NCBI GenBank assembly: GCA_025786725.1
Contig: JAHLTZ010000028.1
Span: 248,001 to 312,000, forward strand
Source of the DNA: Syncephalis fuscata S228
Taxonomy: Eukaryota; Fungi; Zoopagomycota
Direction of reading: 5' to 3'
Length of the DNA: 64,000 bases
Shown here: positions 1 to 64,000 of the stretch, one piece after another
Layout of the letters: the number at the start of each line of letters is the position of its first letter
Numbering within the stretch: position 1 is the stretch's first letter
The notes under the pieces: generated by a model
Database searches by the model: none
What the model saw: the letters and a program-made list of their open reading frames with translations, nothing else
What the model was told of the DNA's origin: nothing
Position numbers and translations under genes: made by a program

Positions 1-911
1 CTTTTGTTCTACGATTCACATCTTTCTCTTTCGCTCCTTCTTTCTATTCTTTTGTCAGTTGCTCTTTTGCGACTTCATCTCGTCACTGACTGTTCATATT
101 TGTTCCTGCTCTGCTTCTCAGTAGTAGGAATTATTTGATGCTGGTCCAGTCATACTGAACATATCGTGTTTCTTTTACTTCTTCATTATTGTTTTTTGTT
201 GTTGTCACTTTTGCTTTGCATATCAAACTCCATTCTATCTTTTTTGGCACACTTGCTTCTCTTGTTTCAGCATTGTTGAAGAACCGTAATTATTCGTTGT
301 TGTATAGTTCACGTGTGTGATATTCAATACTGTTTAGTTTCTAGTGGTCATTACGTTCTCCGCTTTTAGCCATTCTTTACTCGCTCTCACTCACTCACCA
401 CTCATTTATTTCTTTCAACTCCGATCCCCAGCCTTACTTACTCCTCCTTCATTCTCGCTCTCCTCACTCGCTCACTCTCCCACCTACGTTCTCTCCTCAC
501 TCTCCTTTCCTATTCCTATCTCATATTCTCGTCATATTTCACTCTATTCACTTACCAATTTCTCTGACCTCTACTTTATCCATAACCGGTGTAAGTTTAT
601 TATCGGTGTTTTTAGTCTTAGTGGCCAGCATAGGTGGGCAAACTCTTCTTTTTTCCTTACCTTTATTCACTTCTACGCCCACACTCTTTTATTCGTCATT
701 GTTTGTGCCTCTTTGCTTGCTTGTCTGCTTGCTTGTCTGCCATCACTTGTACCGACACCGTTGCCTATCATCTCTTAGTCCTAGCGACGTGTGCGCCCTT
801 TTGTTGCCGCTGTCGTTTTCACCTGTTGTTTTCACCGCTTTCCTCTTGTTGCTTCTTCATTTGAGCTTACGTTTAGGTTTGCGGCAACGATCGTTCATCT
901 GAAGACCCAAG

Positions 912-1061
912 GTGTGTTGTTCACTTTACGATACATACATAAGTCGTGTGCAAAGAATGCGCATGCGTACATCGTCCAACAACGCTGAACGATTCTGTGT
1001 AGTGCACAGACACGGGTGTGTGTATGCATGATATATTACTAACACATGGTTGTTTATATAG
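912..1061 (+). other. 5'-UTR intron of the PKA-locus transcript
   Basis: AAG|GTGTGT donor at 912, TACTAAC branch at ~1037-1043, TATATAG acceptor at 1061. All ATGs I see between ~140 and 1408 lie inside this intron. Confidence 0.65.
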
Positions 1062-1408
1062 GTCGTTTGAATATTTTTATTATTATTTGCTATCTAGTGT
1101 TTGCGGCAATATTGACTAGCGTATAGGCTACGTTAGCGCTACTGTCGTCAACTTATCTTTTATTTCTTTATCTTTTTGCTTTGTGGAGTATTCTAGCAGA
1201 TTGCTGGCTGGTCTATTTCGCTCCAACCGTAATCTTTCAAGTATATTCCTTGGCAGCTGTGCTGACGCTTTTATCTAATTTCATATTTCCACTGTTTATT
1301 TGAACAAGTTACATACGCTGTTGTATAGGCATTTTGTGCTTTCCTCATACTTTTGCATTTCCTGCTTGATTTCAATAGCGTTTAAGTGTTTATACGGACT
1401 TTATCATC

Positions 1409-4144
1409 ATGACGGCATCCGGATCTGTCATTACTAAGCCTCCATCCCGCCCTGTTTCCTTTATTGAGCCTATTGTCGAGGAAGAAGAGGAAGAGGAATT
1501 TATGGTCACTGCCACTTCACCAGTACAACAGCGAGCAATGCCATTATCGCCGGTAAATGCTCACATGGCCAATCACTATGCATACACAACAGGTTCAAGC
1601 CTTTCTAGGCCATCGTCCAATCTACCAATGGCTTCGCCAGTCAGTCCACAACACCAGCGTGATCATGTTTTCCGTGGATTACTACAAGAGGATACAAAAA
1701 CACGCCATGCGACTGGTGCAGCACCTATTGCCGTGAATAGTCGAAATATGAACGGTACATCTGGCGGCCAAAATGTAAACGGCCATACCGACCCCGATTC
1801 GCCAACCGACTCATCGCTAGCTGGCGGCTTACCACAGCCTCCTCACCAGCAGCCGACTCCGCCACCATCTTCTGTTGGATCAGCTATGCTTGGCTATCCA
1901 ATGGCACCGTCGATATCTGCTACTATCGCAGCTGTTGCATCTGGAATGTCTTTATCGTCGCCGGCGGCGAATTCGACCATGGCACAAACACCTTCACCAA
2001 TCACACCTGTAGCAACAACAACGGCAACAATGAATTCAGCGTTGCCACAGTCGTTCTTTCAACCCTCTAGCAGGCCCGCTAATACGGGTAACAGTACATT
2101 TGGTGTTAATAGTAACAACAATACCGGTAATAATACTAATCCAGCTAATCGTAGCATTGGATTTGGTCGTGGTGTGGGCCATACCACGTCTAGTTTTAAC
2201 GTGGCCGGTCTTCGTAGTTTCAATGGTAACTTTAATGGTGTCAACAGCTTTAGCGCTAATGGCCATGCCACTACTGGCGTTACAGCAATGGCAAAATCAG
2301 CAGCAGGTGTACCAAAACAAGCATATCATGAAACACCGCAGATTCCATTGGCGTTGTCTGCGGCTGCTTCGCAATATTTTAGTGGGAGCGGACCAGGCAA
2401 TGGTGCAACTAGCGGATTTAGCTTTTTAAATCATATTGGCGCATCAACCAATGGACACACGGCACCCGGCTCATCACAAAATAACTTCAACACTGTTCGT
2501 GCACCACAATCGTTAACAGGTATTGGCAACATTTTGCGCCAAGCAGAAGTACCACAACGACCAGTAAAAGAGAATAAGCCAAAGCAAACGCCGAAAACAA
2601 AACCAGCTGAGTTACAACCATCAGAGGAATACGTAGCACACAGCACAGCTACCTTTAAACAATAAGGTCGCAATGGACCAGTGCAAAACGAAATGACTGG
2701 TGTGCAATTAAACTCGTCTGCTTCAGCACCTCAACCTGTTAAATTGCAAAACACGCAAAACAACTCTATGAATGGTAATGACGCAGTTATGTCATCTCCA
2801 AATATTAGCAACAACAGCAACCAGCAAAATACTTTACGACCAGCATTAACATCCATCATACCACAAGGCTTTCAATCGCCTACTCATTTGACACCTGGCA
2901 GCAATACTACGTCGACAACAAGTCAAATGGATACATTTGTCACACCACAAACACCAGTATCGCCTAACTGGGCTCGACAGCCATATCGACTTACTGATTT
3001 CAATCTATTGGACACATTGGGCACAGGTACCTTTGGTCGAGTATTTCTTGCTCGTTCGCGTGACAACAACCAAATCCAGTTGTTTGATAATCAACAGTAT
3101 TTTGCCATGAAAGTATTAAAGAAAGTTGAAGTGGTCCGTCTAAAACAAGTGGAGCACATTAACTCAGAAAAGGATATTTTGTCGTGTGTACGTCATCCAT
3201 TTATTGTAAATCTGTAAGTTATAACACTTCATCTGTTTATGCATTTTATCTAATACTTAATAATGACGATAGATTTGCTACTTTTCAAGATTCAACCAAT
3301 TTGTATATGTTGATGGAGTATGTTATTGGTGGGGAGCTGTTTTCGCATCTACGACGAGCTGGCCGATTCACCAACGAAATGACAAAGTTCTATGCGGCAG
3401 AGATTGTATTGGCCATTGAATATCTGCACAGCCAAGACACTATTTATCGCGATTTGAAGCCAGAAAACTTGTTATTAGACCATAATGGCCATGTTAAAAT
3501 CACTGACTTTGGATTTGCAAAGAAGGTCGATGAAAGGTACGTAATGATTTAGTACTATCTAGCATTTAGAACACATTACTAACACGCTAAACATTCAATA
3601 GAACCTGGACACTATGTGGCACACCTGAATATCTGGCGCCTGAGATTATTCAAAGTAAAGGCCATGGCAAACCAGTTGATTGGTGGGCACTGGGCATTCT
3701 TATCTTTGAAATGCTTGCTGGTTATCCGCCATTCTTTGATGATAATCCATTTGGCATTTATGAAAAGATTCTAGCTGGTCGTATTCAATTCCCTGCTCAT
3801 TTCGATCCAGCTGCCAAGGACATTGTTAAGCGTCTGTTGACCGCTGATCGAACAAAACGTTTGGGCAATTTACGTGGCGGTGCCGAAGATATTCGCAAAC
3901 ACAAATGGTTCCGCGATGTTGATTGGGTAGCACTGTTAAATCGTGAAATTCAAGTAAGCATTAAACTAACAGTAATCGATTTACCAGTCACTAACCTTTA
4001 TATATTATTTATTAGGCACCGATTGTTCCTAATAGTCGACACCCAGGTGATACAAGCAACTTTGAAAAGTATCCAGAACCTCCCTACCAAACACCGGATC
4101 CTCATGCACCAGATCCTTTCCGACATCTCTTCCGCGACTTTTAG
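1409..4144 (+). CDS. pkaC: cAMP-dependent protein kinase catalytic subunit (PKA-C) with a long low-complexity N-terminus, interrupted by an in-frame TAA at 2663-2665
   Basis: Exons ..3213, 3273-3536, 3602-3953 and 4016-4144 give [51 protein letters not shown] and C-terminal FRDF*. The 418-aa ORF 1409-2665 is in the same frame as the kinase. The fallback start is ATG 2693. Confidence 0.93.
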
Positions 4145-5090
4145 GCCTCGTACTATCACTACTATCACTCTCTATTACTACTATATCATCAGCTATTCGA
4201 TAGCAGACAGGAGAGAGAGAGAGACGGCACGATGGAAAACTTCTTTAGTACGCACCATACTTTTGCTATATTTGTATTTGCCGTGTATGTGTGCGTGTGC
4301 TTTACACATACAACTCTACTGGTCTCTTTGATTATCCCATTTGCCTACTTTTGAAGTATTGTTATGATTAGTTTATGTCAAGGCTATGTTGTTAAGATAT
4401 TGCTTATATTGTTAAGTGCTATGTTATACGTGTTGTTTGGTAAAATTTATTGAAACAGTTTATTAAAAATTTTAAGTAAAATTGTTTCCTTTAAACTCTA
4501 TGTAATATTTTACAGTGTATAAAATGCTAATTAAATTTATGTTATTATAAAAACATCACTGTTATAATAGCAGCTTGGGTAACTTTTACTTAGTAATGGC
4601 TGATATATTTATTGTCTTTCTATTCATGTAGTGTTTTTATTTCTCAAATTTACTTATTTAAATACATAATTAAAATACTACATTTTTATTGCTAATCTTA
4701 CACATTTTCTTTGGCTATTTATTTATATCTACATTTTATTTAAAACAAAGATGTAGAACACTTTTGAATTCATAGCTTAAAGCTACACCATTGATATAAA
4801 GAAATGACATAAATAGCAGATGCCGATTTGTATTCGTTATTGACAGAATTGATACCACATTAGAGCGATAGTTATGAATGTTGCTAGCATGTTTACATTT
4901 TAGCTAATGTATGTACAATATACAATAAACGATTATGGTGTATAAAAGTATAGGCAATATATATATGCTATCAATTATAAAAAAGAAAGAAAAGTGCGGC
5001 GATGTAGATTGAATGCTAACAATGATAGACTGCTTTGATAAACCACAAAGCAAAATGATGAACTAATATGAATAAATATTTAATGTCATT

Positions 5091-6225
5091 TAGGGGCCAA
5101 ATGACTATTTTTAATAACATTCGCGCAATTGAACTACACATTTGTTCTATTGGACATGGGGCCAAGTGGTGAGTTTTATTTAATCACTACATCATCACAT
5201 TTAGTGTGATTTGGGGTCAAATGACTAGCATTTGCATACTTGAACTGCGCATTCGTTCTATTAAACATGATGATGGGTGGTGAATAACATTAAAGTTTAA
5301 ACTACTCATTATTGTAGATTTATTATCAATATGCATATACTCAGTACACGTACATATTTTATTCACCTATATCATTCCCATTCTGTTCCACACTAATATA
5401 TACCGTTCTATAATACACTAGACCCATTTTATTGTTTATATGTTCCAATATACTCTATTCATTCTCCTCATTGCATTATATGCACTATAACTTTAACATC
5501 GTTTTATATGCTTTCTTACCATATATTTATTATTTTATGTATCATTCTATACTCGCCTAGCTTTCCTCTATCCAGTGCTATTTTTATTTTTGTTCTAGCA
5601 CTATTATTAATAAATGCCGACTAATGTCGGTCATTGCTTATGCATATATGCTCAATAACTTCGACACAGCTAATCGTCGCTCAATACTGTATATTCGCCA
5701 TATTGTTTTGTTGTTTTATTGTCTAATAGCTACGTGCTATCTATTGCAGCTGTCCTTTTGGTTCTAGCTGTATTATTGATAGAGTTCAACTAATCTCGCT
5801 TGTCAATCTATATACTCAGTAACTTCAACACAGCTAATCGTCACTTTAGTCTATATATATTTATAATATTCTATTGCTTTATTATGTAAAAGCGGTGAGC
5901 TGTACAGAAACGTTGTCCGTTTGGCTCTAGATACATTAATAGTAAAGTTCAATTTATTTCGCTTATTGTGTTCATTAAACTATACTTATTTAAAGCTATA
6001 TCCAATATAATGTATTCAATATGATATAAATAATATGCAATAGTGTACGATAGAATGGGAATAATATAGGTAAATAGAGTATATATGCATACTGGATAAT
6101 GAATCTACAATGATGAGTATTTGATGACTGATGTCACTCACCACCCATCATCTTGTTCAATAGAACAAATGTACAGTTTAAGTATGTAAATGCTAGTCAT
6201 TTGACCCTTAAATCATAATAAATGC
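5091..6225. mobile_element. Dispersed repeat family A, fold-back (MITE-like) copy with ~190-200 bp inverted arms
   Basis: About 5198-5400 is the reverse complement of about 6040-6225 (GGGTCAAATGACTAGCATTT...GATGATGGGTGGTGA...). 5100-5676 also aligns in direct orientation with 46801-47371. No ORF. Confidence 0.7.
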
Positions 6226-6422
6226 TTAATAAACTGTTTAATATAAATGTAATAGATTTAACAAACATAAAACAACCAACTAAATAAATCACTGGTATCA
6301 TTTTTAACACGAATAGCGCGATGTAGTTGCATTAAACGTAATCAGCTGTAATGCATTGATATTTGCAAGAAAAAATGTGTATGTTTATTTAATAGAATAA
6401 TTACCTGAATACCAATACGATA

Positions 6423-7400
6423 CTAAATCAAATGAGTAAGTGGCGTCTTGTGGTCCTGTTCTTGATGAATCTAAATATTTACTGGATATATATCTATTGA
6501 AACAGTATGAGCAATTTGTCGTGTGAACCGATATAGCAAGTATGCCAATGGAGCAATCGCATCAATAATACTTGAAACGGTCCTCGTAAATACCAAAGTA
6601 CTAGGTACGGGCATCACGGATACCGGCCGAATCGCTAGGCGTTAGAACCAAGTAACCCCTGACTTTGCAATCGCTCATCACTAGCGTTTTGCAACCAGCC
6701 TGTACTTGGCTACCGCAATGGAGATTTCTAACGCCTATTGATCATCGTAAAAAGCATATTCACTACCCCGCACACCAGACTAGCCCGCACACCTACAACT
6801 GTGAGGGTGCAATATATGGGACAATATACCCGTAAATATACCGTACACGCATATACCACACGTCTCAGGTATGGTCAATAAATGAGGTGCGTGTGTATAT
6901 GAATCACATATATCATCATTCACTTTCAAGTACATCATGCATGTGTGAGACTAGTGGGCGCAATATATCAACATAAACACAGTATTCAGATATTGCCAGT
7001 ATCTGACATACTGTGGCTGCGATGATGCGTCTATACCAACAAGCACCACCAATGTATCCGCAAGCACTAGCAAACTTAAATGGACAATAAACAGCTATCC
7101 AGTTGACTGCGATATACAGAAACACATTCTGTTGCATGTCAAAATACATGCTAGTTATTATATAGTATTATTATACTATATATCTGGCAGAGCGCTATCC
7201 ATCGCAAGTCAAAAGGCATCGCTGCCTTGCGCCACCCACACCAATTACTTAGCTTAAGTATGTAAAATAGTAAGCGACAATCTTGGAATGAGGAGACAGC
7301 GAATGAGTAAAGGGTAGTAAGAAGAAATAATATTATGAGCAAGGAGTGTGGTATCGAGCGAGGAAAGATAGAAAGAGAAGAAGAAAGAAATGCTGGCTAG
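6423..7400 (-). ncRNA. Candidate long structured non-coding RNA of unknown class
   Basis: Minus-strand TATATAAA at 7434-7427, CT-rich leader, a terminal helix 7252-7230/6445-6423 with G-U pairs only on the minus strand, a perfect 12-bp stem 6636-6647/6726-6737, a hairpin at 6978-7015, and no credible ORF. Confidence 0.4.
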
Positions 7401-7859
7401 TCTGAGGGAGGCGGGGGCAAGGCTTGTTTATATAGCAGTAAAACGACGGAAGGATGCGGACATTTGTTCATACCATCGGCGGATTCTTGGCAAATTACCA
7501 TAAATGGCTGGTTTACTCCGAACATGTCCGAGACATATAGTCGTCATCGAGTGCACGATACTGGCTGATATCAGGGTGCAAAATCGATTGGCCAATTAGA
7601 CTGCTGCTTTGATATGCCCTTATACCCCATTTAGTTAGCTGCGCCGATTCATTCCGGAGTTTCGGGACCATTTTACACCTGTTTCTATGCATCTAATTTA
7701 AGCTTTTTTGTTAACATAATAACGTGCACATATAACTTGTTCATGTTTTATAGCCAACTGTGCAAATAGTATTACAATATTATAAGTAATAACTATATTT
7801 ATTGTTTAATAACAAATGTATAATGGAGAACAATTAAGACCTAGACCAACACAAAACAA

Positions 7860-9034
7860 GTCATTAATGAAAAAAGTATGCAATTTTACTATTATACTCG
7901 TAGCCGAGTAATATGGAAGGGTGATAAGTATTGGAACAACATAGGTTTTAAACATAAACAAAGTCGATATTATACGAAAAAGTTCCAAAGCTTTGGATGG
8001 TTAATGCTGTTAATCAAAATGGGGTATAAAAGTTACCAAAAACAGCAGTTTAATTGGCTAGTTGATGCTGCGCCCTGATATTAACCGACACTGCACACTT
8101 AATAATGCACAGTGAGTATCGGATATATCTGGAGCAAGTTAATCATTCATGGCAATTTCCGATAATCTGCCACTAGTATGCGCAAACATTAGTATTCATC
8201 CATCAGTTTTACTGTCATGTAAACTAGCTTTGCCGCTGCCACCCCAAAACCAACCATCATAGTTTGTTTCTTCTCTTTCTATTATTTACTGTTCAATATG
8301 CTTTGCACTCCTCAGTCGCTTTATAATTACAAGGCCATTATTGTTTATTGCTTTACATAACTAAGATAAATAAACTGCCGTATGTTTAATGACTATAATG
8401 TTTTCTATGTGCTTGTTCATGGCAATTGTATTAATAGGCATTTGGTGTGTATATAACATAAAATATGTACGTTAGATATTACCTGTATCTAAAGCACTGT
8501 AAAGGCAATGGTGTGTTGTTAATATAACTTGTTCTAACAGGATCCTGCATAAAAGTGCATATAATTTATACAATATAGCATATACAAACTACCTCCATAA
8601 ACATGCGAGGAAGAATAGTTAGGTACGGTTGTTGTGGCAATTATGAGCTAGATTGTATTGCCATCTGACCTCTTTCGTTATTATGTTAGTTTCATCGAGC
8701 AACAGTTCTTCTGGTCGGTACTATTACAAATCGTGACTATTTGAAATAGTTATTTTGAATACTTTATCGATGTAACTGCGTGGCATGCAGAATTACAGTT
8801 GATGGCACTCAATACAAATACCGCCATACTAGTCATGTTAACAATAACACCAGTATTTATCTAGTTAGTTGTCTTATGTATTTCTACTATTGCTTTGAGC
8901 AATTTATTAACAACTTAATATTATTTTGGTGTCAAACGAATGAACTCGATAATATTCGTGTAATTAAACAACATACTCGTTCTAGTGAATATGGAAATGG
9001 ACGGCGATTTTTATTAAATGGTCAAACTATTTAA
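7860..9034 (+). pseudogene. Possible decayed gene remnant (perhaps the F-box-like family)
   Basis: Short interrupted coding-like frames such as KYWNNIGF..FGWLMLL and ACSWQLY. Weak evidence. Confidence 0.2.
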
Positions 9035-9289
9035 TCACACTATCGTTTGGGTGTAAAATGACTATATTGAATAACATTTATGTTATTGAACTAGCTATTT
9101 ATTCTATTGAACATGGAACTGAGTGGCAAGTGACATCAATGAGTAAATTATGATATCGTGAATACTTTACCATAACAACAGTAACATGGATTAACATTGC
9201 TATTAATCTCATTTATTTAGTAAATATATTATTATAATGAACCATAATATTTATCAATACAATATTACTCATCATTTATTATGACTATA

Positions 9290-9920
9290 TATGTTGGTAC
9301 ATGTACTGGCATACAGCATACAATCTATATGTTTTCAAAGCTGTTTTATTCGTTAATTTGCCATAGATTGTCATTGCAGATCGTGCTAACAGCAGCTTGT
9401 ACAGTCTCTTGGTAGTAATAGATTACATTGACAATAGCATGTACATTCTTAACAGTGACAAAGAACTTACAATTGCGATCTATAGTAAAAACAAATCATA
9501 CGGTGGGATCTTTGCAGCATGTACTCAAAATGCCATAAAAACAAGCCAGGAATGCACTTACCGTTTCAAAGAAACTGCCAATACTAATGATTGAAGTTAA
9601 TAAAGGTGATTAGCAAAAAAGGTCAGATTAAAGAAAAGCAACGCAAAAACACAGTGAAGGTGTTTGTATTTAAGTAGTAATCAGTCAACTACTGAAACTA
9701 TTTAAGTAGCATATATGGAATGTACAAGTATATGTAGTGGATATATGTTGTTGTGTAAAAAAGAAAAAGGAAATATAATGACGTAGATTGAATGTTGTAT
9801 TGTTAATATGAGTGGATTTATAATAGTGTAGATCTAACAGTCATCATTAAAGTGTATTAAAAGAATAGGCATTGACACCAAACTACTCATTATCATAGAA
9901 CATGTTGTCAGTAAATAGTT
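9290..9920 (+). repeat. Dispersed repeat family B copy
   Basis: Shares GCAGATCGT..TAACAGCAG, CATAAAAACAAGCCAGGAATGCA, TAGTAATCAGTCAACTACTGA and TACTCATTATCATAGAA with the minus strand of 54690-55380. Confidence 0.7.
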
Positions 9921-10113
9921 GGTATATTAAACGAATTAAATTAACATAATAAAAGTATTGGACACCAAACTATTCATTATCACAGATGCATGTTGCTAGT
10001 AGATGATTCTGATTAAATTCACTAATTTAAATAAGTTTTATTTTTGTTCACTTCTTTTCAATTGTCATTTATTTTTTTACGTTATTGCTGTGTCTCACCC
10101 GGTGCTATTTTCC

Positions 10114-10854
10114 ATGTCAACAGCGTCTGCTCCAACTGGCACTACACGCCGACTAGCACGTATCTGTGTTCTAGTATCGGGTAATGGTAGTAATCTACAG
10201 GCCATACTTGATGCCACTGCTCCTGGACAACCATTAGCCGATGTGGCACGCGTCACTCTGGTCGTAGCCAATAAATCGAGTGCTTATGGACTGACGCGGG
10301 CCCGTAATGCCGGCATTCCTACCTATGTTCATACGCTAAGCACCTATCGCAAGCATACAGAGATTGCCGAACCGCGTAAGCAATTTGACGCAGATTTAGC
10401 CGCTTTCCTTCAACGACGACCCATGGTGTTGCCGCAACAACCGGCCGATACCGCCGATGCCGAACAACAATGGCAAGGCCCGCCACCCGATCTTATTGTA
10501 CTCGCTGGTTGGATGCATATATTATCGCCAACTTTTCTTGATCACTTTGTAGGCCGCGTTATTAATCTGCATCCAGCATTACCGGGTGAATTTGACGGTA
10601 TCCATGCAATCGAACGGGCCTACGAAGCATCTCGTCCTGAACAAGCAACACCGTTAAAACGTACCGGTGTTATGGTCCATCAAGTAGTGCCAGAAGTGGA
10701 TCGTGGTGCACCCATTCTTACGGAAGAGGTGCCTATTTATGCCGAGGATACGCTAGAAGCACTTGAAACGCGTATTCATCAAGTTGAACATCGTTTATTG
10801 GTCACGGCCATTGCCAAATACTTGCCTACATTAACTCTACTTGACGATAACTAA
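10114..10854 (+). CDS. ADE8: Phosphoribosylglycinamide formyltransferase (PurN/Ade8), intronless
   Basis: VLVSGNGSNLQAI, LIVLAGWMHILS, INLHPALP, TGVMVHQV..EVDRG motifs. First ATG at 10114. Confidence 0.95.
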   Translation: MSTASAPTGTTRRLARICVLVSGNGSNLQAILDATAPGQPLADVARVTLVVANKSSAYGLTRARNAGIPTYVHTLSTYRKHTEIAEPRKQFDADLAAFLQRRPMVLPQQPADTADAEQQWQGPPPDLIVLAGWMHILSPTFLDHFVGRVINLHPALPGEFDGIHAIERAYEASRPEQATPLKRTGVMVHQVVPEVDRGAPILTEEVPIYAEDTLEALETRIHQVEHRLLVTAIAKYLPTLTLLDDN

Positions 10855-11074
10855 TTAACGGCAGTGATAATAGTAGTAGTAGTAGTAGTAGTAGTTATAG
10901 TGTATTAACCGTAAAAGGACGTAGGAAATAGTGTTTTATTTGACCATGTTAATAAACTAAATCTATATACATTAATAATAACTAAATAGATGTTAAATAT
11001 AATGATTAACCAGTTTATTAACTACACTAATGGTAGTATGCTTGAAATAAGAGAATAAACAGAAAACCACCATT

Positions 11075-12594
11075 TTATGGATCTTCATCTTCATCGGCCG
11101 TATCTACCAAACGAATACCGCCTTCTTTTGATGTAGACTTTTTACCTGTATTCCTCGCATGTTCACTACGTTCTGACCCACTATGACCAGGCGAGGTAGG
11201 TTGTTGGTTACGACTGCCCATCGTTTGAAGCGCTTGTCCTTCTGATAGCAACTCTTCTTCGTTTGCTTCATCGGCAATAAGTACATCGATGGCATCAGCG
11301 TCATCGTCATCGTCATCGTCTCTATCGGCAAATCCATGTTGACGTCGTCCACTATTGCCACCTAGAACAATACCGCCACCACTACCTCGACGATAATCGG
11401 AACTCAATGATGAGTAATTACGGTTTTGGCTACGAGAGGGGCGGATTTTAGCCATAACAACATAGAAGATATCCTATCAGCAAAATAAGCACATTAGACG
11501 CCATTATCCATAATAGTCTAATAGATTTACCTTGCACCATTCAACAACATTACGCCAAAAGTCAATGTGTGGTATTTGCTCAAATCCTCGAGCACTAAGA
11601 ACAAATCGTTTATACAAAATGCCAACAAGTAGATAAATAAACACTAAAATAGATAAACTATATATAGTTAGCAGAGCTGAATGCAAACGATACATAATAG
11701 CACACTTACATTGAAAAGAACGAACTGCCACCACTTGACGATTTCTGTCGTGACTTATCCGTGCCATGTCCTCGTCAGTATCTCCATTCTTTTTGTCATC
11801 TACAGGCGGTGTGCTACTGGCACAAGCAAATGGTGTATACCAATTAAATATATAGACACAGCTATGAATTGAAGCACTGAATTTGGGTTTGGCCTAACAT
11901 GTATTATATCAATAATGACTATATATTACAATCTACTAATGCTTACCTCTTTACTGGCATTCTCATCACAGTAAAATGATATTACAGTGGTGCGATGTGA
12001 AGTGCTCTCACCACACTCATCACCATTTTCATAGACAAGTACAATATGATCATCTATATACATTAGATTACACATTAGATATTTAATTATCGTATACACT
12101 TTGTGTATTTACCTCGTAGTACGGGTGTTTTGCTAATTCGACTATATCATGCCATTAGCTGAGCATAAACTAGTATTTATATTTACTACTTACCCGATAG
12201 AAAATCCTTTCTTTTCGCCGGTAATTTGAAAGGCGGCTACGTTCCATGACTCACTAAGGCCCGTCTTGTCGTAATGAATTTCATCACAGACATTAAGTCG
12301 ATAGTTGAACTTGCCATCCTGGCCGTCTATCTCCCAGTCCTTTCTACAGCAGTATTAATGGTAGTATTGATAAGCGTATAAACAAGCCGATGAGTACAAT
12401 AATCTGTAACTATAGAACTGTACAAATACTTACGATCCAGTCTTGGTTAATGGACGCAAGTCGTAATACTTGCTATTCTTTTCGTCAGCCACTGTACAAG
12501 GTACTTTGCTGGCAGCTATACTCGGACCTATTAGAGAAGATAGTGCCAATAATCCTAATAGACACCGCCCTACTGACATAGACATCGAATACAT
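11075..12594 (-). CDS. MRL1: Mannose-6-phosphate receptor-like (MRH domain) type I membrane protein, multi-exon
   Basis: Signal peptide, YYDLRPL, YRLNVC, LVYENGDEC, RTTVISFYCD, CVYIFNWYTPFAC, a TM segment, then YKRFVLSARGFEQIPHIDFW and an acidic EEELL tail. A probable 1-nt frameshift lies near 11770. Confidence 0.8.
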
Positions 12595-12989
12595 GATAGC
12601 AATGAATGAATGGTAATATAAATCAAAAAGTCAAAATAGTTCATAAGCTGGTTGAACAATGAATAATGATAACGGCCACGTAATATAACAATAAATCATG
12701 TGATTAATTAATAGAACGTTGTTTGTGTGGATGAATCAACAAATCAATGTTTTGATTTCAAAGGGGCAACAAGAAATGACGGATCTGTTTACTTAACTTT
12801 TATTTTACTTCTTTCTCTTTCCATCGAGTTCACCACTGTCTTCCTAACAACAACAACATATTTTGTTTGTTTGTTTGTTCATTCATTTACTCGTTCGTTT
12901 CTTTTCTCGGATACGCACGTACACAATTACGTTTACTAGTTGCAAACTATACCTGTTCTTTAGTCGCACTAACTAGTACCGATCTTATC

Positions 12990-13608
12990 ATGGTAAGCAG
13001 TAAACTGTGAATGTTTTGTAGGCTCAATCGATGTTGAATCTGCTCTAGTCCGCTCCACGACCGATGCATAACGCTGGCAAGGCGAGTTCCGATCCTACTA
13101 AGCGCCAAACGGCTTTGACACGTGCGGCTCGGGCCGGTCTTCAGGTAAGTAGACGCGATCGCGAAAACGATTCTGTAGATACTTATACATTACCTTTGTT
13201 GTTAGTTCCCGGTAGGCCGTATTCATCGCTACCTAAAAGGTCGCAGCATGAGCCACCTACGTGTAGGTGCAAGCGCTGCCGTGTATACTGCGGCAATTAT
13301 GGAGTACTTGACCGCTGAAGTACTCGAGTTGGCCGGCAATGCCAGTAAAGATCTTAAGGTAAAGCGTATTACACCGCGTCACCTTCAACTGGCTATTCGT
13401 GGCGATGAAGAGTTGGATTCTTTGATTCGCGCTACCATTGCTGGTGGTGGTGTTATGCCGGTAAGTAAATAGGCGTATAATACATATATACAATATACAC
13501 ACACACATGCTCTGCCTTGACTTATTAACAACTAATGCGCGGCTTTAGTATATTCACAAGAGTCTACTGAACAAGCCCAAGATGAAGAAAGCAGGCGGTA
13601 CCATTTAA
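12990..13608 (+). CDS. HTZ1: Histone H2A.Z variant, 4 exons (12990-12992, 13049-13144, 13206-13460, 13549-13608)
   Basis: [58 protein letters not shown]. The DEELD docking domain is diagnostic of H2A.Z. Confidence 0.95.
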
Positions 13609-14073
13609 TTGAATCGTATATGAAAGTAATAAGAAGGAATAGGGTACGCATTATTTTACGTATACTATATTTGCGGCAGATTGTCGTTGGCTACGATCTA
13701 AGATGCAATGGCTGTGAATATCAGCGGTTCATTTATACGTTTTTTCTTTATTATGATGGCTATCTTTTCAGTAATATTCATCAACCATTTGCATGCATTG
13801 CTTGTTGCCACCGGTTTTTGTAAAGCCAACTTAAATACAATGTCAAGTGTTTCTGTGTAAATAATGCAAAGTAACTAAATTTATACCATTTAATATGATG
13901 ATTATGATCGTAGTAGTAGTTAGTAGTTAGTAGTAATAATAATAATAACTGTAATAATAGTAAGATATGTTATTAATAATGATTATGATAATAATAAGAA
14001 CATTAGTAACAACAATAATCATATATAATAATAATAATCATTTACTGTATGACATTCCCCGTTTAAACTTCTA

Positions 14074-15007
14074 TTAATTAGGAGCAGCATAAGCTACTTT
14101 GCCATGATCCTAATTGTAGTTAGATTAATAATGGGCTCAATATTACATAAATATTGCATTGTTAACTTACACTAATAATGCAAATGTGATCCAAGTCACG
14201 GAAATACTCATTGTAATCTAAAGCGTATCTAATTGCAACAACAAAAATAATAAAAATTAATGACCAGTTAATTAAATATACAATAGAGCACTACACATAA
14301 ATTACTTACCCAACTACAAAGTTGTCGGGGATAGCAAAGCCAACATAGTCTGGAATGTAGCCATTAGACAGTGGTGTCTTTTTCAATAGTAGACTGGCTA
14401 CACGGATGGACTTTGGCGAGAATTCCTTAAGTTTGTCTAGCAGCTTGACCATGGTACGGCCAGTATCAATGATATCCTCGACAATAAGAACGTTCTACGT
14501 AATAGAATAGAATATGATTAATAAGTAAACAAATTAATAAACAAAATATTCTACCTACCTTGCCTTCAATGTCCTTCAACTCGGTCTCGCTAAGCGACAC
14601 GCGTACATTGCCGGTAGAATGATCATTGCTATAGCTCTTCACCTTAATGAACTCAAGATGAAGTGGCACGGAATGGCCCAAGCCTGTGTTTAGCTTTTTG
14701 ATGCAATTAACCAAATCGGCAAAGAATTGATGGCCACCTTTAAGAACACAACAAACAATCAATGGTCCATCTGAGTCGTCTACAATCAGCTTGGCTAGAC
14801 GCTCAATACGATCCTATTATGTTCAATTCATTTGTTTATTCGTTGGTTTATTGTTTTATTAACTATAGTTGCGATACGCACCATTATAATACCATGGGGA
14901 ATAAGAATGCTTTCTAGATCTTTGCTATAGTGCGGTGGGATCACGAAATGATCCAGAGCATAGCGAAAAGACTCGGAAGTCACGTCAATCCAGTTTGAAG
15001 GATCCAT
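14074..15007 (-). CDS. HPRT1: Hypoxanthine-guanine phosphoribosyltransferase (HPRT1-type), 5 exons
   Basis: [62 protein letters not shown]. Confidence 0.95.
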
Positions 15008-15167
15008 AGCAACAGTAACGTACAAGAACAGTGATTACCAAGAAGAAGCGGAGGAAAAGAACCGATGATGCAAAAACTCGTAAAGCAGTGCCCGTTTTTC
15101 TTTTTTTATTAAACTGGTTGTTGTTGTGTAACCGTAAAAATAGAATAGTAATTAAACAAAATAGTAT

Positions 15168-16130
15168 TTATGAAGGTGGTTTAGAATCGCGCAATCCAGG
15201 TCGCTCTTGAACGACAACAGTAACTGGAATTGCTGCTACTGGAGCATTTTCAGTAGCAGTTTTGTTTGTAGGCACTGGCTCTATCGGTGTTTCTGTCGGC
15301 AGTAGAGCAACAGCATTGGATTCAGAGTGCGGCAGATGTCGGCCTAACTTGACACCAAGTCGGTGAAATAGTGAGCCACCCTCAGAAGACGGCGAATGCT
15401 CTTCAATGACTAGAGCATCTTTTAATTGACTATGTAATACTCTTTCAAGTACACGCTGCACATTCTCGCCGTTCTTGCGCAATCCTTCCATCTCCACAAG
15501 TAAAAGTACATTGCGCTCACGCTCCTCCTCTAATGCTAGCTGTAGATCGTCAATGCCTTGTCGCAGCAATACCAATCTATCCTCGATTGCCTGCTGTTTG
15601 GCCTGACCGATACGTTTTGTACTTTTTATAACATTGTGTCAATAATTTAGAACGTAGATTGTCAAGCCATCGCTACTTACCGCGTTGCTTCGAAATAAAT
15701 GACGCCCGCTGCTACAGAAAATAAAAATGCTTCGCTAAGAAAATTGGTACCTGCCTCTATTGCTCTGTTAGGCCATTAGTTTTTTAATAATAATAAGCAT
15801 TAATCTTGGTACGTTACCTAGCGTCGTTTAAAGGTCGTATTGTTTCTTTTTTATAGCCAAGAAACTTCATTTTCAGGTTCAACTCAAACCGATGCATGGC
15901 CTACGCCAACACGAATACCACAGTCAATATGGCGCGTCTTTACCACTTCCTAATTACCTGTGCCATCGAGATGCATGCTGACTTGAATTTAGGATGAGTT
16001 TTGGAGTAACTCTTTATTCGAAGCGCGACTAAAACGATAAAATATTAGACAGCTAAAGCACAAGTCTAATGTGCTTACTCGGCTTTGCGACCGTACGAAT
16101 AAGCAATGTACCGATTTTAAGTGAACTCAT
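15168..16130 (-). CDS. OPA3: OPA3-like mitochondrial protein, multi-exon
   Basis: MSSLKIGTLLIRTVAKP, HPKFK, IRPLNDARAIEAGTNFLSEAFLFSVA, followed by a coiled coil. Confidence 0.9.
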
Positions 16131-16632
16131 AGTTAATTAGAAATTGAGAGGAATTAAGGAACAGTGGAATAAGCTACGCGTTGTTGTGTGGAGTTTTTTA
16201 TTGTGAGCTGCAGCAATGTGTCACGATCAAAGGTCGGCGATTTACTCCGATCCGTTAATTATCAACAGCATGGTGCTATTTTAGTCCTCCGATTGTTAGT
16301 TAGAAAATACGTCAATGTGAATCATATTAAAACGCTTTAATATTTATTAGTAATAATAATTTATATAATATTTAATAAATACATATGAATTATTGTTTAA
16401 AACTACTTATACTTTTACATCTGTAGTTTTATATAGTAATAATGGTGTTACTTGTTAAGGTTAAAATAATAAACTAATTTATATTTTATTAAACTATTAA
16501 TACAAATAAACCAATATAAACGATTAATGCTCTATGAAATAACGTTAAATAAATATATGATATAGATATGACGCTACACCGTGCTAAATGCCTTTGTATT
16601 ATTAACAGCGCTTTGTACTGGATTGATCCAAA

Positions 16633-17874
16633 TCAAAACGTAGGATGTCTGTTATAGCTCAATGGATCTGCCATTTCTACTACAGCTCTATTATTACTAG
16701 TTATTTTCACTGTGCTGCTAGCTGAAGTAACACCTTGTCGCAATACTTGAGCAAGTGAGTGTTCTCTTATTATATAATTAATGTAAAGCTGACAGCCTGG
16801 ATAAAGAATGCCAAAATAAAATACCAATACAAACACTTGCCATTCGAGTGACATCATACCGCCAGTTCGTTTGTGTATACTGCTGGCAGTGTAGCCAAGT
16901 GTCAGTACTAAAACTGTAAATAGTGCAAAAAATATACGACGAAGACGAACAGCAACGGCTAATTTATCACATTGCTGTTCCTGGACGTATGGTTGGTTAA
17001 CATGATGGCATAACGCACGGTAAACACCATAGCAATAATAGCTATTAACGGTCAACAGTGTCAGCATAGTAATGCACATGGACACGGCCAAAAAGGTGTT
17101 GGATATTGTAGGTGAGCCGGTATTGCCTTGATCTTTATCAATACCAATCCACAAAGCAAGAGACGTATTTGCAACAAACATATAGACGGAGAAGCATATG
17201 CCAGTCCAGAAAAGAATCCGAGTTGATGGTACATAAATCTTAAAGTTGGCTGGTGAAAATCTTGGACTGGTGCAGCTATCTTCAATCCTTAGCCTTAGTG
17301 AATCGTCCTGACTTTTCCTACCTCGATTCCATCTGATTGTCGGCAGCGACTGAGCAGTTGATTCGCGAATTAATGCCGATGGTAAACTCGTAGTGATCCC
17401 CATAGTAAATAATACTTGTGGAAATAAAGTCAGCTCAATAATAATTGTATGGAACGATTCACGAAAGGCCCAACTATTAGGCCAGTCAAGTAAAACAAGT
17501 GTGTATTTTATCAGCCGAAAAACACCAGCTAATAATATAAGTGCCAATAGATTATCCATAGGATTTGGAATCCAGTAACCGTCTAGTTTGCGGAATAGCC
17601 CTTTAGTCAAGTTGTGGCGTTGTCGATAGTAAAGAACGCTACATCCAACTAGTGTAGAGATTAATTCGACAATGGCACAGATCATTAGTGAGTAGAAAAA
17701 GACGGCGCTTTGATCGCAGTCATAAACACCAACATCCGGTTGACATAGCTTATCATCAACAAAAGTTAACATTACTGCTATCTGTAATAGAATTATAGTA
17801 AAAACAATATTAGCTGGTAAATGATGAACAATTGATGGAGTCTGTGCTGAGCATAAGACAGCGACAAGTTGCAT
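16633..17874 (-). CDS. Intronless multi-pass membrane protein of unknown function (7TM/GPCR-like topology)
   Basis: 413-aa ORF with about 7-8 hydrophobic helices and a polar central loop. Confidence 0.7.
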   Translation of the reverse strand: MQLVAVLCSAQTPSIVHHLPANIVFTIILLQIAVMLTFVDDKLCQPDVGVYDCDQSAVFFYSLMICAIVELISTLVGCSVLYYRQRHNLTKGLFRKLDGYWIPNPMDNLLALILLAGVFRLIKYTLVLLDWPNSWAFRESFHTIIIELTLFPQVLFTMGITTSLPSALIRESTAQSLPTIRWNRGRKSQDDSLRLRIEDSCTSPRFSPANFKIYVPSTRILFWTGICFSVYMFVANTSLALWIGIDKDQGNTGSPTISNTFLAVSMCITMLTLLTVNSYYCYGVYRALCHHVNQPYVQEQQCDKLAVAVRLRRIFFALFTVLVLTLGYTASSIHKRTGGMMSLEWQVFVLVFYFGILYPGCQLYINYIIREHSLAQVLRQGVTSASSTVKITSNNRAVVEMADPLSYNRHPTF

Positions 17875-18117
17875 GCTTATGTATGAACGTTATTGTCGCT
17901 GCTAGAGCAGGTATTTCAGGCGTGTGACCCGCCAGATGCAGCAATCTCACGCGGAAACAACGCGGAGTGCATATCATATGTATGAAATGACTTGTGTGCA
18001 AGGCCAATAAATAGACTACTACCCAAGAAATTAAAACCAGTTAAAGCTCTATTAAGCATAGCCAAGATTCTACACTGTCAGCCATCATGATATGTCGATT
18101 TTGTAGTAATTGCATGA

Positions 18118-18240
18118 TTTACTACAATGACATTGTACCTGTATACTACAATTTAAATTCACTTAACGGTTCCTATTCATTTATTTATTTGATCATATGC
18201 CGATACATTTATCAACAATAAAGCAAGTTGATTGTGTAAA
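18118..18240 (+). repeat. ~122-bp direct repeat, copy 1
   Basis: TTTACTACAATGACATTGTACCTGTATACTACAAT...GCCGATACATTTATCAACAATAAAGCAA is nearly identical to 21986-22108. Confidence 0.85.
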
Positions 18241-18386
18241 GGGATATGTAATTGCCGGTATTAACAAGATAAAAAGCTATTTATTTAATTCATATAATAT
18301 ATATGTATGTACAACAATATCGCAATACATGCGGTGTCCAAATAGCGTATTACAGTAACTTCCGTTGCTTATTGATAAACAAATGT

Positions 18387-20536
18387 CTAATCTGAGCGCA
18401 ATGTTGCGCGAAGCTTGTAACAACCACCGCGTGGCTGTGAGGTAAAACGAAAGACTGGTCGCATATCGACTTCTTCGCCAGCCGGGACTACAAACTCAAA
18501 TTGACGCACCAATGTTGCCAATAAAAGTCGAAGTTCCATCCACGCAAGACTAAATATATGTGTGTAAACGTACTAGCAAAGACAACAATCTGATGCTATG
18601 TATGTAACCACTTACTTTTGTCCAATACAAGAGCGAGATCCCATGGAAAATGTTATAAACGACTGTCGCATTAATTTCAATTGTTCAGAATCAGCCTCTA
18701 TCCAACGTTCTGGTCGGAATTTGTCCGCATCTTCGCCATAATTTTTTGTTGACCAGTGTATGGTGTAAATAGAGTTACTGATAGTGTACTATATACGCAA
18801 AATAAAATTATTTGATTAGCTGCAGGTTTTTAAAGTTAAATGGCCTAGTACTTACTCCTTCAGGTATATGTACGCCACATAAATCAATACCACCAGGTGG
18901 TGAACTTCTCATACTTCCACCGGCTACTGGACGCATACGCATAACTTCATAAAGCGCAGCATTAAGATAAGGCAAATTCTTGACTTCATCATGTTGAATA
19001 ATGTCTGTGCGATTAGGATAAACTTCTTTGATTTCTTCAAAAAGCTTCTGTGACACTTCTGGATGATCATGTAGCAAATGTAGTGCCCTAATATCAATAC
19101 GATGTTAGTAGAGTAGATAATAGTGATAAATATAGCTTACCAAGTAGTTGTTAATGCTGTGGTATCGCTGCCGCCAATACTAGTCATCGCAATTAGGCTG
19201 TTGGTTAATTATATCATTTCTATGGATTTACATACTTACAGTTGAATAATGGACTCGGCAATAAGCTGCTCAATGTCAAGTTTATCACCGGTCTCGGGAT
19301 CTTCTGATTCAATAAGGCGCATCAGTACATCTTTGCCAGTACCCTCTGGGATATCTTTGTTTTCAGCTTCTAACTCCTTTGCCATACGTTTAAGAATTAC
19401 CCCACGAGTAAACTAGATCAAGCCAGCAACATTAGTTGAATTACTAGTATATTATTAAATCCATATTCGTACTTCAACCAATTGTTTCTCAGACTTAAAA
19501 TATTTTGGAAAAGTCCATCGATTACAAAATCGGCCAAATACTTCTTTCTTTAACATTGGTTAGTAGTTTGACAAATTAATATTATAAATACTTACCATAA
19601 CACCCAAAATAGTTATATCGCCAATCCAATGAATAATTGGATGAGGTTTCTCTTCCGGCTTAACAATTAATGTTTCAAAAGATCCACCAAAGCTTACTGC
19701 GCCAATAACATCCTAATAAAATTAAGATTAGTATGGTGAGATGCTATACTGATCAGCTATCAATTACCAATGTTGTATAGTGGAGCAGCTCCATAACATC
19801 GAATGTTTTTCCTGATTCAGCATATTCATTAATTCTTCTTACGAGATGTTTAAGACCAGCCTCATAAACTAGTGGCTCCATGTCGGATACAGAAGCAAGT
19901 GAAAATACTGGACCAATAGTACGTTTCTATTTTATTTGTTAGCTAAAACTTTGTTTGCCATAGCGCATGAACTAACCAGCTTCCGATGAAAAGCAACATC
20001 TCTATAATGCCATAATAGCCGTCAATACACTGAATGAGCTGTATGTATATACTTACTGTGTAGAGAAAATGTTATCACGATGAAACTGGAAAGATTGATA
20101 TGCATTTGCTTTTACTAATTTAGTTGAAGTGCATATCATTCTAACAGCATCTGGATCGGCAAGAGAAACAGAATTCGGTACTGTGAAACGACTATTAGTT
20201 AATGTAAAGCATTAATTAATATTACTTACGAAGCCAAGAGACACTACCATATTTTTTGTTTAACTCATTATGGTAATTCATTGCGTCACCGTTTACAATA
20301 TGATACATTGCAGTAAATCTTCTCAAGAATCTTAGTCGTGGCCCAGGTATTTTTGATCCTGGTGAAAGAAATTCATCGTATATAATCTAGATACCAGCAA
20401 ATGTGTAAGCTGCTTTTCCACGCTATAATAAATTAATTACCTGACCAGCAATACAGGCACCAATAGTAACTCCAATAAATTGCCAATCAAGCAGACTATC
20501 TTTGAGCGAGCCGATAAGTGTTGATAAGATGGCCAT
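18387..20536 (-). CDS. Cytochrome P450 monooxygenase, intron-rich
   Basis: N-terminal TM plus IPGP, I-helix GGSDTT, EVMR (ExxR), FRPERW, heme motif FSMGSRSCIG. Stop TAG at 18389-18387. Confidence 0.95.
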
Positions 20537-21985
20537 GTTGACAGTGATAGTGTTTTACTTTGCAGTAAATAGGATAGAAAATGTAAAGAATAAAGGTTAA
20601 GTTGCGTATGAATAGACAATATGAATAATAGCTAATGCGCAGCTTATATACCATGCAGCCTTGAATGTCATTGGCATGGAAAAACTTGTTCACGTGTTGA
20701 GTATTTGCAAACCGGTTTTAAATCCGCAATCCATGCCTTAAGTCACTTGACAAACATTTTAGAAGGTATGATGGTCATATTATCACGGTGCATTGGCCTT
20801 TTGCAGTTTCCATAAACTTATTTAGTATTAGTTGCGATTTGGCATTTAGCTGCATAGGCCATCGGTAATTGAAAATATAATGGCACTATAACTTGTTTTT
20901 ATTCATTTATTTCTATTCACTTAATAATTAATTAATTATTCAGCTCAATTTAATAATAGCTTTATTTATTCAGTTATATTTAATAGTTATTTTATTTTAT
21001 ATAAAACATTCGGTACCGTTATTGCCGAAGGACGTAACCATACGCTATCAAGGCGTGTTGTTATACAAGCAGAGAATATGCGTCATAAAATGGCGGCTAT
21101 TTCCGCAATGCAACGTATGCATTTTTTCCTAATTAATTAATATTGCCAACCTGGGTGCTATTTTTAGATTATAATTATAATTAGTATGCCATTTACAAAA
21201 CACACTGTTCGAAGCCCTTTTCTGTAATTTCGTCATTTTATTGAAGATTCAATCTAGTGAGAAGTATTCAATCTAATGATAGCTAATACTTTGTTCCTGA
21301 TATAAGCTAATATGCGACCTATGGCTTGAAAACAGCTGGATATCAAGCAATATTATAAGACTGAAACCATATTTTATACTTAAATCTAATAATAGCCACT
21401 AAAGTAGTATCATGCACACCATTAATATTTTTTATTAAGATTGTACTGATGCCATCACACTTTATGTTTATCACATTGCTTCTATTTCATCTTTTTAATA
21501 AATCAACGATAAAAACTTAATCAGGCTAATTACCATACTTGACAATCAACTTAATTACGCATAATAGCATCACGTTACATCCACCACATTATCAACGCCG
21601 TGATCACCACACGAATAAACACTTAGTCCTACTGACTTCTAATAATAGTGTTAATTAATTACTATTACCAACAACTTTAATCCTTTGTATGTAACTTTCT
21701 ATCGTTATCAACCATGCACCTTATTGTACAAATACTATTCTATTTATTAAAGTAAGTTTTTGGCATCCTAATCTACCAAAATTGCTAGGTTGGACGACAT
21801 TTTTATTAGATAACTAGTATAAGTTACTTCTATACTTTTGTTATATTCTTTAATAAAAAATTAATAATATTTTATTAGAACTTTAGATAAGTGTATATAA
21901 TACTAACAGCATTATTTATAGTCTATTCAAGACCGATATAAAATAACCATCCGTTTATTATTCAAGTAGAATATTAACAGCGTAG

Positions 21986-22108
21986 TTTACTACAGTGACA
22001 TTGTACTTGTATACTACAATCTAAATTCACTCAACGGTCCTTATTTGCTTATTTATTTGATCTATATGCCGATACATTTATCAACAATAAAGCAATTAGT
22101 TGTGTAAA
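21986..22108 (+). repeat. ~122-bp direct repeat, copy 2
   Basis: Aligns with 18118-18240. Confidence 0.85.
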
Positions 22109-22199
22109 AATGATATTTGGGATGCTATGAAATTACGTAAATTAAAATATTAATACTGCAAGTCACTTGATTTTACGAGTTACAATATAGTGCAAAGCA

Positions 22200-22835
22200 T
22201 TTATTTGCTTAATAAAACATACACAGCTTCTGAGTAGCCACAATAGACATAAATATTGGTCAAAGATCAACCAAACACCATAACAGTGACTACTTTGGAA
22301 AAACATGCGTAGAAAAGAGAACAAGGCACGGACACGGCAACGTCGGACGAATATAGTACTAGCAGCACATCATCACAGGCTCCGGTTTTCAGGCTCAAAA
22401 ACGGCGGAGGACGGCCGGCCGGCAGACATCACACGGACGATTACATACAACTACTCTCAGAGCGTTTGCTTGATTGATTGGCCAGCTAAACAGAAATGGA
22501 CACCAGCGGACGTAGCGGATCGAATCAAAGCAAACGGCACAGACGTGAGATCAGACAGACAGGCGTACAGGCAAATAGACAGACAGACAGACGGTATTTA
22601 AACAGAAACGGTAGTAGTAACGATAGCAGGCAGTAAGGCGTTGGTGTTGTTGCAAGTGCAGTTGTTGTAATTGTTGTTATTCTTGTTGTTGTCAATACAG
22701 GACCGAGCGCTAGGCCGATAGAAAAATAGATAAAAGCGCGACTTCAGTGGGCAAGGCGGCTAGGACAGACGGTGGCAAGATCGCCGGAGGTAGAGGATGT
22801 TGGGAGTAAAAGTAAGATTGCTATATCGTTTGAAA
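22200..22835 (-). ncRNA. Candidate Pol II transcript with no long ORF (lncRNA or micropeptide gene)
   Basis: Minus-strand TATAAAA at 22865-22859, pyrimidine-rich start, GC-richer body than its flanks, AATAAA near 22205, and only short ATG-initiated ORFs (e.g. an 18-codon one). Confidence 0.3.
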
Positions 22836-24160
22836 GAAATGGCGGGAAATGGTGGCCATTTTATAGCTACGTCGCTTCACGTAACGGAGTCGTTTACAGC
22901 ACTCTGATACTTACCATTCGTTCATGAATGGCTGAATGAACGACCGAGTGAATGACCACCGACGTGCACTTGGACAAGGCCACGTATGTTTGATGCGAAT
23001 GCCTGACCATTATCGAATAGAGCTTAGAGCTAGGCTCATGTAACCAATCCCAGGACAGGCGTGAATACGATGCGGCCAATTGACCAATCCCGCCTGCAGG
23101 GATGATTATGGCCATTGATCATTGCTGCATCGTTGGGAATACAACGTTGACGAATGCAGCCATACATGAGACGTGTTACCGTTCACATCGTTGGTCAGAT
23201 GATCTATCCATCTTGTTTGTCGATGGGGCCAGTTCTTCCCCAAAAATGACTGATTACCAAAACTGCGCTAGCGTCAATTGTGACGGCGAATCGCCCTCCA
23301 CCTAATCTACAATGGCCAGAATTCAGTAGCAACTGAATAAACAGTCCCAAATGTTAGGCTGCCATGAGGTTAAGCCTAGCGCCATATAGCAGTCTAGCAT
23401 TAGCCAGCTAACTAGCATGTTTCTTAGAAGGATAGCAATGGACAACTGTTCAAGGAAGTACAGAGCTGGAGGAATACTATTATCCGGTTATAGATATTTG
23501 TACTATGACAAGCTATACAATGACAAGCTATACAAGGCCAAACAAGAATATACCCGTCAGTAGCCTGCCTTTCTAGTCAGTTGATCGGCAAACAGGCCAT
23601 TTGTCTACATCGTATTTGTTTACAAACGTAACGCTACACATCGCCATATCTAGGCCACAGTGGAGTATTTGAACAATACAGCTATGCACACTCTAACTTG
23701 GATGCTATTAATGTCGTTATAAAACAAACCAATTGCATCATTACACGTTCGTGGTACAGAGTCTACGCATTGACATGGTGATTATCAGTGCTATTTAGCA
23801 CTATTGACACAACAATATATTTGAATGTGCGATAGCAATATACTTTATTATTATCATTAAATAAAAGTATTCAAATAATAGTATAATAGCTATTGGCAAC
23901 GATAAAACAATTAATTATAGTGACCACGTACTAATTCGTATTATTACCACCTAAATTAGTAACCATCGTATTTGACACGTTGTATAATAACATTTGTTTA
24001 CACATGGATACAAACGATTTGATATGAAATATGTCTAGTTATAGATTTTATTAGCAGCCGAGTTACAATGAATGAATAAATCATACCATCAGCTATTAAC
24101 AACATTTTAGATATGCGTGGTAATTGATTAATTATTATATATAAATTATGTTATAACTTG

Positions 24161-26266
24161 TTACAAAGCCATCAAGGCACTACGACGTCGACGGGTGGCA
24201 GGCAGTAGGGACAAACTGACCAAAGCGGCTGCAAACAGTCCTACAGTAATCCCCAAAGCCGTCATAATCATATTAATGGCAAATTGCAAACCGTCGTTTT
24301 GGCTCTGTCTAAAGAAAGCCAGCATTCCGCGTACCCCCAAACTGCCTGGCACGAGTAGCAGAATTGCCGGAAGAACAGGAACAGCCGCCGGTTCTCCCGT
24401 ACAGGCTGCATAGATATTGCCTACCATGCCGATAACAAACGATGTAATGGCAGGTGCTGCAATCATCGATTTTACATGAATATTAACGAAATAAAACGTG
24501 GTAAAACCGCATGCTAGCGTTAGCGTCATAATGGGCCATTGCCGCGGAGCAGCTTGCAAATGAATGTTAAATGAGACGGCCATGGCCGGCATTAAGAGGA
24601 AAAACCACCAAGGAGATACAGATTCGCATTTGGGCTGAGTGGACACGTCAAAGTCATCGAATATTTGCCACAGCTCAACACCAAGCAATATACCATAACC
24701 AATAAGAATGGAGATTGTTAATGCGTAAAAGAGTCGAATGGCACCCGATGATATATTACGCGAGGCAAGCTCCATTACAGACGTGGTGAGCATTAGACCA
24801 GGCAGAATGATGATGACGGCCGATAGCGCCACCGACCAGAAACATACGTATTTGTGAAGCGCAGCAGCAATAAATGAAACAACAACGCTAGCCGAAACCT
24901 CAAACAAGTCAGAGTACGCGCGCAGTCGACGAGACATTAGCGTCATTATACCAACAATCACGCCTAAAACGCCCGAAACTGCAGCATCGACCCAGCCGCC
25001 GCCAAATGCTAATGGTACGCCGGCAAATGAACTGATGAAGTAGGCCGATAATTCAGCCCACCACGGCCACCGATCCGGCATGTGGAGCAGATCGTCGAGC
25101 TGATCTACTGCCTCATCAAGTGGTAGCTTTCCTTGGTCTACTGCACGCGATAAATGCACCGAGTCGGCTAATTTGGCCATATTATAGCCATTTGAGCAGT
25201 GCAAGATATGCGTTTCACTAGTACGAGTCACTGGATCGCCAAATCGAATAAGCACGACGCCGGGCTGCGTGAAGAATGCCGCATCAAGTCCCAGCTTACT
25301 TCCCGCTCGATTCATTTGGTGATCGAGACGATGTGAAGGTGCGCCAAAACGTAGCATTGCTTCACATAGCATCATTAGATAATCTTGTTTTAATAAAATC
25401 TGAGCAATTTCGCCAGCAATCTGCAGCTGATCAGGCAATGGTACAAAGTCTTGGCCTGCTCCAAGTGATTGCTGCCCAACTGTACCTGGTGAGTGTGTGC
25501 GGAGCGGTATAGGCTGTGGCTGGCTACTCATATAGTTTGGCTCTTGGTATTTCCATGGTTGAGGCACTGCAGTGGTGTAACTAGACGGCGGCACTGGTAC
25601 TGTGCTATGTAAGTCGTCAACACTCGTACGACGACTAACAGGTGCTGACGATACTGCCTGCAGTAGAAGCGCATTGAGTGTTGTAGGATTAACACCGCCC
25701 TGATGCCGATCGGCACGAGCACGATGGTTGCGAACATGACGATGGCGTAATCGCTGCAGCTCTAAAAGATTACCCAATACACTGCCATGCATCTGCGAGT
25801 AGGGACTACGCGACGAAAATGCGTTTACCATCGTTAGCGCCTCGTCGCCATGGCCACGTCCGTCGAGTAAAGCAGATGCAACACCATTCATTTGATTATC
25901 CGCAACGCCTGCTTGTTCACCCGGGGCTGGTTGTGACGCCATTAATGATATGTCGGTAGGACCGTTGATCTGTGCAGCTGTAATATTTGCATTTCGTAGA
26001 TTAGATTGTGGGTGGTAATGCCGCGCGTCGTTAATTAATATCTCGGGTCGGGTTATCTCTCCCATGGTGATAACGGTATCGCTGTTTGCTCGTCCAACGG
26101 TACCTAGCAAATTGGGCCGAGAAGACATTGATGGTGGTGGTGCAGGTGGCGGTGCCGCCGACCCTCTACTATCCGGCACTTGGTATGTATTTGTCGGCTG
26201 TGTTGACTGAGGCGTTGACGAAGCCTCTGTATCGCCCTCAAGCCTATCCCTTTGATGAAAGGACAT
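24161..26266 (-). CDS. PRM10: ThrE-family (threonine/serine exporter; PRM10-like) membrane protein, intronless, 701 aa
   Basis: LCEAMLRFGAPSHRLD, FGDPVTRTSETH, IILPGLMLTTSVMELASRNISSGAIRL, LLLVPGSLGVRG, and about 10 TMs. Confidence 0.9.
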   Translation of the reverse strand: MSFHQRDRLEGDTEASSTPQSTQPTNTYQVPDSRGSAAPPPAPPPSMSSRPNLLGTVGRANSDTVITMGEITRPEILINDARHYHPQSNLRNANITAAQINGPTDISLMASQPAPGEQAGVADNQMNGVASALLDGRGHGDEALTMVNAFSSRSPYSQMHGSVLGNLLELQRLRHRHVRNHRARADRHQGGVNPTTLNALLLQAVSSAPVSRRTSVDDLHSTVPVPPSSYTTAVPQPWKYQEPNYMSSQPQPIPLRTHSPGTVGQQSLGAGQDFVPLPDQLQIAGEIAQILLKQDYLMMLCEAMLRFGAPSHRLDHQMNRAGSKLGLDAAFFTQPGVVLIRFGDPVTRTSETHILHCSNGYNMAKLADSVHLSRAVDQGKLPLDEAVDQLDDLLHMPDRWPWWAELSAYFISSFAGVPLAFGGGWVDAAVSGVLGVIVGIMTLMSRRLRAYSDLFEVSASVVVSFIAAALHKYVCFWSVALSAVIIILPGLMLTTSVMELASRNISSGAIRLFYALTISILIGYGILLGVELWQIFDDFDVSTQPKCESVSPWWFFLLMPAMAVSFNIHLQAAPRQWPIMTLTLACGFTTFYFVNIHVKSMIAAPAITSFVIGMVGNIYAACTGEPAAVPVLPAILLLVPGSLGVRGMLAFFRQSQNDGLQFAINMIMTALGITVGLFAAALVSLSLLPATRRRRSALMAL

Positions 26267-28529
26267 GTTATTTTAAAGTATACTAATAGAACTGATAAAA
26301 CTAGGTAATTAATCAAAAACCACAAGACGCTTGTGTAACAGTATTGAAAGATAAAAAAGTGTAATGAGAACCTGGAACTACGCTGATATAAATAAGCACT
26401 GGTGCGCCCAGTCACCGTCGCCGCTAAAAGCGCCGTGGTGCTGATATAAGCGTTGCGAAGGAGAAAACGATGTTAGGATGGCACCGATGTTAGAGTAACA
26501 GAATGGAGTCGGGACGGAGGCGGTTCTCTTTTATACTGTATCAATGTGGGCAAGGTGCGGCATCGAATGCAACACCGATTGCTAAAAATAATCGTATCAA
26601 ATCCACGCGGCAACCAAATACGCACAAACAATCAGCCTGCACAATTTAATCCACTTAAAACAAGCAGAAAACGGGAACGTGCATATCTAAACGCTGCTGC
26701 ACAGTATCTTAAAGGTTTGCAGATCATTGCAGCCCATGTTACACTGTATAAAATGACAGTGTTACAACTGCAAGAAACATCGGACCTCATAGTAGGCACG
26801 GCATTCGAACATTATTAGTCAAAAGATTTGATCTTGATTAGATCAATGTAGCATGTGGATGAAAAATGCGTTTTATTTTTACACACAATAAATTACCAGT
26901 TTTAATATCCAAAACAAGTTATTGTTTTAATTGATTGTCTGAATAGGGACAATAGGACAAAAGCGGCTGTGCTTGCTATTCCTGCTCAGGCGATTCATTC
27001 ACGTTTGGTGTTCACTATAGTCTTGGGCGATAAAGAAAACAAAAGCTATCAGCAACAACAGAAGCAATGCGTTATCAGCATATACACCAAGGAGTAATCT
27101 CGTGTTTTGTATTCAATTTATTTCATCATTGTGTTTTATCTTGGATAGAACGATGTCTGATACATGTTTAGCAGCTAATGCACTGCAATCTGACATTTTA
27201 CTACAAAGTTTATGGCTGCGTTTAGTGTGTGTTTTATGCTATAATCTGCTTGTTAATTAAGGGAGGGATGATCTAATATATTAGTCATAGCTAAAACACA
27301 AACCGAAACGACGGATACAGCTTCAACTTGTCATAGACCAGTCTACATGGTAACTGCAGTGAAACCGCCGAACAATTGGCTGATAACAATGATACCTGCC
27401 CAGCCATACCTCAACGGTATGAAATCTTCTTGTTAGCTGATATTGTTTATTTAATCAGATTTTAGGCAACTAATTTGAATTGTTCTTGCAGCTATTAATA
27501 TAACAACAACGAAACCCAAGCAGATCGCATCATTTTTCTCTTTTCTTTCTCATAGCACGCGTTTATAGCTGCTTTTTAATTTTTCTCACGCAATGAATAT
27601 TAATTTATTTTTCGGCATACGAAATGGCTTGTCCACTTTGAGCTGTTTTTGCAAAAATCAAATGTATTCATTTGCTTCATTAGTTGTAATTAAACATTTT
27701 TGGATCCATACTAGTGATTGGTTTGTATCTATTTTTATACAGGCTTATAGATTCACACTAGCTATGCTTAATATTTATCAAATTATCGTACACCCCTGCA
27801 TGATGAGCAGAATACAAAAGAATGAACGATGCCGAAACAAATGAGATACCATTTGCACTACCTTGGATTAAATAACTGCTATTGCTGTATTTTTATTTTG
27901 AATGTGCTGGTAGGTATATTTTGGTCATCTATAAAAAAGAAATGTATTTATTTACAAACAGCAATGATATATACAACAAACTGAATTTCTGAAAACCTTT
28001 GCATTCATTTAGCAATTATTAAAACGCTTACCAGCATAATCCAATGCTTTTTTAATAGCATTACGCATAATAGCTGTATTGATAGAAAAGTTTTATTTTA
28101 CTTTACCAGAACTTGGAAATAAATGGATAGGTTAAAACCACCAACAAATCTAATTCAAAATGGACAATTTTGAAAAATTAATTTTACTAAATGGCATACT
28201 GATATATAGTAGTAGAGGTATACAATGCTAATAATAATTCATAGTTTGATAATCTAATCGTTAAGATCACGCACTGTTAAGCTTAATATTAATGGAAAGA
28301 ATATCTAGCTCAAATGTGCAAACACTATTAAATTTAATATTACCTTATTTGGTGATTATATTTTCCCACATTATTGCAGCTATTATTCTTATTGTAGTGC
28401 TATAGTTCATTGTATAAATTAGAAATCATTATTATTGCGACTATGTGGTATTGGGCATTTTTATTATATAAATTAGTGATATTAGCTGTTTGCAATTAAC
28501 GTTTTTATTTACAACATATATACATCGTA

Positions 28530-30544
28530 TAATCTATTTTTTGCGTTAATTCGACCAGCAATAGTATCTGATACATAATATTTTAATGAATTCTCTTCCC
28601 CATCGTCGTCTAAATCCTGCAAATTTGTTATTTTAATAAAACCTATAGACTTGTTTTTGTTATTGACTACGGTTTACTCTGTAGTAAGACGTTTTAAGGA
28701 AATGCAGTAATAGCCTAAGTGCGTATTAACAAACCAGTTTTTTATATTCTCCGTTAAGCATTGCGCGTATTAATTCAAAAAAGAAATATAAGATGAATTG
28801 AATGAGGTAAATAATTAAATGCACTACATTTCCATTTCGAACATTTAAAACGTCAAATTATCTATTGTTTTGGATGGCAATCAGCCCTTCGATGCGTGGT
28901 TTTGTAATATTAATGCTACTTATATTGCGCCTTCATAATACACGCACCTGTTCGGAACTATGAATTGAAGATGGTTGATTGTATTTATACCGCTGAATGG
29001 TGATTGTGATGAAGTTTTTGATAAATAATTACTTAATGCAAACAACGAAAGTATGATGCTGAATGTTTGATTGCAGCTCGTATATCGTATTCTTTTTCAT
29101 TATGTGCAATAATTAAACGTGTTTTACTTATATACATATCGGCCTTAACCACAGTGTCTGAGTAGTATGGAATGATGATTTGCTCTGATAGCATCTTTTC
29201 ACATTGATATTGGCCTTTTTAAATGTCAAGTAACCCTCATTCAATGCTCGTTGCTTGATTGCCACCGCTAATAGTTTGTGAATCTTGGTAATGTTAGATG
29301 CAAAAGCAGTTTTACATTCTACAGAACCTTGTATTATTTCCCATGTTATCAATTGACATTTGTTACGAGAAGCAAATCGAATACAAGCAGACAAGCTATT
29401 TTTGCACAATCTTAGTCCTTCTATCCATTGGTCTACATTCAAGGCTAATAAAGAACACATTTGGTATGACTCCTGCGTATAATAAGAACTCAAAAGTATC
29501 CAATTGTTATAAACTCCAATAATATGGTGCCTCATTAATTATCACTTGCTTCCCTTCTTAAAATAAACAATATTAGGAGACAATTGCCAATAACATGCTA
29601 TATCTCAATGGCCTTTCACCACTGAATTCTTGACGCAATTAAAGGCGCGGAGTTTGAGAAAACTTCATAATGCCCATCTGCAACTGCAACAATCTCAAAT
29701 TTGTCTTTATTAATATGCTGCGCTTTCAGTTCTTCCGTATTTACTATTTTAATAGTATTAGTAAATAATTGCTACAACCACTAGTATTACTCATTACTAC
29801 CTATGTATTAGATCATCAATGAGCACAAATTTTACACAATTGTACGTAATAACTCGAAGACGGGCTACAACAAATCGGTGGGCTCCATAGATAGAGTAGA
29901 TTCAAGTTTACCATAAATAAAAAATGCGGTAAAGAAGTGTTTAACTTGTTTCAAATCGATTTATTACTGCTATGTTTATTTATCTTGCTAAAAACATTAT
30001 GTTGAATTGCCCATAATTTTGAATCGTATTTGTTTTTCACCAATACGTAACAAGGATCAACTTCAACCAATTTCAGCTCAGCGCTTTTATCACTGGCAAT
30101 TGGCACGCTTACTTTTTAAAATTGAGCTGCCATAGAATTAAGATCAGTCTATTGTCATCGGTGATAATCATAAAACCATTGAATGCTAGCAAAATCAGAG
30201 AATAGTGGTGAAGGATTATTAAGTGATGTACGCTTACTATCATTGCTATCGATATTTGTAATGGTATATGATAATAAATGCGTTTGTTTGCTTTGATTTA
30301 CATTGAACGTAAATTATCTTGATTTTCTGTAGCATTGATGTGCCAATTATACCGTGTAAGCCATTCACACTCACGCCAATCATATAGACAAAACTCTTTT
30401 ATATACTGCTGTTTCCAATAACCAGGTTGATCAATTATTGTTTAGTGGATAGATTAAAAACTAATAGTAAAAGCACTAGCTCTTTTCTTCAGTAAATCGA
30501 CACAAATACAGTAAAATGTCTCGATTTGCCATACACGTTGACAT
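28530..30544 (-). pseudogene. Degraded F-box-like protein gene (stops and frameshifts)
   Basis: ATG 30544 gives MSTCMANRDILLYLCRF..., then YWKQQYIKEFCLYDWRECEWLTRY, paralogous to the ORF at 31526. Further broken frames include 29128-29535. The 3' end is approximate. Confidence 0.6.
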
Positions 30545-31130
30545 TAGCACTCAAAGACACGGCTAACTAGAAATAATTGCACTAGTATTACTGTGTAATA
30601 GACAGAGTGGGCAAGAATATACTTAATTAGAAGAATAAGATTCTTGCATGGCCATAAATTAATTTATTCTATTCATGGCACAATAATTGCATGAACACGA
30701 ATGTCTATTGAAATTCAATGGATATTGCTATTATTTTACAAAAATGTGTAATTTAACCTATATAAAACGCAATGAGTTGTTAATAGAATACAAGGAAAAC
30801 CTATATATTATTTAATAAATACTTAATGTTTACGAAACTAGTCGATTAATTGGTGATTTAATAAATAGTAAAGATTATAATTCAATTCAGTAACAATACA
30901 TAATAAATCATAATGATACTATAAAAATACAATAACAGTTATAGGCATATGTAAATACGCAAAATATGAGTTAAAAGAACTTAGATACTATTTACAGATA
31001 ATAGAAGTAATCGGATACATTATGTTCTTTGCGTAATAAAAAGGCGCTTAGAATATGCTAAAAAGTGTGTAGATCTGACTATTGAGCGTGAAAAGTTTAA
31101 TAATTTATAATTACCAAATATAGTAATATC

Positions 31131-31323
31131 ACAAACAAGCAAGAACAATGCCACTACAATATGCAGTCTATTGACAAACAAAAAGAACAATGCCACTACA
31201 ATATGCAGTCTATTGACAAACAAGAAAGAACAATGCCACTACAATATGCAGTCTATTGACAAACAAGAAAGAACAATGCCACTACAATATGCAGTCTATT
31301 GACAAACAAGAAAGAGCAATGAC
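31131..31323. repeat. Tandem minisatellite, 43-bp unit, about 4.5 copies
   Basis: ACAAACAAGAAAGAACAATGCCACTACAATATGCAGTCTATTG repeated head to tail without spacers. Confidence 0.95.
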
Positions 31324-31525
31324 ATACTATTTATAGATAAATCAGAACAATATTCACAAAGCTTCAATATGCATACGCAATTACGTTGCCATCATACTAT
31401 AAATAAATTAAATTACTTTGCAGTTATCCAAATCTTTACACTCCCAATTATTCAAATATCTATATCCACTGCTATTGCTTTATTTGTTCATCGAATAACA
31501 AATTTTTTAAATCATTTTACTTAAA

Positions 31526-31960
31526 ATGTCATCCAACACCAACAATAATATTGGGCGCATTTTTGAAAGCCCCGATATTATATTGGAGCTATGTAACCAT
31601 ATGGATGAGCTACAAATTGTGGCGTTTGCAAGAACTTGTAGAACAGTTTATCAAACGATATCTGTCTATTCTAGTCCCTGGAAACAAAAGTACGTGGATA
31701 ACTTTTGTTTGGGAGATCCACGTGAACAAGAGTGGATGAGATGGTTTATATGTTGTATAAATTTTACAACAAAATCAGGTAGGTGATATTATTAACATTA
31801 ATTACTATAACAAATATGTACTAATAACATTGATAATAGTGAACTTGGACAGTGATGCAGGGGCCAATCTTGGTGTAGAGAATTACCATTAGATGGGATC
31901 GCCATTCGACATTATAAATTACAATCAACTAGCATTAATTGGCTGCAATCTATAACGTCG
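31526..31960 (+). pseudogene. Truncated F-box-like gene (N-terminal part only)
   Basis: PDIILELCNHMDELQIVAFARTCR (F-box-like) followed by PWKQKYVDNFCLGDPREQEWMRWF. A donor lies near 31779, and no credible continuation is visible. Confidence 0.55.
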
Positions 31961-32204
31961 AATAACAATTCCATTTGAAATACAAATAAAGTTTTCATTT
32001 AATATTTATTTATTTTATTTAGTTGTCTTATTTATTTTTATTATTGCTATTAAATAAAACATTAATAATTCAATATGATTTAAGAATAAAATAATTTTAT
32101 CTAATAGCATTCGGATTCGGATTTATTAGCTTGAGTGAGACAACGGTTCATAGGACTTAACCGCGCATTTGCAGCATTTTGCCTGCCACCCCAATTTTAT
32201 TTAA

Positions 32205-33225
32205 TAGCATTCGTTCTATTAAGCATAGAACTAAATAATAAATGACATCAAAGTTAAAAATACTCATCATTATAAATTATTATCCAGTATGCATATATAT
32301 TTTACTCACCTATATCATTCACATTGTATACTTATACTACTATACATCATTTTATGATACACTAAATACATTTTATTTATTATTGATTTAAGCATACTTC
32401 ACGTATTAATTCATATGCTCTATTATACATTAATTTATTTTGCATAACTTTAATTTACTCAAAGCAACTATTACTTTGTTTCTAACTCAAGTGTTAATAA
32501 ATTTTAATTCATCTTATTTAATCATTTATTTAGCATGCACATTATGCCTTTAAGGCTGCTAACTGTACGTCTCCTATCTTATATTTATCTTAATACATAT
32601 CATTCATTACATAATGGCTACACACTATTTAAACATGGTGTCCGCTTAATGTTGACTTTATTGGCTATAAATTTCAACTCGTCTTATTTAATTTATTGAT
32701 TAAACTGTGCACGCTATAATCTCAACATCGCTTCCATACATATCGCATTACATGATTACTCTACTGGATATAGTTATATTGTCTATAGGCTACGTTCTGT
32801 TAATAGAATTTGTTTATTTATTGTTTCCAAAACCATTCTGCTTTGTGCCTGTAGGTTAAACTAGGATAAAAAAATCCATAACTTGGTAACAAACCATCAA
32901 CCAATTTTTAATACTAAGGATTGTTATTTGTTAAGGCGGTGCCATAACAGCTTTATTTGAATTAGTTGATGAGCCAGTCTGCACTGTTTTTAATATTCAG
33001 TATCAGTGTTAATAAATGCTAAATAGTATTTCATGTTACTTACAATAAAGTAGTATAAATGAATACATGATAGTAAAAAATTATTATTATTCATATTATT
33101 GTTGCTGTAGGGTATTTAAAGCATTATAATTTAATATTTAATGTCACGCATTGTCCATTATCATGTTTAATAAATTGAATTTTATTAAATTTAGTCATTT
33201 TAATCATAAATCACACTAAATGGCT
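32205..33225. mobile_element. Repeat family A, second and more decayed fold-back copy
   Basis: The left arm GCATTCGTTCTATTAA...ATACTCATCATT...ATCCAGTATGCATATA matches the 5250-5380 and 6040-6170 arms. The right arm ...TAGTCATTTT...AAATCACACTAAATG is the reverse complement of ~5198-5230. Confidence 0.55.
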
Positions 33226-33460
33226 AATAAATTTAATTAAATTGTATAATAATGTTAAATAGCGCACAATATTTTATATGGTGGTGTCATTTTATTTAAT
33301 TCAATTAACAAGTATTAAAATTAAAAGTTAAAAAATGAAATGGTACATAGTATGTATGCATTAGTGCTACAACGCTAGCACAATCAAACAGAACAACCAA
33401 CTAAATAATCACCAATATCATTGCTAAAATAGCTAACGTGATTGTAATCCATTGTAATAT

Positions 33461-33560
33461 GTTAATATTCAATCAATCCTTTTATACATGACTAACAACA
33501 ACAATGATCGACCTCAAGTGTTCCAAAAAAATCAAATAATACGCTACATTTTTTATTGAA
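33461..33560 (+). mobile_element. Fanzor/TnpB extreme C-terminal fragment
   Basis: Translates VNIQSILLYMTNNNNDRPQVFQKNQ. The DNA aligns with the minus strand of 62360-62460. Confidence 0.6.
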
Positions 33561-33969
33561 ATCAATTTATTGACACCATTTTAATATGAAATAATATAAT
33601 TATGTTACGTATAACAACGGCATGACTTCAATTATAACAGATTTTGCTTTAAGGATTCAAAATATAAATGCATAAAGTAAATGTCAGCCCGATTTATTAA
33701 TAAAACTATATTTTTTGTAAAATTGAACTTGACTCACTCTGCCATATACACGTATTATACATTTATCATTAATACCCACGCACTTTTATAAATTATTCAT
33801 TTGGATTTATATCATTTTATGTTTTAACAAAGTAAGAAGAGAAAGATGCTAGAGGTATAGCTGTAAGTCATATCTCCAGTATCCATAGGAAATTAGAGTC
33901 AAGGGAGCATCGAATCGAGAACACGCAGTCTACATTGAACCGAGTCTCCAGTCACAATCACATCACGAC

Positions 33970-36900
33970 TTAAGCTTTCGTAATAAAAACGGAAAATTGT
34001 TGCATTTCTGGCTTTCGTCCGGCGGGAACAGAAGCCATCTGGTTGGCATTCGGTACAGCTGCCCATACTTCAAGCGCATTAAGTCCAGAAACCAGCTGAA
34101 TTGGATAATTGAAAAGCTTCGATACAGCTGGTTTACCCATGTTATTAGTATTAGTTGGTAAGGTAGGGGACAGTGGCGTAGTTGTATTAGAACGATCTGT
34201 CTTTAGTCCATTCGACGTAGCCGTAACCGTTGATACGTTAGGCGCAATAGGACGAGCATTCTGGTAGACAAAGACAGTTGGGCCTAAGCCACGTCGTTGC
34301 AGCAACTCAGTAGGTCGTGGCCGCAGTGTAATTTTCTGTACCGACTCTTGCACATGAATACTATGTGCACCTTGTCGTGGATCCAATCGATAATACAATT
34401 GCTGATCGTCTGTCTCCAGTGTAATCTCTGTTAAAAATGGTGTACCTTTTAAAGCAAATAAATAAATATAACCATATGTATACTGTAATAGCAATAGTAT
34501 TTACCTGGAGGAAGTGGTGGGCCTGTATGAATAGGTGATAGTGGCGTTGAAGGTTCAGAAAATGATTCATCCATACCATTGTTAGCGCCATCTTCTTCGG
34601 CCATGCCATCATCGATATGATTCAATGCACGGGAACCACTTAGATCGGTACCCGATAGGTTGGCTAGTAGTGCGCTGTTCTGTACAGCAGCATTCGATCC
34701 ACCATTCAATGCAAATGCATTAGGATCCAATAGGCCAGCACTGGCACCACCCACGCCATTAGCTGATGCCCCTGCACCCATACTAGACAGCAAGCCTGGT
34801 ACACCAAGCATCATATTACCCGGTGCAATCTGGTTATATACATTCAGAGCGGCATTGCTATGAGCATGATTTGCCTGGGTAGGTGACATGATCATAGATT
34901 GATTGGCACCATACATGCCATCACCACCCAAATACGGTAAAGTAATGCCAGCTGTGGTGGGTGTATCAACTGTATCGGCCTCGTCTTCATCCGACAATAA
35001 TCCACCATTCTGTAGATTACGCTGCTGCTGACTACTTAAAATGGGCACCATTGTGTGTTCATCGACCAGTGTAAACTTTTGCAAACGAACTGGTTCTGGT
35101 CGTCGTGTCATACGTATCTTGCGATAATTCTCAACACCAATCGATCGTTGCCAGTCGCTAATATACGGGAAGGGACGAGTAGCCCGTTCAGAGTAGCGAT
35201 TATTGCATACATACACATCCTCTTCAGCAAAATCAGTCGGATAGCCTTAATAGTATATTTAGTTAATTATTTCTACTAGATCAGCCTCTTAGTGCACCAT
35301 CACTTACTATGATAATAGTCACGCATTGGAATGACCAAACATTTACCACGAAGATCGCTGGCACTAAAGTCACGGCTCAATAGTGTTTTGTATACCTCAC
35401 GGACTACTACTTTACGGCCATAAGCAGCCGGTACCTATTTATAATAGCAATAATTAGAAACACAAAAAACTAATAAACAAATTGCCACCACTTACTTTGT
35501 TAGGCCGAATAAACAATCGTCCAATCATTAGTGGCTCTTTTCTATAATCATAATATTAGATCGTGTGCATTATCAATGCAACACTTACTCGGCGTGTAAA
35601 TAAATACGATCCACAATCATAATATCACGTTGATCATGAACGTACACAAATTCGCCTAATAGTTTATATTAATAATTAAATTAAATTAAATTGCTTATTA
35701 TTTACTTACCCAAAGAATACACTTTGCCCTCAAATTCAATCGATTTACCCGTATGTCGACCCGTCTATTCGTATTTCATTGATACAGCTATTATACAATA
35801 CAATTATTCTACTTACCAGATCAAGTTTAATGCGTGGATCTATACCGGCCGGTGTTTCTGTACAGTTTTCATACTTGGTAATAATAGCCACGATATTCTT
35901 TTTCATCAGTTCCTAATAAACAGCATTATTGTATTAGTTATTAAACATTTATATTAATCAACATGATTACCTTTAGAAACAATGCATCTTTATACTCTTG
36001 CGCAGATTCATTAAAGTACATAAGTGCATTGTCAAGAACTCGCATACATTCACGTTCATAACGCTCAAATGAATCATAGCCACGCTTAATACGATTCTAC
36101 ATCATTATTATAAATACTAACACCATAAATATCATCCATTACACTCATCTACTTACTTCAATCTTGGTAAAACAAGCTAAACGGCGCACTTTGCGTTGGA
36201 ATCCAGGATATTTTTCTTCTGATGGCAAATCAATAAATGGCTCAGCCAAACGACGGCCTCTATTAATAATATAATAGATTAGTATAATATCCCTATTATA
36301 GCAGTAACATACGTTTCATCCCGATACTCGGTAATACTGTACAATATTTCACGCAGTAAACGGGCACTTTTAGGTCGCTTTGGATTAGGTGTACCTGTAT
36401 TGCTTTCCATAGGCATTGGAACAGCTGACTTGTTGGGTGTATTCATGATACTATCGTCCTCATCCATCATATCATTTGATGCATTGCTGCTATTTAATCC
36501 ACTTTTTTTAGATTTAATATGAATTCTTGGTGGTCGCTTTCCATTAACATATTCATCTTCATCGCCGATATCCATCTCATCGATATCTTCTTCCTCTTCC
36601 TCTTCTTCTTCCTCTTCTTCCTCTTCTCCCATGTAATCTTCTTCATCACTTTCATTGCCTGAACCAAACTCGCTTTTACTTTGTCGGCGATGGCGTTTCT
36701 CTCCAATCTGAGTATCATCAGCCATATCTGTATATACTATTAGCAACAGTATAGCAAATAATAAACAGCATATCATTACCATACTCAGTACCAGATCCTA
36801 GTGAATGTTTAGGTGGACGGCCACGTCGCTTCACCTTATCTTGTTTTGCCTATCAACAAATTAATATTTATTCATTACATTGGCCATACGTTTAACTACT

Positions 36901-37849
36901 TACTGAAGTCAATAGATTAAACCATGCATCATCTTCTGGTTCTGATACCAAGTCATATGGGATTTGACCGTGCATATTTTTGGTATGAATACTTGCATGA
37001 TGCTTGTCCACCAGTCGACGAACTGTATCAACATGGCCTGAATATATATATATATCAGTATAACAACTTTACAAACTATCAAGCCAATTAACTTACCAGC
37101 AAATGCTGCCCAAGCCAGCGGAGTACCACGATGCCAAGTATCTCGCATTTCAACATTGGCACCACGTTCTACAAGCGCATCTATTACTTTGATATTTCCC
37201 TGATATGCTGCACAGTGTAGTGCACCCCATGTAAATTCATCGCCAAACATTTCAGCTTTGCCAAGTTGATTTGGATTAAATCCTGGTTGTTGAATCATTT
37301 CCAATGCAGTTTGAGTATCATTCTGTGTAATAGCATCCAATAATTCGTGGTAGTCTATACAGTGAATTAATAAGTATTTTATCTAATCAAATTGACCAAT
37401 ACCCACTGCTATCACCTAAATCTACCGGCTCTTCATCAATATCCGTCGTATCATCGAATAAATAACCTTCCAAGAACGAGTTTACTAATTTCTATAAAAC
37501 AGTTAGTTTATCGTCATTGCTGTATTCCAAAATAGTTACCTGTAATGCAAGTGCATCCGAGTAGATTTGAGATCCGCGTACGTTATAAGTTTTGGCATTG
37601 ATGAACATTTGTTCTAAATCAGCATGAAATGCTTCGATGGACGAATATCCTTTCGCATCGATTGTATTCTAATCATTATTAAAAGCTGCACAATTACTTA
37701 TTTATTAATTATCTTACCTTAATAGTATCCAATGCTATTGGATGCGTAATTACTTCATAATAGTCTGGATAATCTATTTTAGATGGCAAAAACTCGAATA
37801 GCTCTGCAAGTTCGCGACCACTATTTACACATTATTATTCTACAATCAA

Positions 37850-37883
<34 letters not shown>

Positions 37884-38108
37884 CGGCTAACTAATCGTCT
37901 ACTTACCTACTATCTTTACACTGTCGAATCTCGGTCCATACAGTACGGCAGACTTGTTCCAGCTCAGAACTGGTCTATCCGGCCCGAAATTGTTGTTAGT
38001 GTTAAGCATGGACCGTTTACCAATCTAGATCACTTGATCGCTATGACTTACCAGCGACTTGCCTCTGCCCTCGCCTAGCCGTTTATGTCCACGTCCACGC
38101 CGTGACAT
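33970..38108 (-). CDS. RSC1/RSC2/polybromo-like chromatin protein: bromodomain, ankyrin repeats, AT-hook, acidic tract, bromodomain, BAH; many introns
   Basis: GRELAELFEFLPSKIDYPDYYEVITHPIALDTIK...NAKTYNVRGSQIYSDA; ALHCAAYQGN...GTPLAWAAF; KRRGRPPK; GRRLAEPFIDLPS; BAH end GYPTDFAEEDVYVCNNRY. Start at 38108, or 38174 in frame. Confidence 0.85.
37850..37882. repeat. (ATCT)n microsatellite in an intron
   Basis: About 8 tandem ATCT units. Confidence 0.9.
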
Positions 38109-38519
38109 GTTTGCACCGCTATAACTATGTGTTTCAAACTTTTGTCCCGAGTCTGCACTGGCTCGTCCGTGCATATCACCAATAGCCACAGCCGATTCAA
38201 GACGATCAACAGAACTAGCGAGAGAATAAATACATACACAAGCTGGCACTGTTAAAAGATATAAAATAGGCTACTTACCGCAAGATTACTGGTAATAAAT
38301 ACTTGTAACTGTTGTTTTATTGGTGTTGCCGGTGTTGCTGTTGTGGTCGTTGTCGTCAAGTGTAGTTTAGTAAATTATTTGGCCAACAATACAACAATGA
38401 TAGTGATAGCAATAGCAATAACACAACAATAATAACTAAAATCTATTATTTTATTTTTATTTTATTTTAAATTTGGACTAGATCCATAGCCGCTGAATTC
38501 CCTGTCTTAGCTATTTGTT

Positions 38520-39617
38520 ATGTCATTGGGTCTGGTTTCTACGGTAGAGCGTGACTTTGTAGAGCGTGGCGTACATTCGGGTATCCGTACGGATGGACGA
38601 GCCCGCGATGACTACCGTCCACCGCGCATGGAGTTAAACTTGGTGGCTCAGTCTGACGGCTCTGCTCGTTGCCAATTGGGCGGCAGTACAGACGTGCTAG
38701 TAAGCATTCGCTGCGAGCTGGGACAGCCAGAGCCAGCAGTAGGTGATCGGGGCCGTGTAGCTGTAAGCGTAGAATGGTAAGTTATAGACTAATGCTATTG
38801 CTTGTTGTCGCTGTGGTATTCACTCGTTTGTAGTGCACCCAGTGCCTCTCAGCGCTTCGAAGGTCGTGGTGCCGAAGAGCTCAACACTGAGTTGACAGAG
38901 GCACTTAGCCGGGCTTTAACCGGCCCCAGATCTGGCCTTAACCTACGCCAGCTCTGTATTGTTGAAAACATGCACTGTTGGATACTCAACATTGATGCTA
39001 TTGTACTGGAACTTGGAGGCAACGTGCTAGATGCTCTACTATACGCAACACGTGCTGCTTTGGCAGAAACCCGTGTACCTGGAACTAAAGTCGAAACACT
39101 GGAAGAAGGCGTGGACTTTGAGGTTGACGACGACATAAACAGTGCGGCATGGTTAGAAAATGCCTCGAATGTGCCGCTCTGTGTCACTGCTTACAAAGTA
39201 AGTACTAAATAGGCTGGATAGGAAACAAGTATTGATACGTTTCACGTAGATTGGTGCAGGCTATGTACTGGATGCAACATTGACGGAAGAGTTATGTTCA
39301 AGTGCACGTCTTCATGTCAGTGTCAACCCAGCCGGTCAAGTTTGTGCGGCACAAAAGAATGGAGATGGTGCAATTGAACCCAGTCTATTAATGGCTATGC
39401 TTCAGGTAAATAATAATGATGATGATGTAATAATAATAGCAAAAAAGTAAATGAATGCAAATGACAATTAATTACATTTATGTATTAATAGGCGGCTAAG
39501 GAAAAGGCACATTACTTGTTGAAAGCGCAAGATGAACAGATTCAAAAGCATAAAGACATTATTACTGATAAACAAATGCGTGGTGAGCCGATTAAACGGC
39601 CTAGCATATTTATGTAG
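38520..39617 (+). CDS. RRP42: Exosome complex RNase PH-like subunit Rrp42, 4 exons
   Basis: GIRTDGRARDDYR, QSDGSARC, FEGRGAEEL, LCIVENMHCWILNIDAIVL..GGNVLDA. Confidence 0.92.
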
Positions 39618-39642
39618 ATCAATCTCAATAATAAATTTTTAT

Positions 39643-40895
39643 TTAATATGGATTTACTAAGATTTTTTGATCTACCATTTTTTGCGGTGTTGGCCGATAT
39701 TGCGGCTTCACGGTCATTAGTTGCTCCATTACATAGGTGACCGATGTTAATTTGCTAAGAATTTCATTACTGGCTGAAATAGCTCTACATGTATTTTTTC
39801 TTAAATCGAATACTTGTTCTAATTGAATTGCGTAATCCATATCTGACATTGCCTGTGAGCCATTTCTTCCAATAGTGTATCCATACGGCGGTACACCCAT
39901 AAGTGCATCATAGATGGTTGAGCCGATTTGCCACGAATCCCGTTTCATCAGGTTATGGTAATCGTTATAAGCCTCTTCGGGTGCGTAATAGCCAAAGGTG
40001 CCACCGTAAGCTCCTTGCGGTACTAGCATACTATCTTGATATTTCAGTGGCACAGAAAGGTCAAAATCGATAATCGCAATGTGTGGTTTGCCCGATGGAT
40101 GATTGGTATTCACCAGTATATTTTCAGTTTTGATATCGCTATGGGCCAGTCCAAGACGATGGAGATAGGCAATACCGCGTACCAATTGACTAGTAAATCG
40201 TGGCATTACTTCGGCTTTGTGTTCCCAGGTCGCTTCGTACATATAGTCCAGTAGAGTCAAGTCTCCATCTCTTGATAGAACAAAGCATACAGAACAGCAA
40301 TCATAATCAAAGCTGTGCAAAAGCTTTACAATCCATTGCTCTCCATCTCTCTCTTGTTCACTAACAAGAAGGGCCTTGTTTTTGTTCATAAGCTATTAAG
40401 TACCATAATTAGTAATGCAATTGTGGTACATATATACATATATACAAATACAGAAATAAAGACACTTACTTTATAAGCATTACTCTCTATTTTATACCTT
40501 GTTGAAAGCGTGCACTTTACAAAACTTGGCTGACCTTCATAGGTGACCATGGCCGTCAGTATGGATCCACTGGTTCTGACCCATCGTTCAATCGTAACAC
40601 CTTCTTCCTCAAAGATCAGTAAAAGGTAGTTAAGTTTGGCATTATCATTATTGTTGCGTGCATTTGCATTATTCGGGTTTCTAATGGACACCCAAGAGTT
40701 GCTGAGATTATTGGAGCGGGACAGCTTTGAGCGCTGGCTTGATTGCAATGATTTTAAAAAACTATTTTTGCTACTGGCTGAAGGTAGGTGGAGAAAGCCG
40801 CTTTCAATACCCTTGATGGGCGTTGTCTGTACCGTAGCAATAGATACGGCAGATAAAGCACATCCCACGACAAATAGAAGCAATAGTCCACGCAT
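39643..40895 (-). CDS. Signal-peptide-bearing protein kinase-like protein (paralog 1), intron 40393-40469
   Basis: MRGLLLLFVVGCALSAVSIA signal, FVKC, HSDIKTEN, IIDFDLS, GGTFGYYAPE, DSWQIG. Confidence 0.85.
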
Positions 40896-41210
40896 TCTAA
40901 TATAATCTAGCTTACTAAAATCAATAGAAATAGAAAATAAAATCGACCAACTCTACAACTCTACGACACCGAAAGAACAGAGCGTGGAAAATTTGCTTTC
41001 ATTAACTATGGGCCATTTTATATGGTAATTGGCTATGTATTGTCAGCACGCCTATATTCTCTAATAGTTTACATTGCACGTGTATACATTTTTATCGACA
41101 TTTCTACAAACCCCATCGGTGATACGAGTTCAGTATTGCTATGCTTATTAAAGTAATATTTACTGTATTACTTGCATAGAAAGTAAATAAAAACGTGTTA
41201 TAAAATATTT

Positions 41211-42692
41211 TTATTTTTTGTTAGTCATGATCACTGGTTTAGTTATCAAGTGTGCAGAAACGGGTTTCTGAATATCAACCAAATGAGGTAGATTATATCC
41301 TATTGGTAGTCTGCTTAATATATCCATTGGTTCTGGACGAGCAACTGGATCAACAGTAAATAGCTCTTTGATAATGTTCACCACTGATATTGCTACATGT
41401 TTATAGGAACCTTGTGGTTCGATTTCCACCATTGTATTGACACCGGAGTTGTATACCTTGCGCATTACATCAATGTATTCAGGCAGTTTTAAGGCAATCC
41501 ATGCACCATCTCGAAATACATAGTTATACGGCAATATACCAGTGAGAAAGTCATACATAGTCGCGGCAATTGACCATGAATCGAGCTTAGTGCCATCAAG
41601 GCTATCGGCAAAGCGTCGCTCAGGTGAATCATATCCATCGGTACCTGGATGGAAGTAAATTGGCAAAGCATATCCATGATCATCACGTACTAAAGGCGCA
41701 GATAAATCAAAGTCTATAATTGTAATCAATGGATTCTGGTTACGGGCATCAAGTCTAACCAAAATATCTAAATCATAGTAACATAAATAAGTGGTATAAT
41801 ATTAAATAAACCAAGCACCCTACTTTGTGATTTGATATCATTATGCGTAATGCCAACTCTGTGCAAAAAAACGACGCCTATTTGGCAATGTTGGTATTAA
41901 TCAATAGTATAATGATTTATAACATTACCATGTAATATCTGACTCAATATTGACAGAGAAAATCGAGCTCTTGACGATGAACCAAGTTTCATGGCATAAT
42001 CTGCTAGCGTCATATGGCCGCCGTAGGAAAGTACAACACAATATTCGTTTGCAGTAATAAAATTATGATATAACTCTACGATGGATTTTCTTGCATCGGG
42101 TATTATATTTCTTCGGCGGATCGAATTTTCTATAATTAATGGATTACTTTATTAAAGTTTTAATGGTATTCATCACGCTTACCTCGAGTGCACTAACTTC
42201 ATTTTTATAGCCATCACCGTCAAAGACACACTTTAAAAATCCAGGCTTATTATCATAATAAACAATAGCAGTTTTACGCGTATGTACGTTAAAATCTATC
42301 CATTGCCTTATGAATAGGCCTGGCTCGTTATAGCTGGGCTCTGGTATTGTGCCAGTTGTAGATACTGACAGCCCATTACTTCCAAGGTCTGAAGATACCC
42401 TGACTCTAGATTCTGAAAGGCCATCACGTCTAGGCTCTGACGGCGGAGTAATTCTGATTTCTGGCAGCTCTATGTTTCTGTTATCCGGCGATTTGGGCTG
42501 CAGTTCCGTTACACTAGAAGCTATATAACGAATAAATTGCTATTGAACTAGAAACAGTTACTCTTGTAGCTTACCTTTAGTTTTTCTTCTACCAAAACAG
42601 TTGGGAAAGCAAGCATCATTGAATTGCACTTGGCACAAGACGACCAATGTCGTTATGAGCAAAAGCTCTAACTTAAGTAAATTAAAAAGCAT
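41211..42692 (-). CDS. Signal-peptide-bearing protein kinase-like protein (paralog 2), multi-exon
   Basis: MLFNLLKLELLLITTLVVLCQVQFNDA signal, FLKC, HNDIKSQ, IIDFDLS, GTDGYDSPE, DSWSIA. Confidence 0.8.
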
Positions 42693-43003
42693 GGCAGTGT
42701 ATAGCGATGATGATGCCAGTGATACTAATGATGTTGAAATTGTTTGCACAGCGTATTAATTTTGTCTCAGCCATTAGGCTGTAAAATTGCCAGTAAACTT
42801 CTTTTTTAATAGAACGAGCAGTTTGTATATAATAGGAAAGTTATTAGTGCCAAAACATTTACAAATGTTACACACATGCACAACTACTCTATACGGCATT
42901 GTGTAAACGTGGTATATCCGCATTACATGGCACATTTTCCATTGCTACAACTTATACATTGAATAAAGCCAGTTTATTATGCTCATATCTACATGTAAAA
43001 TGT

Positions 43004-44097
43004 CTAGATATGGCTGTGACGAGCACCAAGATCACGCAAGCGTTGATAGCTTTCGTCATCGATGAAAAAGTCAAGCTGGAAATCTTTGGTGCCAGGCACC
43101 ATGGCGTATTTGTCAAAATCGGTTACGCCTTGTTCGCGTAAAACAATCTCATCGATGCAGAAATTGCCACTGAACGACCGGCTGTTCTTAATAAGCACAG
43201 CATGGGCCGAGTCGGCCATGATTTCTGTATTACGGCTGCCTGATTGATCGTCCGCACCTTCAATTTGCGAAAGAGCAGCCGTTTGGATCATGGTCAATGG
43301 CCAGAGTGCGTTCACAGCAATACCTTCTGAGCGCAATTCACCCGCCATACCAAGTACACAAAGCGACATATTAATCTTGGCCATGGTATAAGCGACATTG
43401 GGGGCGAACCACTTTTCTTTCATATCAAGTGGCGGAGAGATATTTAAAATATGCGGATTATTGGCCCGTTTCAGATGAGGAATGCAATACTATAATAAAA
43501 AGTAATAATGACAACCATGTTGTAAGTCAATCAATATTATAGTATATAATACATTCCTTTACTATACCTTAGATACCATCCAAGTACCCCGGCCATTAAT
43601 GCTATGCATCAAATCGTATTTCTTTACTGAGGTTTCTTCAGTATTGGTCAAACTGATGGCCGACGCTAAATACATTCATACAATGATTAAAACACCATCT
43701 GCTATTTTACTTAATTGTAATATGGTCTGCATGCTTACCATTGTTGATAAGAATATCAATTCCACCAAATGTTTCAACTGTTTTAGCAATAGCGTTTTTT
43801 ACCTGCTCCTCGCTACGAATGTCGCAAATGAGCGGCAAGCCACGACCACCTGCCTTGTTGATTTCCTCAGCGGCGGTATAGATAGTACCAGGCAGCTAAT
43901 CAAACAAAACAATTTATCCGTTAGAGAATATGCCTCCCCAAGCCTATGCTGCATATCCACGCTACCTTAGGATGTGGTTCGGCGGTTTTGGCAGCAATAG
44001 CTACATTGGCGCCATCACGCGCAGCACGCAAGGCTATTGCCTTGCCAATACCTCTGGACGCACCAGTAATAAACAGAGTTTTGCCGCGAAGTGACAT
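43004..44097 (-). CDS. HSDL2: HSDL2-like short-chain dehydrogenase/reductase without an SCP2 domain
   Basis: TGASRGIG, AAKTAEPHPKLPGTIYTAAEEI, NNASA, HILNISPPL, YTMAK. The C-terminal SHI is PTS1-like. Confidence 0.9.
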
Positions 44098-44975
44098 TGT
44101 AGCAAATTGGAACAATAAAAAGAATATAGCACAATAGCACAACGGAAGCTCTAATGACCAGCTTGCCAGTTATATAACATCCAATGACTATGCGCAGTAT
44201 CGGCCCAAATAACTGCCGAAATCAATAGAACACAGATGACGCGGTACTCATGGCTACCGCAATAGTCACATTACATTCCCCACTAGTATTTTTAATATTT
44301 TAATGTTCATATACGGCCTGTACTTGTTACAAACGAAACAACGTAAATGGCCGGCGTGATTTTGCTAAGATATGTTCCCCTATCTGTGACTGGGCTCGTT
44401 TAGTACGTCTAAGTGTCAGGGGAGCAACACTTTGAGATCAATTCTCTAGCTGTGACAAATCCATTCAGTCAATAAACCCGTTATTCAATAAGGAGTATTT
44501 TCTGATAACAGTACTCATTCAGGCCATGCTGTTTTGCAGACGGCGATAATTAGAAACATTAGAACTTCTGGGTTTGTTTTGAGAATGCACCGAAGATTCC
44601 AAATGACCTATGACCTGTTGTGGTGATGGTGATGGTGCTAATAGCCTCACTCCGTTCAATTCATACTCGTTGTCCACACACATGCAAATGTTCTATTAAG
44701 AATTACCATTGTTGTACCTATTGCAGCACAAATTCACCAGCTGATTTTGCAGTTTCACGCACTTTGCCACGCTCAATATAAAGGAATAAGTATCGCTTGC
44801 CAACCGTCCATGCACCCTTCACTACAAATACTGCCATCGTTGACTATACACTGACTATTCTCTTCTCTGCCAACACGTCTCCTTATAAGCTCTTGGCATT
44901 TAAACCGATCATAGTCAACGATTTATTGCTTGCAAACCACTTCTATCTGCTCCTTGCTTCTAAACTCAAGTTTTT

Positions 44976-46178
44976 ATGATGACTACTCTATTAAATTCAT
45001 CGCGTATGGATATTCCCTCCAAGCCAACAGGCTTCGCTGTCACCAATACGCTACTTATAACACAGTTAACGCACGGCTGTTTCACTGGACATGCACTTGA
45101 AGATTTAAAGAGTAAGCTAGAGTCGCTGGCAAGCGGCGATAGCAACATTGCTACGTCCCGCAATCACAGAAGCACAACGCTACTACGTATTCATCAGTTT
45201 ATTCCACTGCCATCGTTTGCCCGTGTCATGGTGGTTATGCGCCAAGAGGCCGATGCTATGCGCATCAAACTGCTGTTTAACCGTGCACACTGGGGCGGCC
45301 AAGAAATTCGAGTTTACTTTGGCGAGGTAAGTAGTTTGAAAAGGAGAATTTGACCACCACGTGGTCAAGCATGGAGAACAATTGCATGGTGTGCAGTGAC
45401 TGCTGGTTCTCTGACAATATTCATATCGCTCACGTGTGTATTATTTGATTGTTTTGTTACTTGTTATTAGCACACTTCGTTGGAGCCAAAGAAGAATACC
45501 ATGTTGGGTGTCCCCGATAACGACCGTCTCTGGTTGATTTCACCACCCGGCTCACCACCTGTTGACTGGGAAAGCACCCGTGAAGATCCTCCAAATCTAC
45601 GCACACATGCCGATGATCTATTGGCCGCGCTAAACCGCGTTGCAGAACAGCAATTACAGCAACAGGCCCATTTGGAGCTGCAAGAACAGCGTGAACAAGA
45701 TGCCCAGACATCGGCCTTACCTTCGCCGCTTGACCTGCCTGCAGACTACCCACTCTATCCAAATGGCCCAACGACATACACTGGCCAACTACAGACGCTA
45801 CTACCTTCAAGTAAGGTACGCTTGGCATGTGAAGAAGTAACGCTACCTGCCATTGCCGTACAGAACTGGGACGAAGATAGATTTTCGACAGCTGCACCCA
45901 TTGGCGCATGTACTATTGTTGTGCCCGAACTACGTTCTGCAATGCCAGTCTATTCGGCACCTGTAAAAATGGCCACCAGCCATCCATCTGTACATGATAA
46001 ACCAAGCATTATCATAAACGACAAACCATCAATTATTACAACACCTACAATTACATTTGCGTTTACCACAGAGGATAGCCACTCGGCAGATTGCATGCCG
46101 TCGTTGTCGCCGTCGTCGCCGTCACCAGCAGCCCGTACGCCCACGATCTATCGCACATGTATCCCACCACCTCTATAA
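44976..46178 (+). CDS. RCN1: Calcipressin / regulator of calcineurin (RCAN/Rcn1), intron 45327-45470
   Basis: RRM-like N-terminus (NTLLIT...PLPSFARVMVV...IRVYFGE), WLISPPGSPPVDW, C-terminal RTCIPP. Confidence 0.9.
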
Positions 46179-46800
46179 TCATGGCAATAATCCAACCTGT
46201 CATTGTTTATTCTCTTTGCATCAGTTGGTTACCAGTTCCACATTTGTTTGCGTACTATTATTCATTTTTGCGCCTATTAATTATAACTGTTTGTTATTAT
46301 GCTACCATTCTATCTATACAGATACTATCCAACAGATGGCAATCCCATGCCATTTAATAATTATATTAATACCAATCATCTAGAATTAAAAATAAATAAC
46401 ATATTGCTTAGTAACAATTACCCAATCGGCTATTGGTACAAAGCTATTATAGAATAAAACACTTATTGCAACTAATTGTTTATTGTTGGTAGTGTCAACA
46501 ATCTAATTACAACGTATATGATGCATTGTAAAATGGCGTACTGAATACTTGACTTTTATCTACTAATTATCGCTGCCTTATGATCGTCACCTATTCTATT
46601 ACACACTGACAATATTACAGCATCTACAACTTTACTATGATCATATTTATAAGTGCAATAGCTATATTTATATAGATGCTATACTATGATATTAAAACGA
46701 CAAACTGTTCAGAGTATTAAAGTAGTAGCTATATTTTATTATTTATTATATTACACTAATATTTAACAAGATATTAACAAATTATTAACATTGAGAGTTC

Positions 46801-47371
46801 AATGGCTATTTTTAATAACATTCGCGCAATTGAACTACACATTTAATCTATTGAACATGGGCACAAGTGGTGAGTTTTATTTAATCATCACATCATCACA
46901 TTTATTGTTTGTTTGGTGGTCAAATAACTAAATTTAATAATATCCAACCTATTAAACATGATGATAAGCGGTGAGTGACATCAGTCATCCAATACTCAAC
47001 ATTATAGATTCGTTATCCAATATGCATATATTCAGTACACATATATATATTTTATTTACCTATATCATTCCTATACTATTCCACACCATTGTATCCCATT
47101 CTATGACATACTAGGCACATTCTATTCTTTATATGTTCCAATATACTGTACTCATTCCCCTTATTGCATTATACACACTATAACTCTAGCATCGTTTTAT
47201 ATGCTTTATCACCATACATTTATTATTCTATATATCATTTTATAATCGGCTAGTCTTCCTCTATCTAAAACTGTTTTTACTTTTGTTCTAGCTTTATTAT
47301 TGACAAATTTCGACTAATGTCAGTCATCTGCTCATTAGACTATATGCCCAATAACTTCAACACGGCTAATC
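46801..47371 (+). repeat. Repeat family A copy (~570 bp)
   Basis: Colinear with 5100-5676 (CTATTTTTAATAACATTCGCGCAATTGAACTACACATTT ... CAATAACTTCRACACRGCTAATC). Confidence 0.8.
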
Positions 47372-48234
47372 ACATACCTTTGCTGTCTACTCATTCTATT
47401 ATCTATCGTTTCATTATTATACAATAACCACACGCTATTTAGCTTTGCTAGCGTCAGTGCAATGATGGTGATGGCAGTTGCACTCATCTCTATATAGCAC
47501 AGACTATATGCGCCACACTTACTCATATTCTAACACTTTCATTACTTTTACCCACCACACTTTTCTTTCTATTTCTTATTGCAATCTGTATTCTTTATTC
47601 TTTACACTCCACATACAGTTATAATGGTAAGTAGACTTCACTATATGCGCGTCACACTTGGGTCTGTCTTTCTATTGTTCGTATCGTCATGTTTGCTTAC
47701 TTGTCTTGTTCTTATTGTCACTATGAATGCTATCATATTGGTTATCGTTATAGCCTGTATGTATGCTAGTCATCTACAACATATAACTTCTTAATGCTGC
47801 ATCTGCCCATCATTTAATGCGCTGCGTTACTTTGTCATCTGTTACAGCTAATGAATAACAGTATGTATATATGCACAGTATATGCATATACTGTTCTTTT
47901 ACTATTGAATAGTAATCGTATTCTATAGCTGCATATATATATTGTACTGCACCATTTGCATATGCTTTTATTGCTATTTACTGATTGATTGGTATGGTCC
48001 TTTATTGTATCAATAGTGATAGTAGATTATATGCATATACTACTATAATTACTGTATGTTTATTTATTTATGCGTACTGCATATATATATCGATTGCTAT
48101 TATTTGTGTGTATGCGCTTTATTTGTTGTATAATGCGATATTGGCGACGTGTACACTGCCAAAGGACAAAAATTGCAGCAAGCTTCTACGTAATTGGAAA
48201 TTACGAACGAGTTGCAAAAAACTGCCTTCACTTC

Positions 48235-48353
48235 AACTACGTTCATTGCGCCTAGAAAGCACCGGATCCCGTCCGATCTCCGAAGTTAAGTTAGGCCGCG
48301 CTTCTGTAGTACTGCGGTGGGGGACCACGCGGGAATGAGAAGTAATGTAGTTT
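48235..48353 (+). rRNA. 5S rRNA: 5S rRNA gene (119 nt), dispersed
   Basis: Helix I AACTACGTT/AATGTAGTT; CCGGATCCCGTCCGATCTCCGAAGTTAAG; TAGTACTGCGGTGGGGGACCACGCGGGAAT. Confidence 0.95.
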
Positions 48354-48360
48354 AAACAAA

Positions 48361-48432
48361 TCCGCATTCGTCTAGTGGTTAGGATATGGCGCTCTCACCG
48401 CCAGGGCCGGGGTTCAATTCCCCGATGCGGAA
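48361..48432 (+). tRNA. tRNA-Glu(CTC): tRNA-Glu (anticodon CTC), intronless
   Basis: Acceptor stem TCCGCAT/ATGCGGA, A-box GTCTAGTGG, anticodon stem TGGCG/CGCCA with CTC at 48394-48396, B-box GGTTCAATTCC. Confidence 0.96.
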
Positions 48433-48437
48433 TTTTT
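48433..48437 (+). terminator. RNA polymerase III terminator (T5)
   Basis: TTTTT directly after the tRNA discriminator base. It is the first T run of 4 or more after the 5S start. Confidence 0.85.
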
Positions 48438-49155
48438 GCTCCAGTTTACTCTTATTTTTGCCAATGTATATTGCTTTTTGCTGCTGTGGATAGTTGCGCG
48501 AGGCGGGAGCTACTCCAGCCGTTGTTTTTTGCTTAAAAAAGCGTTGATTTTAGTTTGTATATTGCTAATTAGCTGTGTGGTCATTTTTGTAATTTAACGC
48601 GTATTGTATTATGTAAATAAATATTTATCAATAAATTATTCATGTGTACTCAAATGCATTGAATAGTTATAGTAATGATATAGTAGGTGTTTGTGATTGT
48701 ATTTTTTATTTGCTATTGTAGATAGTATCATATAAAGACAGTGGGCAGTGTATATGTGTATGCGCATATGATATATGCACGTATACTGGCTAATAAATAT
48801 ATATAGTCGTTTTTATTCAATAGACTTACTAGCCTGTCATTAAAGTTGGTTTATTTACTCATATATGCATAGTAATAATGAATACATGTTATAGAAATTA
48901 TTTGTATAAATATATGAGTACTATTTAATTAAACAGATGTATATAGTACATGCATGTCCACTAACTAATAAATAGAATACTAGTTGCTTTTATGAAATAA
49001 TTTTATTGGTTTGCATTATAATCGAATTATTTATTGATATATGTATAATGATAATGAATACATGCTATAGAATTATTGTATAAACATATAGGTATTTTTT
49101 ATTAAACAAATATTTTAAACGGCCTATGAATATATGTGTAGTCATTGTTTTGCAA

Positions 49156-50415
49156 TTAGACAATGTTGGCATTGGCCAGCGGATAGAATTCGGCCTCGTC
49201 AAGACGTTTTATCAATACACCAGCGTTAAAATAGCCATGAGAAGACCAGGCACGTATTTCGGCTGTGGTGTGCGGTCCATGCACTTCAGTCGCGTCACTC
49301 GTCCATTTGAACTGCCATTGCCGTCCATCATTCGCTGAGTCGTCGACCGTCTCGGCCATTGTGAATTCACTTTGCGCCGCTTGTTCCATAAGTGCAGCCG
49401 TGTTATCGGATAGCGTAACATTTTGACGTTGTAAATCACTCTTTATTTGATCTGCCGTCCAGTCGTACACGTCAAGCTGGCCCAATGACATTAGCCGGTC
49501 GCATAGCCCGGTTAATAGCTCAATATCCCGTCGCCGCTCTGCTTCAGTTGCCGTATCGGCTTCAGTATCGTCCATAGCTTGCTTGGTCGTCAATGAGCGC
49601 TGTTTATTCTTTCGTGCTGTACCAAACTTCTTTCGCTTTGTACCACCACCCAATCGTTTTAGCGCTGTATTGACTGTTTCATCGTCGTGTAAATAGTCTA
49701 GCAGGTCAAGCTGTGCAGCACGAGTGGCTCCAGCTGCATCGCTAATCTCCTGCTCTTCCTGCGCAAGACGTTGGCGCATCTCTCGTTCGCGACGAGCATG
49801 TGCTTCATGCGCCTTATTAATCTCTTTCTCGGATACACCTTCCAACCAACTGTCATGGAATCGCTGTGGATCCTTATCGTTCTGTACATACGTGCCACTT
49901 TCGTCGAATTTACCTTCTTCTAGTTCATTACGTAAATTAAATGCTTCAATCTTAAAATCGCCTGCACTTGGATCATAATAGTCGTATGAAGCGTAGTCTT
50001 GTCCATCTTCATTATCGTCTTCACCATCCAGGCCATTCTTGGCAGCTTTACCTTTCTTTCTACGATTGTTTTTAGCTACGGGTGTGCTGTCGTTGATCGC
50101 TGGCGACTCATCGGCAAACATATCAACGTCATCGTTCGCTGACGGCTGTTGCTGCTCTTCCTCCTCTTCCTCCTCTATATCGCGCCGGGTAAGTTGGTCA
50201 TCATCGCTATTGTTCTCTTCATTATCTTCGCTTTCGCTTGATTGATTGTTATAGCCTTCTACCTTGACCGCGCCGCGGCGTGTTTTGCGTTCTTCTAGTT
50301 GAGATTCATGATCAAAGTCTTCGGGATCGTCCTCGTAATCTTTGTTCTTTAAAGTGCCTTCAAATCGAACCTTTTTTGAGGCGGCAAGCGCATCGCGTTT
50401 GGTATGTCGCTTCAT
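49156..50415 (-). CDS. LIN1: LIN1/CD2BP2 (U5-52K) GYF-domain protein, intronless
   Basis: IEAFNLRNELEEGKFDESGTYV, HDSWL, ETVNTALKRLG, C-terminal WQFKW...GPHTTAEIRAWSSHGYF. Confidence 0.92.
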   Translation of the reverse strand: MKRHTKRDALAASKKVRFEGTLKNKDYEDDPEDFDHESQLEERKTRRGAVKVEGYNNQSSESEDNEENNSDDDQLTRRDIEEEEEEEQQQPSANDDVDMFADESPAINDSTPVAKNNRRKKGKAAKNGLDGEDDNEDGQDYASYDYYDPSAGDFKIEAFNLRNELEEGKFDESGTYVQNDKDPQRFHDSWLEGVSEKEINKAHEAHARREREMRQRLAQEEQEISDAAGATRAAQLDLLDYLHDDETVNTALKRLGGGTKRKKFGTARKNKQRSLTTKQAMDDTEADTATEAERRRDIELLTGLCDRLMSLGQLDVYDWTADQIKSDLQRQNVTLSDNTAALMEQAAQSEFTMAETVDDSANDGRQWQFKWTSDATEVHGPHTTAEIRAWSSHGYFNAGVLIKRLDEAEFYPLANANIV

Positions 50416-50564
50416 ACTGATATGATGTCTGCAGCTCAATAAAACTGTAGTTAATACTTGAGGATGCAGCGATTTGACACGAATTAAGCGATCTGGCAAG
50501 CAAAAACAAAATAAACATTTTTAAATCTTTTTCTCCTTGATTACTTTTACTTCATAACTGTAGA

Positions 50565-51763
50565 ATGTAGAGTGACTTTCTATAAGCTATACTTGTACAG
50601 TACTAAGCATGATTTATTTGTTTATATAGGGGTAAATACTGCCAGTTGGTTATGGGCCCGGCGGGCAGTGGAAAGGTATGAATGGCTACACTGTAGGCTG
50701 TGTATAATTACTTACTGGCTAGTAGTCCACCTACTGCGGAACTATGCTGCAGCATAGCGAGACACTTAAGCGAACAGTCCATCTAGTCAACTTGGATCCG
50801 GCGGCGGAAAAGTTGAGTATACGCCGGCTGTAGGTAGGTCGATCGTATACTACAACGATTAGTAGACAGTATACTTGACATGGTTTGGCAGATATCCGCG
50901 ACTTGATTTCGTTGGAAGATGTTATGGAAGAGCTGCACCTTGGGCCTAATGGGGTCTTATCTATTGCTTTGAATATCTTCTTGAAAACTTGGACTGGCTT
51001 GACGATGCACTGGGCGACTTTGAGGACGATTACTTGATCTTTGACTGTCCAGGTAATTTGTTAATGAATTACTTATTATTTGTATTAAATCAATTGATCA
51101 TTAGGCCAGATTGAATTGTACACGCATTTTCCATACATGCGCACCTTGACAGACCATCTAAAGCGTCAAGGCTATGCCATCTGTGGCGTCTATGTATTGG
51201 AAAGCCAGTTTATGATCGATAAAAGCAAATATTTCTCTGGTACGCTTAGTGCCATGTCTGCAATGATCCAGCTTGAAATTCCTCATATCAATGTCATGTC
51301 CAAAATGGATTTGATGGCCGATATGCCAGAGCCGGAATTGGATCGGTAACTAATAGCTGCGATAGATGTTTATTATCAATTGACACTAATGACATTGTTA
51401 TGGCTAGCTATTTAAATGCTGATCCATCTTTACTTCAAGAAGATATCGCCAGTCAAGGCAGTGCAAAATTTGCCCGACTTAATGAGGCCATTGTACAGCT
51501 GGTAAGTGGATAGTATTAAACTAAAGGCGATCATTAATACAAATACATGTTAGGTGGAAGATTTCAATATGGTAGGATTTATTCCATTAAATGTACGCGA
51601 AGAAGAATCGATCGAATATGTTCTTTCGCACGTCGACAATGCTATACAGTTTGGTGAGGATCAAGAGCCAAAAGAACCAAAAGTAAGTTGTTTCCATGCT
51701 GCTCAATGCTTGGTAGTTTAATTCTGTTATTTACAGGACATGGCCGATGATGTTGATTTTTAA
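50565..51763 (+). CDS. GPN3: GPN-loop GTPase 3, multi-exon, with two apparent 1-nt frameshifts (~50813 and ~50952)
   Basis: [67 protein letters not shown]. Confidence 0.9.
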
Positions 51764-51835
51764 TTCAATTTATTATTTGTATTGAACAAAGATGCGCAAA
51801 AGTACGAATATAAAATGTTTAAATAGAATAAAAGA

Positions 51836-52436
51836 CTATGTATTGGCAGCAGCATGTGCATTCTGTCGAAATGCCATTTTCCAGCTAAACAGTGTTTGTA
51901 CACTGGCGGATTTACCGCGCGATAATTCAAAGATAGACTGCGTGGATTGTTTATCGTCAAATGTGTCATTGATTAGACTGCTTACACCGCTGTCATCGCC
52001 TAATGACTCTAATCCAATCTTCATATCCTCGTCAACTTGTGTATCGCTATTGTTAGCACCGAGTAATGCAGACTTGTTATCCGAAGCACTATTGTGCTTT
52101 TCTAAACGGGCATGTCCAAGCTCTTTTGCATGAGCGCGCAATTGAGATAGCATCGTACGGACTGCGTCAAGTTCGGCTAAATTTACATTATTGTGGCTAT
52201 TATTAGCGTTGTGAATGCCGCTTCGGCCTAGCTAACACTGATCCTTGGCGCTAAAGCCGCAATGGAGTGCAGCCGCGCTGCTTACCTTTTGTTTGAGCCG
52301 TGGGCCTTGGAGTAATAAAGGTTGGATCATTAAGTCCCTGCAGGAATGACTGCGACAGCTGTGTGATCGCGTCCAGCTCTTGCACGAGACTGTCCACTTC
52401 TTTCTGCTTCTCAGCTAGGAGATTAGTGTTGGCCAT
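51836..52436 (-). CDS. Small helical protein of unknown function, 2 exons (weak resemblance to the Mediator Med27/Med3 N-terminus)
   Basis: ATG 52436 MANTNLLAEKQKEVDSLVQELDAI..., then a GTAAGC intron spliced to CTAG that joins ORF 51836-52153 in frame. Confidence 0.6.
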
Positions 52437-53428
52437 GATACACAGCGACCGTAGTGGTGTAGAGACAAGGGTAAACGATATAAAATGGTGCAGACATCTG
52501 ACTGAATTGTCCTTTGGCTGCGATTTTGCTATGGCCCAATCACTTGTGATTTGCTTTGATTTGATAGCAAAGTGCTCAATACACAATTAACCAATAAGTG
52601 AATTGCATTATTACTAACGTTTTTGCTTGATAGTAAATGATAGCGATATCGGCACTAATATGCATATGAATAATAGCAGTCGAGGGCTGCAACAGCTTTG
52701 AAGCAAGGACGAAGGATGTAGAGCGGGGACGCATCTAATGCAGTGGCTACGATTTACCATGGTCCAATCACAAGTGATTTATTTATTTTGATAGTAGTGT
52801 TCAATGCACAATTAACCAATAAACGAACTGCATTAGTAGTAAATTTCTTTGTTTGGCGATAAACGATGGCGGTATTGGCGTTAAAATACGCACAAGAATC
52901 ATGGCAGCTGAAGGCCATAGCTGCAAGTTCAATGGAACTATATGCTTTGTTATTGGTTGGTTAATTGGCATCATGCCAACCCATGAGACACAGTAGTATT
53001 GCTGCGTAACATCCTTGCAAGCCATGTGTGGCCAATTGACGTAGATTACTGTTTATGGAGTAAATTAATTATAGATATGGAGTAGAGAGAAATAAGCCGA
53101 ACTGCAAGAAAGGCTGTATATTATTGGCGGCAACATGAAGTGTCCGTACACATCCACGCGAATGGATGATCCAATAGAAATTGAAATCGCCATGCTTTTG
53201 AAATAAAAACCAATGATGAGCGACCTATGATATAATGCAAAGCATCATTAAGGCCTATAGCGGATATACAGGTTGATGATTATGCTGTAAATAGTCAACG
53301 GTTGTGGCATGGTGCTCAAGAGCGCATATATAAACTGTTGAATATTCAAACAAGTGAATGATTTACTCGCTATACAAATACTTACCCTTTTGATCCTATT
53401 TAATTAGCTTTATATTTAGTTATACATC

Positions 53429-54282
53429 ATGAAGTACTATACAATTTTGAGCGCCGTACTTCTAGTTTTGTCTGTAGACGTATTTGTGGCTAATGCTACA
53501 CCTGTTGGAGGTAAATACCATATATCAATAACATTTATATTTTATTACTAATTTTATTATAATTATTAAAAGTTACTCGACGTGCTCTTGTAGAAAACGT
53601 TCTTAATAACAATCAAGTACTTAATGGTGTGAATGCTGCATCAGAACGTGCTGGCAATATCATTACTCGACGTGCTCTTGTAGAAAACGTCCTCAATGGC
53701 AACCAAGTGGGCAATGGCGTGAATGCTCTTTCCAATGATTCCGGAAATGTAGTAAAGTCAAACCACCATTCTCCATCCTCGTCAGGCGACTCGGATGCTC
53801 TTGTAAAGGATGTCCTCAATGACAACCAAGTACTTAATGGCGTGAACGCTGCATCAAAACGTGTTGGCAATGTTGTTACTCGACGTGCTCTTGTGGAGAA
53901 CGTTCTTAATAACAACCAAGTACTTAATGGTGTAAATGCTGCATCAGAACGTGCTGGCAATATCATTACTCGACGTGCTCTTGTAGAAAACGTCCTCAAT
54001 GGCAACCAAGTGGGCAATGGCGTGAATGCTCTTTCCAATGATTCCGGAAATGTAGTAAAGTCAAACCACCATTCTCCATCCTCGTCAGGCGACTCGGATG
54101 CTCTTGTAAAGGATGTCCTCAATGATAACCAAGTACTTAATGGTGTGAACGCTGCATCAAAACGTGTTGGCAATGTTGTTACTCGACGTGCTCTTGTGGA
54201 GAACGTTCTTAATAACAACCAAGTACTTAATGGTGTAAATGCTGCATCAGAACGTGTTGGCAATGTCGTCTCCCAGGATTAA
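53429..54282 (+). CDS. Secreted repeat protein with RR/KR putative Kex2 sites (KEP or repellent-like), 263 aa, intron 53511-53572
   Basis: Signal MKYYTILSAVLLVLSVDVFVANA, seven ALV(E/K)(N/D)VLNxNQVxNGVNA units in a 303-bp higher-order repeat, TATATAAA near 53327. Confidence 0.85.
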
Positions 54283-54689
54283 ATATATGCCAATAATATA
54301 GTCGCAAAGCCTTTCCCAATTATATAAGGTTTGCAAATGATAGTAATTAATAAATTAAACTAGTATATAATAAACTGCCACTGTAAATGCTGTTATAATG
54401 GCCCATGTTAGTATTTAGATTACAATAAATATATTTATATACAATTGAAAGTGCTATATGTTAGACTTGTATCTTACATTCAATGGACTTTATTATCATT
54501 TGTTAGTAAAACATCTGATTATTCACTAGTAATGTCATAGATATTGTATTGCATCAGATCTGGTTATGTACAAGTTTGCACTTATTCAATAATAATATAA
54601 TTATATAACTATACGTGTTTGTTCTATTACCAATAGTAAACGCAAAATCTTGATATATATTTACTTATTTACTACATTTGCTATTATGC

Positions 54690-55380
54690 TGATAAACATA
54701 TTCTATGATAATGAGTACTTTTGAATGTAAATGACTTTTATTCTTGATGCATTTACTATTAATCTGTTCTATGATGTATTGACATGTTGGATAGATTGAC
54801 TTTTATTATTTACACTCCATTTATTAATCAATTAAACTCGGCTGTTTATAAATATTGACTGACAGGCTCACATCTTACAATCTACGTCATCATATTTCCC
54901 TTTCTCTTTCTTCACACTTGATAGCATATATCCATTGCATATACCTGTACACTCCATATATGCTAACTAGATAGTATCAGTAGTTGACTGATTACTAGTT
55001 AGATACAAACACCTTCTACACTATGTACTTGCATTGCTCTTTTGTATTCTTGCCTTCATTGCTCCAATAATTGCGTTTAGCAGCTTTATTGACACGGTAA
55101 ATGCATTCCTGGCTTGTTTTTATGTTATTTTGAGCATATGCTGTTAAATCTCGTTGTCTGCTTTGTTTTTACGATGGAGTGCAATTGCAGTTCATCTAAC
55201 AGCAACTCTGCAATCTCAACAAAGGCAGTGGGATCTGCTACTGTTGAGGCTGCTTAAACTGCTGTTAATACGATCTGCCATGCGATCTATAGCAAAACAG
55301 AGTATACAGTGTTTTTGGCAGCATATAGCCATCGTAGTCATCATGGACAGCTGCTGTATGCGCACAGCAGCAACAGTATA
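54690..55380 (-). repeat. Dispersed repeat family B copy
   Basis: Its reverse complement aligns with 9290-9920. Confidence 0.7.
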
Positions 55381-57885
55381 GAAAGCTTTGCTAGTATAGT
55401 CACTGAGCAAGTTTTCAGCACCAGTACAGCAGTGCGCTCTGCCACTGTTGATAGTGTTGTATTTATATAGCTCTAACACGATGGCAGCGGTGGTTATATG
55501 CACTGCTAACTTCCCACCGATTGTTTTCTTTGTTATATATTGTATTATCTTACACTTCAAACATGCGTCGTTTCTTTAGATTCTCAAGTAAATCTTGCTA
55601 CAGTTTATTGAATCTAGTATGCATTCATTAAACATAAACGATATCATGCAAAATATATCTGTATATTTCTATAGAATATTAAAGTATTCTTTTTACGCAC
55701 TTTACAGAATAAAATAAAACTATACAGCCTTACAATAGCCATTTACTGTATATTGTGCGTGTATTAGCTAAACGTGTAAATATGCTAGCAATACTCATAA
55801 ATATTAATCTAATGGATTGTCAATTTTGCTTTTAATAGTAAATATAAATCAACAAATGCTATTTGTAATTCCTTTTATATTAAAAATGTAGGTTTAAGTT
55901 ATGTCTCCAAAAGTCTTCTTATTTGTCTTTATTTAGTATTAACCAATGTAAATATAATTGAATAATCAAAGAAAGTGTGTAATACTAACAACAAAAGTAT
56001 AGTATTTATTTATACGTTTAAGTGAGTGAAATAAGCGCATTGCTTTGACGCTTATAATAAATGCAGCTAATGATAAACAGACACCCTTTATTAGTGGTAT
56101 GTGACCAGTATATAGTACAGTGATGTACAGTAGAATGAATATATAGTGATAGGCATGAGTTGCGGTGTGGGTGTTACAATATATAACGCAATAGGCTAAC
56201 TGAATGAAGTGTACTGAAAACTACAATGAATAAAATGTTTTTATCATATAATAGAATAAAATGAATGAATAGAAAATATTGTATGTTTTAGCAGTTGACA
56301 AAATATACTATATAAAATACTCATATCTACAATATTTAGAAACAAACAAAAATGTCGGTAGTATCGTTATAGTACTAGTCAATAAACTATTCGACAGCAT
56401 TCCACTCCAAGAGCTATCGTCGGATGATGCCGTATCTGGTAAATACCAACAACAACTATAATTGATACGCCAGTGTAACAATTGTTGCATAATGTTTCAA
56501 CAACAATCAATCAAGTACCCCTAAATGCTTACTGTCAAATATTATACAAAATAGGTTTAACGAGTTGCCTTAGCATAATGTTGACTCGGCAAATGAAATT
56601 GCAATTACCATTAATAGGATTATTCGTTGGATTGGGCGTAATTGCAATATCTGCACGGCGCAATAAGGGCTCATTAAGACCATGATTACACATGTACTGG
56701 CCAAAGCCGGGTGTTGAATCAAAGTATATGTAATAGTGTAATGGTGATTCTTGTCTATTAAACATTGTATTATTAAAACTAGTATTTAGATTAAACAGTA
56801 TCAATAGTATCGAAAACCAGTATATATTGGACGCCTTAGGCATGCCATGAACAAATTATTATTTTAATAACTATTGCGTTGTTTGATACAATTATGGATG
56901 ATTGGTAGATTGTCGAATTGGCTATTTTGAATATGCATGATGATTGTTTTCCCCTAGCTCACGGCATTGAAAGCTTGCTAAAGCGTGAGTTGGTTTACAG
57001 TACACGCACAATTAGCGTGATACTATGTTTTAAACGCAGAACAAGATCACACTAATTATTTAATTTCAACGTTTATGTTTCATCTTGCAGCAATATTTTC
57101 ACAAAAAGTTGATTACCACGTTCTATAACTTGGTTAAGCCGATGCCATTCAAAGAAATTGCTATGAATTACACAAGCCTTTTGTCTTCAACTGTAGGGGG
57201 TATCTATATACTATTCAAAGCTATTACCTTTGTTCTATTGCTATTGAATCTGAACTAGTATAAAATAAAGTAATAGCTCACTGTTATATATTAATTATTG
57301 TGGACTAATATCGTGTTTAAATATCAACAGAGTATGTAAAATCAAAGTCAATGATGCAAGTGTAGACGCAGCAAATGTTGCCGTTTAGCCAGTACATGTG
57401 AATAGATTTCAGCTAGAATGGGCCTGAACTTTGGGGGCGATGTCCCGTTACATTGAACATTTATGGAACATAAGCTGATAATAAAAATGTTACACAATAT
57501 AGTAACAAATACAGGTATGCGATGTATGGTATGTGCGTGTTCCAGATACGTTGTCCATTGAACTGGGTACGTGCCAACTTACTAGGCTATTTTTTGGATG
57601 TTGTTTATTGGTATCCGTGACTTAAGCCAGAATAGAAATTTAGAAGTTTGATGCTATAAAAGTTCAAGCAAATAACCAGGTTTATCTTGATCTATATTCA
57701 TACTTTATTTCTATTACTGCAGCTTCTTCCTCAATCACCAAGTGCAATTTATTTCTCGATAAATAACACTTAGCTACCTCTTTTTTGTTACAGTTTGCTA
57801 TTACAATTACTAGCTCATATAGTATCGCACACTTTTGGCGTCACTCTTTACGAGACAATACTTTTTTATAAACAACTATACCACC

Positions 57886-59043
57886 ATGTCAGATGATTCC
57901 AATTCAGATTCCTTTGATAATGTGACTCCAGAGGAACTTTTTTTACGTAAAGCTGAACCGGCCAGGGACATTATATTCACAATTATATTTTTTGGTTTTG
58001 GCTGTCTCCATCTTTGGCGCTATAACCAGACAAACACTAAGTATCATGGCATGATGATCGGCTCTATATTTGTTGCCTTGGTTGGCTTTGGTATGCGTAT
58101 TGGCGGTGCATATAATTTTGATTTTGTGGCCTACTATTACTCTTCATTTATATTAACTTTTTCAGAATGGATGATTAAAGTGATTGTTGCTTATCTAATG
58201 ATAGTATGGTAAGTTATCTTTTCTTTTTTCCTTTATTTAATTAGCACCCATCTACTCGACATTGTATTGCCATTATAATAACACAACTAATTGAATTTGT
58301 ACAATAGGAGTCGTTCCATGGGAAAGGCAATTGCCCAAAAAGCTCAATCAATATATCGATTTGGTGTCGGCGGAATAATTGCCTATAGCATTGGCTTTAC
58401 TTTGTGGATTGTCGGCAATCTCCTTTTACTAAAGTCTACTACTTTATCGTCTGTTAAAACAGCAAGGACTATAGCGAGATTTGGTGATAGTGTAAACATG
58501 GCCTTTAACCTTCTTTCAGTCAGTTTGTTTATTTGGCAATTTGTGGCAACTAAGAATGATGGCGTTCCAGGATTAGGCTTTAAGCGTAGACAGCTGCTCG
58601 TATTAACAGCCCATTGCATTTTAATATTCATATCTAATTTGTGCTATGCTCTTAACTTCGAGATTGCTGGTTATGTTTTTTTTATTCTTGTTTTGGGTGT
58701 CGGTATCTATACACGTAAAGCTTTAACAGGATTTGATAAAGAGCCTGATCTTACCAGTTGCATGCCTATTGTTATACCCACCGTCGCTTATGGTCAGCAA
58801 ACGGTAAATATGGCAGTTAATCCTAGTATGGTGTTTATGCAGCCTGTACACATGGAGCATCCTGTTGTTTATCAACACCACGTCGGCACTGAAGAAGCTA
58901 ATGCAACTACTCCAGCTATTTATACTAATGTGCAAACTGCCGATTCTTCCGAATCTAACACTTCACCATTTAGCGATGATCATGCATTTGTGGTTGAAAA
59001 TCCAGCCTCAAATCCAAATGCTGCACCTTATCCACAAGAATAA
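57886..59043 (+). CDS. RTA1-like multi-pass membrane protein, intron 58209-58307
   Basis: ARDIIFTIIFFGFGCLHLWRY...LVGFGMRI, about 7 TMs and a P/Q-rich tail. Confidence 0.75.
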
Positions 59044-59429
59044 CTGATTTCGAGGCTATTTATGATATATTCGTATTTCATTAACATTGGTTAATTTAAA
59101 TGAATAAACAATAAGAGGCAGTAGTTTAGTATAAAAATGTCTATTTGAAAGTGTGTGCTTTTGCTCAGAGCTTTGCCCTATTATGCTTTATTTGTAACTA
59201 TTGTCTGTTCAAATCCAGCTTTACTATTTATGAATTTGTGTTGTTTTGCTCATCAAGTCATACGCAGCGATAGGACAAACTATATTGTAAATAACATTGC
59301 AGTATAAGGAAAATGAAATACGAAAATAAATAATATATGTATACTAAATACTAAATCTATAATAATGAGTATTTATATCATTTTATTATTTTACTTTGCA
59401 TGTTATAAAAGCAGTCTACCAATCGCATA

Positions 59430-59600
59430 GTGTATGATTTATTTCATAACTTCCTTTTTCTCTTTTTTACACTTGATAACATTTATCGATTGCACACAAT
59501 TATGCATTTTATATGCTATTTAGATAGTGTCAGTAGTTGACTGATTAATAGTTAGGTGCGAACACATTTTACATTACTCTTTTGTAATTTGACCCTTTTT
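59430..59600 (-). repeat. Partial repeat family B copy downstream of a Fanzor remnant
   Basis: TAGATAGTGTCAGTAGTTGACTGATTA at ~59521-59547 matches ~54968-54994 and the reverse complement of ~9677-9700. Confidence 0.55.
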
Positions 59601-60057
59601 GTTGATTGTATTCATGTTGCTATAATTTGAATCAAATAATAAACATTTTAAAAGAAATTAATCATACTAACAAGATAAATAATATCGTGTAAGTACCATA
59701 CTCATACTCTACATTATATTTATCATAATAATGCTATTTTATCATATATTCTCACTTTTTCAATTGCACGTTGTCCATTCGTTATATTGTATATCAATAT
59801 ACCGTCTATTGATTACATGCCATCAGCAAAACTATTTGCTCATTACTAGCTGTATTTAATGCAAATACCAGTTTATTTTGCTCATAAACACTATAACTCC
59901 ATCATTGGTATTCGTGCATTTCCATTGCTTAATTGTACCATTCTATGTTATTTTATTCTTTATTGCCTATACATTGTTAATAAAACATTTTTTAGCGTCA
60001 TAGCCTACAGCTAAACAGTGATGTTTTTTAGTAGCTATTATGCACTACAATATTATT

Positions 60058-60270
60058 GTATTGTTGTTTTGACAATATATAGAATAGTGTATGTTTAGGC
60101 TGTCATCACACTGTAATTCAATATCGTATTGCAAGTTTGACATTTGGGTACAGCATGCACTTTACATTTTGATTTAATATTCAGCTTGCTATTCAGTATT
60201 CTAGTTATATATTTGCTATAAATATGACTTGATAAAAGAATTTCAGCGTAAATAAATCTAATAGAATCAT
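60058..60270 (-). pseudogene. Decayed Fanzor (eukaryotic TnpB) RuvC-II / Zn-finger / RuvC-III remnant A
   Basis: IRFIYAEILLSSHIYSKY...SKCKVHAVPKCQTCNTILNYSVMTA* followed by NIHYSIY. This is an eroded form of the pattern xDEYLTSQxCxxC...HAVLKCxxCxxxWNRDVxAxxNI. Confidence 0.65.
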
Positions 60271-60293
60271 TAGTATTATACGGAATGAACAAT

Positions 60294-60382
60294 TAATATA
60301 TAAGCTACTTATTCCATTAACAGGTAAGCATTATATTACTTCTAGTTCTTACCTGCTAATGGAATAAGTAGCTCATATATTA
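60294..60382 (-). repeat. 35-bp inverted repeat (hairpin) with a 19-nt loop
   Basis: 60294-60328 versus 60348-60382: 33 of 35 positions are complementary, and both deviations are G-U on the minus strand. Confidence 0.85.
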
Positions 60383-60588
60383 TCTTAATTCACTATCACG
60401 TCTAACAATAATGACTTTGATGGCGACACGTACTACTAACGTCATTGTATTCCTTATAATCTTCAATAGCCTTAATTCATTTACATGCATTAGCCGTACT
60501 TATTTTACCACAAACTATAACAAAAACACTTGATTTTTATTCAATAATATGACCTTTATTGGTGGCAGTAAGTTTAACAAGTATTATA

Positions 60589-62059
60589 TCAATTATTACC
60601 AGCAATTTCCATGGCTATTTTAAAATGGCCTAGCATTGACGTCAATTGAATGGATTCGTTGGCGCCACTAGCCAAGCGATGTTCCACTTTGGCCAAATGA
60701 TCCAAGAGATAAATGCGCGTCTTTAGAGGTAACTCTATTGTCCCCAAGTATTCATGGATTTCTGTAATAATATCGGCCAGTGCCAATCCTTTATCTACTC
60801 GCATTTGGTTGATTTCTATCACAAAGAATAAGTTAGATGTTTTATACTGCTTTCGGGCACTTACTGGAATGAGCCATTGAAAATTCGTCATTAAATAATG
60901 AATGAATAATATATTCTACGTCGGCAGGAAGTGGCTGTCCCGTAGATTGATAAATAACGACTTCATCAATACTGTCGAATCCAGCATAGCATCCCTATAA
61001 GCATTTATGAATAAACTTTGAATAATATGTATGTCAAATTATACCTGGAGAATATTTAATACACGACGCATATCGCCACGCGATACACGCAGTAGCGCTT
61101 TCTTTCCTGAATCTGTCAAATTCATACTGTTGGCAATTAGCTGCTTATTTGATTGTGATTATTAGCATTAATTACCTTCCTGGTTGGCAATCATATCCAA
61201 GCGAGCCTCTATTTGATCCGCCTGAAGTGGAGCAAATCGAAACCGTGTACACCGAGACTGTAGCGCAGGAATGATTTTGCTAACATAATTACAAATAATA
61301 CAGAATCGGACATTGTTGGTATATTTTTCAATCACTGTAATAAATTCGATAGCTTAATTGTTAATGCAGTCTAATTGCATCAGCAAACCAACCGCGTCTT
61401 AATGCCGATTGTGCTGCTTGTGTCATAGCATCTGCCTCGTCTAGTACAATTAATTTGAACCCAATACTGTTGATTTGTTCAAATGTTAGCATTGGTTATT
61501 TATTAAATAAACAAACTTACGCTGAAGCACGACGTGTACTGGCAAATCCAATAATTTGATTTCGGACAACATCAATACCACGCTCGTCGGATGCATTCAA
61601 CTGTTCATTCCGTGTTAGTGCCGTATCAATTGAAACACCAACAGGCAATAGACTACCTCCAATACCATCGAAGGAAACTCGCTACCGTATAATTGACGTG
61701 AGCATGCAATAATTGTTGACGTTTTCCCTGTGCCTGGTGGACCGTAGAACAACAAGTGCGGCAAGCGACCTTGCTTCATAAAGTTCTGTACTGTTGCCTA
61801 TTTGATTAGTATTTGGATTCACCAAGTGCGTCTACATACGCGTTGAAACAATTTCTTGCTGCGACACTAGATCGTCCAGTGTTGTTGGACGGTACTTCTC
61901 CACCCTAAATCACGCGTAAATATATTAAAGATCAAAGTGTAGCTACTACATTGCAGCTTACCAAGGTAGATGTTGCTTGCTATTCTCTGCAGCCATATCC
62001 ATGTCTAAATCTTTATCTTTACCCACCTGACTGGGCAGATCCACGTCCATAGTTGTCAT
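60589..62059 (-). CDS. RFC3: Replication factor C small subunit (yeast Rfc3 / human RFC5), multi-exon
   Basis: LPWVEKYRP, LPHLLFYGPPGTGKT, ELNASDERGIDVVR, LDEADAMT, ALQSRCTRFRF, KGLALADII. Confidence 0.95.
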
Positions 62060-62359
62060 TATGAATAAAGCGAATTCAGCGTAGTAAAATGAGCTGTGTT
62101 GACTGTGAAATCATACACCACAATAAAGCAAAAGAAAAAATTGAACTATTAATAAATGGCTAAGTTGTACTTTGACTCCCCAAAGCAGTAAATCTTTTTA
62201 CGCAATTATTATAATGATTTAAATAGCTGACGAGTTGATTAGATTACTTTGTGTTCAAATCATTATTCATAATAAACATTAATAGATGTAACATTATCAT
62301 TTCCATGAAATAGAATTGAATGTAATAGAACATTGTATCAGTAATAATATTAAACGTTT

Positions 62360-62800
62360 AAATAAACAATGTAACATACTATTTGATTTCTTTGGAACAT
62401 TTATGCCGATTATTATTGTTGTTGGCCATGTGTAGGAAGATTGATCGAATATTAATAGAAGCCATATGATCGCGATCCCATGTCATTTCGCAGTTGTTAT
62501 TGTTGTTACTACGTACAGTGTGGTTTTTTGCGTCTAAATGGGCTCTTCTATTTTTTAATTTTCTACTGTTGCATTTTGGGCATATTTGCGCTGTAAGATA
62601 CTTGTCTATGGTGACAAGAAGATAGAACGACTAGCGTTTTTAATGTTCGCTATTCTCTTGAGCATTCTTGATATCAACTTGGTAGGCGCAGTTTATTTGC
62701 CGACTATTGATAAAACAAATGGCCTTCATATGCAATAATGATAGTTTGAGTGTCTTCACCAGGAAGATCTTGTGGCGACAGTTGTAACCAGAATATACGG
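62360..62800 (-). pseudogene. Decayed Fanzor (eukaryotic TnpB) C-terminal remnant B
   Basis: Broken frames TIIIAYEG and TAPTKLISRML, then an open stretch LVTIDKYLTAQICPKCNSRKL...HTVRSNNNNNCEMTWDRDHMASINIRSIFLHMANNNNNR. Confidence 0.8.
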
Positions 62801-64000
62801 CATGCCGTTGATATTACTTGAACAGGTGTTGATGTAAATAAGAAAAGTAAAAACTAGTGATTGAATAATGTTATTTATTGATGTTTAAATACACATGTCA
62901 TTTATATCGTTATATTCGGCATTATTGTATAATATATTACTGAATAGAACAATAAGATACTAATAAGAAAAAGTAAGTGAAATGAGTAAATAAAAATGTG
63001 AAGTTAAAGTACAGTAGCTCCTTATAAATAATAATATCTGCTGTGTGTTTACATATATTTCAAAAGCTTAAAATTGCTCCTAATAAGCAGACAATAATAA
63101 TGTTGCTTATTGTAAGACTGAAAAGTGTATTTTATAGTTCATCATTGTTTTGGTATAATTCACAACAAAGTATATTTAATAAATGGTAAATATCTCAATT
63201 GACTGATGATTCAATTCTTGTTAATATCGCTATTTACCATTAAACTTATATAGATTTTAAGGCTCGATTAAACATCGGCATTGTTGGCGTGGCTTAATAG
63301 ACAAGCCAGCGTAATGAGCTATTTTCGCGCAATTAGCGACACATCTAATTTCGAGCAAAATTGATAGATTGATTGGTTTCAGATACCGTCTGTAGTCTAT
63401 AGAATTACATTGGTCAGCATTTCCTATGCATCAACTACGATGGATAGGTCAGCTCTTGAGTGTGTCATCACTAACCAAACCAAACTGGCGTTGAACTCGT
63501 CGCCTGTTGTTGCCTATTTAAGACACCAACAATCTACGTTTCAACCTTCCAATTTTAGATGGCCATATTAGTATAGACATTGGCTGTTTGCTGGTTCTCA
63601 GCGTAGTTTCAATATAGCAAAATGACTAAAAAATGGTAATAAGCAAAAACTCGTTATTGAATTGTCGCAACCATGATAGCAGCAATGGTCTCAGCTATAA
63701 ATACGGCTGCGCCATATTATATTATAATTAAAGGCTGGGAGCTACTGTACTGTGACTCTTACATTTTTATTTATCCATTTCACCCCTCAACACTTTTAAA
63801 TACAATTAAACATTCGCTCATTACTATAACATGTATAATATTACATTCAATATTAATTGTTCAAATGTCATTTATTTAGTCAGATTGGCTATAGGGAAGT
63901 GGCTGTTTAATAAACGACATTTATACTAATTATATTGATTTTGATATTACATCACAAATATGTCCAAAATGCAATAATAGAAGATTAGAAAATAGAATAG

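What the first reader, a model, noticed from the sequence alone, without database searches (positions are those of the whole stretch)
48235..48437. Dicistronic 5S rRNA - tRNA-Glu Pol III unit with the 5S gene first
Seen: an intact 119-nt 5S gene ends in only TTT, is followed by a 7-nt spacer AAACAAA, then a perfect tRNA-Glu(CTC) and T5. It stands alone with no other rDNA in the window. Established: Pol III needs about 4-5 or more T residues to terminate; RNase P cuts at tRNA 5' ends; Yarrowia lipolytica has tRNA-5S fusions in the opposite order that make 5S synthesis TFIIIA-independent. Inference: a 5S-tRNA precursor is made from the 5S promoter, the spacer serves as an RNase P leader that releases the 5S 3' end, and the tRNA B-box may help recruit TFIIIC. 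This would be a distinct route for 5S biogenesis.
Basis: partly seen in the sequence, partly recalled or inferred. Interest (0 to 1): 0.8.

Follow-up and report, generated by a model that had tools for sequence, protein, structure and literature searches.

The report
Every 5S gene runs into tRNA
In this fungal genome all 22 genes for the small ribosomal RNA (5S) lack a stop signal and run, after 5-7 bases, into a tRNA gene, so the two RNAs are probably made as one piece and cut apart, in the reverse order of the one described natural case; the joint RNA has not been seen.

Summary

It is not a one-off. All 22 5S genes in the 29.4-Mb assembly have a same-strand tRNA 5-7 nt downstream: Gly-GCC 7, Asp-GTC 5, Ile-AAT 4, Glu-CTC 3, Lys-CTT 3. 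No T run longer than 3 lies between 5S +1 and the tRNA end. A T4-T6 run starts 0-4 nt after every tRNA. In a control set, 77 of 78 environmental 5S genes carry T4 or more at their 3' end.

Four of the five tRNA species exist only as 5S-linked genes, so the units must be expressed.

Supporting points:
- A shared upstream block precedes the 5S.
- A Ty3/gypsy element sits at -3..+1 of one 5S copy.
- A 10-finger TFIIIA-like gene is present.
- Contigs from two other organisms show the same 5S-spacer-tRNA-Glu junction.

No RNA evidence for the joint precursor could be obtained, so co-transcription remains inferred.

I class it as a new variant of dicistronic Pol III genes, 5S-led instead of tRNA-led. 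Only engineered 5S-tRNA-sgRNA cassettes were found as precedent. This scan has already reported other copies from this genome.

The parts
48180..48234 (+). Upstream block shared by most 5S-tRNA units (about -55..-1): TTyTACGTAA .. GAAATTACGAAyGA .. TGCAAAAAACTGCCTyCAyTTC. It is a candidate upstream promoter or TFIIIB site for initiation at 5S +1.
   Evidence: MAFFT alignment of 15 non-redundant units. Mean pairwise column identity is 0.83 at -20..-1 and 0.70 at -40..-21, against 0.34-0.69 further upstream. The block is shared by units with different tRNAs. It is degenerate in L007 and displaced by a retrotransposon in L010.
48235..48353 (+). 5S rRNA gene, 119 nt, ending GTAGTTT with no T4 or longer run.
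   Evidence: Rfam RF00001, 106.2 bits, full length. It is identical at all 119 positions to 11 other copies; 7 more differ only at position 119. Helix I pairs positions 1-9 with 110-118 in the fold of the whole unit.
48354..48360 (+). 7-nt spacer AAACAAA. It is the predicted 5' leader of the tRNA and 3' trailer of the 5S, and is unpaired in the predicted precursor.
   Evidence: Sequence and fold. Spacers are 5-7 nt in all 22 units and none holds a T run. The spacer differs by substitutions in organism B and by a CC insertion in organism C, while the flanking genes stay adjacent.
48361..48432 (+). tRNA-Glu(CTC) gene, one of only three copies in the genome, all three 5S-linked.
   Evidence: ARAGORN, Rfam RF00005 58.8 bits, own-genome DNA search 3 of 3 copies at 5S units.
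48433..48437 (+). T5 run followed by GC: the first Pol III terminator-like signal of the unit.
   Evidence: Sequence. In all 22 units a T4-T6 run starts 0-4 nt after the tRNA, mostly followed by GC. The two stand-alone tRNA-Lys genes I could read end the same way.
48455..48459 (+). Second T5 run (backup terminator).
   Evidence: Sequence. Second T runs also follow in the Gly, Asp and other Glu units.

Best explanation
The unit is a natural two-gene RNA polymerase III transcription unit led by the 5S gene.

Proposed mechanism:
1. Pol III starts at 5S +1. Initiation is directed by the 5S internal control region (TFIIIA, then TFIIIC and TFIIIB) together with the shared upstream block.
2. Pol III finds no T4 or longer run at the 5S end, reads through the 5-7-nt spacer and the tRNA, and terminates at the T4-T6 run just behind the tRNA.
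3. RNase P cuts at the tRNA 5' end. This releases a 5S with a 6-8-nt 3' trailer, which 3' exonucleases trim much as they trim ordinary pre-5S.
4. The tRNA 3' trailer is removed and CCA is added.

All 22 5S genes of the genome, and all gene copies of four major tRNA species, are expressed this way. That would couple 5S and these tRNAs one to one.

Shown here: the gene layout, its universality in this genome, the absence or presence of T runs, and the junction in two other organisms. Inferred: the joint transcript, the processing steps and the factor dependence.
For: - Universality: 22 of 22 5S genes, by Rfam and by DNA search, have a same-strand tRNA 5-7 nt downstream.
- Terminators: the longest T run from 5S +1 to the tRNA 3' end is 3 (15 units) or 2 (7 units: 4 Asp, 3 Lys). 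A T4-T6 run starts 0-4 nt after each tRNA.
- Control: 77 of 78 complete environmental eukaryotic 5S genes have T4 or more within 10 nt of the 5S 3' end.
- The tRNAs are needed: Glu-CTC 3/3, Gly-GCC 7/7, Asp-GTC 5/5 and Ile-AAT 4/4 copies are 5S-linked. Lys-CTT has 3 linked copies plus 1 stand-alone.
- Upstream context: the two stand-alone tRNA-Lys genes I could read (CTT in L045, TTT in L046) have an AT-rich upstream region and T4 or T6 followed by GC. The linked tRNAs have the G+C-rich 5S where TFIIIB would have to sit.
- The shared upstream block precedes the 5S whatever the tRNA.
- A 5.3-kb Ty3/gypsy element with identical LTRs is inserted with target duplication TTCA at -3..+1 of the 5S in L010. 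L007 is the empty site. Known Ty3-type elements integrate at Pol III start sites (PMC5911963).
- Contigs of organisms B and C join the 5S 3' part, a diverged 7-9-nt spacer, tRNA-Glu and CCTTTTTGC.
- In the predicted precursor the 5S and the tRNA acceptor and T arms fold as separate domains and the spacer stays unpaired.
- Engineered 5S gene-tRNA-Gly-sgRNA cassettes work in several fungi, so this order can be transcribed and processed (PMC8542335; PMC8542773).
- In known tandem Pol III genes the upstream gene's promoter drives the unit (PMC2566860).
Against: - No RNA evidence. The one run of the same organism (X1) behaves as DNA: its unique upstream flank is covered, and the 5S unitig is about 22 times deeper than that flank. 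The soil RNA contigs show only a related 5S 3' end with an A tail.
- T3 is one short of the T4 this genome appears to use as a terminator, so partial termination at the 15 T3 units cannot be excluded.
- The retrotransposon argument rests on one insertion. The only other copy of its LTR (C75, target duplication ATAA) is not beside any recognisable Pol III gene.
- Upstream conservation is only moderately above the background of a repeated 0.7-1.4-kb flank.
- Six pairs of loci are 98-99.6% identical over 3 kb, so there are nearer 16 than 22 independent loci.
Confidence: 0.75

Rival explanations
1. There are two tightly packed but independent Pol III genes. The 5S transcript ends at or near the TT(T) by weak or non-canonical termination. 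The tRNA is initiated separately in the spacer or the 5S 3' end from its own A and B boxes.
For: The tRNAs have intact internal promoters (Rfam 58-68 bits). 15 of 22 units have T3, one short of the T4 seen behind several tRNAs here. Non-canonical Pol III termination is documented in human cells (PMC3141230, abstract seen).
Against: Seven units have only TT followed by C or A. TFIIIB for the tRNA would have to bind the G+C-rich 5S box C region, which TFIIIA and TFIIIC must occupy for 5S synthesis. The upstream gene dominates in studied tandem Pol III genes (PMC2566860). The stand-alone tRNA-Lys genes have AT-rich upstream DNA instead. A 5-7-nt spacing kept at 22 of 22 loci, and in two other organisms, is hard to explain without a functional link.
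Confidence: 0.12
2. The transcript is dicistronic, but the promoter is composite. TFIIIC is recruited mainly through the tRNA B box (with A-box-like sequence in the 5S and the upstream block setting the start), so 5S synthesis is TFIIIA-independent or only TFIIIA-assisted.
For: Every 5S gene has a B box at a fixed distance of about 175-180 nt from +1. In Yarrowia, fusion to a tRNA made TFIIIA dispensable (PMC2566860). A strong shared upstream block exists.
Against: A 9+1-finger TFIIIA-like gene is present and looks intact. It lies in L051, G000:C317, about 562,100-563,870. Its finger 4-5 exon hits Xenopus TFIIIA residues 107-160 at E 3.3e-19, about seven orders of magnitude better than the next protein. 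The 5S sequence is a canonical full-length match.
Confidence: 0.1
3. The layout is an artefact or consists of dead copies: an assembly chimera, or pseudogenes spread by a mobile element.
For: The units lie in repeat-rich DNA and share 0.7-1.4 kb of upstream homology. One copy (L022) has two 1-nt deletions in the 5S.
Against: These are the only 5S genes and the only genes for four essential tRNAs. 19 of 22 5S copies are identical apart from position 119. Independent read sets of three organisms contain the junction.
Confidence: 0.02

Closest known systems
[quoted passage not shown] 2008, PMC2566860); probably also Trichomonascus vanleenenianus, where all 5S genes are in tandem with tRNA genes (PMC13130702)
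   Same: Dispersed 5S genes are joined head to tail to a tRNA gene by a few nucleotides, with no terminator between. The same tRNA species recur: Gly-GCC, Asp-GTC, Glu-CTC, Lys-CTT. Release by tRNA-processing enzymes is proposed in both.
   Different: The order is reversed: there the tRNA leads and its type-2 promoter drives the unit, making TFIIIA dispensable. Here the 5S leads, so the type-1 promoter and an upstream block must drive it, and RNase P rather than RNase Z would separate the two RNAs. In Yarrowia 48 of 108 5S genes are fused; here 22 of 22. Acker et al. state that the leader gene is a tRNA in all known cases. In the passages of the Trichomonascus paper that I read, the gene order is not stated explicitly.
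Engineered 5S rRNA-tRNA(Gly)-sgRNA expression cassettes in fungi (Humicola insolens PMC8542335; Rhodotorula toruloides and others, PMC8542773)
   Same: A 5S gene with its upstream region is followed directly by a tRNA. Pol III reads through, and RNase P and RNase Z cut out the tRNA.
   Different: These are synthetic constructs with a third cargo RNA. No natural genome was reported to use this order.
Tandem tRNA-tRNA genes (S. pombe Ser-Met, hemiascomycetes) and plant tRNA-Gly(GCC)-snoRNA genes
   Same: They are Pol III dicistrons in which the upstream gene's promoter drives both genes and the tRNA processing enzymes separate the products (PMC2566860).
   Different: The leader is always a tRNA, and no 5S is involved.
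Bacterial and plastid rRNA operons with distal tRNA genes after the 5S (for example E. coli rrn; PMC5179076 listed)
   Same: The 5S is followed by a tRNA in one transcript, and RNase P contributes to separation.
   Different: These are bacterial-type operons with a bacterial-type polymerase. The similarity is an analogy only.

Membership tests
5S rRNA (Rfam RF00001) | Full-length match to the covariance model above the gathering score | tested here: met
   106.2 bits against 38, model positions 1-120. 22 copies in the genome score 88.9-106.3 bits.
tRNA (Rfam RF00005 / ARAGORN) | Cloverleaf with anticodon, above the gathering score | tested here: met
   58.8 bits against 29, Glu anticodon CTC. 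All 22 downstream partners are called by ARAGORN.
Dicistronic Pol III genes (co-transcribed tandem small-RNA genes) | Two Pol III-type genes head to tail on one strand, a few nucleotides apart | tested here: met
   5-7 nt in 22 of 22 units.
Dicistronic Pol III genes (co-transcribed tandem small-RNA genes) | No Pol III terminator between the genes; terminator after the second gene | tested here: met
   The longest T run inside the units is 2-3, and T4-T6 follows 0-4 nt after the tRNA. Control: 77 of 78 environmental 5S genes have T4 or more at their end.
Dicistronic Pol III genes (co-transcribed tandem small-RNA genes) | A single primary transcript spanning both genes (RT-PCR, northern, in vitro transcription) | tested here: inconclusive
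   The one sequencing-run search and the one read-laying run gave no RNA data set of this organism. X1 behaves as DNA, and the soil RNA contigs do not cross the junction.
Yarrowia-type tRNA-5S fusion | The tRNA is the leader gene and the 5S lies 3' of it | tested here: not met
   The 5S is 5' of the tRNA in all 22 units, and no tRNA lies within 1.5 kb upstream of any 5S.
Yarrowia-type tRNA-5S fusion | 5S synthesis independent of TFIIIA | not testable with these tools
   A 9+1-finger TFIIIA-like gene is present. Whether the unit depends on it needs genetics or biochemistry.
Ty3/gypsy LTR retrotransposons that target Pol III start sites (side finding, L030) | gag-PR-RT-RNase H-IN order, LTRs TG..CA, short target duplication | tested here: met
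   Pfam hits in that order on a 1503-aa ORF. LTRs of about 337 bp are 100% identical, with target duplication TTCA.
Ty3/gypsy LTR retrotransposons that target Pol III start sites (side finding, L030) | Insertions consistently within a few nt of Pol III start sites | tested here: inconclusive
   One insertion lies at -3..+1 of a 5S. The only other LTR copy (C75) has no recognisable Pol III gene beside it.

The most novel reading that the evidence does not exclude
A whole fungal lineage (this genome and at least two other organisms) makes all of its 5S rRNA as the leader of Pol III dicistrons whose second gene is one of five major tRNAs. This would be the first natural Pol III polycistron led by a type-1 (5S) promoter. 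5S 3'-end formation would be handed from transcription termination to RNase P, and ribosome and tRNA supply would be hard-wired one to one. The units give Gly 7 : Asp 5 : Ile 4 : Glu 3 : Lys 3 per 22 5S.
Probability: 0.7. Interest if true: 0.75.

Novelty: new variant of a known kind. Interest (0 to 1): 0.66.

Why it matters
Pol III genes are textbook single-gene units. The few natural dicistrons known are all led by a tRNA. A genome in which every 5S gene is the leader of a 5S-tRNA unit would show three things:
- A type-1 promoter can drive a polycistron in nature.
- Termination is dispensable for making the 5S 3' end.
- 5S and major tRNAs can be produced in fixed proportion.

It is also the mirror image of the Yarrowia solution and involves nearly the same tRNA species. 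That points to a recurrent evolutionary pressure, or an ease of fusion, linking 5S with tRNA Gly-GCC, Asp-GTC, Glu-CTC and Lys-CTT.

On the practical side, it is a natural version of the 5S-tRNA-guide RNA cassettes used for fungal genome editing. It also makes factor dependence (TFIIIA against TFIIIC B-box recruitment) directly testable on a natural template.

Tried and rejected
- RNA evidence. The single sequencing-run run and the single read-laying run gave no RNA run of the organism. X1 is labelled 'RNA?' but covers the untranscribed flank, and its 5S unitig is about 22 times deeper than that flank, as expected for DNA with 22 copies. I treat it as DNA.
- Organism identity. The look-up of encoding contigs with a 701-aa window ORF found nothing because own-genome records are withheld. 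The name Syncephalis fuscata comes only from earlier scan notes, and I did not verify it.
- Terminator statistics on many stand-alone tRNA genes. Only two stand-alone tRNA-Lys genes could be read.
- First zf-C2H2 search was too strict and was repeated at E <= 1.
- Metagenome scan for relatives. The 21-nt 5S motif turned out to be widely conserved, so the 80 loci are distant eukaryotes, not relatives. I used them as a control.
- A misreading, corrected. I first read six marine contigs with dense tRNA, 5S and snRNA gene arrays as further terminator-less 5S-to-tRNA cases. Reading across the Rfam boundary shows T4-T5 at their 5S ends, so that idea is rejected.
- Retrotransposon targeting. The second LTR copy is not beside a Pol III gene, so I downgraded this to suggestive.
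- Other RNA genes or ORFs in the conserved 1.4-kb upstream flank: none found.
- The TFIIIA candidate was searched exon by exon by reference.

Full report
**1. The observation**

- The window holds exactly two Rfam matches. One is a full-length 5S rRNA at 48235-48353 (+, 106.2 bits, model 1-120). The other is a tRNA at 48361-48432 (+, 58.8 bits), which ARAGORN calls tRNA-Glu(CTC).
- The sequence shows the 5S ending GTAGTTT, the spacer AAACAAA, and TTTTT immediately after the tRNA (48433-48437), with a second T5 at 48455-48459.

**2. Not a one-off**

- The window is G000:C201:248001-312000 of a 29.4-Mb, 371-contig assembly.
- An Rfam search of the whole genome finds 22 5S genes on many contigs. 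A DNA search with the window's 5S finds the same 22 and no others, with 22 of 22 candidates scored.
- ARAGORN finds a same-strand tRNA 5-7 nt downstream of every one: Gly-GCC 7, Asp-GTC 5, Ile-AAT 4, Glu-CTC 3, Lys-CTT 3.
- Nineteen 5S copies are identical except at position 119. That position is the unpaired 3' nucleotide and follows the tRNA class: U in most, C in four Asp units, A in the Lys units. Two copies carry one substitution, and L022 has two 1-nt deletions.
- Six pairs of loci are 98-99.6% identical over 3 kb, either haplotigs or recent duplications. Independent loci therefore number about 16.

**3. Terminators**

- From 5S +1 to the tRNA 3' end, the longest T run is 3 in 15 units and 2 in 7 units. 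A T4-T6 run, mostly followed by GC, starts 0-4 nt after every tRNA.
- The two stand-alone tRNA-Lys genes I could read end the same way, with T4 or T6 followed by GC.
- As a control I used 80 metagenome contigs that share a conserved 21-nt 5S motif. They are 75-84% identical to this 5S for the most part, so they are distant eukaryotes.
- In 77 of 78 complete cases a T4 or longer run starts within 10 nt of the 5S 3' end. An ordinary 5S gene carries its own terminator, and none of the 22 here does.

**4. The tRNAs are not decoration**

- DNA searches of the genome with each tRNA show that all copies of four species are the 5S-linked ones: Glu-CTC 3/3, Gly-GCC 7/7, Asp-GTC 5/5 and Ile-AAT 4/4.
- Lys-CTT has three linked copies and one stand-alone copy at C279. 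The weaker fifth hit is a tRNA-Lys(TTT).
- Four essential tRNA species, and all 5S rRNA, must therefore be expressed from these units.
- The stand-alone Lys genes have AT-rich DNA upstream. The linked tRNAs have the G+C-rich 3' half of the 5S there. That region includes the box C area that TFIIIA must bind, so separate initiation complexes for the two genes would compete for the same DNA.

**5. Where transcription probably starts**

- Units with different tRNAs share a block from about -55 to -1. Its consensus is TTyTACGTAA .. GAAATTACGAA .. TGCAAAAAACTGCCTyCAyTTC.
- Column identity rises to 0.83 in the last 20 nt. This is only moderately above background, because the units also share 0.7-1.4 kb of roughly 70% similar flank.
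- Homology between units of different tRNA class stops exactly at the 5S 3' end. tRNA plus downstream flank is class-specific. So a '5S plus upstream' module and a 'tRNA plus terminator' module have been combined repeatedly or homogenised separately.
- One unit (L010, contig C113) carries a 5.3-kb Ty3/gypsy element at C113:55074-60387.
  - Its LTRs of about 337 bp are 100% identical and have TG..CA ends.
  - Its 1503-aa ORF holds gag, protease, RT, RNase H and integrase in that order.
  - It is inserted with target duplication TTCA covering -3..+1 of the 5S.
  - L007 is the matching empty site.
- Ty3-type elements of yeasts integrate within a few nucleotides of Pol III start sites through TFIIIB (PMC5911963). 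This insertion therefore suggests an initiation complex at 5S +1.
- It is only one event. The other LTR copy, on C75 with target duplication ATAA, is not beside any recognisable Pol III gene.

**6. TFIIIA**

- A scan for C2H2 fingers shows one locus with seven or more fingers, at C317 about 562,300-563,360.
- Reading the frames of that locus (L051) shows an intron-split gene. It has nine tandem fingers, mostly of the C-x4-C type, then a spacer and a tenth finger. This is the architecture described for S. pombe TFIIIA (PMC2566860).
- I searched it exon by exon, without joining the exons.
  - The finger 4-5 exon hits Xenopus TFIIIA residues 107-160, in register, at E 3.3e-19. The next protein scores 1.7e-12.
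  - The finger 6-7 exon hits yeast TFIIIA best.
  - The finger 2-3 exon hits TFIIIA in register, but WT1 scores better.
- A TFIIIA-like factor is therefore very probably present. Nothing suggests the TFIIIA-independent route of Yarrowia.

**7. Other organisms**

- The run search listed runs of three coded organisms.
- Laying contigs shows that organism B has a 262-nt contig joining the 5S 3' part, a spacer with three substitutions, tRNA-Glu and CCTTTTTGC.
- Organism C has the same junction with a CC insertion in the spacer.
- The adjacency is thus kept while the spacer drifts.
- The run of the same organism (X1, labelled 'RNA?') covers the unique upstream flank. Its 5S unitig is about 22 times deeper than that flank, so I read it as DNA. 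This agrees loosely with 22 copies.
- Soil RNA contigs (X19) show only a related 5S 3' end with an A tail.
- No RNA evidence for the precursor exists in what I could reach.

**8. Mechanism**

- The best explanation is a 5S-led Pol III dicistron. I give it about 0.75.
  - Initiation is at 5S +1.
  - Pol III reads through the spacer and the tRNA.
  - It terminates at T4-T6 behind the tRNA.
  - RNase P cuts at the tRNA 5' end.
  - The 6-8-nt 5S trailer is trimmed exonucleolytically.
- The predicted precursor folds into separate 5S and tRNA domains with an unpaired spacer.
- Feasibility is shown by engineered 5S-tRNA(Gly)-sgRNA cassettes in several fungi.
- Rivals, with my estimates:
  - Independent transcription of two tightly packed genes, 0.12.
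  - A dicistron whose TFIIIC recruitment depends on the tRNA B box, 0.10.
  - An artefact or dead copies, 0.02.

**9. Comparison and novelty**

- The closest natural system is the tRNA-5S fusion of Yarrowia lipolytica. There 48 of 108 5S genes are fused and TFIIIA is dispensable.
- A 2026 report describes all 5S genes in tandem with tRNAs in Trichomonascus vanleenenianus.
- Acker et al. state that the leader is a tRNA in all known Pol III dicistrons.
- Full-text searches for 5S-first arrangements returned only engineered cassettes and bacterial or plastid operons.
- The partner tRNAs (Gly-GCC, Asp-GTC, Glu-CTC, Lys-CTT) are largely the same as in Yarrowia.
- I classify this as a new variant of a known kind.

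**10. Earlier notes of this scan**

- Other copies of the same unit in this genome have already been reported several times, with the same reading.
- Those notes name the organism as Syncephalis fuscata (Zoopagales; lineage). I could not verify the name.
  - the tRNA census (sole copies);
  - the retrotransposon at the 5S start with its empty site;
  - the TFIIIA-like gene;
  - the environmental terminator control.

Noticed in passing
L030:575-5888 (G000:C113:55074-60387): An apparently intact 5.3-kb Ty3/gypsy LTR retrotransposon. Its LTRs are 100% identical, and its 1503-aa gag-PR-RT-RH-IN ORF lies on the strand opposite to the 5S. It is inserted with target duplication TTCA at -3..+1 of a 5S gene, and locus L007 (C4) is the empty site. 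A solo LTR (90% identical, target duplication ATAA) lies at G000:C75:6875-7208, away from any recognisable Pol III gene.
   Followed up: yes
window 46800-47372; also window 5100-5675 with an inverted partial copy at 6035-6163: A dispersed repeat of about 570 bp, with at least 40 copies at 80-86% identity across the genome. A partial inverted copy of its first ~230 bp often lies a few hundred bases away, which looks like a foldback or MITE-type element. One copy sits about 860 bp upstream of the 5S of this window.
   Followed up: partly
L051 (G000:C317:561300-564500), gene at about 562,100-563,870: An intron-split gene with nine tandem C2H2 fingers, a spacer and a tenth finger. Its finger 4-5 exon matches Xenopus TFIIIA fingers 4-5 in register (E 3.3e-19). 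It is a probable TFIIIA.
   Followed up: partly
Loci L003/L004, L006/L008, L009/L021, L016/L022, L011/L020, L017/L018, and L007/L010 apart from the insertion: Pairs of 5S-tRNA loci on different contigs are 98-99.6% identical over the whole 3 kb held. The assembly may contain haplotigs, or the genome has very recent segmental duplications.
   Followed up: no
L022:1501-1617 (G000:C142:7950-8066): One 5S copy is 117 nt long with two single-base deletions (88.9 bits against about 106). It may be a decaying copy or a sequencing error. Its tRNA-Gly also differs by one base.
   Followed up: no
L061, L080, L085, L089, L093, L120 (marine metagenome contigs): Extremely dense arrays of tRNA genes together with 5S, U2, U4, U5, U6 and SRP RNA genes next to rDNA, in contigs of about 50% GC (picoalga-like). 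In L093 a tRNA-Arg lies 14 nt after the 5S, but the 5S genes there do end in T4-T5.
   Followed up: partly
window 48323-48360, as laid with run X19: Soil RNA-seq contigs carry the 3' end of a related 5S followed by a run of at least 14 A. This looks like an oligo- or polyadenylated 5S from another organism.
   Followed up: no
All 22 units (L001-L022): The tRNA species fused to 5S here (Gly-GCC, Asp-GTC, Glu-CTC, Lys-CTT, plus Ile-AAT) overlap strongly with those fused to 5S in Yarrowia lipolytica, although the gene order is opposite.
   Followed up: partly
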